Shown here piece after piece: positions 1 to 64,000 of a stretch of 64,000 nucleotides of DNA. Under the pieces are notes generated by a model. The model had not been told where the DNA came from. It did no database searches and saw only the letters and a program-made list of their open reading frames with translations. The number at the start of each line of letters is the position of its first letter. Positions within the stretch are counted from its first letter, which is position 1. The translations under genes and the position numbers were made by a program. The stretch is from Trichosphaerium sp. ATCC 40318 (lineage: Eukaryota; Protista; Tubulinea), in contig JALMLS010000210.1 of the NCBI GenBank assembly GCA_038496445.1, positions 1 through 64,000 on the forward strand. Reading direction: 5' to 3'.

Positions 1-1201
1 AAACTGGATAATTCATTCGTTGAGTATGCAACTGTACTGTCATCGTCTATAGAAGCTTTAGATGCATCAGATTTGGATAGTGGCTTAGAGTACATCCGGT
101 TTACCTTAACACAGCACTCAAATCACTGTGCCTGTAAATGAAAAGTAGCTTATCGCATAGCAGGCCATGTTCTATTGCAAACGCCGCGGTATTCGTGCGA
201 TTTGATTGCATGCATTACAAGGTAATTAATACACTACAAAACGGTACTAACGTAAACTAGCACGCGTGGCGTTATCTATAAGGCTACTAAAACAGCTTCT
301 AAAAGAAAGTATGTCTTAAAATGCAAAACGCACTGCACAAATATCGTGGAGGATAACAACCTTTTTCAGAGTGTTTTAAATATCTAAACAATCTCAGAGA
401 GTCTAAAAAAACCAGTTCGCCGCTTTTGACACTTTCCATTTCACTGAAACTACTTTAAAAAATGTTATATTCTAACCTAAGTTTAGGCCCGTGGAGTAGC
501 CATACAAGCCTCCTTTGATTGCAAATATATTTTGAGTCCAGTGAGGACTCTATCTACGTCACGACTCGGATTTTGTGTCATTTTCGCCAGAGCTTCTGGA
601 AATGTGGGTCAGATTGCCACTCTAACTGGCAACACAATAAAGCTCATTTTAGCCAGCGTATTAGTGGCTTTACGAGCACTCCATAAAAGAACATATGTCA
701 TGGGGCTATCAAAGCGTCAAGTGTCATGTATGATGGTAAAATCAAGTTGTCTAATTTTGATGCTGCCGAGCAGCTTGATAATGTTGACTTCCCGGTCTAC
801 ATGAAAAAAAGAAACGGACGATATTATTTCGCTAGCCGCTATGACTAAAGACCTTGCCAGAAGTTCAAGGCACAACTTAACAAAAATGAAAGGAAGGAAC
901 TTTACGGTTTCGTAAAAGCATGTAAAGTGCCAAACCAAACGCCAAACAGATTATTATCGACTCCATTTCTGGTGGACTTTATTGCAAACTGACTTGGTTT
1001 GGTTTCAGGTCAACGTTAACTTTGAAAAAATGTCATCAAATAAAAACTCTTGTACATGTTCTAGCTACTTATTTTTCTGAATTGTGAAGAGTACAAATCT
1101 TGCGTTATGGTCTTAACATGAATGTAATAACGTCAACAAATTTAATGAGTTGGAGCATTTATATTTACAGTCAGTATGCTCGGTAATTGGTAAAATCCTT
1201 T

Positions 1202-4200
1202 TTATAAGTTGTTGTCGGCTTCTTGTTCTTTGTCTGATGGTGTCTTTTTAGGACCAATCTATTCAATTACATTAGAAATAATAACTTTTAATACTGTATA
1301 AAACGTACCAAAGAGAGTACTACAGGAAGTAACACTAGAGCATGCAATACACCCAAAAGTGTTATGCTGAAAAATTGACGGAAGAAAACTTGAAAGATGA
1401 ACGACTTCGAAAACGCTAGTACAAGTACAGCTAAAAATGTTGATACAGCGCCATTCAATACTGCTCCGCCAACATCAACAAGCTTTAAAAACACCAAGAG
1501 TTAGCAAATAAAACAGCAAAGACACTTAAAATCAAAACGAGTAAAAAAAGAAACAAAAAAGAATACTTACTGCTTTGTAAATCCTTTCATCATTGCTTCC
1601 ACTCTCTTGTAGGTACGCATGGCCAATATGAGTTGAATAATCGACTGCAATACCAACCGCAAGAACCAAGTTAATAACGGACACCTAAACCCACGTGGGT
1701 CAGCACAAAACACAAAAATGTTGTAAATTGTTTTTCGAATACGTACAACGTCTAGATTGATACTCCATAGCCACATGACACCAAAAATATCGATAAGAGT
1801 CATCAACACACAAACAAATACAGTCTAGGAAAAAAAATGAGCTACTTTGCAAATCTCGAAGTGTTTTGTTTCCTTGTACGCACTACTGACACAAAAAGGT
1901 TTCCTAGTAGTAGAACAGTGACTATGAATACCGCTGCAAGTGCTAGTAAGAGATTGACAAGAATCTCTCTTTGGATGATGGCATATTGATCAAACTCCAA
2001 AAAGCTGAAAGAGTAAGGGTATGCATGAAGTCCTGAGTTGTCCACTGTGTTTCTGATACTTCTTGTAGCATCTACTTGATCAAGTGCTTTAGTAAGTGCA
2101 ATCAATCTAGAGTACATCCTAGAAGCACGAATAGCTGTTTGAGAACCTGAATAAAGTCAGAAATCATGAAACTTGCAGTACATTATTTGTTTTCTAGTAC
2201 ATACCATTTTGGAACGTGATGTCATTGCTGTATCTTGCTCCTTCTGTCAAAAGCCAAGAGCTGAGTGTGGAGTGCCATGTTTCGGTATCATTTGGGGCTT
2301 GATTCGTACGATTAAGGTAGCCTTCGAAATCTATAAACCATCCAGTAACAGCTAAAAAAAACCATTTAGTTGTTGATCTTTGTACAAGAGGCTAGTCGTA
2401 CATGATTCGACAAACTCGTTCGAATTGACTTCTTCTATCATCCCCAGAACCCTGTCCTTCATTTCAAAATGATCAAACTCTCTGGTGACAAGAAAAATTG
2501 GTACTCTGTCATCTTGGAAGAACGAATCTTCTACCTCAGAGTATTCTAAAAAACAGTCTTAGAACCAGACAAGGTCGAAAGCCAAAAAAACGTACCTAAA
2601 GCATAAGAATCACTTGGCAAGAAAAATACAGGATCGAACTCAGGTTGTGTTTGGATGACACCGTAAATACCAATACCCAAAAATACAATGAACACGAAAA
2701 TCTGTGAAAGACTATTAGGAAAAATATCTGGTGTGACAGAAGAAAAAGCTGACGTACAACGATAACTTTGGCGATGTTCCACTTTAATAGGTATTCAGCG
2801 TAATAATGCCAAACTCGTCCGACGAAAGTCTCTAATTTGCCTGCTTTCTTTTCTTCTTCAGAAGGCTTATTAACACTGCAACAACAACATTCTCTCCTGC
2901 GGCCTTTCTGGCGACGTGTATCAAGTGCCAAAATGGCTGTGAATAGTGTAACTTGAAGCAAGTATACTAGAGCCACACCAATAGATGCGTATTTACAGAA
3001 TGAACTGAGAGCAGGTAATACAGTAATACTACCAATAGCAAACGCAAGTAAATCGGTCAATGATGTTACAGTAACTAAATTGTGAGTAAGCACAAAACAT
3101 CAACTCCAAAACTCAAAACGTACTTGCTGCACCAGCAGAGCTAAGCGCTGAAGCAACGCGCTTTACACTTGAATCTTTTGGGTTTGTACGATCCAATGCG
3201 TTTACGCTAAAGAAAGTTAGTACTGGTAGAGTTAAGCAAAGGTTAAAAAAAGAACTGGAAAAAAAGCTAAACTAGAAAATCAAAGTGTTGATGACGTACA
3301 TGATGAACATATCATCTACACCAATACCAAGTAACAAAAAAGGTAATACAGATTGTACAGGTGCGTAGAAAAAGCCCATGGCAGATGCAAGACCAAAAGA
3401 TCCACCAACACCCATGCCAATAGACAAGATACCACACAAAGGTACGACAACTGAGAAAAAAGTAAGAAAATTGTACCGAATCAAACTCCGAGAGATGTAC
3501 CTCGTGTCTTAACTGTATGTAGTTTTGTGAACATGAGAAGGACATATGATATGATCAAGAAATATCCAATACCCAAAAGTTGTAGATCTCCACTTAGAGC
3601 ATTAGAAAACTCATCACCAAATGATTTCTACAAAAAAAAAATTAGTAGGCGATGTTGAAATAAAAAACACGTGCCTCAGCGTTTGTAAATAGTTCAAAAT
3701 TTTCAAAGTTTACGTTCAAGGTAAGCGCAAGGAAAACATCTTCTTCCCAGGTTGTCGCTGGTAAATCTACAAAATCGCCATTCTGAAAAACCTCCCTGTT
3801 CTCAAGTGTGTACGAAAAGAAAAGTGCTCTACCGCTAGCACGACCGTTTTCCTCAGTGTAGCCACTAATCAAAGCCTTTAAGTCAGTATCATTGACTACA
3901 GCATTGGCAACACTTTGTTGGACATCTGGATCATTATTTAAAGCGATCTCATCGAAATCCCAGACGGACTAAAAAATATTAAAAAATTCATTGAAGACTT
4001 AAAAAAAAATCATAGGTCGGTTTTTGATCCCACCAAAAAAAAAACGTACCAGTATTGATCTTAGGATACAATTATAGAAAGAGTCTTTTAAACAAAGAGA
4101 AGTAAAATTCCACTGTTCGCCTTCCACCTATTTTATTGTGAGTTGTTTCTAACGTGTCTAACGTACTACAGAAGTAGAATGTATGGTTGTTTTTACGTAC

Positions 4201-4599
4201 TGTGATTGTCGTATTCACGATTTTGTCATGCAACTCCAGAAGCTCTAAAAGGGCGGCTTTATTGATCACATTTGTTCCAGTCGCTATATACTCCTCGAAT
4301 CTTGGCGCTCTGTTGAAATTACTCCGGAAATCGCCTAAAGTTAAAACTGCTTCGCTATGGTGTCTTAGAAAAGCAAAATAAACACGCACATACCTGTTAC
4401 CAGGTACCCAGAGTCTCTCTTCTCGATTCTCTTGTTCAAAGTTAATAAACCCAATCATCAACGCTCCAACCAATGCAAAACTCAATACGATAACCAATAT
4501 AGGATGCTCTGCATCAAATTTGCCGACTTGGTAGAAAAACCATTGAACGCCTTTCTCAGACTTCTTGGCAGCATAATTTACGAACCCACACTTCTTCAT
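1202..4599 (-). CDS. Patched/NPC1-family (PTCHD-like) sterol-sensing-domain RND membrane protein, multi-exon
   Basis: Spliced minus-strand exons give an N-terminal TM then 'ENREERLWVP', the SSD motif 'PFLLLGIGVDDMFI', 'VTSLTDLLAFAIGS', 'FFLPSDSY', second-half 'LAVGIAVDYSTHIG' and C-terminal 'LGVLHALVLLPVVLSLIGP'. ATG 4599, TAA 1202-1204. Confidence 0.92.
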
Positions 4600-5308
4600 T
4601 GCGGCGAGTGGTGCTTCTTGTGTTAGTTATGGAGAAATGACTTTTGAATACCGCCGAAAGACCGAAAACACTCTTAAACGGTACCCTTAACAACGTTATA
4701 TACGTGTTAGGTTAATATAAGCCACGGTTATTTTTCTCCGCGTACTATGTTACGACACATGTTCAACGAAAATTTTCGGACAAGTACAAAAAAATAAAGC
4801 CGGTTTAGAACAATTTGGTAAACTTGTCAGTATGACTGTAATGCCATTGTGGTGTTTAGTACGCCGGATGCAAAAAACACCGGAACCGGCGTTTTCCTTT
4901 GTAAAAGTGGCGGAATACTATTGCTCGTTTTACAACGTCACGGGCTCGAAAAATCCGTTACATACACGTCGCAGGGTAAACAAACAATAGAACTAGTGGA
5001 GCTATTCTTGAATTCAATGCGTACATGCATGGAAAAATTCTCAAAATTACGATACAAAAAAAACGTGATTTTTCCGGTTGAAATGCATAGAATGAACAGA
5101 AAGTGGGTGCATGTAATTTTTTACAAATCTAGAATTATACATTCAATACTTTGGAAGATACTGAGACAGGTATTTATTCACAAGCGTCAGCCACAAGTTC
5201 GAGTTTTTGAGATAGAAAAAAGTTTGCATTTTGAAATCGAAATATCTCCTTGATAGTGTCTTGCTATATGGAAGATCAGCACAAGATCCCCACATGAACA
5301 ATCATATC

Positions 5309-5383
5309 TTTTGAAAAGCCTCCGCCCCACCCGTTGAATAATATTCATTTCCAGGCGAGTACATCTCAGGCATTGTTCCAAAA
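5309..5383 (-). promoter_or_regulatory. Candidate SECIS element (type II-like, non-canonical core) in the 3' UTR of the SelU-like gene
   Basis: About 90 nt after the stop: TTTTGGAA-CAATGCCTGAGAT-GTACTCGCCTG-GAAA-TGAAT-ATT-ATTCA-A-CGGGTGGGGC-GGAGGC-TTTTCAAAA. It has a lower stem, GA on both strands, an upper stem, unpaired AAA and an apical mini-stem. Confidence 0.6.
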
Positions 5384-5475
5384 CGCAACGCTCTCTTAGT
5401 TTTTTTTGTATTTTTTTTTGAACTTGTGGCTCTGACTGAGGATTTTCTCGTCCTCCTCTATCTCTAATCTTTGTA

Positions 5476-6408
5476 TTATCCTTTCACAGCCTTCTCTGCT
5501 GCTTCTAGAATATCTTCATTCTTTGGTGTATCAATAAAAAAGCCTTGTAAATGAGTATAGCTGGTTTTTGGACCAGGTCCAAAAACAAAAGTTCCACCGA
5601 GAAAACTAAGAATATTAGAATCTCAAAAAACGTGGTACAATACGTACGGATCTGAACCATTCATGTTCCCTTTAGGAATACTTCCACCAAGCTCAGCTTT
5701 TAAAGCTTTATTCAGTCTACCTAGTTTAGGATACTTCCATACTATAGAATAAAGGTAAGCTTGGCGATCAAGATAAAAGTTATTACGAGATAAAGTCTTT
5801 CGAAAACTTTCGCATTTCTCCGCGAAACTCTGTTTAAACTGTTGTTCTTACCTTTCATTAGATCTACAAGTCCACCGGCTTTTTGAGCTTGAGCGCCCAA
5901 GGCCTTGTGTAAGGCGTAGTCGTTGGCAAGAAATGCTCGACCAGGCCAAATATTTGTTTGAACGAACTCGGCTGCGCCAAGGTCAGTGCCAAAGACACCT
6001 AGTTTTCTGTTATTGATCGTTCGGAATTAAATTGTTTCTATGGATCATCAAAATGCCAGCATATTGTTAAACATAATGTGAAAACGCGTACCAATGAGTT
6101 CTACACCAAGTTCTTCGAGTTTGGGTTGTATTTGTGCTAAAACGGCTGCTTCGCCTCTGGTCCACTGTCACCCAGATCTACGTGAACGTTAACGCCACAT
6201 ACAGTGCTTGAAGTAGGATTACCTTCGAAACAACCTTAAAACTATTGGTTTTTCACCGTACAAACTCTCTAGCGTGCAGTTTTCGCCATTAGAGCCATCC
6301 TTTATTGTAAGATAAGTATAGCAATAACGATCGATAAATAACCTCTTTAGAGAGCTCTGTGAGCTCAACATTAGCAATTTGGTCAAAGAAATCGCTCTTC
6401 TCCGCCAT
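5476..6408 (-). CDS. Selenoprotein U-like / PRXL2A-family (AhpC-TSA_2) thioredoxin-fold protein with in-frame TGA (putative Sec) at 6168-6170
   Basis: Six GT-AG-joined exons read MAEKSDFF...KPIVLRLFRRSG[TGA]QWTRGEAAVLAQIQPKLEELGVELIGV...GNMNGSDPFLGGTFVFGPG...EDILEAAEKAVKG*. This matches the SelU/PRXL2A pattern RRxG(U/C)xxCREEA ... GGxFVxG. Missed by the ORF track. Confidence 0.88.
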
Positions 6409-6716
6409 GTTTGGATGATTGAAGTGTTTTTTGATTTATGTGCTGAACTTAAAACGTTAATCCGAATTAATGAGTATTCTGGTAGCGTACTCAGTTTATA
6501 TGTGTCTCAGTATTTATTTTAACCATACTTGTCTTAATTGACTATGTTGCCCCAAAATGTTCAGTATTTTTCTAGTACAACGGAATAGCATCACCAATTT
6601 ACATTAATAATTAAACGCATAGTTGTTAGAAATCAAAAAGTGTAGTCTTCTGTCATATACAATCAACTTCTGTCTATTGCATTATAACCGCACAACAGTA
6701 CGTATACGATATACAG

Positions 6717-8609
6717 ATGAACACGCCGCCACGACCGTACAGAAAGCACTCAGCTCGTAAAAGCGAGCGTAAAAAACGCGTCATCAAGGTGGGTAGTTCA
6801 TTTCGCGCGCAGTTAGATCAAAAACTAACTCCAAAAAGGCGACAGATTACCGAACGTTGCGAAATAACGCTGCGCCGCAGTTACGATTCGTTACAGATGA
6901 AGAAGCCGATGATTGGTGGCAAGCCGCTTCACTTGTACGCCTGTTCGACTTTTTTGAGTTTTTGCGCTAGTTACGTATTTACAACGTGTAGGGTAACGTA
7001 GCTTCAGTCAAGGATGTAATAACAGCGCTTCAGAAGCGACAAGCTTTATCTTACTTTGAAAAGTGCACGCTACGGTACTACGTAGGTACGTACAACGCTG
7101 ATCCTCATTTTTAAACCGCTTATCATGCTCACTTTCAGAGAAGATCACAGACGGACAAAGCAACTAGAAAAATCCAAGTTTATAACGTTCGTTGCAGCGT
7201 TTGGCGATTTGGACACTTATTTGCAAAACGTATAACAGAAAGAAAAACCAAAAATGAAATATTAAATAGTGAATTAGGCTTGTGCACTTTTTGACGAACG
7301 TTGCTTTGTTGGACATCTCAATGCTGCTGATGCAAGTCTTATATTAAAAGGACAACCTCTTGGTACCTTCTTGGTTCGATTCAGTGCTTCAGACCAGCAC
7401 CTAAGCGCAAGCACGTGAAAGACATGTGTTTTCTTTTTTTTTTTTTGCGCTTTTTATTTTTTTTTTTGGGTTACAACGAGCGGTGGATGTCTGATTTTTT
7501 GGTTGTAGGTTATATTGATGGAAGCGCACGCGTGAACCATTTGAAAATTTTTTTGAGAAAAGGGAAGTTTACTATCCGTACGGGAGAGGTTTTTGCGAAA
7601 CTATACGCTGTCTTGAACCACTACAGAAGCTACTTGCGTTTCGAGTACAGGATGGGACTATTACTTAAACACAGGTACGTATTGTGACCACCCTATGTTG
7701 TTTAAGATTATGTTATCTCGTTATTAACGAATTGTAAGATATTTTGTTGTTGATTGTAATCAACGACAAGCTCAGCTCATATTGGCCAAGAAAAAAGTAG
7801 GAAGGTATGATAAATAAGATCATTGATGGTTAACACACCGTACTTACTTTTTTAGTTTTTTGTTTCGTCTTGGCAAGGTGCCCTGTAATATTGTACTAAG
7901 TTACAAAGTTAATGAAAATGAAATAATTCATCAAAACTTGCCCATGACAGAGAGTAGAGGTTCCCTGAAGTTTCATTTCGGTGAGCACAAGCATGATAGT
8001 CTTATTGATATAATGCGGACACATTCAAATGAATTAAAGTACCCTCAAGAGATTGGTGCACGGATGCCAATACGCACGTGTTTCTGCCTACGTTTGACTA
8101 ACTTTTATCAGAAATAAGCAAGCTCCGTGAGTATGCGATGTATGGTACTGATTTAGAGATGGAAATCTCAGCGCTAGAAGTACCTGCCTGGCTTGGTGCT
8201 ACTGATAATACAACAATGCTACGTGCGGTAGAGACATTGTTGTTATTGTGTTCTGAACGAGGTACACTAAAAATTTTATTTATGTATTAAGCTATCTTGT
8301 ACTTACTTAATATGCCTAGAAATGCAGAATATTATTGCCGACCATAATAGAATGGATTTTATAATATCGTTGCTTGAAGGAGAACACAGTCCTGACCCAG
8401 AAGTAGCAAAGAACTGCAGAAAACTAGTACAAGTCTTTCAACAAAATGGTAAAATATTTTCTTTTTCGTTTCGAACTTAACATTTTACGCTAGCCAAACT
8501 TAAAGAAAAGCTTAAAACAGAGTCACCTGTAAAGCAGTTAAAGTCACCTAGAGGTTCACTATGTAAAAAGACATTAATACGAAATGCAACGAAGTACACA
8601 AAAGTATAA
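6717..8609 (+). CDS. Tandem SH2-domain protein, multi-exon
   Basis: SH2 #1 'FVGHLNAADASLILKGQPLGTFLVRFS...SYIDG...VNHLKI'; SH2 #2 'YFVVDCNQRQAQLILAKKKVGSFLFRLG...VLSYKV...IIHQ'. Preceded by a helical region ('DEEADDWW...FITFVAAFG') and followed by a helical C-terminus. The first intron boundaries are uncertain. Confidence 0.8.
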
Positions 8610-9089
8610 AACAAAAAACCTCAACAAGACGGCTTTGTTTTATTGGCCAAGTGTAACTATTGTGTAAATAAATAACAACGAAGCAAACATTTTTTTAATG
8701 ATAAATGTCAAAAACCGGTTTGGTACCCTTTTTACTGTGTTTAACTTAAAATCTTAGGCATTCTTATATCATCGAAGCCCTACCCGCAACTAAAGCTATA
8801 CACATACGCTGCGCATCAAGGAAAAGGCACGGCAGAGTACATTCATAATTTCAGAATTCTACACCGAAGCTGGAAAAAAACGGACCTTTCAATGATACAA
8901 TAATCTGGGATAGGCGAAATACAATCGACGCTTATGGATGCTAAGCAAGCTAGGATGTCAAAGTAAATTCGCAACAAATGGTTTTAAAAGTTGTCACGTG
9001 ATATTATAGTGAAGTTAGAATAAAAGCGGAATCAAAAAAGAAACAATACGGTTTGTTTAATACTTACATTATACACATAAGTCATACAA

Positions 9090-9933
9090 CTAAGTATTTA
9101 TCAACAGCCCGTTTCTTTGCCATCTCTTCCACACTTGCGTTTTACTGTCAATGTTAGTAGTATGTGCCATTTGTTGGCCATTGTCATACCACATCTTGTA
9201 CTCTCCTATCGTCTTACCTTCGCTATAAAAGCCCTCCTTCGACATTTGACCATTTTCGTACCAATTATAACTCTTTCCTTCTTTACGATCTTTTACGTAA
9301 TAATCGCTCGCTTTTAATTGCCCACTTGGATACCACTCCTTGTACTCACCTCCCAATTTACCATCAACATAATGACTACACTTACGCAGTTTACCATTGT
9401 GGTACCAATGTTTACACTCACCATCTAGTTCCCCATTGACATAACGAGCTGTACAACTCAACTTACCATTATCATGCCATGTACAACTATCTACCAGTTC
9501 ACCATTAAAGTAGTTAGCCTTTTCCCACATTAATCCATTTTCATGATAGGCTGTGTACTCTCCGTCAAGGTTACCTTCAACATAAAAACATAGCTCTTCT
9601 AACTGGCCGCTAGAGTACCACAGCTTGTTCTCTCCATGGAGTTTTCCGTGTGAAAAAGTCTGCTGCTGAACAAGGTGCCGTGTAAAGCAATTTTCACGCA
9701 GCCATTTTCCGTGTTTTCTCAGCTCCCCATCGAATCTTGTTGTAGTTGCAGTGCGCTTGGATAGCTCTGGCCACTTTTGGCGTACTTCTATGTCTAAATA
9801 TATTATATCAAGCTGTAGCTCAAACGGAAGGCGTAAAAGACCGTTTTGTAAAGAAATTTCGACACCTAACTATTTTTCTAGTTAGACACTTCGAAATAGT
9901 ATTTTTACGCGGTACGTTGCCTTGTAATGCCAT
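9090..9933 (-). CDS. F-box-like + MORN2 (YwqK-like) repeat protein, copy 1
   Basis: Short first exon MALQGN, one intron, then 'LLRLPFELQLDIIYLD...KWPELSKRTATTTRFDGELRKHGKW' followed by repeats of 'GKLxGExKxWYxNGQL'. Confidence 0.85.
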
Positions 9934-10119
9934 CCAAGCTAAATAAAACGAAGCGTGTTCGTTTGTAGATTAAAACCCTTTAAGACGGACGTAAATCGCT
10001 TTTTTTACAGCGCAGAACACCTAACACTCTTGCTTGTATCAAAATAAAAGAGTATTTTTTTGACAAAAAGAACGGGTCACTGTAACCAAATTTACAGTTG
10101 GCTTGCCCTGGACCGAAAT

Positions 10120-10510
10120 ACAACTATGGAGGACGTAGGCGAGGGGTTACACTTTGTTTACAAATATTTTGTGCACTTGAATTCTTCGAAATCATTTTGT
10201 GTGTTTCTTGAACGCTGTTTACAGTTGATAGTAACATAAGCAGTAGGGTGAGCAGTGCCATGAGAGTCCATTGGCGCGAATTGCTGTTAAGGGTTTTTGT
10301 TTGTTTTTTGTTATTCCTGCTCGTTTTTTGTGGAATCGTACGTAGCCTGAACGACCTTGCTATTATCTGGGCACCCGCCCAACCAATAACTTCGCAACAA
10401 GCTTGAAGCACCAATACTTCGCCATCGCCACCGTGTAACATCTCTGCCGTTAACCAATCGTTACCGTTGCCCAGGGTACACCAAACGAGGAGGTGTGTTA
10501 CGTCGTACCC
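10120..10510 (-). other. Possible small unknown coding region or gene fragment
   Basis: GC-richer open segment 'YDVTHLLVWCTLGNGNDWLTAEMLHGGDGEVLVLQACCEVIGWAG' with intron-like breaks; no recognisable family and no clear start. Confidence 0.2.
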
Positions 10511-11373
10511 CTATTTTTTTGACAGAAAAAACAATAAAAACGATTGACCATTCATTAAAAGTTTGGGAAAATCATAAACAAGAGCGATTGTAGAAGCAAT
10601 TGAAACATTAACACCCTTTGATGATCTTTTGTTATCACGTGATCAAAACGTGATACTTAAGTGAAAACTCCGCGTTTTTTGCACCCTTTTGCACTGTTAA
10701 ACCTTTCTACTTTAGCTCAGATGCTCGATCTTACGTGCACATACAAAGAGGAACCTCGAGAAAAAGGGGCGCTTTGTATTTTTGGAGTTTTGCTTTTTTT
10801 GTTGAAAATAGCTTCTTCTGAAGTAATCAAGTTTCGCAAGGAAGAGTTACAAAGCTGTGTAAAGTTTCAAAAACTTCTCTATGCTCCTCATTGCCTTGCG
10901 TAATAAAAACTTCACTGGTACAGTAGTTCATTATCGCACCATCATCCCAAAAAACGTTCCGTGTTTGAGATTGATCAAAGGTAGCTATGTACTAACTTCA
11001 TCAGTCTACGCAATAAAGTTGTTTCGCCAATACGAATATGCTACTTATAGGCATTAAGAACTTCCTTTAAAAAATGCTGGGTTAGTCTCTGTGCGCAACA
11101 GTACCACGCGTTAATTACAAACCGTGGCAGGAGGGTTTGTGAACCTCGAGATTTTTTACCCCAATATGTTCGAGATGGGTCGTGTTTTCGGTCCGCTATT
11201 ATCGGCCGATATCTATAATGCTCTTCTAAGTACATTTACATAGTATAAACCTTATCCGCCAAGTTAAACTTGCGGACAAGTTTGTGTGATTCGTGTGAAC
11301 AACTCTGCGTTCTAAACACGTAACTTAACCTACTGAAAACAATACAAAAACCAAACAAACAAAAACAAACACG

Positions 11374-13923
11374 ATGAGCAACTCGACTGCTCTTCTTACA
11401 ATATTCTTACTCTCAGCTATTTCTATTGTATCTAGCTGTACGTACAAGTGATATTTTTTACACAGAGTAGTCCTGAAGAGTAAACTTATACTGTTTTTTT
11501 AGCCGTCTTTCAAGCAGCTATCATTGGAGATCAAACATGTAGGCGAAACTCTGATACAATGGGCGTACCTCTAAACACGCTCACGTGGGGTGATGACGGA
11601 AGTAGATTCTCAGTTATTAAGTTCAGGATTTTTACCAACGAAGGTGGCTTAGTCCCAAGTGGATCTACCATTGACTCTGCTACTTTAACTTTCACTGGCG
11701 AAAATGATGGCGAATACCGCGGAAATATTTATAGATCAGCTGTTAACTGGGCCGAGAATACTGTCACCTACAACAACTTTGGTGCTTCTTCTGGAGCTGA
11801 TACTGAAGACTTTGATGGTCCTTCAGTCGCTGAATTACCTGACACAAGAAGGAGTAGAGAGATCACTGTAGATGTTACAAGCGCTGTTAGAGCATGGAAT
11901 AGCGGCCAAAGCAATTATGGTTTCGTCATTGTGCCAAGTACGTTCTCTTTTTTGCCTTAGAAATAACAAGTAGTTACTAACTGTTATGTTTTTTAGATGG
12001 TAACCGCAGAGGCCATTCTTCAGTATACTCGTCAGAATCGCAAGATAGTCCAGTGCTTGAAATTACAGTCCGCCCAACGTACCAAGGATATGATGGCAAT
12101 GGTAATAACCTTCAAAATCCTTCATACGGAGCTGTAGACGCTCCTCTATTACGTCAAGTTATGGGTGCTAACGGCAATATTGTTATACCAACATCATACC
12201 AGGATGGTCTTTCTTCAGTACGTCACAACAGCCGATTTTTGAAACTAACTGTGTCACTAGCCACGTGAATTAGATGCTAATGGAGACCCTCTACCTTCAG
12301 CACGGCAAGTAAGTAATCTTGTCGCCAACCACATTGAGCAAAGATCACGTGCAAGAAACCCAAGAAGGTACTTTCATGACTGAACCTGTCGTTTTACCGC
12401 AACTCTTGCTAATCTAAATTCTAGACATACTGATTTATTGACATATTTTGGGCAATTCTTGGACCACGACATTGATTTAACACCAGAAGGCGGAGCAGAA
12501 TTTAATATTCAAGTACCAGCAAATGATCCAGTCTTCTCTGGCGAACTTCATTTTACAAGAGCTGTACCAATATCTGGAACTCCAGCGACAGATCCTCTAG
12601 AGCATCCTAACATAATCAGCGCATTCATTGACGGTACGAACGTATACGGATCTGATCTCGACCGTGCTACTAAACTGAGAACAATGTAAGACAACATAAC
12701 AATCTTTGAAAGTGTCTTTTTTACTAACTTAGAAACTTAGGAATAACGGACTTATGAAGACTAGTCCAGGAGACTTTTTGCCTTATAATCTTGACGAACT
12801 CAACCTAGAAATGGCTAATATTGGATTTGTTCCCGACAATGAAACATATGTTGCTGGAGATGTCCGTGCCAATGAAAACGCTGTATTAATGTCTCTTCAT
12901 ACTTTGTTCGTAAGAGAACACAACAGGATTGCCGGAGAACTTCAAACAGAAAACCCAACATGGTCTGACGAGAGACTATACCAAGAAGCCAGAATGCGTG
13001 TTATTGCAACCCTTCAATCGATTACAATGTACGAATGGCTTCCAGAGGTTATTGGAAACGTACCAAACTACAACGTATGTCTAGCTATCATTTTTTATCA
13101 TGTACAAAGTGCTAATTTTTGTTTTACAGGGATACAATGACAACGTTAATCCTGGTATCATGAGCGTATTCTCTGGAGCAGCTTTCCGTTTCGGACACAG
13201 TTTAATCAGCACTGTAATCCATAGAGTCGACCCAGACTTTCACTCTATTCCACAAGGACCTCTTCTACTCCGTAACGCTTTTTTCAACCCTGTATCTATT
13301 CAATACGGTATTGGTTCTATTCTTAGAGGTGTCATGATGCAACAACATGAAGCTGTTGATGTACTCATCAGTGACGATTTGAGAAACTTCCTCTTTCAAA
13401 GCGTAGGTGGTGGAGGAGCAAACAGACACGATTTGTTTTCTTTGAATCTCCAAAGAGGCAGAGATTTGGGTCTTCCAGACTATAACACACTCCGTGCTGC
13501 ATATGGATTCAACAGAGTTAACGACTTCTCCGATATTTCAAGCGACCCTGCTACTGTTAATGCACTTGCTACTGCATATGTCAGTGTTAACGATATCGAT
13601 CCTTTCGTTGGTGGTCTTGCTGAAGGTACTGCTAACATGGTTGTATATTATCACGTGTCTTATTTCTATTCGTAGATCATCTTCCAAACAGTAAAATGGG
13701 TGAGTTGTTCACAGCAATCCTAAGAGACCAATTTGTGAGGTTGAGAGATGGTGATAGGTTCTGGTTTGAAAATAACCGCTTTTCACAACAAGAAACACAA
13801 CAGTTGAGAAATACTAAAATGTTGGATGTCATCATTCGTAACACTGATACAAGACAGAGTACAGGCCGGGATTTCGTTTCCGCTTTCTCTCTCAGTGATG
13901 CATCAAATGTACCTAATATGTAA
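11374..13923 (+). CDS. Secreted heme peroxidase (peroxidase-cyclooxygenase superfamily) with N-terminal DNRLRE/CBM96-like domain
   Basis: Signal peptide [27 protein letters not shown]-like 'IDSATLTF...[10 protein letters not shown]...[21 protein letters not shown]...YSSE...PVLEIT'. Peroxidase motifs YDGNGNN, GQFLDHD (distal His), [25 protein letters not shown] (proximal His), [21 protein letters not shown]. Confidence 0.93.
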
Positions 13924-14749
13924 ATTGACTCAACGTCGTGATGTAAATAAACTCTTTACCAGAGCACGGTTATTAAAATTAGTTGTGATTGTAGGAATCA
14001 AAAAAGAAAAACAAAAAAACAAGTTCGGATTAACTCATATCAAACAGAGGAAACAGGATAACCCATGATTTTTAAAACTTAGTAGTATATATCACTGAAA
14101 CTAACTGGCAAACTTTATTTAGGAGCGGGTATATGGGGAGCGCATAGTGGAGAATGTGGCTTACGGAGTCTACCCAATGTATGCGAGAAGCCTTCCCAAA
14201 AAAAACCAGTACAAGCGACAGTTAAGTTGTTTTAGGCTCGTTTTACAACCACTCGTGTGCACCTAATACTAATTTCTACTGATGCTCAAGTAACGTACCT
14301 TGTATGCAAATTTTATCTACAGACGGATACATAAAGGCCAAGAAGTAGCAATATCCTATCAATATAGCAGAGAAGAAAGACAAAAATGTTTGGAGACTAC
14401 TGTTTTACATGCTCTTGGCAAGATCTATTTACCAGTTTATAAATATAGCACAAGATGGTGCTACTGATGATGATTAAATTACTTCAAAAGATTATTAATA
14501 AAGAGAACTGTTATGTGCTTAAAATAAACTTTTGTTTCCTAAAGTGCAACATCATTCTTGTTAGACATACTCTCAACACAAGCTTTTTTTGATACCTGAG
14601 TTCTGTGTACCCTGTAACAGTTTGTGTAATTAATCCATTGCCACAAACAGCTAGGTTAAACCACAAGTTACAACTTTTTTTGCATAGCAAACTTATACAT
14701 TACTCTTTTTTAATTATTTCAGTATTTATTATTTACAATTTTGTTACAT

Positions 14750-15590
14750 TACAGCCAAGCAGCGAAGGTAGAACAGTTAGCAAATAACTTATAATAAGTA
14801 ATAATAAACCTATAATTTGTATCATTATTTACAATGGTGGTGCATTGTAAACAACGATGCATTAAAACTACCAATGAAATACTGAAATTCTGAAACACTA
14901 TTACATACCATTTTGTAAGCTATCATCCTCATCACCCAAGCCAAGCTGTGAAGCCCACCTGACTGCACCTAAAATATATGTACCTATCCTCTGAATCCTC
15001 ATTCCTTGCAACCTACCTAACTGTTACACTATGATGTACCATCCCATGAATCGAAACCTATTGTAAGCCAAGCTGTGAAGGTAGAACAGTTAGTACGTAA
15101 ACTTTTAAACATGTAATAAACACGCGCCTATTGTAACCTATCCAATTGTACAGAATCTACACCCTTGCCAAAATCTTGAAGCCTTCCGGTCAACCTTATC
15201 ACCTAAGCCTATCTGTGAAGCCAACCAACTACCTTTATTTTGTGTAATTTTTATATTTATTTAGTTTTGTATTACAATTTACAATCCGCCACCATCTTGT
15301 ATTGTGTGCACCCTTCAAGTCAAGCAATGTTGTCAAATGACCCAATTTATGTCTTTCTGGGCAATAACACAATGTGTAACTTGAAGGGTACACAACACCG
15401 AAACACTACATACAGGTTAGTTATGAAACACAAATACTATATTTTACCGTTCTCCAAGCCAACATCCCTTATCACCCAATGAAGCCTAAATTACGTACCA
15501 TCCTATGAATCCCCTTTGGTACCTACATAACTATTCACTAATACCCTATACATACCATCCTGTGAATCCACATCCCTTGTGGCCTACTCA
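14750..15590. repeat. Degenerate C-rich dispersed/tandem repeats
   Basis: Recurrent motifs CCAAGC(T/A)G(T/C)GAAG (~14754, 14941, 15068), GAAGGTAGAACAGTTAG (x2), TCACC(C/T)AA (x3) and TACCATCC.(A/G)TGAATC-like (~14980, 15036, 15496, 15552). Confidence 0.65.
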
Positions 15591-15608
15591 TACAAAAGGT
15601 TAGTCGTA

Positions 15609-15960
15609 AACTCATATGATTTTGTTGCCCACTACGAAAGGCACATGCCCAAGTACTTGTTAGAAGGCAAGGCATCTGTGCGCAAGAATGATGCCCCTAG
15701 CGAGATATATTTGAAGCACAAGGTGCAAGGTACATGGTTGGTATTACAAAAGGTATGTACTGAAGCCCTCAGAGCAACAATGCATGTATAAATAAATATA
15801 TATTTAATACATACCGTTTGTAATACCTGTACCTTGCACTCATTGCGATTTCAAATATAGCCTGCAAAGGGCATCATTCTTAACACACACGGTGTCTTAC
15901 CTCCAAACAAGTACTTAGACACTACCTTTCCTTGTGGGTAAGTTGTACAAAAAATAAGTT
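15609..15960. repeat. ~350-bp imperfect inverted repeat (foldback/MITE-like)
   Basis: Nested complementary blocks AAGTACTTGTT/AACAAGTACTT, AAGAATGATGCCC/GGGCATCATTCTT, TATATTTGAA/TTCAAATATA, GTGCAAGGTACA/TGTACCTTGCAC, GGTATTACAAA/TTTGTAATACC, GGTATGTA/TACATACC around a ~45-nt loop. Confidence 0.85.
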
Positions 15961-16804
15961 ATCTTAGACACGTATGTCACCTTTCAACTATCCATCAACC
16001 GCAACGCCTAGGCAAGACAACCGTGGTGCGTTACCCAAAGTAATTGACAAATGTCGTTCCTCTGAGTATCTGAATAATTGTGCAGCTTAAGACTACCAGG
16101 AACACATGTCCCCTTCATCCACTGAACGGAATCGAGCGCTACTACATTGCTGAAGCAAAACCTCACACAGTGCTCACGCATTCTCCAACTTCCCATTGCT
16201 TACGCAATGCTTCTCATCGCTTGCATTTCCCATGAACCGAATCTTGCCAAGCATTTATGCACGTGCTAAAACGCTAGCAAAGAAACAAGTTCATGGTTGT
16301 CATGTATTCATATATTCAATATGATTGGCCATACATGGGTGGATAGCATTCGTTTGCCCTAGGGCTCACTCATACTGGACATACTCTCTAGATATATGTG
16401 CAACACATAGCATGACTCCGGCACTCAGTTCAGCATAACTCCTTTCAGAGATTTTATAACACCAAAAGAGGAACCAACTTTCATAACATAGGCATATAGT
16501 TGTCGACGGTTCGTTGTCAACAATGCATACTATCATACTCCCAGTCGATGGTCCAGGTGGAAGTATGGTATTCATGTGTAATACTAGCGTACACTCAGAT
16601 GTGATGTGCATCTGAGACTATGTTCCGTGTACTCACTCCGTAGTCCCTTAGGCAGTGATTAATGACCCGATTAAGAAGCCCCCCCGATATACACGGCTAA
16701 TTGTTGCACACGCAAGCTGTTGTACCCTAAGAGGGGACTTCAACTCACTTATTTTCTGCACAACTGTCAAAGATTGTGGCCCGCTGGGAGCATCAATCTA
16801 ATCT

Positions 16805-17370
16805 AGCTGCTGATGACACGTACCTATTAGGGTACAATGTCCTCACATAGGCGGCCTGTGAAGGTCGCCACTGTGGTTACAAGAGAAGTAACTCAATTAA
16901 CATATTCATACTGCATTGCTGCTGTACACATGGAAGAAGAGTACTTCTTTCGTGGCTGCTTATGACATGGACCTGTTAGGGAGCAATGTCCTTACAACGG
17001 TGGATCATGGTCACCGCTGTGGTTACAAGAAGAGTAACTCGACTAACATATCCATACTGCATTGCTGCAATATATTATATATGATAGAATAGTAGTACTC
17101 TTTTGCAGGCTGCTTACTTACCAACATCACAAAGATGCTGAGCTGCTGATGGCATGCACTTGTTAGAGCGCAATGTCCTTACAACGGTGGATCTCGGTCA
17201 CCGCTGTGGTTACAAGAAGTAACTCGATTAACATAGCCATACTGCATTGCTACAGTACCATATGAAAGAAGAGTTACATTCTTGTACACTAGCATCACAA
17301 AGATGCTGGTGCTGTTGTTGTTGTCACAAGGACAAAGTCATGAAAAGCCCACAACTCGATTAACATTTCT
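16805..17370 (+). repeat. Three tandem ~150-185-bp structured units plus a partial fourth; candidate ncRNA array
   Basis: Units start at ~16805, ~16954 and ~17141. Each has GCTGCT(G/T)ATG, TTAG, CAATGTCCT, a variable hairpin, GTGGTTACAAGA..GTAACTC, TAACATA and CATACTGCATTGCT. The strand is inferred. Confidence 0.85.
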
Positions 17371-18719
17371 ACGCCTGCATGGGCGTTCTAATGATAGAAG
17401 AGAAAGAGTACAACACAACCAACAATAACATTTTGAAGGCACAGTACGAAGCTACACTGTCACATCATGGAATCGTCATGATGGATGTACTAAGGGCTTG
17501 CCTTTTCTATCTCATCTAGAGTATCCAGTTTTTGTGGTACAATGTGAGTGTTCTGTGCTCATCTACCAAGGTACTTAAGACATGTCTTGTTCCCAAGGAG
17601 TAAGTCAATGCATGATGTAGTTACATCACACATCTTGCAAGCTGGAGGTCGATTAACACTGCCTATGCTATGTTTTTTATGCATTTCTCATAGGGGTTAT
17701 GTGGTAGAAGACCAACTGCAAGCGGAAGAGAAGCGACTGCCAGGGCACAACACAAATTTCTTTATGTTTGGCGAATTTTTTTTTTTCGTCGGTGCCTCAA
17801 AGTGCTTTCTTCTTTTATGCTGTATTAGGCTACACGGTTGTAAGACTGGGGGTTGTATGTGAAAATATTGAGTTTTCGTGGCACCTTCAATACCATTGTA
17901 ACTCTCGTAGCTTTCTGCATACGCGTTGTGTGCTGTGGTTGAGTTTGGAAAAAAACCCAAAACGGCACTATTGCTTTGTTGTTCCTGTGCTTTGAGCCCC
18001 TTTTTCGTTGTCGACAGTATCCAAATAACTACTTGTGGGCCCGAATATGCTCTCACAAACACCGTCACTCTATTTTATTGCCTTCACGCTATTGTGTATA
18101 AATAGCAACAAAAAACCAACCGTTTTTTCTTAAAACTGCCTTTATTTGTCTCCGCTTGGCACTTACATCTATTTGTGCCTTGTTTCACCGGCGTAATCCG
18201 CCGTTTTTACCGTTCCTGTCCACGACGAATTTCAGTTGACTATCCAAACCTCTGACAAAAAAACCAGATCCAATCTCATCTTTTTAGTTGCTCGTTGCGA
18301 GCGATAATTGCACGTTCTCGGTGATACGTCATTGAAGGCTATTCCATTTAAAATTATTTGCTATAACAGCGAACAGTTTAAGTTAATACCATCTGTTTAG
18401 TTAGAAGTGAATTACGTTGCCTTGCACGAGGTGCGCAGACATCTTGTTTTACAAAAAATTAGAATAAATTAAGAAAAAACAGCCCGTTGTGAGAAGTGGC
18501 TTTTGTGTACCTAAGAATGCTTGGTGCTTCAGAAGCTATGAAAATAGAAAAAATGCGAATATTGATTTTGTTGTGGTAGAAAAGGGCGGCTAAAACAAGA
18601 TCTGTCAGTTTTGTCAGTTCTTGCGAGATCTTGCACTTTGATTGACTTCTGTCAAACCTGTTGCAAACTTGAATGATACGGACATACACTTGAAATTTAC
18701 ATTCAGTACTGCTTGATCA

Positions 18720-18862
18720 AGTATTGGTGCTTAATATTCGCCTCTACATGATGCAGGTATTAACGAATGCTTAAACGGAAACTCGCGTCCACCCAGCGTT
18801 TAATGAACACAACAAAATTGTACAAATGTTACTCAAAGCAAGTGCAAAAATCGAAAAGATGG
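18720..18862 (+). pseudogene. Ankyrin-repeat gene remnant
   Basis: Splicing one GT-AG intron gives 'YSPLHDAAFNEHNKIVQMLLKASAKIEKM' (ankyrin consensus), but an in-frame TAA lies immediately upstream. Confidence 0.4.
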
Positions 18863-19074
18863 AGTATGACCGTTTGTAGTTAAGCCATCCTTAAACCGTT
18901 ATTCCAGTGGAAATAACGTATTAACTAATGTGGTGATACTGCTAGCTTCAATTTGGTGATTGTTTATCAAAGAAAAGGAACACACTGAAACAAAATAACT
19001 GCCTGAAGGTACACAAGACAATATTACGCGGTTGGCACATATGTAATGACTTGATGAGCTGTTTTTAGCAAAAA

Positions 19075-21623
19075 ATGAGTGAAAGCAAGGAAACTGTCCC
19101 CAGAGTGCGCTTAGTAATAAAACCATTGGAAAAAACTGCGGTAGATACTCTGAAACATATGATAGATACCCGTTCAAGCACGTGTTACTTTTGTTTTTGG
19201 GTTTTTTTACTTCGAGTAATCATTACGAGTAGAACAACAATTACTTGCGCCTGAATCCTTTGATGGTATTTGTTCTGCTCTCCATAAAGTTGGAACATCT
19301 GAACTTGAAGATGCATCATTCGAAATACTGAGTGCAGTTATCAGATCTACTTTATCGGTGAGTATTATCAACTTTTTTCTTCGTTTTTTCGCTGTCGTGC
19401 ACTGTTGGAGGATTTTTATTCCGCTAATTATTAATTTTGTTCCAAAGGATTGGGAAACGCTCCAGTTATGTAGTATGGTGCATAGGCGGGTTAAAATTTC
19501 AGAGACACCCAAAATGTATACTAAAATGTACTTGAACCCCACCTGTGGTGATTCTGAGGTGCGTCAAGTATAAAGTATTGTAAGATATTTACTATTTTTG
19601 TGACTGTAGAAGTCTTTACTAGTACAAGCAGTATTTGTACCAAAACCAATGGCACGTGACACACGTGCGCTAGTTTTTTTTTCTTAAACAGCTTTAGGTT
19701 GCTTTGGCGCTTGCAGAGACTTTTGGGTTTGAGAATATACAATTAGATTGTTCTAGATGGTTTAACTCTACACTTTCACTATTACCTTCAAACAAATACT
19801 CATCATTTATGAGTAAGGAACCTGGTTTTTTAAATATTGTTTTCGACTTTAGTAAGTATTTTAAGGTACTCTTATGAGGCAACAGTTAAACCAAGTCAGA
19901 ATACAGTCCCAGTATGAGGCTCAACAAAAAGTAGAAGTATACAGGGAACATACATATATAAATTTTGGCAGAGGTATGAAACCTTCTAATAGCTCGCTCT
20001 TAAGTGAAAAAAAGCACTAATCAGACCTCAGCCAAGTATACTATTAAACACGTTTGGATACCTACAACTGTAGTCAGTTTTGATGCTACAGGTGTGATTG
20101 TGATGTCGAACTACTCAGAGATAAGTATTGCAGATAGTACTAAGATACGATTACCACGTGTGATCAATGGATATCGTTTTACCCCAGGTAAGTTTTTGCT
20201 TCTTACTTTTTTCTGATTTTGAGGTTTTTTTTGAAAATGTGTAGGTGATGAGTGTGAAGTAAAACATGAAGGCTATTGGGTATCTGGAACTATAATTGAG
20301 AAATCAGGCTCACGGTATTTTGTTGAATTACACACTAAAGAAAAAGATCAGGATAGAGAACTGTATTCAAGTAAACAATTGATTTTAAAACGGAGCACAC
20401 GTGCGTTCAACTAAGTTAGTTTTTTTGCCATATTTTGATGGCTTACAGGGTCGATTTTTGTACATTCTTCTATATCAGATTATGGCCTCCAAATGAGTAA
20501 GAAAATGGAAGAATTGTAAGAATAACTTGTTTTTTTTGGCAAGACAAACGTTAAACTAACTTCTTGATTTTTTTTTAGTGACGCCTCCCTTGTTAAGTGT
20601 AAAAAGTGTGAAAAGCATTTTGCAAGAGGTTTCTACATTTCTAGAACAGATAATGTCGTAGAAGACTTTCACTGTGATAATTGTGTTCTATGTGAATGTG
20701 GTACTACAAATATTTTATTACCTCTTGTATCTTGTAGTAATAGTATTCAAAGGTGCTGATGGTTGGACTCCTCTTTTAGGACCCAACCCTGAACTGAGAA
20801 CTGTAACTAGATGCCAAGTACGTGTATATGTATTTACTGCTAGTTTAATTACATTAAATAGCAATGTTATCTCAATGGACAATGTTCTCTATGTGCAAAT
20901 AGAAGTATACGAATGAGAGTTTGCAAAGATTGTGAGGGAAGGCCACAAGATCAAGAACCTGACAGCCAACAAAGCCCTCAACCAGAATTGATGAACAATC
21001 CTGTGGTAGATATGGAGGAAGAAGAGGAAGATAGTATAATTGATGAAGACGAGATAATGACGGTATGTTAATGCAATATGTAGTTCAGGGTAAAATATCA
21101 ACCTTTTGCACTTTTCTAATCACAGTCTCTTGATTATGTTTTAACTTATTCCTTTTTAGGATATTCCTCCACTTAAAACAGGAGACAATCAAGTTGATAA
21201 AATGATGGACATCATTAGATACGAGGAGAGATTGAAACACCTTCACGTTGATATTATGGAAAAAGATGCAAAATATGAACAAATCACGTGTCAGTGTCTA
21301 TCACAGGATGAGTCTATGGAGAAGCTAATTAAAAATATGTTAAAAATTAGGAGAGGCGAATTCTACCAAAGAAGAGAGTTAACCCAACTAAGAGAGGCTC
21401 TGTGTAAGTCCCTTTGAATATGTCTTTTATTCCTAACTATCTTTTTCTCTTAGATTTGAATCAAGAACTCCTCAGAGCTCTATTATACTCTAGGAATGAT
21501 CTTTTAAGAGCTAAACGAGAGCAAAGATCAACAGAAAGAAGTATACAAACAATGGAAGCAGAAATACTGTCTGCAATAAGAGAACAAGCAGAAAGGCTAT
21601 TGTCAAGGCAAAAAGCAGAGTAA
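19075..21623 (+). CDS. Putative chromatin-associated protein: Tudor/Agenet-like domain + Cys-rich PHD-like zinc fingers + acidic stretch + C-terminal coiled coil
   Basis: Exons give 'FTPGDECEVKHEGYWVSGTIIEKSGSRYFVEL' (Tudor-like), 'CKKCEKHF...FHCDNCVLCEC...CQQC...CSLC...CKDC', 'DMEEEEEDSIIDEDEI' and a coiled-coil tail to TAA 21623. The 5' end is uncertain and may have an upstream exon. Confidence 0.55.
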
Positions 21624-22107
21624 ATTAATCCTTTTAGCCACAGTTTCTATGCTCCTTCAACTACCCAACTAACTGTACACAACCAGCACATAGCAAAGTA
21701 AAAACACATTCTTTAATTTAGACTTCATAGTTTTAATAAAGGTCTTGCGAATCGTAGCATGCTTATTCAGGCTTGTACCCATCACGTATGGAACTAGACT
21801 TAGGAAACCTTCGCTTCACAAGTTATTGCAAAGTATAGCAACCCAGGAGGACTGGAAACGTTGTTTGTGACAGCACCTCTTTTGGATTTTTTGCTGTAAG
21901 TGCATTTGTCGGTGGAGCAGCGATAGCTTCCACTGCTCGTGTACTCATATCACTTGCTACTCGCGCGATTAGGTTAGCGAACACGTTTGTTTGATCACGT
22001 GATATGGCGCATAAAAATTGAAATACCCGAAAGTGAGAAACGAAATTGTAGTAAAATTGCAGTAATATTCATGTGAAAAAGTGCCAATACCATAAAACCG
22101 ACAAGAA

Positions 22108-24055
22108 ATGGAGGCACACAACATCTTGGTATTGCGAAAGGTTGTTTTTGATGTACTTGAGACTTGATCTAAGCCGTTTTTAGAAAAAACAGATTCTTGA
22201 AGATATATTGGCTTGGCAGGTCAGAAAACAACCTTGTTTCGCGTCTACATCAATATTAGAAGCATGTCAACAGTAAGTGGAGCTTAGCTTTGTTTGCTTT
22301 CAAAGCTAAAACAGCACCAATCGTGTACCCACAGTTTCTTGACCTAACATCAAACTTTTAGTGTTCATCAATACATCGTCACTCACAACGATCCATTCAT
22401 ATCACTCCGATCCAATACTGTATCAACCAATACCATTTCCACAATCGCCAAGAGCACATTCACTAGCTTCACGGGAAATGAGATAGATTCTACGACATTC
22501 ACTTCCTTCACAGGTGATGAATCAGAGATTCCAACAACTTCTACTGTTTGAATAACCTTGTTCCTTTGTTCTTTAGAGCTACCAACTGAGATTGTATGGC
22601 ACGTGATAAGCTTTCTAGATAGCAAATGTATTCTTTCAATATCACAAACAGCAAAACCGTATGCGAAGTATTGCCAGAGTCAATTCACGTGGCTTTTCGA
22701 AATTAATAGAGTAGGTTGCTATTTTGTTGTTTCTAACTTACTGGTTACCAAGAGCAAAGCAAACACGTATGGGTTCCTATGCAAGTATTACAAGGCTGGT
22801 GTGAATCCGTACACTTTAAACTGGTCACAATCCAAAAGAAAGTTCACAAGCGCATCAAGAAACGAAACAAAAAACAAAAGTCAACTGATAAAAAGATTAC
22901 TAAAACAATTGACAGCGACCGCAAGTCGTCGTTTACAAAAACGGATATAATTTTCCTTGGTGACAATATGCACATGTGCGTTGGAGGTAATGATAAAAAT
23001 AACTTAAAGAAAGAATATTGACGCATTGTAGGTTTAGCATCAGTATTGAAATTAATGGACTTTATTCCGTTCAAGAAATGTATTCAAAAATATACAGTTT
23101 CTATTGCATTGAACTCTTCAAATCGCAAACCTAAGGTACAGACCCCTTGAGCATACACCGCAGTTTACACGATATCTAGAGTAAATGTGCAAAGGCAATC
23201 AAATCTTCAGTTGCTCAAGAACTGATTGCTGAAGGCCTTGACGCCATTGATGTCACTCAAAATAAGCACTCCAAATAGTAAGTTAAATCTAAACTTCTTG
23301 TCATAATGAACTATAGTTTCGAAGGTGCCGCTTCAAGGATACTGAGCTCAATATACGTGGTTACTGCAGAAGACATTAGGAACATGCCCTGCGCACTTCT
23401 ATACGCGGACGTACCTCTGAACTACAACGTCTCAATCGGAGGATGGAGTACAAGGTTAAAAAAAAACCAACTTTTTCGATTATTTACTCTATTAGGTTGA
23501 CATTGTACCCTTCAATGTCTCAAGAAATCTTCCTCAATCTTGTACATGACGAAAAAACATATGGAGAAGGCTATCTTATCATCTACAATATAGTTCTTGG
23601 TGAATACCGAGTGTCTGATCCAATCTTTGGCACAAAACTACACAAATCAATACATGAGTTCTCATTGTGGTGTAACATCCTTTGTAAATCCACCCATTAT
23701 GATATTGGTGTATTCATTTATACAAGTGAACACGTGGTGCCTTCTGATTTCTGTGAGAAATTTCCAGATTGCCATCAAGGTAATAATCGGCTTTAAGTTT
23801 GTTGTTTTATTTGATGTTCAGTTATTTTTGTTCTAAACCGATTTATTAGCCACAAATGAGTCTATCTATGATTATGTTGTAGGTATTTTACGTTCACATA
23901 TTGCAGAAAGATCATACGCTGATATCAATGGGAACCAATATAGCCCTAGCACATATTTTAAACTGTACTCACCTCAATACTGTCTTGTTGATATTCATGA
24001 AATGTACACCGCTGGTATTTCGTCTAGATTATTGTATAGTATGACATTAATATAA
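22108..24055 (+). pseudogene. G-gamma-like (GGL) + F-box + degenerate G-alpha fusion, copy 1; 1-nt frameshift near 22850 (pseudogene or assembly error)
   Basis: Similar exon structure and high similarity to 48042-50010. Alignment to that copy shows one missing base in ACA AGC -GC ATC AAG, and the G-alpha-like part continues in the shifted frame (KSTDKKITKTIDSDRK...IIFLG). Confidence 0.7.
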
Positions 24056-24925
24056 TGCATATAAATTAATAAACCTACAAAACAACGTGATCGTTACCTA
24101 TTTTGGCTGTATCAAGGACAACTTGGAAATTTACAAACGTCGTGTAAGGACTCCTTTGATGTCTTTGTCCTGATTCAGTTGCTTCAACAAGGTTTTGGCT
24201 ACCAGAAGGAACCAATGAAAATGAAAAATAATCGTTTAGGTTCTAATGAGCAATGAAGACGTCATATAACATTGTTACATTCTAGTGCACGATGACTGAG
24301 ACTCCTGAGGCTGTAAGAAATTGTTGACTTTCATCAGAAATAGCGAAAGCATAATGGTATGAACTCCAGAAAGTGCTTTAACACGTTCATCTGTAATAGC
24401 TAATATTGATACATACAATGTACCACACTATACGGTTGTATATAAGCGTTTGAATTCCGAAATTGTTGAAAAATAAGTTAAAAAATTGCTTTGGCTGTAA
24501 GTACTATTCCACGGTACAGCATTTCCAAATCGCAAAATGTTGTTTGCACCTGTAATTGTAACATCATATCTATAACAATTAAATGTGTAAGGTGGTTCTG
24601 AGGGGAGTAATAACGTCTCAAAGATTGTAGAAACCCAAAATTATCAAAAATCAATATTTCTGAAACTGCCTCGCAAGCGATGCTCCAAAGCTTAGATAAT
24701 TCAAAATTGAAGAATATGCAGATATTTTGCACAGGGCAAAAATATAAGCAATTAGTGAGCTTTCATTAGTTGTCATCATCGTCGTAACAAACAATGAGAA
24801 CAGATCACATGGCTTGATTCGGATGTATTTTCTTAAAAACTGTTTTAGTCATCAATCACGTGCGTTGAATTAAAAAACTATGAATAATAGTTCCAGTTAC
24901 GAGGCGTGACTATTTGCTTTAGAAA

Positions 24926-27183
24926 ATGGATTTGCTCTATTTCTACGCTGTGTTGTTCGTATTTGTCACTATGAATCATGGTAAAACAGGTACGAGTAGT
25001 ATTTATACAAGCCTTTACAAAAGGCCGTTCAAATAACAGTAATTATTAAAGTCCTTTCAAATAATAGTATTGTGTTTTAGTCATAACTTCAAGTGAACAC
25101 GTTTGTGGTAATGATATTGGTTGTTATCTTGCAGAAGAACCTACTGAGCTTATTCTCAATTCAACAAACTTGGTTTTTGGTAACTTAACTGGTGCACTTA
25201 CAAAAAGCGTTGACATTTATGGTAAGTTGGTGGTTCTCAGTCAGTTGTAATTAAGTGCGCTTAGGATTGTTTAATGTAAATATCTCATGCTACCAAGAAC
25301 AACTGTTTTACTCACTTTACAATAATATCAGTATCTCCCTATCTGGATTTACAATTCGGGATTGTAATATCAGAATTCTCGCGTATGAGAATGTTACCAT
25401 TACGTACTTACTTGGCTAGATTTTAAGCGAACTTATTAGAAACATGTTAATATTCACTTTAGAAACGTGACGTTTACTGGACATGCTGCTGGCTTAGTAG
25501 TTTTAGACAGGTACAGTGTTATTGATATTTGGTTATAGTTACGGTTGCTTACAAACGTACAATAGTGAGGTGACCCTTAAACAAGTGACATTTAGAGATA
25601 TTTTTATAGCAAGTGCTTTTGATGTTCTGAGAATTGAAGTCGCGGCAACAGCGTACTTACAAGAGTGTGTTTTTTCGAATATTGCATACAACGAAACACT
25701 TAGACGACGTACCACTTAACAACTATTTAACTTTTTTCAATAACACAACATAGCAATGATTATTATTTTCTCAGCGACAAGAGTACATGCTCATTTTGTT
25801 ATCAATCTTATTTTATGAATAGGTTGTAATGAGGTCTTGTTTGGTTGAGGACAATAATATTTTTGAGACTCCATTTTTAGAGTTACCACGTTTAGCTGAC
25901 GCAGAAATATCAAACTCTAGTTTTGTGAGAAATACAGTGAACATACCATCTGCGGACAGTTGCACGGGTACTATCTTGCTTTCCGTTATGGTATTAACTA
26001 CCTTGGAATAGAGTTTATGGATGTATACTCCACTAGGTTGCTTATAGATTCCTGTGTGTTTGAGAACAATACTTGCATGTACGTTCTCTTTTGTCTGTTA
26101 TATTGTGAAGCATCTTGCCATTTACAATACGTGTTTTAGAACGAATACTTCAACAATTCTAAGTTCTCCTTCATTTGTTGGGTTGGAAAGCAACATTACT
26201 ATAAGGTCAAGACTGTAACTGGTGAAGTGCTTATCTTTGTGTAGGAATACGAGATTTGCTAATGATAATAATGGTAATCATAAGTACAAAAGTAAACAGT
26301 TTTAATCCCATGTAGAACCAAATACAGTATTTTCCTGTTCAAATAATCTTAATTTCACATGTGGAAAAGCTAAATGTTACAGCACTACATTCTTTGAAGA
26401 GTGCAACACAACTGGTAACAGTATTCATACTCAAACTTTACACTATTTGACAATATTTAATAGTTACATGCAACAATGAAGACTACTGTGGTAAGACGTT
26501 TACAAAGAATAACTAAAAAAGAGGTTCTATAATCTAACATTGTAATATCTACAGCTGGAACTCTACCACACCAAATTGTGTTATCTAGTCCTTTGGTAAT
26601 AGATGGAGATTTAGTCCTCTCAGGAACAGCTACAATTACTCCAGGAGGCTTTCTTGAAGTTGAGGGTATCACGTGATTTAATTGTTGACATTCTTTTTTT
26701 TGATCTCATCAAGTGTAGGATCTATTGTGATACCACCAAACACGACATTCATCATTGATTTCAGTGGTTATAATGCTACAATAATTGATGACACAAGAAT
26801 AGAAGTAATGAGAAGTAATAGTGGCACAATAAGCGGCAGTGTTACACTTGTTCCACCAGAAAAGGCGTGTTTAAGTGCAATGCTTGACAGGACTCTTTCA
26901 TCGTATGTCTATATGAGTAATCTAAATGACCCTGATTTTGATTTTAGCAGCATATTTGTAATTGCATCAAGACCTGACAGTTGTGGCAACCAACCAGAAC
27001 CAATGAACGTTGGTATGGTGCTTGGTATTACTTTTGGTGTTCTTTTCTTGGTAAGCTATTTTGTGTTTGATGTGGTAACAACTTTTGACTCGGTGATAGG
27101 TAGTCGTTGGTCTTCTTGTTATTTTCTTCGTTCCAAGTTTGAGACATGCAATTGTACCATACTCTTTACGTAAAGCACACTAA
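24926..27183 (+). CDS. Single-pass membrane protein with pectin-lyase-like (right-handed beta-helix) ectodomain
   Basis: Signal peptide MDLLYFYAVLFVFVTMNHG, repeats like 'SLSGFTIRDC', 'LQECVFSN', 'ISNSSFVRN', 'IDSCVFENN', and a TM 'VGMVLGITFGVLFLVVVGLLVIFFVP' near the C-terminus. Confidence 0.6.
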
Positions 27184-27554
27184 AAATTTCTTCTACTGAC
27201 AATTCATTGTAATAAGCAACAATAAGATTTAACGCTCTTTGTTCATTTTAAACTGCCATTTAATTGCTGTACGTATTGTCACATCCCTATAGCACCATTG
27301 GCTCCTACAAACAATACCTGGTTGAGGGGAAGCTATCCCTTGGCTTGTTTTACGGACCGGTTTGTACAGCCATTATCTCTTGGAACCTTAAGACTAACTG
27401 TAACATTACAGAGATGTTGTCGTTTTGGCTACAAGCCAAAATTCCGGGTTTGAAAAGCTGAAGCATAATTACAGTGGTTGTCTTATTTGCTTTTTTTGGC
27501 ATTAAAGTCAGAAAAATGTCAACAAGGCCAAGTTTCATTATCGCTTTCGTAAAC

Positions 27555-29643
27555 ATGAAGTACACGCGCTTTTTTCTTGTCCTTCTTCTTGCTGTAGTTA
27601 CAGCTAGAACAGTCTTTGATTTTAACACTAATTCTGCCTCACTTCGAGCTGGCGCTGCTAAAGTGAATGCTACAATGCCTCTCGGTGTACCTCTTGGTAC
27701 GTAATTAACTTATAGCATTTTTCCTGACACTTTTCTCTAGCTGGATACAACCACGTGCGTTCAAACATTATAACCGTAGCCCTAATTAGCCTCCCTAGGG
27801 TGCTCGTAGGGTAGAGTTTTGGCCTATACCGGATATTCTTCCTTACAGCAATTTTATGACTGGAAAGTACGGTCACGTGCTAAATGTTGTCCAAAACTAT
27901 GTTTTTCTTCTTGTAAACGCACATGCGCAATACTAAAACTGTGTTCATAGCGTTGGTCACATTGAACCTCTTTGGGTAAAGGCTATTGTTATAGATGATG
28001 GTAAAGAAAAGCTTGCGTTCGTAACTATGGACGGAATAGGGTACTACAATTTTGTGGTCAAGAGAAACTGTTTTATTTAATATTCTTCTTCAGAGCGGAT
28101 GGTAACTTAGTAGATATGGCTTGGAATATGGCCACCGATGATGGGTTCACCGTACCGTTTTCAAACGTGATAATGTCTGCGTCTCATACGCACAGTGGCC
28201 CTGGTTTGTACAAAAAACAATATTGTTTTTAACATTTTTAACAGGCGCAATCTCTCCTGAATTTCTGTGGGCTATGGCCCCTGCTACCGATCTTATGGTA
28301 CCAGAGTTACAAAGGATGTTTGCAGGATTTATTGCCGAAGCTATGGTACTTTATCGTCATTACAATAAACCAGTTTGTCTGAACTAACTCGGCTAGGTAA
28401 AAGCTGAACAAAACCTTCAGGACGCAATGCTTGGCATTACAGTTGCCAACCTAACGGGCGTAACACGTAACAGACGTGCTAAGATTAGCAAATATGTCAA
28501 TGTTGACACTATCGATCCAAATCTGGCAGTGATTCGAGTGGACGATATGAAAGGTGGTGTCATTGGTACCAGTACGTAATAATTAATATTGAATTTCATG
28601 CCTTAAACGCCTTTAGTATGGAATTTTGCTATTCATGGTACTTGCTATGGTCCTAGTAATATGAAATTTTCTGGAGATATAATGGGACACACAAATACGC
28701 TCATTGAGCAAAACATTGGTACGGTTCAATCAAATATTTCAAACTCCGAAGTTTGCGCTTCTTACTTTTTTCTTAAAGGTGGCGTATCGCTTTTTATCAA
28801 TGCAGATGCTGGAGATATTGACCCAAGTACGTTCAATGATACTTAAAAATTCTTATAGATCAACGTAGCTTCCGAATCATGTGCCCAAGAGCCAAATTTT
28901 TCAGGATCAACAACAATTATGAACAAAGTTGTTCAAGTCCGAAACAGCATTAAAACATCTTCAAACGTTGCTCTCACAGCATATTCTGAGAATGTACCTT
29001 TCGGTTCAACCAACTTGAACTTTACACTAGAACGTTTTGAGAATTGCACAACAGGTACGCAGTTCCTTATCAACAAGCATCCTAATGATCGTAACTTATT
29101 TAGGAGGAGCATTGGATATATGCTCAATCTGCAAAGTCTTGGGTTGTGATATTAACGCTCACATGGGTGACGCGTGGATAGAAAACAAACCTAAATTCAC
29201 AGCATTCAAAATAGTGGTTGACGATGTTTCAACTGTCGTTGTTACGGTCCCTGGTAAGGCACCTTTTGTTAAGAGTTTTTCTTGGCTTAGTTTTTTTTTT
29301 TTCCTTCAAGGTGAGGCTTTGATTGAACTTGGTTGGCAAATTCGTAACGACACAGAAAAGCTTGGGTTTGATCAAACTTTATTCGCTGGATACAGTACGC
29401 CTTAACACGTTTACAGTAACTTTTGTTAACATCTTGTCAAAGGTAACGCTCACATGGGATACTTTGCGACACCAAATGAATACGATATTGGCGGCTATGA
29501 GTCTCAGCTAACGTTGTGGGGTACTTTTAAAACCACGTGTTGTACGATCGGCTAATATGTCTTTAATAGGTATAGACACTGCCACTATGATTCGTAATGG
29601 TGCTTACAAAGTAGCTTCAAAGATATCCCAAATGTCTCCTTGA
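27555..29643 (+). CDS. Secreted neutral/alkaline non-lysosomal ceramidase-family amidohydrolase
   Basis: Signal peptide, 'LRAGAAKVNAT...PLAGY', 'PLWVKAIVIDDG', 'MSASHTHSGPG', 'WNFAIHGTC', 'NADAGDIDP', 'VPGE', 'GYFATPNEYDIGGYESQLT'. Confidence 0.85.
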
Positions 29644-29778
29644 GAAATAAATCACTTTCTATTCGCAACTTTAATTTTATTTAGACAGTGATTCCTACTT
29701 TTTTCTTCGTCCAAAGAAATTTATCATTTCTAATTGTAAGGCTGTTTTATGAATTTACTCATATGTTTTTTATACATG

Positions 29779-30652
29779 CTAATTTGCTATCAATTTGCCA
29801 TCTTCATCCCATGCTTTACTCTCTCCGACTTGTTTACCATTAACATAGTTTCTTAGAAAGTTCAACTGACCATTAGAATACCACATCTTGCTCTCTCCTT
29901 CCTTTTGACCATTGACATAATGCTCAAAGTTCCATAAGTAACCATTAGAAAACCACCTCTTGTAATCCCCTTGAAGCAAACCTCCAGTGTAATAACATTG
30001 CATTTCCATTTGTCCATTGTAACACCAACATAGGTATTCTCCTTCCATAATACCATCAACGTACGTTTTCTTACAAGCCAATTGACCATTTCGGTACCAT
30101 TGCTTGTGTTCTCCGATAGGTACACCCTCTTTATATTTTCCACAAAAATTCGGCTGACCACTGTTGTACCAAGTTTTACATTCTCCATCATGCTCACCAT
30201 TAATGAAATGGCATTGACTCTTCAATTGGCCATTCCAAAACCATTTCTTTCGTTCTCCTTGTAATTTATCATTTAAATAATGACCACATTCACGTATTCT
30301 CGTTGAAGAATAATACCACTGTGTGTATTCTCCTTCTCGTTTGCCATTGATGTAAAAATATTGTTTATTCAGTTTATATCCATCACCGTGCCAGTTGTTG
30401 CAGTCTCTCTCTTTTTGCATCCATTTACCATTTTTTTGTAAGTCAGCATCAAATCTCGTTGTAGTTGCTGTGTACTTTGATAATAAAGGCCATTTTAGAT
30501 AAATATCAAAACCTAGATCTATAATATCAAGGTGCAGCTCCAAAGGAATGTTTAATAGATGGTTATGCTCCTGTTCTACTCTGGAGGGATTTAACTAAAT
30601 AATATTACTTTTTAACCATTTTAGTTACTCTTACTTTGTGTTTCGCTTTCAT
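29779..30652 (-). CDS. F-box-like + MORN2 repeat protein, copy 2
   Basis: First exon MKAKHK, a short intron, then 'HLLNIPLELHLDIIDLGFDIYLKWPLLSKYTATTTRFDADLQKNGKW' and about 9 MORN2 repeats in one exon. Confidence 0.88.
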
Positions 30653-30963
30653 TTGTGGTAATAACTGGTAAATAGGTTTTAATTGTTGTCAACAGCGGTC
30701 AATATCACGTAGCCAAACGTGAGATAATCTGATAGACCTTTTGATAATAAAATACTTCAGATTCATTTAATTATTAGTTCTTTCTCATTGAATAGCAGCA
30801 TGTTGAATGGAAGGTAGTTCTTAAGACAAGAATGGGAGTATTTATTGAGCAAGGTAACATAGAACATACTAACAATAGTTTTTGCATGTCACTTTATTAC
30901 TTTCTCGATAGAGAATATTATGACATTATTGCGTACTGACTACGATATACTTTGTTTTGAAGC

Positions 30964-33900
30964 TCAACGCTTAGAGCCATTTTTGACTTTCTCAACGCGA
31001 TATGTGAGCTGTTTTTGTACAGTATCAATGTGTACAATAGCATTCGTATCAAGTACTTGTGATACAATCAACCGCGATAGTTCAGTGGTCACATTTCTCT
31101 CAATATATCGCTTAAGCGGCCTGGCCCCATAGACAGGAGAATATGTCTCTTCTAAAACACGTGTCAGCAAACCAAATATTGATTAGAAAAAAAGTCACAT
31201 ACCTGCTATAAACGTGTAGGCACGCTCGGATAGATTCAAGGAGATGTTTCTCTCATCCAACCTTTTTTGTAGCAATGCAAACTGCAGCTTTGTTATCTTT
31301 TTTAAGTGGCTTGAAGATAACGGAGTAAATATGACTTGGTCATCTAACCGATTCAAGAATTCAGGAGTAAAGTATCCCTTGCGCATAATGAGAAGATTTT
31401 TGAACTTATTATGATCAATGTACCTTGACTTCACCCATGACGTTCTCCTTGGTCTTGTCAGAAATAACATCTCCTATTACTTGTTCCAACAAGAAGTTTG
31501 CACCCAAGTTCGATGTCTAGAGTGATTGTAAGCAAGGTGAGTTATGATGTATTCAGCTATCAAGATATTGTTTCGTACCATAATGAGAACTACATTAGTG
31601 AAATCGACAGTCTTTCCTTGAGAATCAGTTAAGCGTCCATCATCCATAACTTGAAGAAGTGTATTCAAAACAAGTTTGTGAGCTTTCTCGATCTCATCAA
31701 ATAGAACAACTGCATATGGTCTCCTCCTCACTGCTTCCGTCAGTTGACCACCTTCTTGGTATCCAACATAACCAGGTGGAGCACCAATAAGACGTGCTAC
31801 AGCATGTTGCTCCATATATTCTTCAAAAAAAGTTACAAAACAAATCAACCACTTGAATCGTACCTGACATATCTAAACGCACAATCAAGTTTTCGTCATC
31901 AAACAACTCTGCTGCTAGAGCTTTTGCAAGTTCCGTCTTACCAACACCAGTTGGTCCAAGAAACAAGAACGATGCAGTAGGTTTTCCAGGACGAGAAAGG
32001 CCCGCACGACAGCGAAGTACCGCCTAAGCATATCGATTATTTGCATGCTAAAACCGGAATATCCGTACCTCAGATACGGCCTTCACTGCCTCTTCTTGAC
32101 CAATGAGCCTCTTGTGAAGATGTTTGCTCAAGTTTATAACCTTTTCCCGCTCTGTCTGACCCAACTTGGAGACAGGAATGCACGTCCATCTTGAAACGAT
32201 TTCGGCTATTTTTTCCGGAGTAACGTTTTCTGTTAGCATAAACTCCTCTTCCCTAGCATCAACATCCTTTCTTATTCCAGAAATAGCTTTCTTAGTCTCT
32301 GGTATAGCCCCATATTCTATATCTGCTACCTTGCTCATATCACCTTGCCTCTTGGCTATAGACAGTTTCTTTCGAAGCTTGTCAAGCTTTTCTCTCATTG
32401 ATGACAGTTTATCGAATACAGCCTTTTCGTGCTCATACCGAAGCTTCAAAGGTTGTAGCTTCTCTTGGACATTTGCTAGCTCTAGTTTTGCCTCTCTTAG
32501 CCTTGTTTTAGAACCATCGTCAGTCTCCTTCTCTAAATGCTTTATTTGAACTTCAAGATGAGTGCATCGCCTCTCTAGAATATCAAGTTCTTCTGGTTGA
32601 GAATCCAGTTGAACTCGAGTATTAGCACATGCCTCATCCATCAAATCGATTGCTTTATCAGGTAGGTTTCTCTCTGGTATCTATAAAACTATAAGACTCA
32701 TATCGTAGCATATTTGACCGTACATAGCGAGCTGAGAGGTTGGCACAAGCGAAAAGAGCTGCATCTTGAATACGAACACCGTGATGACTCTCGTACTTTT
32801 CTTTAATACCACGTAGAATAGAGACAGTATCAGTAACTGTTGGTTCCGAGACGAGTACTTGCTGAAACCTTCTTTCAAAAGCAGCATCTTTTTCCATATG
32901 CTTCTTGTACTCTTGAAGCGTCGTAGCACCAATGCACCGAAGCTCGCCTACAAAAATTGGTCAGAAAGAAAAGTTGAGCAAAGAAGTCCGTTCTTACCAC
33001 GTGCTAACATTGGTTTCAATAAATTTGCAGCGTCCATAGCACCATCTGATTTTCCTGCGCCCAACACAAGGTGAATCTCATCTATGAACAAGATGATTTT
33101 TCCAGCAGATTCCTAACAAAACCCAATAAATATATAAAGCTGCTACTGTCTATCAGATATACCTGAACTTCTGTCAAAACAGATTTGAGACGCTCTTCAA
33201 ACTCTCCTCTATACTTTGCCCCCGCAACCAATGCACCCATATCTAAATTGATAATCCTACAATCCAGATTCGCTGGTACATCTCCAGATACAATACGCTG
33301 AGCTAATCCTTCAACGATAGCACTAACAAGTTGTAAGAAAAACATTACCTGAAACAAACGTACGTTTTACCAACACCTGGCTCACCGATAAGGACAGGAT
33401 TGTTCTTACGTCTTCTACATAGAACCTGGATGATACGACGAACTTCTTCATCGCGTCCGATAACAGGATCCAAATCAGATGATTCAGCTTGAGAAACAAG
33501 ATCAATACCGAACTTTGATAAACTTTCATAGTTTGCTTCCGCCGTTTTCGTTAGCACTTTCTTCTTTCCTCGCACTTTCTTGATAGCCTCCAAAAGAAGG
33601 TTCTAGAAGGAATAGATTACATCACAGCTACAAAGGCAGAGTTGAATGGGTACCTCAGTAAGTCCTCCTGATTGAAAGGAGGCTTTCACTTTTTTGCTCT
33701 TCATCAGAACTCTGAATAAACTATCCTGTGAAACAAAGCTATCGCCATTTTCTTGCATCCTTTTCTTTGCTGATTTAAACAATCGTTGTAGATCGATAGA
33801 AGGTGATGGGTTTGTAGGGGCAGGCCTTTGCCTTGGAATCCTATCAACCAAAGCAGAAAGAGCCCGTTCTACAAAAAAGTTATTTCAAAAACAAAATGAT

Positions 33901-34160
33901 TGATTTTCGAGATTGAAAATGTCGCACTAATTTTCATTGCTGATGCGCCTGCTTTATCGCAAATTCGTGTAGCTAAGCATTCCTTATCACTAAAAAAAGC
34001 CAAACCAAGGTGCATTGGGGTAATAACTACGAGATAATTGAGTAAAACTATAAACTTTAAAGCGAAACTCACCAGGGTTTCCTTTATCGATGGCTATGCG
34101 TCCTGCCTCTGCGATTACTTTCTTTGCGTACACTGTTAGGTCTTCGGTTACCAAAGACAT
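30964..34160 (-). CDS. clpB: ClpB/Hsp101-Hsp104 AAA+ disaggregase
   Basis: Clp N-domain, '[37 protein letters not shown]', '[21 protein letters not shown]', '[11 protein letters not shown]', middle coiled coil, '[14 protein letters not shown]', '[12 protein letters not shown]', '[10 protein letters not shown]', 'YGARPLKR'. Confidence 0.97.
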
Positions 34161-35077
34161 GACGAGAAGCTGTGGTGGTATAGAGACGAACTAATAAGCA
34201 AACCTAATATCAATCATCAGATTGAAACAGCGAAACTTGCTTGCAATCAGACATTGGTGTATTGATATACTGAACACATCGTATGACACTGCAGGGTATC
34301 CCCGAATGCTGTTTTATCGTTTTATGTAATATCATGGTGTCCGCAAGAAAGCAACAACTTGAACGCTACAGTCACGTCCGGGTTACTGTTTTCAGTGCAT
34401 TCCTGAAATAAAGATCCAGATGAATAGAAAGAAATTACCCTTATTTTCAATATGTTGACCCACAATCTCATAGGAGTATTCGAGAACCTTAACAAAAAAA
34501 CCCTTGTAGACAATACATAGTTACTAGGACTTGAGGGTTAGTGGTTGGTCAGAAAAGTAAGGTTTCACAGAAACGGCAAACCCAAATTGTAGTGATACTG
34601 AGAACGCGTCGAGAATGGTTAGTTTTTTTAGTTTGTATGGATAGATACGCCATCGTATGGGTAATGCTGAATTTTGACATGCATGACCCAAAAATGTCGC
34701 CTGCTGCAATTTTTTTTGTTGGGTTTTACGCTGTACGCTAGAAAACATTGGAAAAGAATTACGTATGCGTGGTAAAACGTTTTTTGTAGTCGCTTTTGGC
34801 AAAATTAGTAGCTGGCAGCCCGTTGTTTTTGTTAATGTGCTAGAAGGTATCCACAACACTATGAAGTAAACTTTAACGCATCTATTTCATGATTCATGAA
34901 GCATCGTGAAAGTTTAAGAACTAGAAGCTTCAAAACACCTTTATCCTTGTTATTACCATTGTAGAGAGTCCAATAAATAAAATCCCGTGCTCAATGGAAA
35001 GCGTCCTCCTGCATTCTTGGGAAACCGCTAGTTAAGTCATGACCTTAATAAGTGTCGGTCATATTTCAGCAAACTAA

Positions 35078-37537
35078 ATGCAAGAAAGCGGACTTCCTGA
35101 GTCGCTTGAATCAGACTTTAAAACAGAAGATTTCTTCACACAACCATTACAACATCCAGAATTTTTGAATGATATCACCACAACAGATTTTCCACCAATT
35201 CATTCTGTACCGCAAGTTCGTCAGCTAGAACCCGAGAATCAGTGGTACAAGTACTACACAGATGAAAAGGAACAACGTGAGAAGATGCAACAAGCGATGA
35301 TTGGTCTTGAAACACTACTGTACGATTTTTTTTTCGTTGTTTTGACGGCTCTTTTTTTGGCGGTCTCAAGTGTCGCTTTCAATGAATATGACTCAAAAAA
35401 CAATAGGAAAAATTACCAAAGACAATTGGCAAGCCTTCAAAAAGAACCTTCACCTGACCTTCTTCCAGGGCATTCTCAACCAGAAATGTACGCACATTTA
35501 ATTATTTCCAAATTGAAAAAAAAAAACTGACAATGTCATATAGCCAGCCAACACTTGAAATTGTAGATGATGAGGAATACCCATTCTGCAAATTTACTGT
35601 ACCTACACTATCTAAAAACATACAGTATGTGCTTATTTCTATAACAAGGTAACAGAGGGCACTTTAAGACCTTTCCCGGCACTTGCAGTAAATGTTAAAG
35701 ACAATCTAAAGAATATTCTAATTAAAGCTGAACCAGCTGCAAATTACAAGTATGCTTGCTTGTAACTTCATCTTGTTCGGCTCTAACACCTTCGTTCAGT
35801 TTCACGCTTGAGAACCATATTGCTTTCTATAAAGTAAAGGATCAAAAGACAATCACTCATCGCAAGGTACGTTGCACTTCAAAACTAGTAAAGTCAATAT
35901 TTCTTTACTAATTGTTTTCACAATAGTTGGGAAGTGTTATAATTTTTGATGATCTGCGTGTTTCTGGTGTTGGCACTGCAGATGGAGATGTCATACAAAT
36001 AGAATTTAAGCTATATAGTGTGGATGGTCCTAAATCAACGTTACTTACATCGCAGACATCTCCAGATATTCGAGTATTCAATCATTCTCAGTATCTTCCA
36101 GGTAGCTATTGGACTTTCTCACAAAAAGTTAATCTCGCTTAGCACCTATCATTACAAAATTAGTACCAAACTGGGCTACCGTCGGAGAACAGCAGAAAGT
36201 TGAAGTATATGGACCTTTGTTTTTGAAAAAAAATATCCTTGAGTGTCAGGTGCTTGAAGAAAGCGGTGAACAATTTTCGCTTATTAGGTACAAACAGTTC
36301 TCAAGTGACTCCAGCTAACTCCTCCTTAGAAAAACAGATATTCAAAGGAAACGAAATTGTTTCCATAGTTTCGCTTTTGATGCCCCTGAACATCCTCAAG
36401 GACGTGTACTTATAAGACCAAGGTATGAAAAAAGAGATTGTGGAGTCGGCAAAGAATTCTTTTACCTTGGTACTACCAAACCTACCTTCTGGCTATATTC
36501 TTATTTATTGTTAGTACCTCCCTGTGGTGGTAAGCTCCCTGTTTCAAGCCTGATCACAAGTGGGGATTTCAGTGGCATATCTGATGGGATGTTTGACGAT
36601 AAATCCTCTTTTGATGTACCTATAACACTTGGTCTTGAGCAAGACGATTTTGGTTTTATCCAACTGCTTTCAGATTCTTATGAAGGCAACTTTCAATCTC
36701 TACAAGTACGCTTCAACAGTAACCCATTAAATAATCTTTTGCTAACCATTTTGAATAGAGGTCACTGTTTAATTCTAATGTTGTGCAATGCATAAATAAG
36801 CGAGATGTGAACGGTTGTACAGCTCTTTTTTGGGCATGCTACCGTGGTAATGAAAAGTGTGTCAAATTATTATTGAGATCTAAAGCCAACCCAAACATTG
36901 CTAGTTTTTATGGACAGACGCCATTACATGCTGCTGTAGTAGCAAGATCAGAAGATATAGTACAGCAACTACTGAAAAACAATGCAGACCCAAATAATGC
37001 AGACAAAACTGGAACAACTCCTTTGCACTTGGCGTGTGCTACTGGCACGTGCGTTGAAGCCTTGGCAGAATCCGTACAAGACTTGATGATACTCGATAAT
37101 GACAGAATGAGTCCAATGCAAACCGCAATTATGACAGGCAATGAAGGTACGGAATATAAACTGTTTGTTACAACAATGACTTACTTGATGTTTCAGGTGC
37201 CTTCTTTCATATAGCCCAACAAATTTTAAAGAGAACTCAATCATCCATTGAAGATATTGTAGAGTTTAGACATAAACGTCTTAACAGCTCCTTAGATTCT
37301 GGTAACAACACAAAAAGTAAACATTTAAACAACCTCTTCGAAACACGTGTATGCTTTACGTCAGATAAAGATTGTGACTCTACACCTGCATCTCCAAGAG
37401 TACATCATCGACTTTCTGATTATAAAAGAAAGAACATGGTTATTGGACTAAAGAAGCAAGGGAACCCAAAGCTAAAGAACAATGCAACAACAAAAACACT
37501 ATTTAATCCCAAAGTCATTTTCTCACAGCTATTTTAA
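35078..37537 (+). CDS. Putative transcription factor: Ig-fold (STAT/Rel/p53-like) DNA-binding domain + IPT/TIG + ankyrin repeats
   Basis: 'LRPFPALAV...IIFDDLRV...IQIEFKLY...TSPDIRVFNHSQYLP', then 'PIITKLVPNWATVGEQQKVEVYG...FDAPEHPQGRV...FFYL' (IPT), then ankyrins 'NGCTALFWAC', 'GQTPLHAAV', 'GTTPLHLAC'. Confidence 0.7.
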
Positions 37538-37829
37538 TATCACCTTGGTCCTCTACGTTGCTTTTTTTAAGTTGCTTTATCAAGCAAACACATGCAAATA
37601 GACTGTAAATATTGTAAAATTCATGTAAAAAAAAAAACTCAATACAATGTACTTATGCCACGTTATGGTTTAATGACTGTACACAGTTACAAGACAAGCT
37701 TAACTATATCGAAAGATGGGTCTTTTAGTGCCAAGAAGTCTTTGTTCATTGCTAACAAGCAAAACCAAGAATGGAATTGGAAATTTCTTGGCGTTGAAAT
37801 AGTCCGACTACTGTTCTCTGCGTTTTTCA

Positions 37830-39578
37830 ATGGCTATTAAATCAACTCTACTGCTTTGCATAGCGCTTATTAGCGTTATCACGTGTTATGAAGCAGCAAC
37901 GACTCCTGAACAGCAAACCAAGTCGATGATAGACCAAGTACGTATAAATGATGACGCACAGCACAACAAACGCCTTTCTTTAAGCTTCTCAACCACCCAG
38001 CATTTCTCAGTTGGACTTATGGCGGTGGTATCATACAAGACGCCATGTGGCTCGCTTCTTCTTACTTTGAAGGTAAAAACATCCGAATTTGTCACGTGCC
38101 CTTTTTACTTTTCTTGTATTAACGTAAAATGAGGTATGGACTATACCAATACATCAAGTACCATTTTGGATTCGTTCGAAACAACTCAGACTGCATTCGG
38201 ATACAGAGTACTTAACAACATTACAATTCCGTGGGAGTACGCGATGAGTTGTTGGGAATGCGTATACTTAGTAGGAAATAGGTATGCAATAGGAGACTTT
38301 ATAGGGTTGTATCCTTTTGCTTATTTAGATCGCGTTGAGTACTACGGAAAAGGCAAGCGAGACTATTTTTCTGAAGATATCATTACCCTTTGTTACAACA
38401 TTTCTTCTGACAATTCCATCTTTTAGAGCGTGATAATACCAAGGATTTATACATAGTGGATACGGTATTGGATAGATACGTTCTAAAATGGCCAGTACGC
38501 CTTGCAGATGGTAAGTTAAGTAGTTAGAAGCGACGGAAAAACCAGAAAAATGTTTTAATATTTGAAGGCTTATGTTTGAGCTCAAGGTACAATTGCTCGA
38601 AAAGATAAATGGACATTGTGGTGTGATGATATGTATATGGGCCTCACTTTGATGGATAGAGTGTCAATTTACAAGAAAAACCAAGACTTAATCAACCAAG
38701 TACAAAAAAAACCTCGGCTACTGAATCCCAAAATTTACACCAAAATTTTTTCCGTAGGTTGCAACAATGAAAGTCAACTTTGCTAAGTACATGCAAGACC
38801 CAAGTATAGTAGACAAAATACCCCACACTTACTAACAACCTTGGTAGAGACTGGCCTTTTTTGGCATGGCTATGATGATATAAATAAAGAACCCAGTTGC
38901 TGTTTTTGGGGTCGAGCAAATGGTACGATTTCTTTCAAAACAAAGTGTTTGACCAATAATAGGTTGGGTAATGATGAGCCACATTGAAGCACTGCTAGCG
39001 CTTGAACAATTTCCAGGAAACCCTAATCAAAAATCGATGATAGCCTTGCTCCAATCTCACGCAACAGGTTGGACAAACATCCTCTTAAAACCCTAAAATC
39101 ATTCTCACTCATGTGTATTTTATAGCGACTATACCTTTTCAATCAACTGATGGTCGTTGGCATCAAGTCATAGATCATGATGAAACTTACTTGGAAACAT
39201 CTGTTACTGCTATGTTCTTGTGGTCGTATGTTAAAGGAGTAATGAAAGGATGGTTGAATAAAGGTAAGCCTTTATGTTTTTTCCTCAAAGATTGTGCTGT
39301 AGCAATCTATAGATTCACAATTCCTCTAGATCAATTCGATACTGTTATTCATAAGGCATACGAAGGTCTCAGTAGAACGATATTAACAAATGGGACTGTA
39401 ACTGTACGTGACCAGTGGCTTTCTTTTGAGCTTATGTTTGTAGGGCATCTGTCAAGGTACTGGGGTACAAGATACTGTTGCGGCTTACAACGCACGCTCA
39501 ACAAATTACATATTCTCAACACCAGGTCTTGGATCTGTAATACGTGCTGTAATAGCGTATGACGAATACACAAAATAA
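37830..39578 (+). CDS. Secreted glycoside hydrolase family 105 (GH88/105, unsaturated uronyl hydrolase-like)
   Basis: Signal peptide, 'WTYGGG', 'LWCDDMYMG', 'GLFWHGYD', 'FWGRANGW', 'DGRWHQVID...YLETSVTAMF'. Confidence 0.9.
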
Positions 39579-39791
39579 AAAACACGGCGAAACACCTCTA
39601 AAGGTTTTTCCGGAAACATATCATCTACTGGCCAACATACAACTTTTTCTCGCTCATAAATTAGTCTTACAAGCATACAACAGTATATCAAATTAGGAGG
39701 GTTTTTTATTGTTTTTGGTACAAGAAATGCCATCAACACGTGTTTGGTTGAGAGATATTTTTTTGGTTTTTTTTGGGATTTTTTTCGTTGT

Positions 39792-41366
39792 TCACGAGTC
39801 TAAAAGTACAACATCGGTTGATGGATCAAAAGCCTTTACAAGGTATCTACCAAATGCTTCCAACTTTTTCTTTCCTCTAATCTCAGAACCTTGAAGAGGT
39901 AACGTCGTTGTATGAAAATCTTCATAAAGATCCAAAATCTGGTCAATATATTTCTGTTGCATTTTTGTACGTGCTTTGCAAAGACCACAATTCACGTTTT
40001 TCTGAGGATACAAGACCTGGTTGACAACAATATTCTTAACATCAATTTCAAACTTTGTAAGCTCTTGAACCATACGCTCAGTCTCATAAATAGATAAAAA
40101 CTCTGGGATACAAACACATACGAATTGCGTAAGATCAGAGTTTTTAAATTGACTATGGACCTCTGCAATGACGGATTGTGTTTGTTCCATTTTATCTGTA
40201 ATCTCTTCTGGTGTTGCATTCATACCAGGCATCATATTTGATAGCTATATAAGAGTATTAAGATGACATGACTTGACAAAAGAAAAAAAAAAACAGAAAT
40301 TTCAAAAAGTGTTTGTTTGAGCGTCTGTACCTGACCAAACATGCCGGAAAATTTATTCTTTAGGCTGATCATCTTACTCAACCCTTTTTTAAGTAATTCT
40401 GGGAATTGCAGCAAACGAAGGGTATGCCCTGTTGGTGCTGTGTCAAAAACTACTATATCGAATTCCATACTCCTCACAAGCCTTTTGGTAGACGTTTTAG
40501 AGTTCAAACAAACAAAAGGGGAAAAAGCAAAAGAGAAAAAAAAACCAAACTGAATACGCACTTCATGACTTGAGCAAAACTCATCGCCTCATCAATTCCA
40601 GGGACTGCATTTGCGATTTCTTTAATAAAAGAATCATCACCACCTTGTGAAAACATGCCCTGTGCGATTTAAAGTAAGTTGAAGTCAGCAATCAATCAAA
40701 AAAGCCATTGGCAATTTTTTTTTTGTTTTTGGACTCAGAAAGACGAAATCTGCATAAATTAGCTCGTTTTCGTTGTAAAACACAACTTAAAAGCAGAACT
40801 GGGACAAATGCCTCGAAAAGATAATCACAGTCAGCAAAAAGAATTTCACTTTTGGTATTAACGCCAATATTGGTTAAAAAAGCGTAGAATCGTCTGTGTA
40901 TTTGGGTTTAAGAACGTACTGCAGCTTCTTCTCCAAAACCAGTTGGATCAACTTCCTACGCGTCACAATGAGAAAACAGTCATCAGAGAGCTTATTGTAC
41001 CATTGCGTATAGGTTATCAAAGCCGTTTACAAGACCTGGTTCGCTTGAGAATTTCTGGCCGAAAGCATCGCTGAGGTTATGTGCAGGGTCGGTAGATAGT
41101 ATAAGGACAGATTCGCGGACTTTTGACAATTGTACAGACAAACAGCAACTCACGGTTGTTTTGCCAACGCCACCTTTACCGCCTACGAACAGCCACTAGA
41201 AAAATACGTAAACAATTGCGTTATTGCCTCTGCTTTTTCATACTTTTAGCGATTTCTTATCTAGAATGTTTTGAGCTGATGGAGCAAGCTCTTCCATGTC
41301 ATCAAACTCTGCTTCAAGCTGAGAAAGTAAATCATCATCGTCTAAAATACTATCTGGTTCCGCCAT
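39792..41366 (-). CDS. GET3: GET3/ASNA1 (ArsA-family) tail-anchored protein targeting ATPase
   Basis: '[14 protein letters not shown]', '[17 protein letters not shown]', '[11 protein letters not shown]', '[13 protein letters not shown]', '[14 protein letters not shown]', CxxC 'CGLC'. Confidence 0.96.
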
Positions 41367-41489
41367 AGTAGTTGATGTTGTTGTTGAATTGATTATTTGC
41401 TGATTACGTAACCAATTACGAGACCAGAATAGACTTGAATATTTCAGTTGTATTGCGCTTTTTTGTAGTCTTAGATTCCCGTTGTAACA

Positions 41490-43809
41490 ATGGCTTCGTC
41501 TACGTCGTGGACGCGAGTTCTAATATACCTTATTGCTGGCTTCATTGGTACCAATTTGTTTTTCATGATGCTTTATCACCACACAGCGCACGACGCTATA
41601 GAGGTACAATAAAACAAGCCGAAAAGACGACGCAACCAGAAAGCGCTACCAAAAGGCTTTTATGTTGAACGCAACGCTTACCATCCCTGTAGCTCATCGA
41701 AGCCACGCTTATTCACGGACATGGGACAAACACGTATGTCAACGTTGCTGTCACCAACATATAACCCAATTACGCAGAATTATACAGGTGGATGAGGTAG
41801 AAGCGCCTAAATCGAAAGAAAAAGATAAGGAGCTTGAAAAAATAACAAAGGAGGCAAACAACCTTGCCAAAAACCTTCCAAAGGTAGCACCAGGTAATAA
41901 TTAACAACAACGTTGCAAAAAAATTCAAAACGACAAAACATATCAGCTTTTTTTTGCCCCCTTTTTAGCTTTTCGGCGTCGAAACAGTTCTGCAACGCAT
42001 AAAAACAGTGTAACACCTCCTCAAAAAAAATCTCGTTGAAAGGACAACTTTTTCTTCTTCCTTTTTTTATGTCAAACCACATCTCTGACATATTTACTAG
42101 TGAACATCCAGAAGCAAATCGGTACATTACTTGTCATTTAGGTTTTTTTTTTCAACTGTCACTATCAGACCCATAAAGTTGTTTTTTTGTCACGTGACTT
42201 ATTTTTTTTGTTTTGTAGAGAAGGTGCATGCTGATTTACAAACTTTAAAGTTTAAAGCGTACCCAAGACCACGTGTTGCACTCAAGCCTCAATCAACATT
42301 TCCAGCTGGTGACAAATTTCCTTGTAAGTGCGCTACGCGAAAAAACAACAATTTCAAGATTTTTTTTTGTTTTTTATTTTGACACTTGTTTTGCGCTCTA
42401 GATGATAAATTCAAGACGAGGGAAATCCCTGATGTTCGCGCTGATTTATGCCGCTACCAGGTATGTTTAAACGTGTAAAAAAGCGTTCTTAACGTGGTGT
42501 AGGACTTTAGCCAAGATTTGGACCCTGCTTGCATTATCTTGCCTGTGCGTAATGAATCTATGCCGATTCTTGTTACAAGTATAAAGACAATACTTCAGCG
42601 TACTCCTCAGTATGTACCACTGCATTTTTTTTTTGTTCAATTAGATTTGTCTACAGCGTACATATCTAATTTTCTCGTAGTCATTTGATTGATCAAATTG
42701 TTATCGTTGATGATGCTAATACGCCTGAGTATTTGGCTGAAATGCAAAAAGAATTCAAAGATTTTCCCAAAACTACCATTCATACCAACGAGAAACGTGA
42801 AGGTCTTATTCGTGCGCGTTTGAATGGTATGAAGAGTTGTAAGAATGCACCAGTGACTATATTCCTTGATTGTCATATCGAAGTCAACACAGGTAATATA
42901 TTTCGCAAGCCAAGATTTTAATTGTTTATTGACGCTTTGTTTTTTTTTCTTCAGGTTGGATTGAACCTATGTTACAAGTGATTAAAGAAGACTCATCTGC
43001 TGTTGCATTACCTGAGATTGATGTTATTAAAGATGGAGCACCTTGGACGTATTCGCGTGCTGGAGATCAGAATGTTGGTAGTTTCACTTGGAATCTTGAA
43101 TTTACTTGGATTCCAGTCAACGAGTTTGAGAGGAAGATGCGCATAAAGGAATTTGATCTTAAGGTATGATTATCCTTGTATGTGTACTTCGAGAGCTTAT
43201 AAGATGTACTAGTTGACACCTACTATGGCTGGAGGATTGTTTGCGATATCTACAGAGTTTTTCCATACTATTGGGTTATACGATGAAGAGTTCAATATTT
43301 ATGGCGCTGAGGGCATCGAACTCTCTTTTCGTATTTGGATGTGTCACGGTTCTATGTTTATTGTTCCTTGTTCACGTGTTGGTACGCTAGAAGAACCGCA
43401 GAAAAGCATTTATACCCGTGCATAATTGAAATGTTGATTTCTAACTATTGTTCTTTGTTTAGGTCATATTTTCAGGTCATGGCACTCATATGATATGCCA
43501 CATGATGTAAATAAAAATAAACGCCGGTTGGCAGAAGTATGGATGGATGACTACAAAGAGCATTTTTATGATACTTGGCCAAGGTATGTTTTTTTTTTTT
43601 TGCTGCTTGTGCAAACTTTTTTTTTTTCTCGTCATTATTTGGAACTGACACACGTGGTTAGAGCTCGTCAAGTAGATATGGGAGATATAAGTGATCGTAA
43701 AAAACTAAGGAATACTCTCAAGTGTCATAGTTTCAAATGGTACCTTGATAACCTCGTACCAAATAAGAAAATTCCAAAAAGAAATCATAAAAAAAACCCT
43801 AAAAAATAG
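41490..43809 (+). CDS. Polypeptide N-acetylgalactosaminyltransferase-like (GT27) type II membrane protein lacking the ricin-B lectin domain
   Basis: N-terminal TM, 'REIPDVR', '[11 protein letters not shown]', DxH motif '[17 protein letters not shown]', '[11 protein letters not shown]', '[17 protein letters not shown]...VPCSRVGHIFR', '[11 protein letters not shown]', '[12 protein letters not shown]', then stop. Confidence 0.9.
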
Positions 43810-43945
43810 CTCAACTTATTTTTGCATTGTTTCTTTTTCTTTGCTTTGTTTCGTATACCCAATGCATTGTACAAATAATAATAAAAAAAGCATCGTTCAA
43901 TTGGATTTATGATAGTCATACTTTTATTATAAAGTTGTTGAGGTG

Positions 43946-46097
43946 TTAAAGAAACATCCAAGTCAGTATCACACAAACGATCAAGTACGACGTTATCACA
44001 TTGCTAGCACTCTCAGATGGCTGTGTGGAAGTGGTAGGAGTAGTAGATGGAGTTGATGGGGAAGTAGATGGGGAAGTTGATGGGCTAGAGGATGGTTGTT
44101 GGTTTATGCTAGGAGAACTGATTGGTGTTGAGGGTGCTACTGTGGTACTCGTATCACTGTCAAATCCAAACTCTATTGTTTCTGAATACGTTGCTCCATT
44201 TGTTAATTGAATGGTCAGGTACACTTTATGAGAATCTACAAGAGTGTCAGATGACATAAAAGTGAATGTGCCTTTGTACCTTGTGGCGCAAATATAGATG
44301 TGTCATATGGACTTGTTGTAATGATTTGTCGATGTGCTTCTTGTCCACCACCTGATATTTTAAAAGAAACGGACGACACGTCTACGTCACTTTCAATGAC
44401 GGCTTGAAGATAGATTTTTTCAGAATCGAGCATATTTAAATTGACCTGAGTGTTGTTTGAAACTTCGACTTGATTCCTGCCATCATTGATTCGGTATGAC
44501 ACTGACTTAACCTTACCACTTTGCTAAGTTTATTTCGAAAATAAGAGACCACGTGACGTACAAGATCATTTCCAGGAGGAAAAGCCATAACAGGTGCTCT
44601 CTGAGAAGTGAAAAAGGAAGTACTGTGATAGCCTGATACCAATGGCGACCCATTATCGTATCCTTTGCCTTAGAAGAGTAAGCAGCGCTTCAGATTTTTG
44701 CTATTGTTCCAAGTACCTGCTCCAATTTCGAACAAAACATTAGTGTCAAGAACTCCTTGAGTTTCGGTGTCGAAGCAAAGCCATGCGATTTGTCCTGTTT
44801 TAACAGTACCAGTCTGTCCTTTAAACTATTATCCGTTAGGACAATATACTGTACAAAGAAGCAAGGGTGAATAGCAGCCGTACCAAGCCAGAAAAACCTT
44901 GCCAATTTGCGAGTTTTAATGGTGAGTTAGAATTTAAAAATCCTTCAGCAGTTCTTGTATTTTTCTTAAAATCAAACTCAAGATTCTTTGCAAAATCGGG
45001 AGCCATGACTGTCGGAGACATGTTATCAAATATCATTGCAGATGTTACCTAAAATGGAAACTCAGATAATAGCGCAAAGACAAAGGTAAACAGTACGTTG
45101 ATATCTTCTGAATTAAAGCTTATACCACATGAACACGTATCTACCGGTTTAGGTTCAAATGTCTGTGTTGAGATACAGTACATTGTGCCAACTAGACAAA
45201 GAGACAGAGTTAACACGTGATTCTATAATCCCGTACGTACAAAAGTATATTGAGGAATCCAGTTTTGTAGAACCTTCTATATTTCTTTTTGGTTGTTGTT
45301 CTTGGCCGCTTATAGCAAAGCATTCTTCTCCGTTAGGTTCTTTGCATTTACCACCAAAATCAATAGGACAATATGTTCTTTGAATATCCCAAGGTACTCG
45401 TTCACACTCACACAGTGTTACGTTACTGTCAAGTACATAAGTCTCATCAAATATGTCACAGCAAATGCCACTACAAGCACTTTCACAAGAACTCCCTAAA
45501 CAAACACGTTCAACCCAAACGAAAGCGAATACGCCCTCTTACATTGAACGAATGTGCCATTGCAATTTGCAGCCGGAGAATATTCGTCACATGATCCCTT
45601 ACGACAACATGTTCCATAAACTAAAGTGTGATAAACAAATTAACACATGCTAAGCTCATTGTACCTTCTGGGCATTTTAAGTCTGCTCCGTTTTCTTCAC
45701 AGGAGTAACCTGCTACAAAACTTCCACAGAAGAATTTCTTAAAACTGTTTACACATCCGTTAGGGGTACACCTTGCTCCTATGACGCCTTATTAGCGTAT
45801 TGATCAGAAAAATACTTGATACTCACCACATACTTCCTGAGAACATGAAGATCCTAAAATCACGTGTCAGACAATTTACCAGTTACAAGCAAAAAGGTTA
45901 CCTGCAGCGAAAATACCAGTCTCATTTTGGCACTCGCCATTTGTTGTATCAATGCATCCAAGCCCAATCGAACCACTGTCTCTTTCGTACTTTACACAGC
46001 AAGCACCGGTGGCATTCTGAGGAATGGGTATTTGAGTACATGCCAAGCACGTTGTGGCGAATAGAACTAGAGAAAACAAGGTTTGTGGTTTATTCAT
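43946..46097 (-). CDS. Cys-rich secreted/cell-surface protein with Ser/Thr/Pro linker and probable GPI signal
   Basis: Signal peptide MNKPQTLFSLVLFATTCLA, Cys-rich 'GACC...C...C' modules, a 'PSSSPSTSPSTSPSTPSTTPTT' linker and hydrophobic C-terminus 'SYLIVCVILTWMFL*'. Confidence 0.65.
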
Positions 46098-46613
46098 TTG
46101 TTGCCACACTCAAAATGATTTCGCCTCAATGGTTGATAGTTGTCAACAGTGTTGAATAGTGGCGATTATATGAATCCATCACGTTAAAAAAAAAAAGCAA
46201 GGTTCCTCGTCAAGAGCGCTTACCTCGTTGGTTTGTACCTAAGTCTTTGTTTGGATTATTTAGTTAAATAGCACAACTTATTCTTGTTTAGCTAAACGTT
46301 TATTTGTTTATTGTGATGAGAACTCACTTTGTGTCAGAATACAGTTTTTTGATCCTGTTTGTAGTAGATTATCTACTTTGTCTCACGTGAGGCAAAACAA
46401 CACAACAACCTCCAGGAAATGTACAATGTATCGAAGAGAACAGAGTCACAATTCGTGTTGACTCAGGAACAGATTTTATTGGAGGAACAGTTCGAACATA
46501 GTATTTTTTGTGACAAAAAACTGGTAAACAACGGTGTATTGATAGTTACAATATTCCTTCGTTTAAGGTCAATTTGCCAGATGGACAAGTTACACAATTT
46601 TTATTTTCAAACC

Positions 46614-47304
46614 TTAACTGGGAAGAAAACTGAGGTGTATATTATCTTGGAGTTTTTTTAAGAAAGGTTGGAGTCTATGAAACTCATTTCGTGCCAATTG
46701 GAACTTTGCTGCAACTCCTTTCACTAGCTTTTTAGTAGTTGTTTCAGATAGTAAATGTAGAATGTCACTAAGAGAATAAAAGTTCTTCAAAGCCCACGGT
46801 ACAAACTTGTCTTCAATCACTTGAGAGTAATCTCCATACGAATCCAAAGCAAGTAGAGTTTCTATAGCTGTTTATTACAATAGGGACTTAACACGTGTTA
46901 AATACCTGGGTTGCAAGGTAGTTCTTTAGCCAGTTTTACACATGCTTCAACTAGCCACTGTATCATATATTCCCTCCCCAATGCTAGAAGACGAAGTACA
47001 GATTCTTTTCGGATAGGTGGACGAGTATAAAGTTGAGATACAAGGTTATATATGTCGTCGTACTTCTTTTCCTTCAACATTTGTCATTTACATTCAGCTA
47101 CAAGTTTAATGGGTACCTCAAACTTGATGACTCCCGTTGAAGCTTCCTTCATTGCTGGCTTCAACATTGCTTCAAACACGGGGCTGTGCATGATGAGAAC
47201 GAGTTTGTGAGCGTATATCTTTTTTTCTTCTATGATGAGTGTACCATTTCGTCTGGACTACCAAAGTAATCGGAAACGTTTGTTATTGGCAGTTTACGAT
47301 TCAT
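46614..47304 (-). pseudogene. BTB/POZ(-BACK) domain gene, apparently disrupted
   Basis: 'GTLIIEEKKIYAHKLVLIMHSPVFEAML...MKEASTGVIKF...LLALGREYMIQWLVEAC'. There is a frameshift after the probable start and an in-frame TGA (~47084) that no plausible intron removes. Confidence 0.6.
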
Positions 47305-48041
47305 TGCTTGCTTTAATGTATTTCAAATATAAACAGACTTAGATACTTGTACATCTTAAGGCGCGAAATTGTCTCTGAGAGATAAAAAAAAAAGACAGAA
47401 AAAGTACGTGATTTAGTTAAAAGTATAAATAGATGATAAATCAAGCAATTCACACTTTGCACGCATGTGATAATAACACTGCCCTTCTGTTGTCTTTTGT
47501 TATACCGTTTTATGGATTCTTTGTACGGCCAACAACTCAGGCTCCAACAATGGCGTCAACAACCAACAAACCCGTCACCACAAACCGATAACAAGGACCG
47601 ATATCCATGCCATCGCTAACTTCATCAGCCAACAGCCTCGAGTGTACACGTTGTATCTTGTACATTATCTACTGTTGTATTCCGCCATCTTTTATTGCAT
47701 GGAGTTCAGGTCCAAAGAGCAAGTAGATGTAAGAAGAATTTCGTTACTAGCATAAAAGCTGATTAGCAACAAATATTTTAAAGCCTTTCGTTTTTGCTGC
47801 GGCTGAAAGCCCACAACTCACTGTGTTTTTATATGAATACGCGAAAAAAATTAGCGAACAAATATATCACGTGATCTAGAACGCAAATATCCGAAAGAGA
47901 AAACTAAAATTGAAGTAAAAGTACAGTAAATCTACAAAGGGACGCAAATACCTAAAAGAGAATTAAATTGAAGTAAAATTGAAGTAAATCTACAATCTTG
48001 TGTGTACAAATAAAGTCAATACCACAAACCACAGTCAAGTA

Positions 48042-50010
48042 ATGGAAGCCTACGACATCTTGGTTTTGCGAAAGGTTGTTTTTGATGTTTTAATGCACTG
48101 AAGACTTGGATCTAAGCCGTTTGTTTAGAAAAAACAGATTCTTGAAGATATATTGGCTTGGCAGGTCAAAAAACAACCTTGTTTCGCGTCTACATCGATA
48201 TTGGAAGCATGTCAACAGTACGTAACGCTTGTTCGTTATTCAACCTCAAAGATATACCGCATACACATTAATATGCGTGTTTTATACGATTTACAGTTCT
48301 TGCGACAGCCTAACAAAAACGTTTAACTTTTAGTGTGCATCAATACATCGTCTCTCACAATGATCCATTCATATCACTCCGATACAAGAAGCGTGGTTCC
48401 AATTCTACCAATGCCATCACTTCCATAAACACCAAGGGGATGACATTCACTAACTTCACAGGTAGTAATGAATCAGAGATTCCAACAACTTCTGCTGTTT
48501 GAAATAACCTTGATATGTAGAGCTACCAACTGAGATTGTATGGCATGTGATAAGCTTTCTAGATGACAAATGTATTCTCGCGATATCACAAACAGCAAAG
48601 CCGTATGCGAAGTATTGCCAGAGTCAATTCACATGGCTCTTAGAAGTCAGTAGAGTAAGTTGGGCTATTTTTTGATACTCTGTACTATTATCTGTTTATG
48701 ACTTACTGTTGATTTATCAAGAGCAGATCTAGCACATACGCATTCTTAAACAAGTATTACAAAGCTGGTTTGAATCCATACACGGTTCAGAAGACACTCT
48801 CCAAACTAAAGTACACAAACCACATGAAGAAAAGAACGAAACAACAAAACTTAACTGACCGAACAATCCACAAACAACTTAAAAGTGAAAGGGAAAAAAA
48901 CCAGTGTATAAATATCGTTTTCCTTGGCAGCAAAGTACACATGTGTCTTGGAGGATTTGCAAGGTCGATAGTGACACCAGACTTTTCTCCATTCAAGAAA
49001 TGTATTCAAAAGTACACACTTTCTGTTGCTTTGAAGGCATCAAAACACAATCCTCAGGTATCGAACAACACCTTTTTTAACTTACACCACAACTTACACG
49101 TGATATCTAGAGTAAATGTGCAAAGGCAATCAAATCTTCAGTTGCTCAAAAACTGATTGCTGAAGGCCTTGATACAATTGATGTTGAAGATGATGAGCGA
49201 GCCAAATAGTACGGTTTTTTTTCTTTGATTGCTATGTGTTTGTCTCACTAACAATGTGATAGTTTCGAAGAAGCTGCTTCAACGATACTGGATAAAGAAT
49301 ACATAGTGATACCAGAACATATTGAAAACATGCCTTGTACACTCCTACATACTGACAAACCTCTTGAATATATTAGCAATATGAAATTTACTTTTCGGTA
49401 AGAACAAAAGCTGATATTGATAGGGCTTTATACCTTTTTATAGATTTAAAATGTACCCTTCAATATCTCGCACACTATTCCGAAAAGCTTCCCATGTTGT
49501 ACAAGGTTGTTCCTTAATATTATACAACATTGTACTTGGTGAATACCGTATACCTGATCCTATCTTTGGCACAAAACTACACAAATCAATACATGAGTTC
49601 TCGCTGTGGTGTAACATCCTTGATAAAACTCGAATTTGTGGTGTGGCTATATTTATCTACAAAGACGACCATTTAATACCTACTGAGTTCTGTGAGAAGT
49701 TCCCAGATTGCCCTCAAGGTAATCACTTACTCCTTAACCCCTTTTGGATTCACACTCTTGTTTCACTTACGCTTTCTTTGTAGCCACAATCAAGTCAATA
49801 TTTAAGTATCTGGTAAGGTTATTCACTTCTCATATGATAAAAGGAGCATACTTAGATGATGATACCCATATATTGAGTAAAGCAAACTCATATTTTCATT
49901 ACTACTCAATTCTTGACTTCGCTGACAACGTAACTAAAACTTTCAACCAAATTCTGGTTTCCTCAACTGTAGATTCTACAATGGGACTTGATTGTTACAC
50001 GTTGGTATGA
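48042..50010 (+). CDS. G-gamma-like (GGL) + F-box + degenerate (P-loop-less) G-alpha fusion, copy 2 (apparently intact)
   Basis: MEAYDILVLRKKKQILEDILAWQ...TSILEACQHVHQYIVSHNDPFI (GGL-like), FTELPTEIVWHVISFLDDKCILAISQTAKPYAKYC (F-box), then TDRTIHKQLKSEREK...INIVFLG ... ILDKEY ... LILYNIVLGEY ... KLHKSIHEF ... IFIYKDD ... FPDC ... YFHY ... MGL (G-alpha-like order of motifs). Confidence 0.8.
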
Positions 50011-50495
50011 ATTGTTAGTTGGTTAAAACCAATATTAATAAAAGACTTATGCTTACTCATATTTTGACTTGGCCGTTTTAAGTTGAATAGTACTTCTAGC
50101 ATTTTGACTAGAAGTTTGGTAACAACCAACTTTGCTAACAATGAATGTTCATGCTTGCAATTCTATATAAACCTATGAGGGTAAGCGGGGTACTTACCAA
50201 GTGCGATAGAAGTGAGAGAAATGTTCATTTGTTCCTTCTTCCTTGTTGACCTTATTGTTGTTTCAAAATCATTTTAGGCTTCATGTTGATGAATGCAATA
50301 TCACGTGATACGATTCAACAAAAAACTGAAAAATTAAAGCACAAGTTGTTGTATACAAACTCTTTTTTTATTACTATTGTTTCATTATTTGTTTCGCCAC
50401 AAGTCTCATGTACTACATTTTACGGAAACGATGTACACACCTGCCAAGATCAAGGCGAAATCGGAGTTTTTTTTTTTACCTTGAAAAAAAAAAAC

Positions 50496-53400
50496 TTAAC
50501 TCATTGTGAAGCAAGTTTGTGCGTTTTCTACAGCCTGTAGTAGACGTTGCTTCATTATTATCTTAGAAGAGTAGTCTGGTAATTTAAGGTAATAGAAGCA
50601 CGTATTTACACTTGGCAAGTATTGATCTGACGGGAAGCAGTCCTTGCGAACTATCGTCAATTTTGGATTCAACGATTTGAAACCTAAAGCAAAAAATGAT
50701 TAAACACATGCTGTCATAGATGATTTTTTATCTACGTACCACCGATAGGTAACCGGACAGATCCAGTTAAAAATCGTACAAATAACTTACGTTCCTTTGG
50801 TGTAAGTTCTGATAGAATCTCAACAAGGAATTTGACAGCATTGCTAAAGAAAGAAAAAAAAGTTAGAAAAAAGCCAAAACAAAAAAAAAATCTCGTTCAA
50901 ACGATCACAAACCGCTGCGCACCTGGTGCTACTGTATCCAGATCCTACACTTATATTATCAGCTATAACTTGCTTAGCCCATTCCTCATTTTGAGTTTCA
51001 TCTGCACCACATAAAAGTACTTGAAGCTCAGGTATAGAAAAGGCTTGTAGATGTTGAATTGCAAAAATCTCATTAAACCCTTTTCTGAAAGCATTGACTT
51101 GTTTCTCAATGCCAGACTTAACCAAAGCATCGAATAGCAAGTCAAGGTACTCACATAGATTATCAATAGTGACAATCTCTTCACCGTTATCCTTGAGCGC
51201 CCAATTCTCATGACCAGGTACAACAAACTCAAGCTCCATATCCTTAATCTTACCACCATGATACCTGAGTTTATCAATTTTACCTTGTTTTACTTTATCC
51301 GATAGTTCTTCATCTTCTTTGATCTCTTTAACTTGAAGAGCAACAGCAGATAGTTGTTTGAGTATATCAGCTTGATGAGCACTCATCATAGCAGTTAGAT
51401 CATCCATTGAAAGCTGAATACCAAGAATTGCTTTAAGGAAACCAGTGCTGAAAGGTAAATCAAGTAATCGTCCATCAAGTATAGCCTTTGCAACAAAAGT
51501 ACCCAAAAAAGTGAAATGATGATCAATAAGTGTTTTTACAGCATCAGTTGCTTCTTTTGGATTCAATGGTTTTGGGAACAAACCATGTTTCGAAATGACA
51601 TACTTTTCTTTGTTGTTCTCGGCATCAACCCAAAGGCTTAAGTCTCTACGCTGAATTTCATGAGAAGCAAGAGTATAGAACTCACAAGTAGGACCCTATG
51701 TATTTTCGTCAGAGCAGGTAAAGCAGAGTACAAAAGAGAAGAGAAAAAAATGAAGAAAAAAGAAGGAAAAACTTACGAGACCAGTGCCAACTTCATCTCT
51801 GAACTCTACTTCAAGTATTGCGTTTGGATTCTCGGCACAAAGTGCCATTACTTTCTGTGCTGATTCAAGCGCTTTTTCGCGAATAATACGGACCTATTAA
51901 AGCAAAGTCAGTCAAGGAAAATACACACCCGAAAAAGTTATGAAGAGCAAGGTTATGTAGGATGTCTGTACCTTTTGCTTTGTCATCGGTGAAAACTTCA
52001 GGCTAACGTTAGGTTGCCTCATCTCAATAGCATGCATGACACCACGTTGGATACCACTAGAAGTAGCTTTGAAGAAAAAGTTCCTCGTGTTAAACTGGAA
52101 CAAGAAAGGACAATGTTTAACGACTTTACGACACCAAGAAGGAAGTGAAGAAGCGCAAAGCAGTAAAGGATCTGATACTTGACGTGTCAAAGACGACGAA
52201 AGTTTAGGTGACAAGAAAATACTACTATCAAGAGGTGACACATCGTTCTAAAGTAGTAATAAGTTAGTACTTGTTTTATCTTCAAAAAAAAAGTTTTACA
52301 GAAGTTTTACAGTCCTCAGAGCGAAGCTCTTTGTCAGCACTGGGAATATGCGCAGTAATTAAGCGATGACGTACAGGCCACAGGGTTGGTCTAGCATTGC
52401 AGGCATGCAGAATCTTCAACAAGAGTAATACTTTGGCTGTATTTTCGGTTGTAGGGAATGAGATTTTAGACTTCAATACTTTTTCTAAAGCTTTATCTGT
52501 ATTGACAGATGCTCCCTCGACTATTGATAAATCATTAGCTACTCAAGTTCGTACTTATTAATGGATGTCTTTTAACGTACTACCACAAAAGTTGACTTGG
52601 ATTTTATCCATACGTTCCACATGAAGTGGAATCTCAGATGAATCCTCTAAAGATTTTTCATCTTTTTCATCATCACGTATCTTATACTCAAGTTTATGAG
52701 TCGTTCTCCAACACTGAGAAATCTCAGATGATGTAATGACAAGATGATCATCTCCTTGAGAAACAGACTTATCTAGATACCAAGTGTCAGAGCAAGAAAC
52801 AACAAATACAAAGAAGAAAAAGGAGCTACTGTCGCATAAGTTTACCTTTTCTTTGCATGTCCTGTAAGATAGCTTGAAACAGAGTCAAGTTTTTAGCTAA
52901 CAGACGGCCATTCAAGTATATAGATAACTTATCAGCAAGCTTAGGATCTTGATCAAGACATTCATCAGGATCAACGTCATCTTCAGGAATATTAATTTCA
53001 CCCAAAGCATCTTCGACTTCTTCCTCATCAGAAGAGTCATCAAATGCCTCAATCTGCACCTACGGAACTCTCTTAGCAACAAAAACCTAAAAACAAATAG
53101 TAAAGAAGACAATACAACGTACAGTTGTCATAGAAAGCATTCTTAGATCATCTTGAGGTACACGTTGCATTTTACGATTATACCTTGTTCTATTGTTGAT
53201 TTGTTGCATTGTCTTTAAGTTTGCAGTATAACCATCTCTAGCAAAGAATCCATGAGATAACTCAACAGTATCAGAACCTTCTTTGAAAGCATTCTCAAGA
53301 ATCTCAGTAGTAACATTGTCATACAATGACCAAGATCCTTCATTATTCCAACGCCATATACCAGGCTTGTAAGCTTCTTTTTCTTCAGCTTCATCTTCAT

Positions 53401-56400
53401 CAGAGGCTTCTTCTTTACCCTTAGCATCAGCGTCTTTCTCTCCATCAACATCCATTGAATCTCCTCCTTCGCCTTTTTCTTCTTTATTGTCAACGTCCAT
53501 AGCATCTCCTTTTCTCTTCTTTGTCTTTTGATTCTTCCAAGGCTTTCTTTTCTGCTTCTTCCTTTGCTAATCGTTCTTCTCTTTAGCTTCCAAGAGTGCT
53601 TCACGAAGACTCCTTAATTTACCAGCAACAAAACGAGCAATAGTTCTAACTGAAGAAAGAGGCTCAACGACAACATTGATTAAACTGCCGAGATTATAAA
53701 CACGCTTTTCTCCATCAGCTACAACATCATAAGAAAAAAACAAGAAACTATACAATCAAGCAATCATTCACGTACCTCTAGCAACCGTGATCTTAAATGG
53801 CTGAGCGAGATACCCGAGGCCTGAATCAGATCCACGAACTGGATTTAGAGTAATAGGAAAAGATCCATCCTTATAAACGTATCAGCAAGACATCCAAAAA
53901 CAAAAAAAAAAACAAAATAAGTATACCTTATTCATCGAGTTTATGCACTCCTGGATAAACACCGTCAAGGCCTCTTTATCAAAATTATGGCCAAAGAGCT
54001 TAAGTTTCTCAAGAGAAGACGATGACAAGTAACTGAGAACACCAGATACAATACCTGATCGAATAAACTCATGTGTTGATATACCATCCTTTGATGTTAG
54101 AATAGCAGCTATTTCCTTAAGCACACCAACATCAGCATTACTCTTATCGGCTTGCAACACGTCGCAAAGCTTCCTCAACTTTAGTAGCGTATCAGTCTCT
54201 GATCTCTCACCCTCTGCAGAAGCAGGAAAGTAAGTGTTCCTGAACAACTCCATCCTGTCCTCAATCCAAATCTTAACTTGTTCGGAATGACTTATCTTTT
54301 GTGGAGGAGCCCTCTTCTTTTTAGCCTTTCGTGTTGATAGTAAAAGACGTTCAAGCTTTAATATCTCTGGAGGCTTTCTTCATCATCATTAGATTCAGAG
54401 TCACCACCCTTGTTATCTTCATCTTCTTCAGCTTCTTCTTTACCTTCAGACTTAGTCAAGTCTCCTTTGACATCTTTCTCTTCGTTGTCTTTATTTTCCT
54501 CGCCTTCTTTTTTAGGCTCATCAACATCCATTTTGTCAGTAGCCTCAGGAGCTTCTTTATTATCAACGTCCATGGCATCTTCATTGGTTTCTTCTTTATC
54601 GTCCTTAGAAGGTACTTTTGGTACCACAGGAGAAGGATCAAGGCCTTTAGGAGGCTCAAACTTGAACGGTGTTCCCATTTTTGGAGATGGTTTAGAAGCA
54701 TCAGATTTAGGCTTATTATCGCCTTCGTCATTGCCTTCATCATCGTCACCATCACCAACTTCTTCGGCTTCTATTTTCTCAACAGATTCTGAAGAGGAAT
54801 CGAGTTGTTCTTCTATTTTTGTTCGAACAACTTTTGGTCGTGATTTAATCAATTTATCAATCTCGAACACAACACCTTCACGTGCAAAGTATTTTTTGAA
54901 TATTTCAGGTAGTTTCTTCATTAGTTCTTCTGCCATCGATAAAGAGGCTGCAACAATAGAATCATCTTTTTCAGTCAATGTTGTTGCTAAGAAAGTCGAA
55001 AAAGAAATATTCTAAAAAAAAGAATGTTAAAAATTGCTTTAGTGTACGTAGAAGTAAACAAATGCATTATTACCTCGAGCAATACAGTCAAAAGAGCAGG
55101 AGGAGAGTTGTGAATAATCGATAGAATAGCGTTCATAGCTTGAAACTTAATCTAAAGAAAAACCAAGTAAGAAATCAAGGCGTCTTCAAAAAAAATAGCA
55201 AAAAAAAAAAGTTTTGTGAAACGTACCGCAGGGTTAGCTGCACGAGAGAAAAGATCTACAAGTGGTGCTAATAGAGATTCTCCAAGCATTTGCAACAAAT
55301 TAGCATTCTTTTCATACATTAAAACGCGAGGATGTTTCTTTGGTTTTTTGTCTTCGTCTCCTTCTTCATCTTTGTTACCACTTGCAGACAACTTTGATAT
55401 CATAGATCTTCCACTCGAAAAGCTGGTGTATCCAAATGCTGGTCCACCACGCCTTGTTAATGGTGCCCCAAAAATAAAAGAGATATCTATAGGACAGTGA
55501 GTCGCAATTATTGTTTGCAAGAAGCTACACGTGAAAACATACCTTGTGGCAATGGAGGTGTCAAGGCGTTTATCAATGTCAAGCACTCAAGGACAGGTCC
55601 TTGTTTAGACCCTCCACCTCTAAATGGACTACGACGAAGTGTAGACGTACTACGCGTAGACTTGGATTTACTTGGCGTTCCTAGTCAAAAAGTTAAAAAT
55701 ACATATTGATGCAACGTTTTAGTAGATTTTTTGTACCTTGATTAGCAAGCTGAAGTGATGGTGCGATTACTTTTGTTACACCTTCATTAAGCATACGCTC
55801 TGTTAAATTAACTGAGGCGCATGCGAGGGTTGATAGAGTGCGTAAGGCCAACTGATAAGCCATTGGTGATATGCTACGCAATTAGTAAATAATTGAAGAA
55901 ATTACATTTTTCCGCTTTTACAGTACCTGCTATTTGACAGATTCTTGGTTGTGACAATACGTATCAAATGAGAAATTAGACCATTTCCACAAAGTGTAAT
56001 AAGGTCTGCTTCTTTTGTAAAGAAGTTATCAGCTAGATTACTAAAACACAAGCACACTTTTTCCAAAACTAAACGAAATACATGTCAATAAAAAACTGAA
56101 ACAATTCAAGTTGTTTCGCACTTATAGGATCGCCATTATTAAGATTATCTGATAGATTAGGTATAGCGTCCTTATAAAGTGCCATGCCTTCTGAAGGAAC
56201 ACGTTGGGTAATGAGAGAACATACACCAAATATCTACAAAAGGTATATTAGACATTTTTCAATCGCAAATAAAAAAAAGACAACTACTGTCTTAAAAAAG
56301 CATATTCTACGCTCTCACGTGACCACATGATCAAGAACATATAATGTGTAATTTAGAAAATAACAATCAGTACAACAGTGTACAGCTAATATGTTAAAAC

Positions 56401-57938
56401 TGACAAGAAAAAGATATAAAGCAATTAAACAAAAAAAGTTTCGTACCATGCGTTGTACGCTCTGAGCAAAGAAAGGTATGAATCCCAGAAGAGCATTCAT
56501 ACCACCTTCACGAGCAATAGCTCCTGCTTGACTCTGAGCGAGCTTACTTAGAGCTTGAATAGCCCCTTCAGCAACATCAATGTAATTAACGTTTAATAGT
56601 TTTTCTATCAACGCAGAACAGCCACCAGCTCTTACAACATACTAAAAAAATAATAAGCCTCTCATAGCTATCCATATATAATTAAATAATGTCACGTACA
56701 GATCCTGTGTTAGGCATAATTTCCATTAAATGAGATAGAGCACGAATAGCAAAAACTAGTGGCAAACAAATCAGGTTGGAAACAAAACACAAAAAAAGAA
56801 AAATCTTTTCTTCCCTTCCAACCATTCGAGTGTTTCCCCTCACCCATAAGGCAACTTACAATTAAATAGCAGGTATCAAAACCAATTATTTTACAGTGTA
56901 AGGGCCAGTAAAGAAGGATGCAAATGAAGTGCTTGAAGATTTTTTTAAAATAAATCAAAAAAAAAAATTTGTTTTCATCAATCAAAACACCCAAACGTCG
57001 TTGTTGGCCTTCATGAATTGTAAAAACGTGTTTTAACGTACGCATAATATTTGCATTATCTAGTCTTAGTAGCCCCACAAGTCCAGGTACAAAGAGACTA
57101 GCGCGAAAACCTCCAAGTGTTTCTTCTGTACTGAGAGAAAGAAACTCTGATATATACATCACAACACGTAGTTGTATATCAGGATCAGGGTATTTCAGTC
57201 CGAACAGTAAATTGGTCTGCGTAGATGAACCTTTTATGAAAAAAATAAAATTAGTACACTAATAATTCGTTAAACGCGCAGATATCGCGTGTAATTATGT
57301 AGTAGATGGCGCGGTTGGCAAGTCAGTGAATAACACGGCAAAACCCATCAGAATTCAAAAAATAAGCGTACTCATGCCCTGTCCTATTGTTACACCGGCG
57401 GCTAATGATTGCTTGACATCCTCCACTGTTGGTGTTGGCGGTTCATTTTCATCTTCTTCTTCTTCGTTGTCGCTATTATCGTCACTGGACTCTCCACTAC
57501 TTTTTAAAGCTTTTTCTTCCTTGTCTTCTTCTTTTCGATCAGTTGAACCGTCTTTCTCCTCCTTAGCATCTGTATCGCCTTGAGGCTCTTCAGACGGCTC
57601 AGATACGTCCTTTTGTTCTGTTTCTGTTTGTTCTTTGTCAGGCGGCGTGTCTTCCTTTTCTTCGGGGACCTTTTTCTCAGGTTCAACCGCAGGAGGTAAT
57701 GGTTCCTCCTCTTTGCTAATTTTTGGCTTTTTCAATTCTGGTTCTTCGCCAGATTGCTCCATCAGCTGCTTTTTGCGTTTACGGGTCTTTTTTATTGTTA
57801 CAGTTCTACAAACGAAAATTTAATTCATACAAAAAGTTTTATTTGATTAAATCGATTGTACCTAGGACGTTTATGACCAGATTTACCTTTGGAAGTGTTT
57901 TTTCGTTTTCTGGGTGCTTTGGTTTCTCGACTTGTCAT
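50496..57938 (-). CDS. TRIP12/UPL3/Ufd4-like HECT E3 ubiquitin ligase with ARM repeats and a WWE domain
   Basis: Acidic N-terminus, ARM region '[20 protein letters not shown]', 'KYFAREGVV', '[11 protein letters not shown]', WWE '[13 protein letters not shown]...[12 protein letters not shown]...RKMQR', 'PFLFQFNTR', HECT 'GTGLGPTCEFY', '[15 protein letters not shown]', catalytic '[18 protein letters not shown]'. Confidence 0.95.
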
Positions 57939-58219
57939 TCACCGGCAAGCAGACTTTATAGCACGGTGACGTGTGGTGTTCGGTACGTATAAACGAGCCT
58001 AATAACGATTTTGTGATAAGTTCAAAGCAGAAAAGTCAAACAAAATCAAAAAGCCGCCAAATTGCATACTAAGTGATTTTCAAATCAACGTTCTATGGTG
58101 GGGCTTTGTTAATATTCCACGCTTAATACTGAACGCTGTTTAAACTAGAATATGGCTGACTTAGTTAGCCCAAAATCTTAGCCCCACGTGATACGTGCAC
58201 ATAACTAGCGCTAGCAAAC

Positions 58220-60091
58220 ATGACTTTGGCACCTTTTCTGTTGGTCATTTGTTTCACCGCAGTATACGCAATAAGCGTCACTGTACGTGCTCGTTTAGCG
58301 AATATGCACCCTAACCATGCACCAGATACCTGTTTCTAACTCTGCTCAACTTTTGAATGCAATAGACAACGCGCAACCTGGTCACATTATTCAGCTAGCA
58401 AGAGGGCACGTATTACAATACGAAAAACTTTTGTTTTATTTTTATAACACAGATAAATTATTAATGCGATACCTTTTAGGTACTATCCTATCGTTGCCTC
58501 TAGAATACGCTGTGACGTGGCTGGAACTCAAGCAGACCCTATAACAGTCAGGAGCCCTTCAAAAGGTAGCGCTATCATCCAGCTCGATAATGGCTCAAAC
58601 TCGTATACTGAGGTACGCGCCACGTGATTTTCTAGCAAACAAGCTTTGTTTTCTTATTTCATTACAAAAGGGCTTCTTGGTTAGTAAACCTTATTGGGTT
58701 TTCGAGAATCTCGTTATCGAGGGAACCTGTAGTACTGACACGCCATGCGAACATGCTTGGCATGTTGTAGGAGAATCTCACTTTTTAATTCTTCGTAACA
58801 ATATTGTCCGAGATTTTAATGCCATTGTAAAGGCAAACAAGCAGGGCACGTGATAAATTATAGTTCCAGTAAAGAAGAGCTAATTCGGACAAAAGGTGAT
58901 ATATGGCCAAACGATGTACTTATCATTCATAATGAGTTCTACAACACAAGAGTCAGGATGACATGTATATTCCCTCCTTACGGAAAAATAGACTAATGCG
59001 TCTTTTTAGCAAATCCAGTTACACCAATTGATGTCGTCGGCGGTCGCCGATGGGTTGTTAAAGGAAACTACATCCACGATGCTGCCAAGGGACTTGGCAA
59101 TAAGGTAAACTCATACACTGATAAACGTGCTTAACTTTTGTTGAAACTTAGATAAGTTATCAAGCTTTTTTAAAAGGCAACAGCAGAGATGGTATTTTCG
59201 AGAGTAATCTTGTTTGTTGCTCTTGCTTGCATTCAGGTTAGTCTATTCTATCACTAACTTTTTATTTAACAACGCTAGGAAATGATGTACGTGTTGGTCT
59301 GTCTTTGGGCGGTGGAGGTTCTTCTCCAAACTCGATTTGCGAAGGTGGCACATGCACACGTAAGTTTCTCAGTTTCTCCTGTTGTTATCTAACATTTGCT
59401 TTTTAGCTGAACACCAGAACGGTATTCTTCGTAACAACATTATTCTGAATTGCAACGCTATTGGTATCTACGTAAGTAAATATTAACATTCTTTTTTTTT
59501 TTTCTGTTTTAATTCCACTAACGCTCTTCTATAGATAAACGAAGGTGCTAATACTAAGATTCTCTATAATGTTCTATACAATACTGCTGGTATCGATATG
59601 AGATTTCCATCTACTACAGGTATCATAGGCAACAACATTTATAACGGCAATATAAGAGACAGGTACACCATAAAAACTTTGAACTGTTCTGTTGCTAAAC
59701 TCTGAAATTTACAGGGATGGCAGTACACATACTGCTTTCAAGAATGTCCAAATGTCTTTAACCCAAATGAACGCTTTATTCAATGATCCAGGAAGCAACG
59801 TACTGACCATACTTACTAATGAATATTCATTCTCATTTTTTTTTCAAAAGGATTTTTCTTTAAAACCTGGTGCAGATACAAGCGCTATACTTAATATCGC
59901 AGATCCAAGGTACCACCCAACAATCCCACCTTGGGTTATCGCCTTCACTAACACGTTGTGTTAATTGTAGAAGTGAAGCAAAGACAGACTGGTGTGGTAA
60001 AAAGAGAAGACGAAGAGCAGATATCGGAGCGATTGAGTATTCAAATACAAACCCTTGTAAGAATACTAACAAAATACCATGGGTCAGATGA
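58220..60091 (+). CDS. Secreted right-handed beta-helix protein (chondroitinase-B/polysaccharide-lyase-like, bacterial-type)
   Basis: Signal peptide, 'QLLNAIDNAQPGHIIQLARGYY', 'GTQADPITVRS', 'YWVFENLVIEG', 'PVTPIDVVGGRRWVVKGNYIHD', 'FLKGNSRDGIFESN', 'GLSLGGGG', C-terminal 'DIGAIEY'. Confidence 0.82.
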
Positions 60092-61744
60092 TTTACTGCT
60101 ATTTGTCAGATAAAAGATTAGTAAAGACTCCGCTTTAATAAAGCTAGTGGTTTTAAAACATATTTATTGTGCCTGTTTTGAAGAAACAACTGTAATTTCA
60201 TGAGGGCTAGAGTCAGTTGGTACTATTACTAAGCACAATGCTTTTCCTAATTGAACAAAGTTCTGTTGAGCGTCAAACAAACCGCTCGATAGGAAACTTG
60301 ACTTTGTTTTATTGGTCACATGTCACAGTAATGTTTAAGGGGGTGCTAAGTCATTACTCTACTCAAAACGCATGTCAGACACTCAGACTGCTTGTGGCAG
60401 TACCGCACATGCGTAGAGAATGTATTTATGGAATAAAGACCACTTTTTGGTACAAAAAAGCCTTAAACTTCCTCACCTGGTACCAAAGTATTCGAAACAG
60501 TAATTTAATGAAGTGGTACATGTTAAAAACATAGAAACAAGCGTGTTAAAAGAAACAATTTATGATTCGTTGAATTTTAGCAAACATAACGTACAAAGTA
60601 AACTTTACAAGGCAACAAAATTACAAGCATAGTTTTGATATGCTTTTCAAGAGTTTTCATTGACATTCTGAGTTGTACAACTACAAACTTAGCATTGTTC
60701 TGCTATATGGCTTAATAATACCATTCATACGTGTTGGTAGTACTATAAGTTCACTACCTGTGTGTTAACCGAATATTGTACAGAAAGTGTTAAAAATGGT
60801 ATGTAGCTCACTAACTAAACAAATAAATGCGTATGAGGGTCCTTGCAACAGAAATTGAAAGTTTTCATGTATTTCACAAACAGTACCTACGTTTTTCACA
60901 AACTAGTGCTTGGAATAACTCTAAATGCTTAAGTAGACACATATTAATACCATACCTAGCTTGTAGAAAAAAAAACCAAAAAGTGACAGTTTTTCAAAAA
61001 TTTGGCAGTTTTTATGATCTCCTGGAGTGTGAAGTTCACGAAAGTTCCCCAAAGCTAACCAAAACGCGTTGATAGGGTAGTGCCATGGCAGCCATACCCA
61101 TGTGCGCTTGGTAATTTCTGGTATTGGCGAGATCAGAAAAAAAAAAATTCATTTAACGAATCAGCGAACTGTTTACGCTATTTAACTAGCGCAGCCTGAA
61201 GCAATTTAAGTGCAAAGATCGATACCACAGGCACAAAGGGAGAGAGCTCAAAGTGAGAAATAACCGGGTACTTTTAGTCAACAGTTATTCAAAAACCGCT
61301 ATAAATACACTGAGTACCTATATGCAGAATTTGTGTGACCAGAAGTGTACAATCAATAGGATGATGTACAAAGGGAAAGGTCGATTGACGGAAACTGTGA
61401 TACCTGCTCACAGTTTCCTAGGCTAGGTGAAGGGGTTAAAAACAAGAATAAATAGAATAAATCACATGATACAAGCATCATATTCGCTGCCAATGGTGGT
61501 CTAGCAAAGTAAATATTTTAGGTACCTACAATAGGAATTACCAAGACCTATGTATAATGCACATGTATAAAGGTAGATTAACAAGTACGCTGCCAGTGGT
61601 CAAGAATATTCAATATTTTCCGCACCCTTAAATAAATGAAAAAAACAACTTGTTTAAATGATAAATGTCAAATCATTTCTGAAATATTGTTTCTTTTTAC
61701 AGTTGAACATGGCTCTATTCAATTCTTCAAACAGGGCAAGCTCT

Positions 61745-62794
61745 ATGACAGCGAAACGCAAAGTAAGAGTTCAAACTCGCCAAAATTAACTGTTTTAGCT
61801 AAATATCAGAGAACAAGAGCATAACCATCTATTAAACCTTCCTTTGGAGCTGCACCTTGATATTATAGATCTAGGGTTTGATATTTATCTAAAATGGCCT
61901 TTATTATCAAAGTACACAGCAACAACAACGAGATTTGACGCTGACTTACAAAAAAATGGTAAATGGTTGAAAAAAAAGTATGAAGCACGTGATCCAAATA
62001 CAACACAATTAGTATGTCAAGAGTATTGGTTAAGTGGTAAGCTCAATGGAGAACGTACCAACTGGAACGGTAGAATAATGCTTAACCAAGGTCATTACGT
62101 CAATAATGCACAGGAGGGGGAGTACAAGGAGTGGTATTCACACAATGGAAAATTAAAGAAAAAGTGTTTTTATACCAACGGTCATCTTGAAGGAGAGTTC
62201 AAAACGTGGTATGACAATGGCCAATTAAGCGAGCAGCATACTAGTGTAAATGGTAAACTAGAAGGAGAATACAAACAATGGCATCATTCAGGACAACTGA
62301 GCACACTATGTTATTTTGTTAATAATTTGTGCGAAGGAGAGCACACAATGTGGTATTATAGTGGTCAAGAACAGGCACTGGGCAAATTTCTAAAAGGCAA
62401 ACGTGTAGGAGAACATAACCATTGGCATTCTAATGGTCAATTGAAAACTAAAGAAACGTTTGTTAATGGAGTTCATGAAGGATCATACACAAGCTGGCTT
62501 GATAATGGAAATATGGAAAGACAGTGCAAATACGTAAAGGGTCATGTTGAAGGAGAAGAGAAGACATGGTATATGAACGGTAACTTAAGGAGTGTTAATC
62601 ACTTCGTACATGGTAGAAAAGTAGGAGAGAGCCAAGAATGGTATGAGAACGGTGTATTAGAGAAACAATATCACAGCGTCAACGGTAAATTGGACGGAGA
62701 GTTCAAGACGTGGTACAGAGATGGCATTTTGGCGACTCATACTGTTTATGCAAATGGTACAGACATTGGACATAAGCAAGGCATATTAAACTAA
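61745..62794 (+). CDS. F-box-like + MORN2 repeat protein, copy 3
   Basis: First exon MTAKRK (alternative in-frame ATG at 61709), a 36-nt intron, an N-terminus nearly identical to copy 2 ('HLLNLPLELHLDIIDLG...KNGKW'), then about 11 MORN2 repeats. Confidence 0.88.
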
Positions 62795-63179
62795 CTCACG
62801 CTAGCTCATCTTTCTAAACTGTTAAAGCTCTAAATTAGTATGTACATTTAGAAGCAAAGACAGATTTGGTAAATCATTGTAACTCACATGCTACAATAGA
62901 ATTGTTAGTTTGATATTTCTTACTGTTGTCACAGAGAAAATAAGTTTGTGCGTGGATATTTTCTTATGTTCACATTAGTGGCTTTGTAAGGCAATATAGG
63001 GTCATCTGGATTGCCTTAGTCAATAAAGTGTTCAACTACCATTTGAACTTATCAAGAGAATAGCTAACACTCAACTAATTGTTGTCTTATAGTAGTCAAA
63101 TTGGGAAGTGTGTAATAACAATAGGCAGTTTTATGTACAGCTGGTAAGTTATTTTACTTTGGTTTTGTAAGCAACTTAA

Positions 63180-64000
63180 TTACACTTTATCAGAATAGTT
63201 ATCGTACGTTGTATTTATCTCCTTCTTTAGCTCTTTATTCGGTCTTCCAAGTATAAATAGAATAATACCTGTAGGTAATATCTCCAGAAAGTAAAAATAT
63301 ATAAATGCACCAACTGAGTTTGATAAAGGGTTTGTAGTAAAGTATCTATCAATAACAACATTAAGTGATCGTCCAACAAACAACACTGTGAATATAATTG
63401 CCAATGTTGTCATCTAGAGTATGTCAAAATATCAATTAAAACAAAATAAGCAAGAAAAGAGAAAAGCTGTTAGAGAGGTTTGAACTAGAACCATCTGACA
63501 CAATGAGCAACAGCTGAAAAAGTAGCTTTTTTTGAATATTTAAGCTATTGTTGTTGCAAAGATCTCGGTTTAGCTGCGTACCTTTCTTGAAATAGCAGTT
63601 GTTGATACAGTCCTTACTTTCTTGTGTAGTTTGATATACAGTAATGTTCCAACTACTCCAAATACAATAGCAGTAAACAGATTTAATAATGACGTAAAGC
63701 CTTCCTAAAATTTTACTAATAAGTGTAATTGAGATCACGTGATTCTTCTTTCGTACCTCTATATTCTTTAACAACAATAACGTCTTTATACTTGTTACTT
63801 TAAGAAGAATAACAGCAACCAATGCTCCCCATATAGTGTACATGATGTAGTTAACGAGAATGTAATAAAACCTCAGATCAGATATAAACTGTTTCCCATT
63901 CCTCAGTGGACAAGCGTAAACCATTATCCAACAAAACTGTTAGCAACTTTTTTTTTTTTTGAACTTACCAAAAGAGCACCAATAAAACCTAGAAAATATG
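63180..64000 (-). CDS. Multipass membrane protein (THH1/TOM1/GPR137-like), 3' part; runs off the window
   Basis: Successive hydrophobic exons ending in 'MTTLAIIFTVLFVGRS...FIYFYFLEILPTGIILFIL'; the ExxP in the last TM is typical of this family. Confidence 0.6.

Follow-up and report, generated by a model that had tools for sequence, protein, structure and literature searches.

Our analysis of a 64,000-nucleotide stretch of contig JALMLS010000210.1 from Trichosphaerium sp. ATCC 40318 (hereafter the window; G+C content 37.6%) points to an expressed gene that probably belongs to a lineage-restricted family of amoeba F-box proteins, in which the F-box would connect to Skp1 and the SCF complex and the long C-terminal tail would act as the substrate module. 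The gene gives rise to an mRNA of nine exons that encodes a conserved head of 55 residues, a low-complexity linker, an F-box and a tail of ~330 residues evolving under purifying selection. The preliminary description of this locus had presented it as a candidate ubiquitin-ligase adaptor built from heterotrimeric G-protein parts, with a G-gamma-like head and a G-alpha-shaped tail on either side of the F-box. Half of this proposal stands, in that a genuine F-box is found in an expressed and constrained gene, whereas the construction from heterotrimeric G-protein parts found no support in exon-level tests.

Reading of the region 47500-50600 in three frames revealed, as described before, a single spliced ORF at 48042-50010 on the forward strand. 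It comprises nine exons (E1 to E9, all on the + strand) with 1455 coding nucleotides, that is, 484 codons and the stop, separated by eight introns of 46-116 nt each, every one of them bounded by GT..AG. E1 (48042-48074) supplies 11 codons starting with the ATG at 48042, which is the first in-frame ATG past a stop; nine of these 11 residues are kept in a second copy of the gene (copy 2, see below), while the DNA that precedes the start codon is down to 48% identity between the copies. Copy 1 also has, just before its start codon, a direct tandem repeat of ~57 nt (47881-47995, the units 82% identical), which likely sits in the promoter or the 5' UTR. E2 (48129-48217) encodes the conserved N-terminal segment that forms the first half of the supposed G-gamma-like part, with 28 of its 29 residues identical in copy 2. 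E3 (48334-48461) encodes the last part of this segment (VHQYIVSHNDPF) and then a linker rich in Ser, Thr and Asn, the length of which differs between the copies. The F-box falls in E4 (48521-48654), which is 89% identical to its counterpart in copy 2 with a dN/dS of 0.19. The tail opens with E5 (48722-49057), where a lysine-rich helix leads to a hydrophobic strand (INIVFLG) and on to GSKVHMCLGG, a sequence that does not form a P-loop. It continues through the conserved, helical-looking E6 (49111-49208; 82% identity with copy 2) and E7 (49263-49397) to E8 (49444-49718), the most conserved part of the tail, which harbors a near-invariant core of 36 residues (LILYNIVLGEY...SLWCNIL). E9 (49784-50010) is open up to the stop codon at 50008-50010 and is the fastest-evolving exon, sharing only 34% identity with copy 2 at a dN/dS of 0.52.

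Transcript evidence agrees with this gene model. Contigs from two public RNA runs (X1 and X2) were aligned to 47700-50400; neither expression levels nor transcript ends can be read from such contigs. After applying the cut shifts stated by the alignment tool, we found the joints of introns 2-7 at the modelled positions: 48217>48334, 48461>48521, 48654>48722, 49057>49111, 49208>49263 and 49397>49444. The first of these, across intron 2, is present in X2, the joints on both sides of E6 occur in X1 as well as in X2, and E7 is spliced as modelled. In X2 a loose end marks the junction between E1 and E2, and intron 8 is excised in a paralogue-like contig among those from X1 and X2. Since splice joints run across the gene, the head, F-box and tail segments belong to a single mRNA, just as the preliminary description had supposed. 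X2 additionally contains unspliced contigs over introns 4 and 8 (48612-48832 and 49689-49847) alongside the spliced forms, which reflect either intron retention or genomic DNA in the library. Numerous variant contigs, 90-99% alike, also occur in this run; they stem from multiple expressed paralogues or from alleles, and suggest that several paralogues are expressed.

Of the three modules originally proposed, the F-box is the one that searches recovered. When each exon was compared separately with Pfam, where the families for those modules are PF00631 for G-gamma, PF00646/PF12937 for the F-box and PF00503 for G-alpha, only the F-box emerged, and neither G-gamma nor G-alpha. E4 alone matched the F-box-like family PF12937 over profile positions 4-41 of 47 with an E-value of 1.4e-4; its score of 22.0 bits is slightly below the Pfam gathering cut-off of 24.3 and was obtained with a single exon. 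Two further F-box models, F-box_4 (PF15966; E 0.003) and F-box (PF00646; E 0.004), matched the same exon. Among PDB sequences the top match was the F-box of FBXW7, aligned through the pattern LP.E...V.SFL....L...Q.....W, and the motif is kept in copy 2 too. In the PDB searches with E2-E9, one exon at a time, no other match was obtained. The identification of the F-box thus stands confirmed.

What the protein might do follows from its likeness to SCF F-box receptors (PF12937/PF00646), exemplified by FBXW7. It shares with them an F-box of ~40 residues placed N-terminally to a larger domain, as well as membership in a lineage-specific, fast-evolving gene family. F-box genes commonly form such families, lineage-specific C-terminal domains are common among them, and the reception of substrates is a common role of their products. 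It differs from these receptors in that its C-terminal domain belongs to no Pfam family, WD40, LRR and Kelch included, and in that the F-box is preceded by a conserved segment of 55 residues. Judging from its sequence, the F-box would dock the protein on Skp1 within an SCF ubiquitin ligase, and by analogy with other F-box proteins carrying family-specific C-terminal domains, the tail would be the substrate-binding module. Structurally, the tail may be an alpha/beta domain, and it could be what heavy erosion has left of a GTPase or a G-alpha.

The head had been read as a G-gamma-like segment, and together with the tail it had been thought to mimic a heterotrimer that clamps G-beta or docks on receptors and delivers its catch to SCF. 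We consider such a heterotrimer mimic extremely improbable. The N-terminal 55 residues are, to be sure, highly conserved between the two copies, and they include the pattern S..L.A......H..DPF, which loosely recalls the DPLL region of G-gamma. Yet only three of the nine residues of the G-gamma consensus given in the preliminary description are matched (S, D and P). Because intron 2 splits the segment, its halves were searched as E2 and E3, each alone, and neither half matched Pfam G-gamma (PF00631) or any PDB sequence at E-values up to 10. The resemblance of the head to G-gamma therefore appears to be at chance level. Its conservation, moreover, runs on into intron 1 (95% identical between the copies), which points to gene conversion, and the proposal additionally requires the unproven G-alpha reading of the tail.

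The second copy, previously noted ~26 kb away, is indeed there. It is a paralogue situated at 22108-24055 (+), 25.9 kb upstream, in which tblastn matched all nine exons in the same order and on the same exon plan. The duplication is limited to the gene itself, and the flanks of the two copies are not duplicated. DNA identity between the copies varies along the gene in a mosaic fashion: it amounts to 85-97% over E1, intron 1 and E2, and to 84-90% over intron 3, E4 and intron 4. Since the introns of this 5' part are also highly identical, the head and F-box part (48042-48721 versus 22108-22752) probably underwent gene conversion, confined to that part, so that the conservation seen there would be partly due to conversion and not all due to selection. 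In the 3' part the exons are 53-85% identical (61-85% for E6-E8) versus only 45-56% for introns 6-8, the mark of selection acting on the coding sequence. The dN/dS ratio between the copies is below 1 in every exon. Within the 36-residue core of E8 there are 10 synonymous versus ~5 non-synonymous differences (pS 0.42, pN 0.06), and on this two-copy comparison the core is under purifying selection. The low ratios throughout, together with the pattern in the E8 core, indicate that the tail is a real, constrained protein domain.

Copy 2 has several peculiarities of its own. Its E5 (22753-22990) is 5 nt shorter than that of copy 1, the difference lying between the conserved NPYT and KKR stretches, and as a result the frame common with copy 1 meets a stop near 22948. 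An alternative acceptor AG 2 nt downstream, with the exon beginning at 22755, would leave E5 open, with ~23 codons in a different frame. There is also an extra GT..AG intron at about 22987-23031. Copy 2 would thus be a pseudogene, unless its frameshift is rescued. It might be asked whether the gene described here is itself a decaying or non-functional copy, given that the family evolves fast (E9 being the extreme) and that the 5-nt difference in copy 2 breaks the common frame. However, we find this explanation scarcely credible: the frame of copy 1 is intact over its 484 codons, and it is spliced, expressed and under purifying selection.

The neighborhood of the two copies includes genes of various kinds. 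An exon encoding a HECT-domain ubiquitin ligase (50844-51581, - strand; Pfam E 2.6e-32) is arranged tail-to-tail with the F-box gene, ~0.8 kb past its stop. Two MORN-repeat genes, at 29779-30652 (-) and 61745-62794 (+), are in opposite orientation and have in common a 244-nt stretch that is 86% identical; each is situated 6-12 kb downstream from one of the F-box copies. Self-comparison also revealed tandem units ~150 nt apart and 70-78% alike at 16805-17308. Ordinary neighbors are a gene with a sterol-sensing domain (Patched/NPC1-like; 2596-3093, -), an animal-type haem peroxidase gene (13100-13675, +) and an ankyrin-repeat gene (36783-37214, +).

The nature of the tail calls for a closer look, as the preliminary description had taken it for a G-alpha-shaped region with lost nucleotide motifs. 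According to this explanation, which we regard as possible but doubtful, the F-box is fused to a nucleotide-free G-alpha relic that retains the fold and, by way of surfaces inherited from G-alpha, captures G-beta-gamma, receptors, RGS proteins or effectors and delivers them to SCF for ubiquitination; a G-alpha origin of the tail as such seems about equally tentative. There are points in its favor. The tail resembles G-alpha subunits (PF00503) in size (~326 versus ~352 residues), and it ends within ~6 residues of the G-alpha end. Like them, it has a charged N-terminal helix followed by a hydrophobic strand that ends in LG, and its short resemblances to G-alpha are colinear. In our own chain alignments of ungapped or gapped segments, controlled with shuffled, reversed and decoy sequences, a colinear chain from the N-helix to the C-terminus could be placed along the whole G-alpha HMM, reproducing the alignment proposed earlier. 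The motif strings quoted with that alignment are all literally present in copy 1.

Database searches gave a different answer. The G-alpha tests were run exon by exon. Each exon alone, at E-values up to 10, failed to match the Pfam G-alpha family PF00503, and searched in the same way E5-E9 had no Pfam Ras, Arf or G-alpha match. In an exon-by-exon search of PDB sequences, none of the tail exons matched a G-alpha chain. E6 matched neither G-alpha nor anything else in Pfam, the PDB or hhalign comparisons. A two-copy profile of E8 compared with 1.84 billion protein representatives drew no G-alpha and no true relative, and a metagenome scan with the same profile found no relative either. Three matches of this profile at E ~1e-4 were rejected as repetitive or unrelated, being fibronectin type III, BsoBI restriction endonuclease or sequences without a Pfam domain. 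Feature searches of the ESM Atlas with E8 and E5 reached best scores of 0.77 and 0.79, respectively, which are under the useful range. Such an absence of relatives from both the protein representatives and the metagenome contigs fits a young or fast-evolving family.

For more sensitive comparisons, natural G-alpha genes were taken from metagenome contigs by means of a short P-loop DNA pattern, which yielded 45 full ORFs with the G1 and G3 motifs. The G-alpha reference alignment (A2) and its HMM were based on 34 of these, and 57 G-alpha ORFs made up the set for blastp. With single exons, hhalign placed E5 on the N-helix and first strand (P 0.03), E8 on helix alpha-3 (P 0.33) and E9, out of order, on the helical domain (P 0.11). 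With two-copy profiles, E5 aligned to G-alpha positions 7-42 with P 4e-4, well above its decoys (0.07 or worse), and this speaks for the G-alpha relic. So does the fact that the placements of E7 (155-182) and E8 (197-290) abut. These two placements are, however, matched or surpassed by decoys: E7 gave P 0.05 with decoys down to P 0.013, and E8 gave P 0.31 over 82 columns at 28% identity, with four of five shuffled decoys scoring better. E9 was again out of order, on positions 120-182 of the helical domain (P 0.03). HMMER with the A2 HMM matched only E5 (4.0 bits, P 0.0015) and E9, the latter once more on the helical domain. Among all 2068 ORF pieces obtained from the window in six frames, HMMER ranked E5 of copy 2 first (E 0.38) and E5 of copy 1 sixth (E 3.3). 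In blastp searches against the 57 G-alpha ORFs, E5 (E 0.02) and E8 (E 0.06; 25% identity over 92 columns) were both aligned at the expected places, whereas control exons had E > 1, and this too favors the relic. AlphaFold models of single fragments were of too low confidence for a fold search. The E8 fragment (pLDDT 43) showed strand-strand-helix-strand-helix, and the strand-helix-strand-helix order within it would suit a G-alpha; the E9 fragment (pLDDT 53) showed two helices and no strand.

The controls decide how much weight these resemblances can bear. The chain of E5-E9 scores z 1.9-4 above within-exon shuffles, and values of z 2.3-4 within this range speak for a G-alpha relic. However, exon-wise reversed sequences score nearly as high, because the lysine-rich stretch of E5 fits the charged N-helix in either direction. 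Without E5, the chain of E7-E9 falls to z ~1.0-1.3 and P ~0.1 against shuffles, with single copies or two-copy profiles alike. The apparent significance of the full chain thus stems mostly from the lysine-rich E5 and is not proof. When the tests were limited to the expected profile windows, P values scattered from 0.008 to 0.8 and disagreed between copies 1 and 2, and E9 fitted a wrong region of G-alpha about as well as the expected one. The real G-alpha profile gives E7 and E8 no advantage over decoy profiles, whether reversed or column-shuffled, on which their scores are equal or higher. The one piece that clearly exceeds its decoys is the N-helix/first-strand part of E5, a lysine-rich sequence of low information content. 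Taken with the lack of Pfam and PDB matches, these controls do not confirm the G-alpha-shaped region as more than a chance resemblance.

The loss of the nucleotide-binding motifs was described correctly: at the place of the P-loop (G1, GxGxSGKS/T) copy 1 has GSKVHMCLGG and copy 2 has GDNMHMCVGG, at the place of DVGGQ there is YPSIS and G3 (DxxGQ) is absent, and in place of G4 (NKxD), likewise absent, copy 1 has YKDD and copy 2 YTSE. Copy 2 further has LTLY for FKMY, YTSE for YKDD and YFK for YFH, and it lacks the terminal GL; a paralogue transcript has ERTRIRLT where copy 1 has KFTFRFK. On this comparison, several of the quoted G-alpha motifs (FTF..FKM, YKDD, YFH and the terminal GL) are not family features. 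Their absence from copy 2, and that of FTF..FKM from the paralogue transcript as well, argues against a G-alpha relic, as do weak signals that differ from one copy to the other. Thus, the tail differs from G-alpha subunits in having no significant profile match, no P-loop, DxxGQ or NKxD, and no resemblances common to the paralogues. It also has no myristoylation or palmitoylation site, unlike G-alpha, because the domain is internal. Atypical G-protein alpha subunits are known from plants, in the form of extra-large G proteins. In the literature searched, we found no description of an F-box/G-alpha fusion.

A different use of the F-box is also conceivable, namely that it controls the turnover or localisation of its own tail instead of recruiting substrates, as has been proposed for TbFRP. 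We think this improbable here: nothing in the present sequence speaks for it specifically, and substrate reception is the usual F-box role. What does favor such self-directed turnover is the precedent, the nearest in the literature searched. TbFRP, a protein of trypanosomes (Euglenozoa), combines FYVE, an F-box and a Ras-like GTPase and is rapidly processed, its F-box having been linked to fast turnover (PMC3593210). The two proteins are alike in that a protist F-box precedes a domain with a GTPase fold, a possible one in our case (PMC3593210). They differ in that TbFRP has a recognisable GTPase and FYVE, whereas the protein described here has no detectable GTPase, nucleotide motifs or FYVE.

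Overall, the lineage-restricted F-box family remains our preferred reading. As it stands, the gene adds to the lineage-specific F-box genes whose presumed substrate-binding domain is an orphan, a result that has value for annotation and is unsurprising. The conserved core of 36 residues, which has no relatives elsewhere, nevertheless marks a new protein domain that is worth a structure. The larger proposal, that the tail is a nucleotide-free G-alpha and that F-box/pseudo-G-alpha proteins form an expanded family in this amoeba, bringing G-beta-gamma, receptors or RGS proteins to SCF for ubiquitination by means of inherited G-alpha surfaces, strikes us as rather unlikely. Should the tail nonetheless prove to be a dead G-alpha, the gene would exemplify a naturally occurring pseudo-GTPase put to use as a ubiquitin-ligase adaptor, and it would offer a direct handle on the turnover of G-protein signalling components in amoebae.
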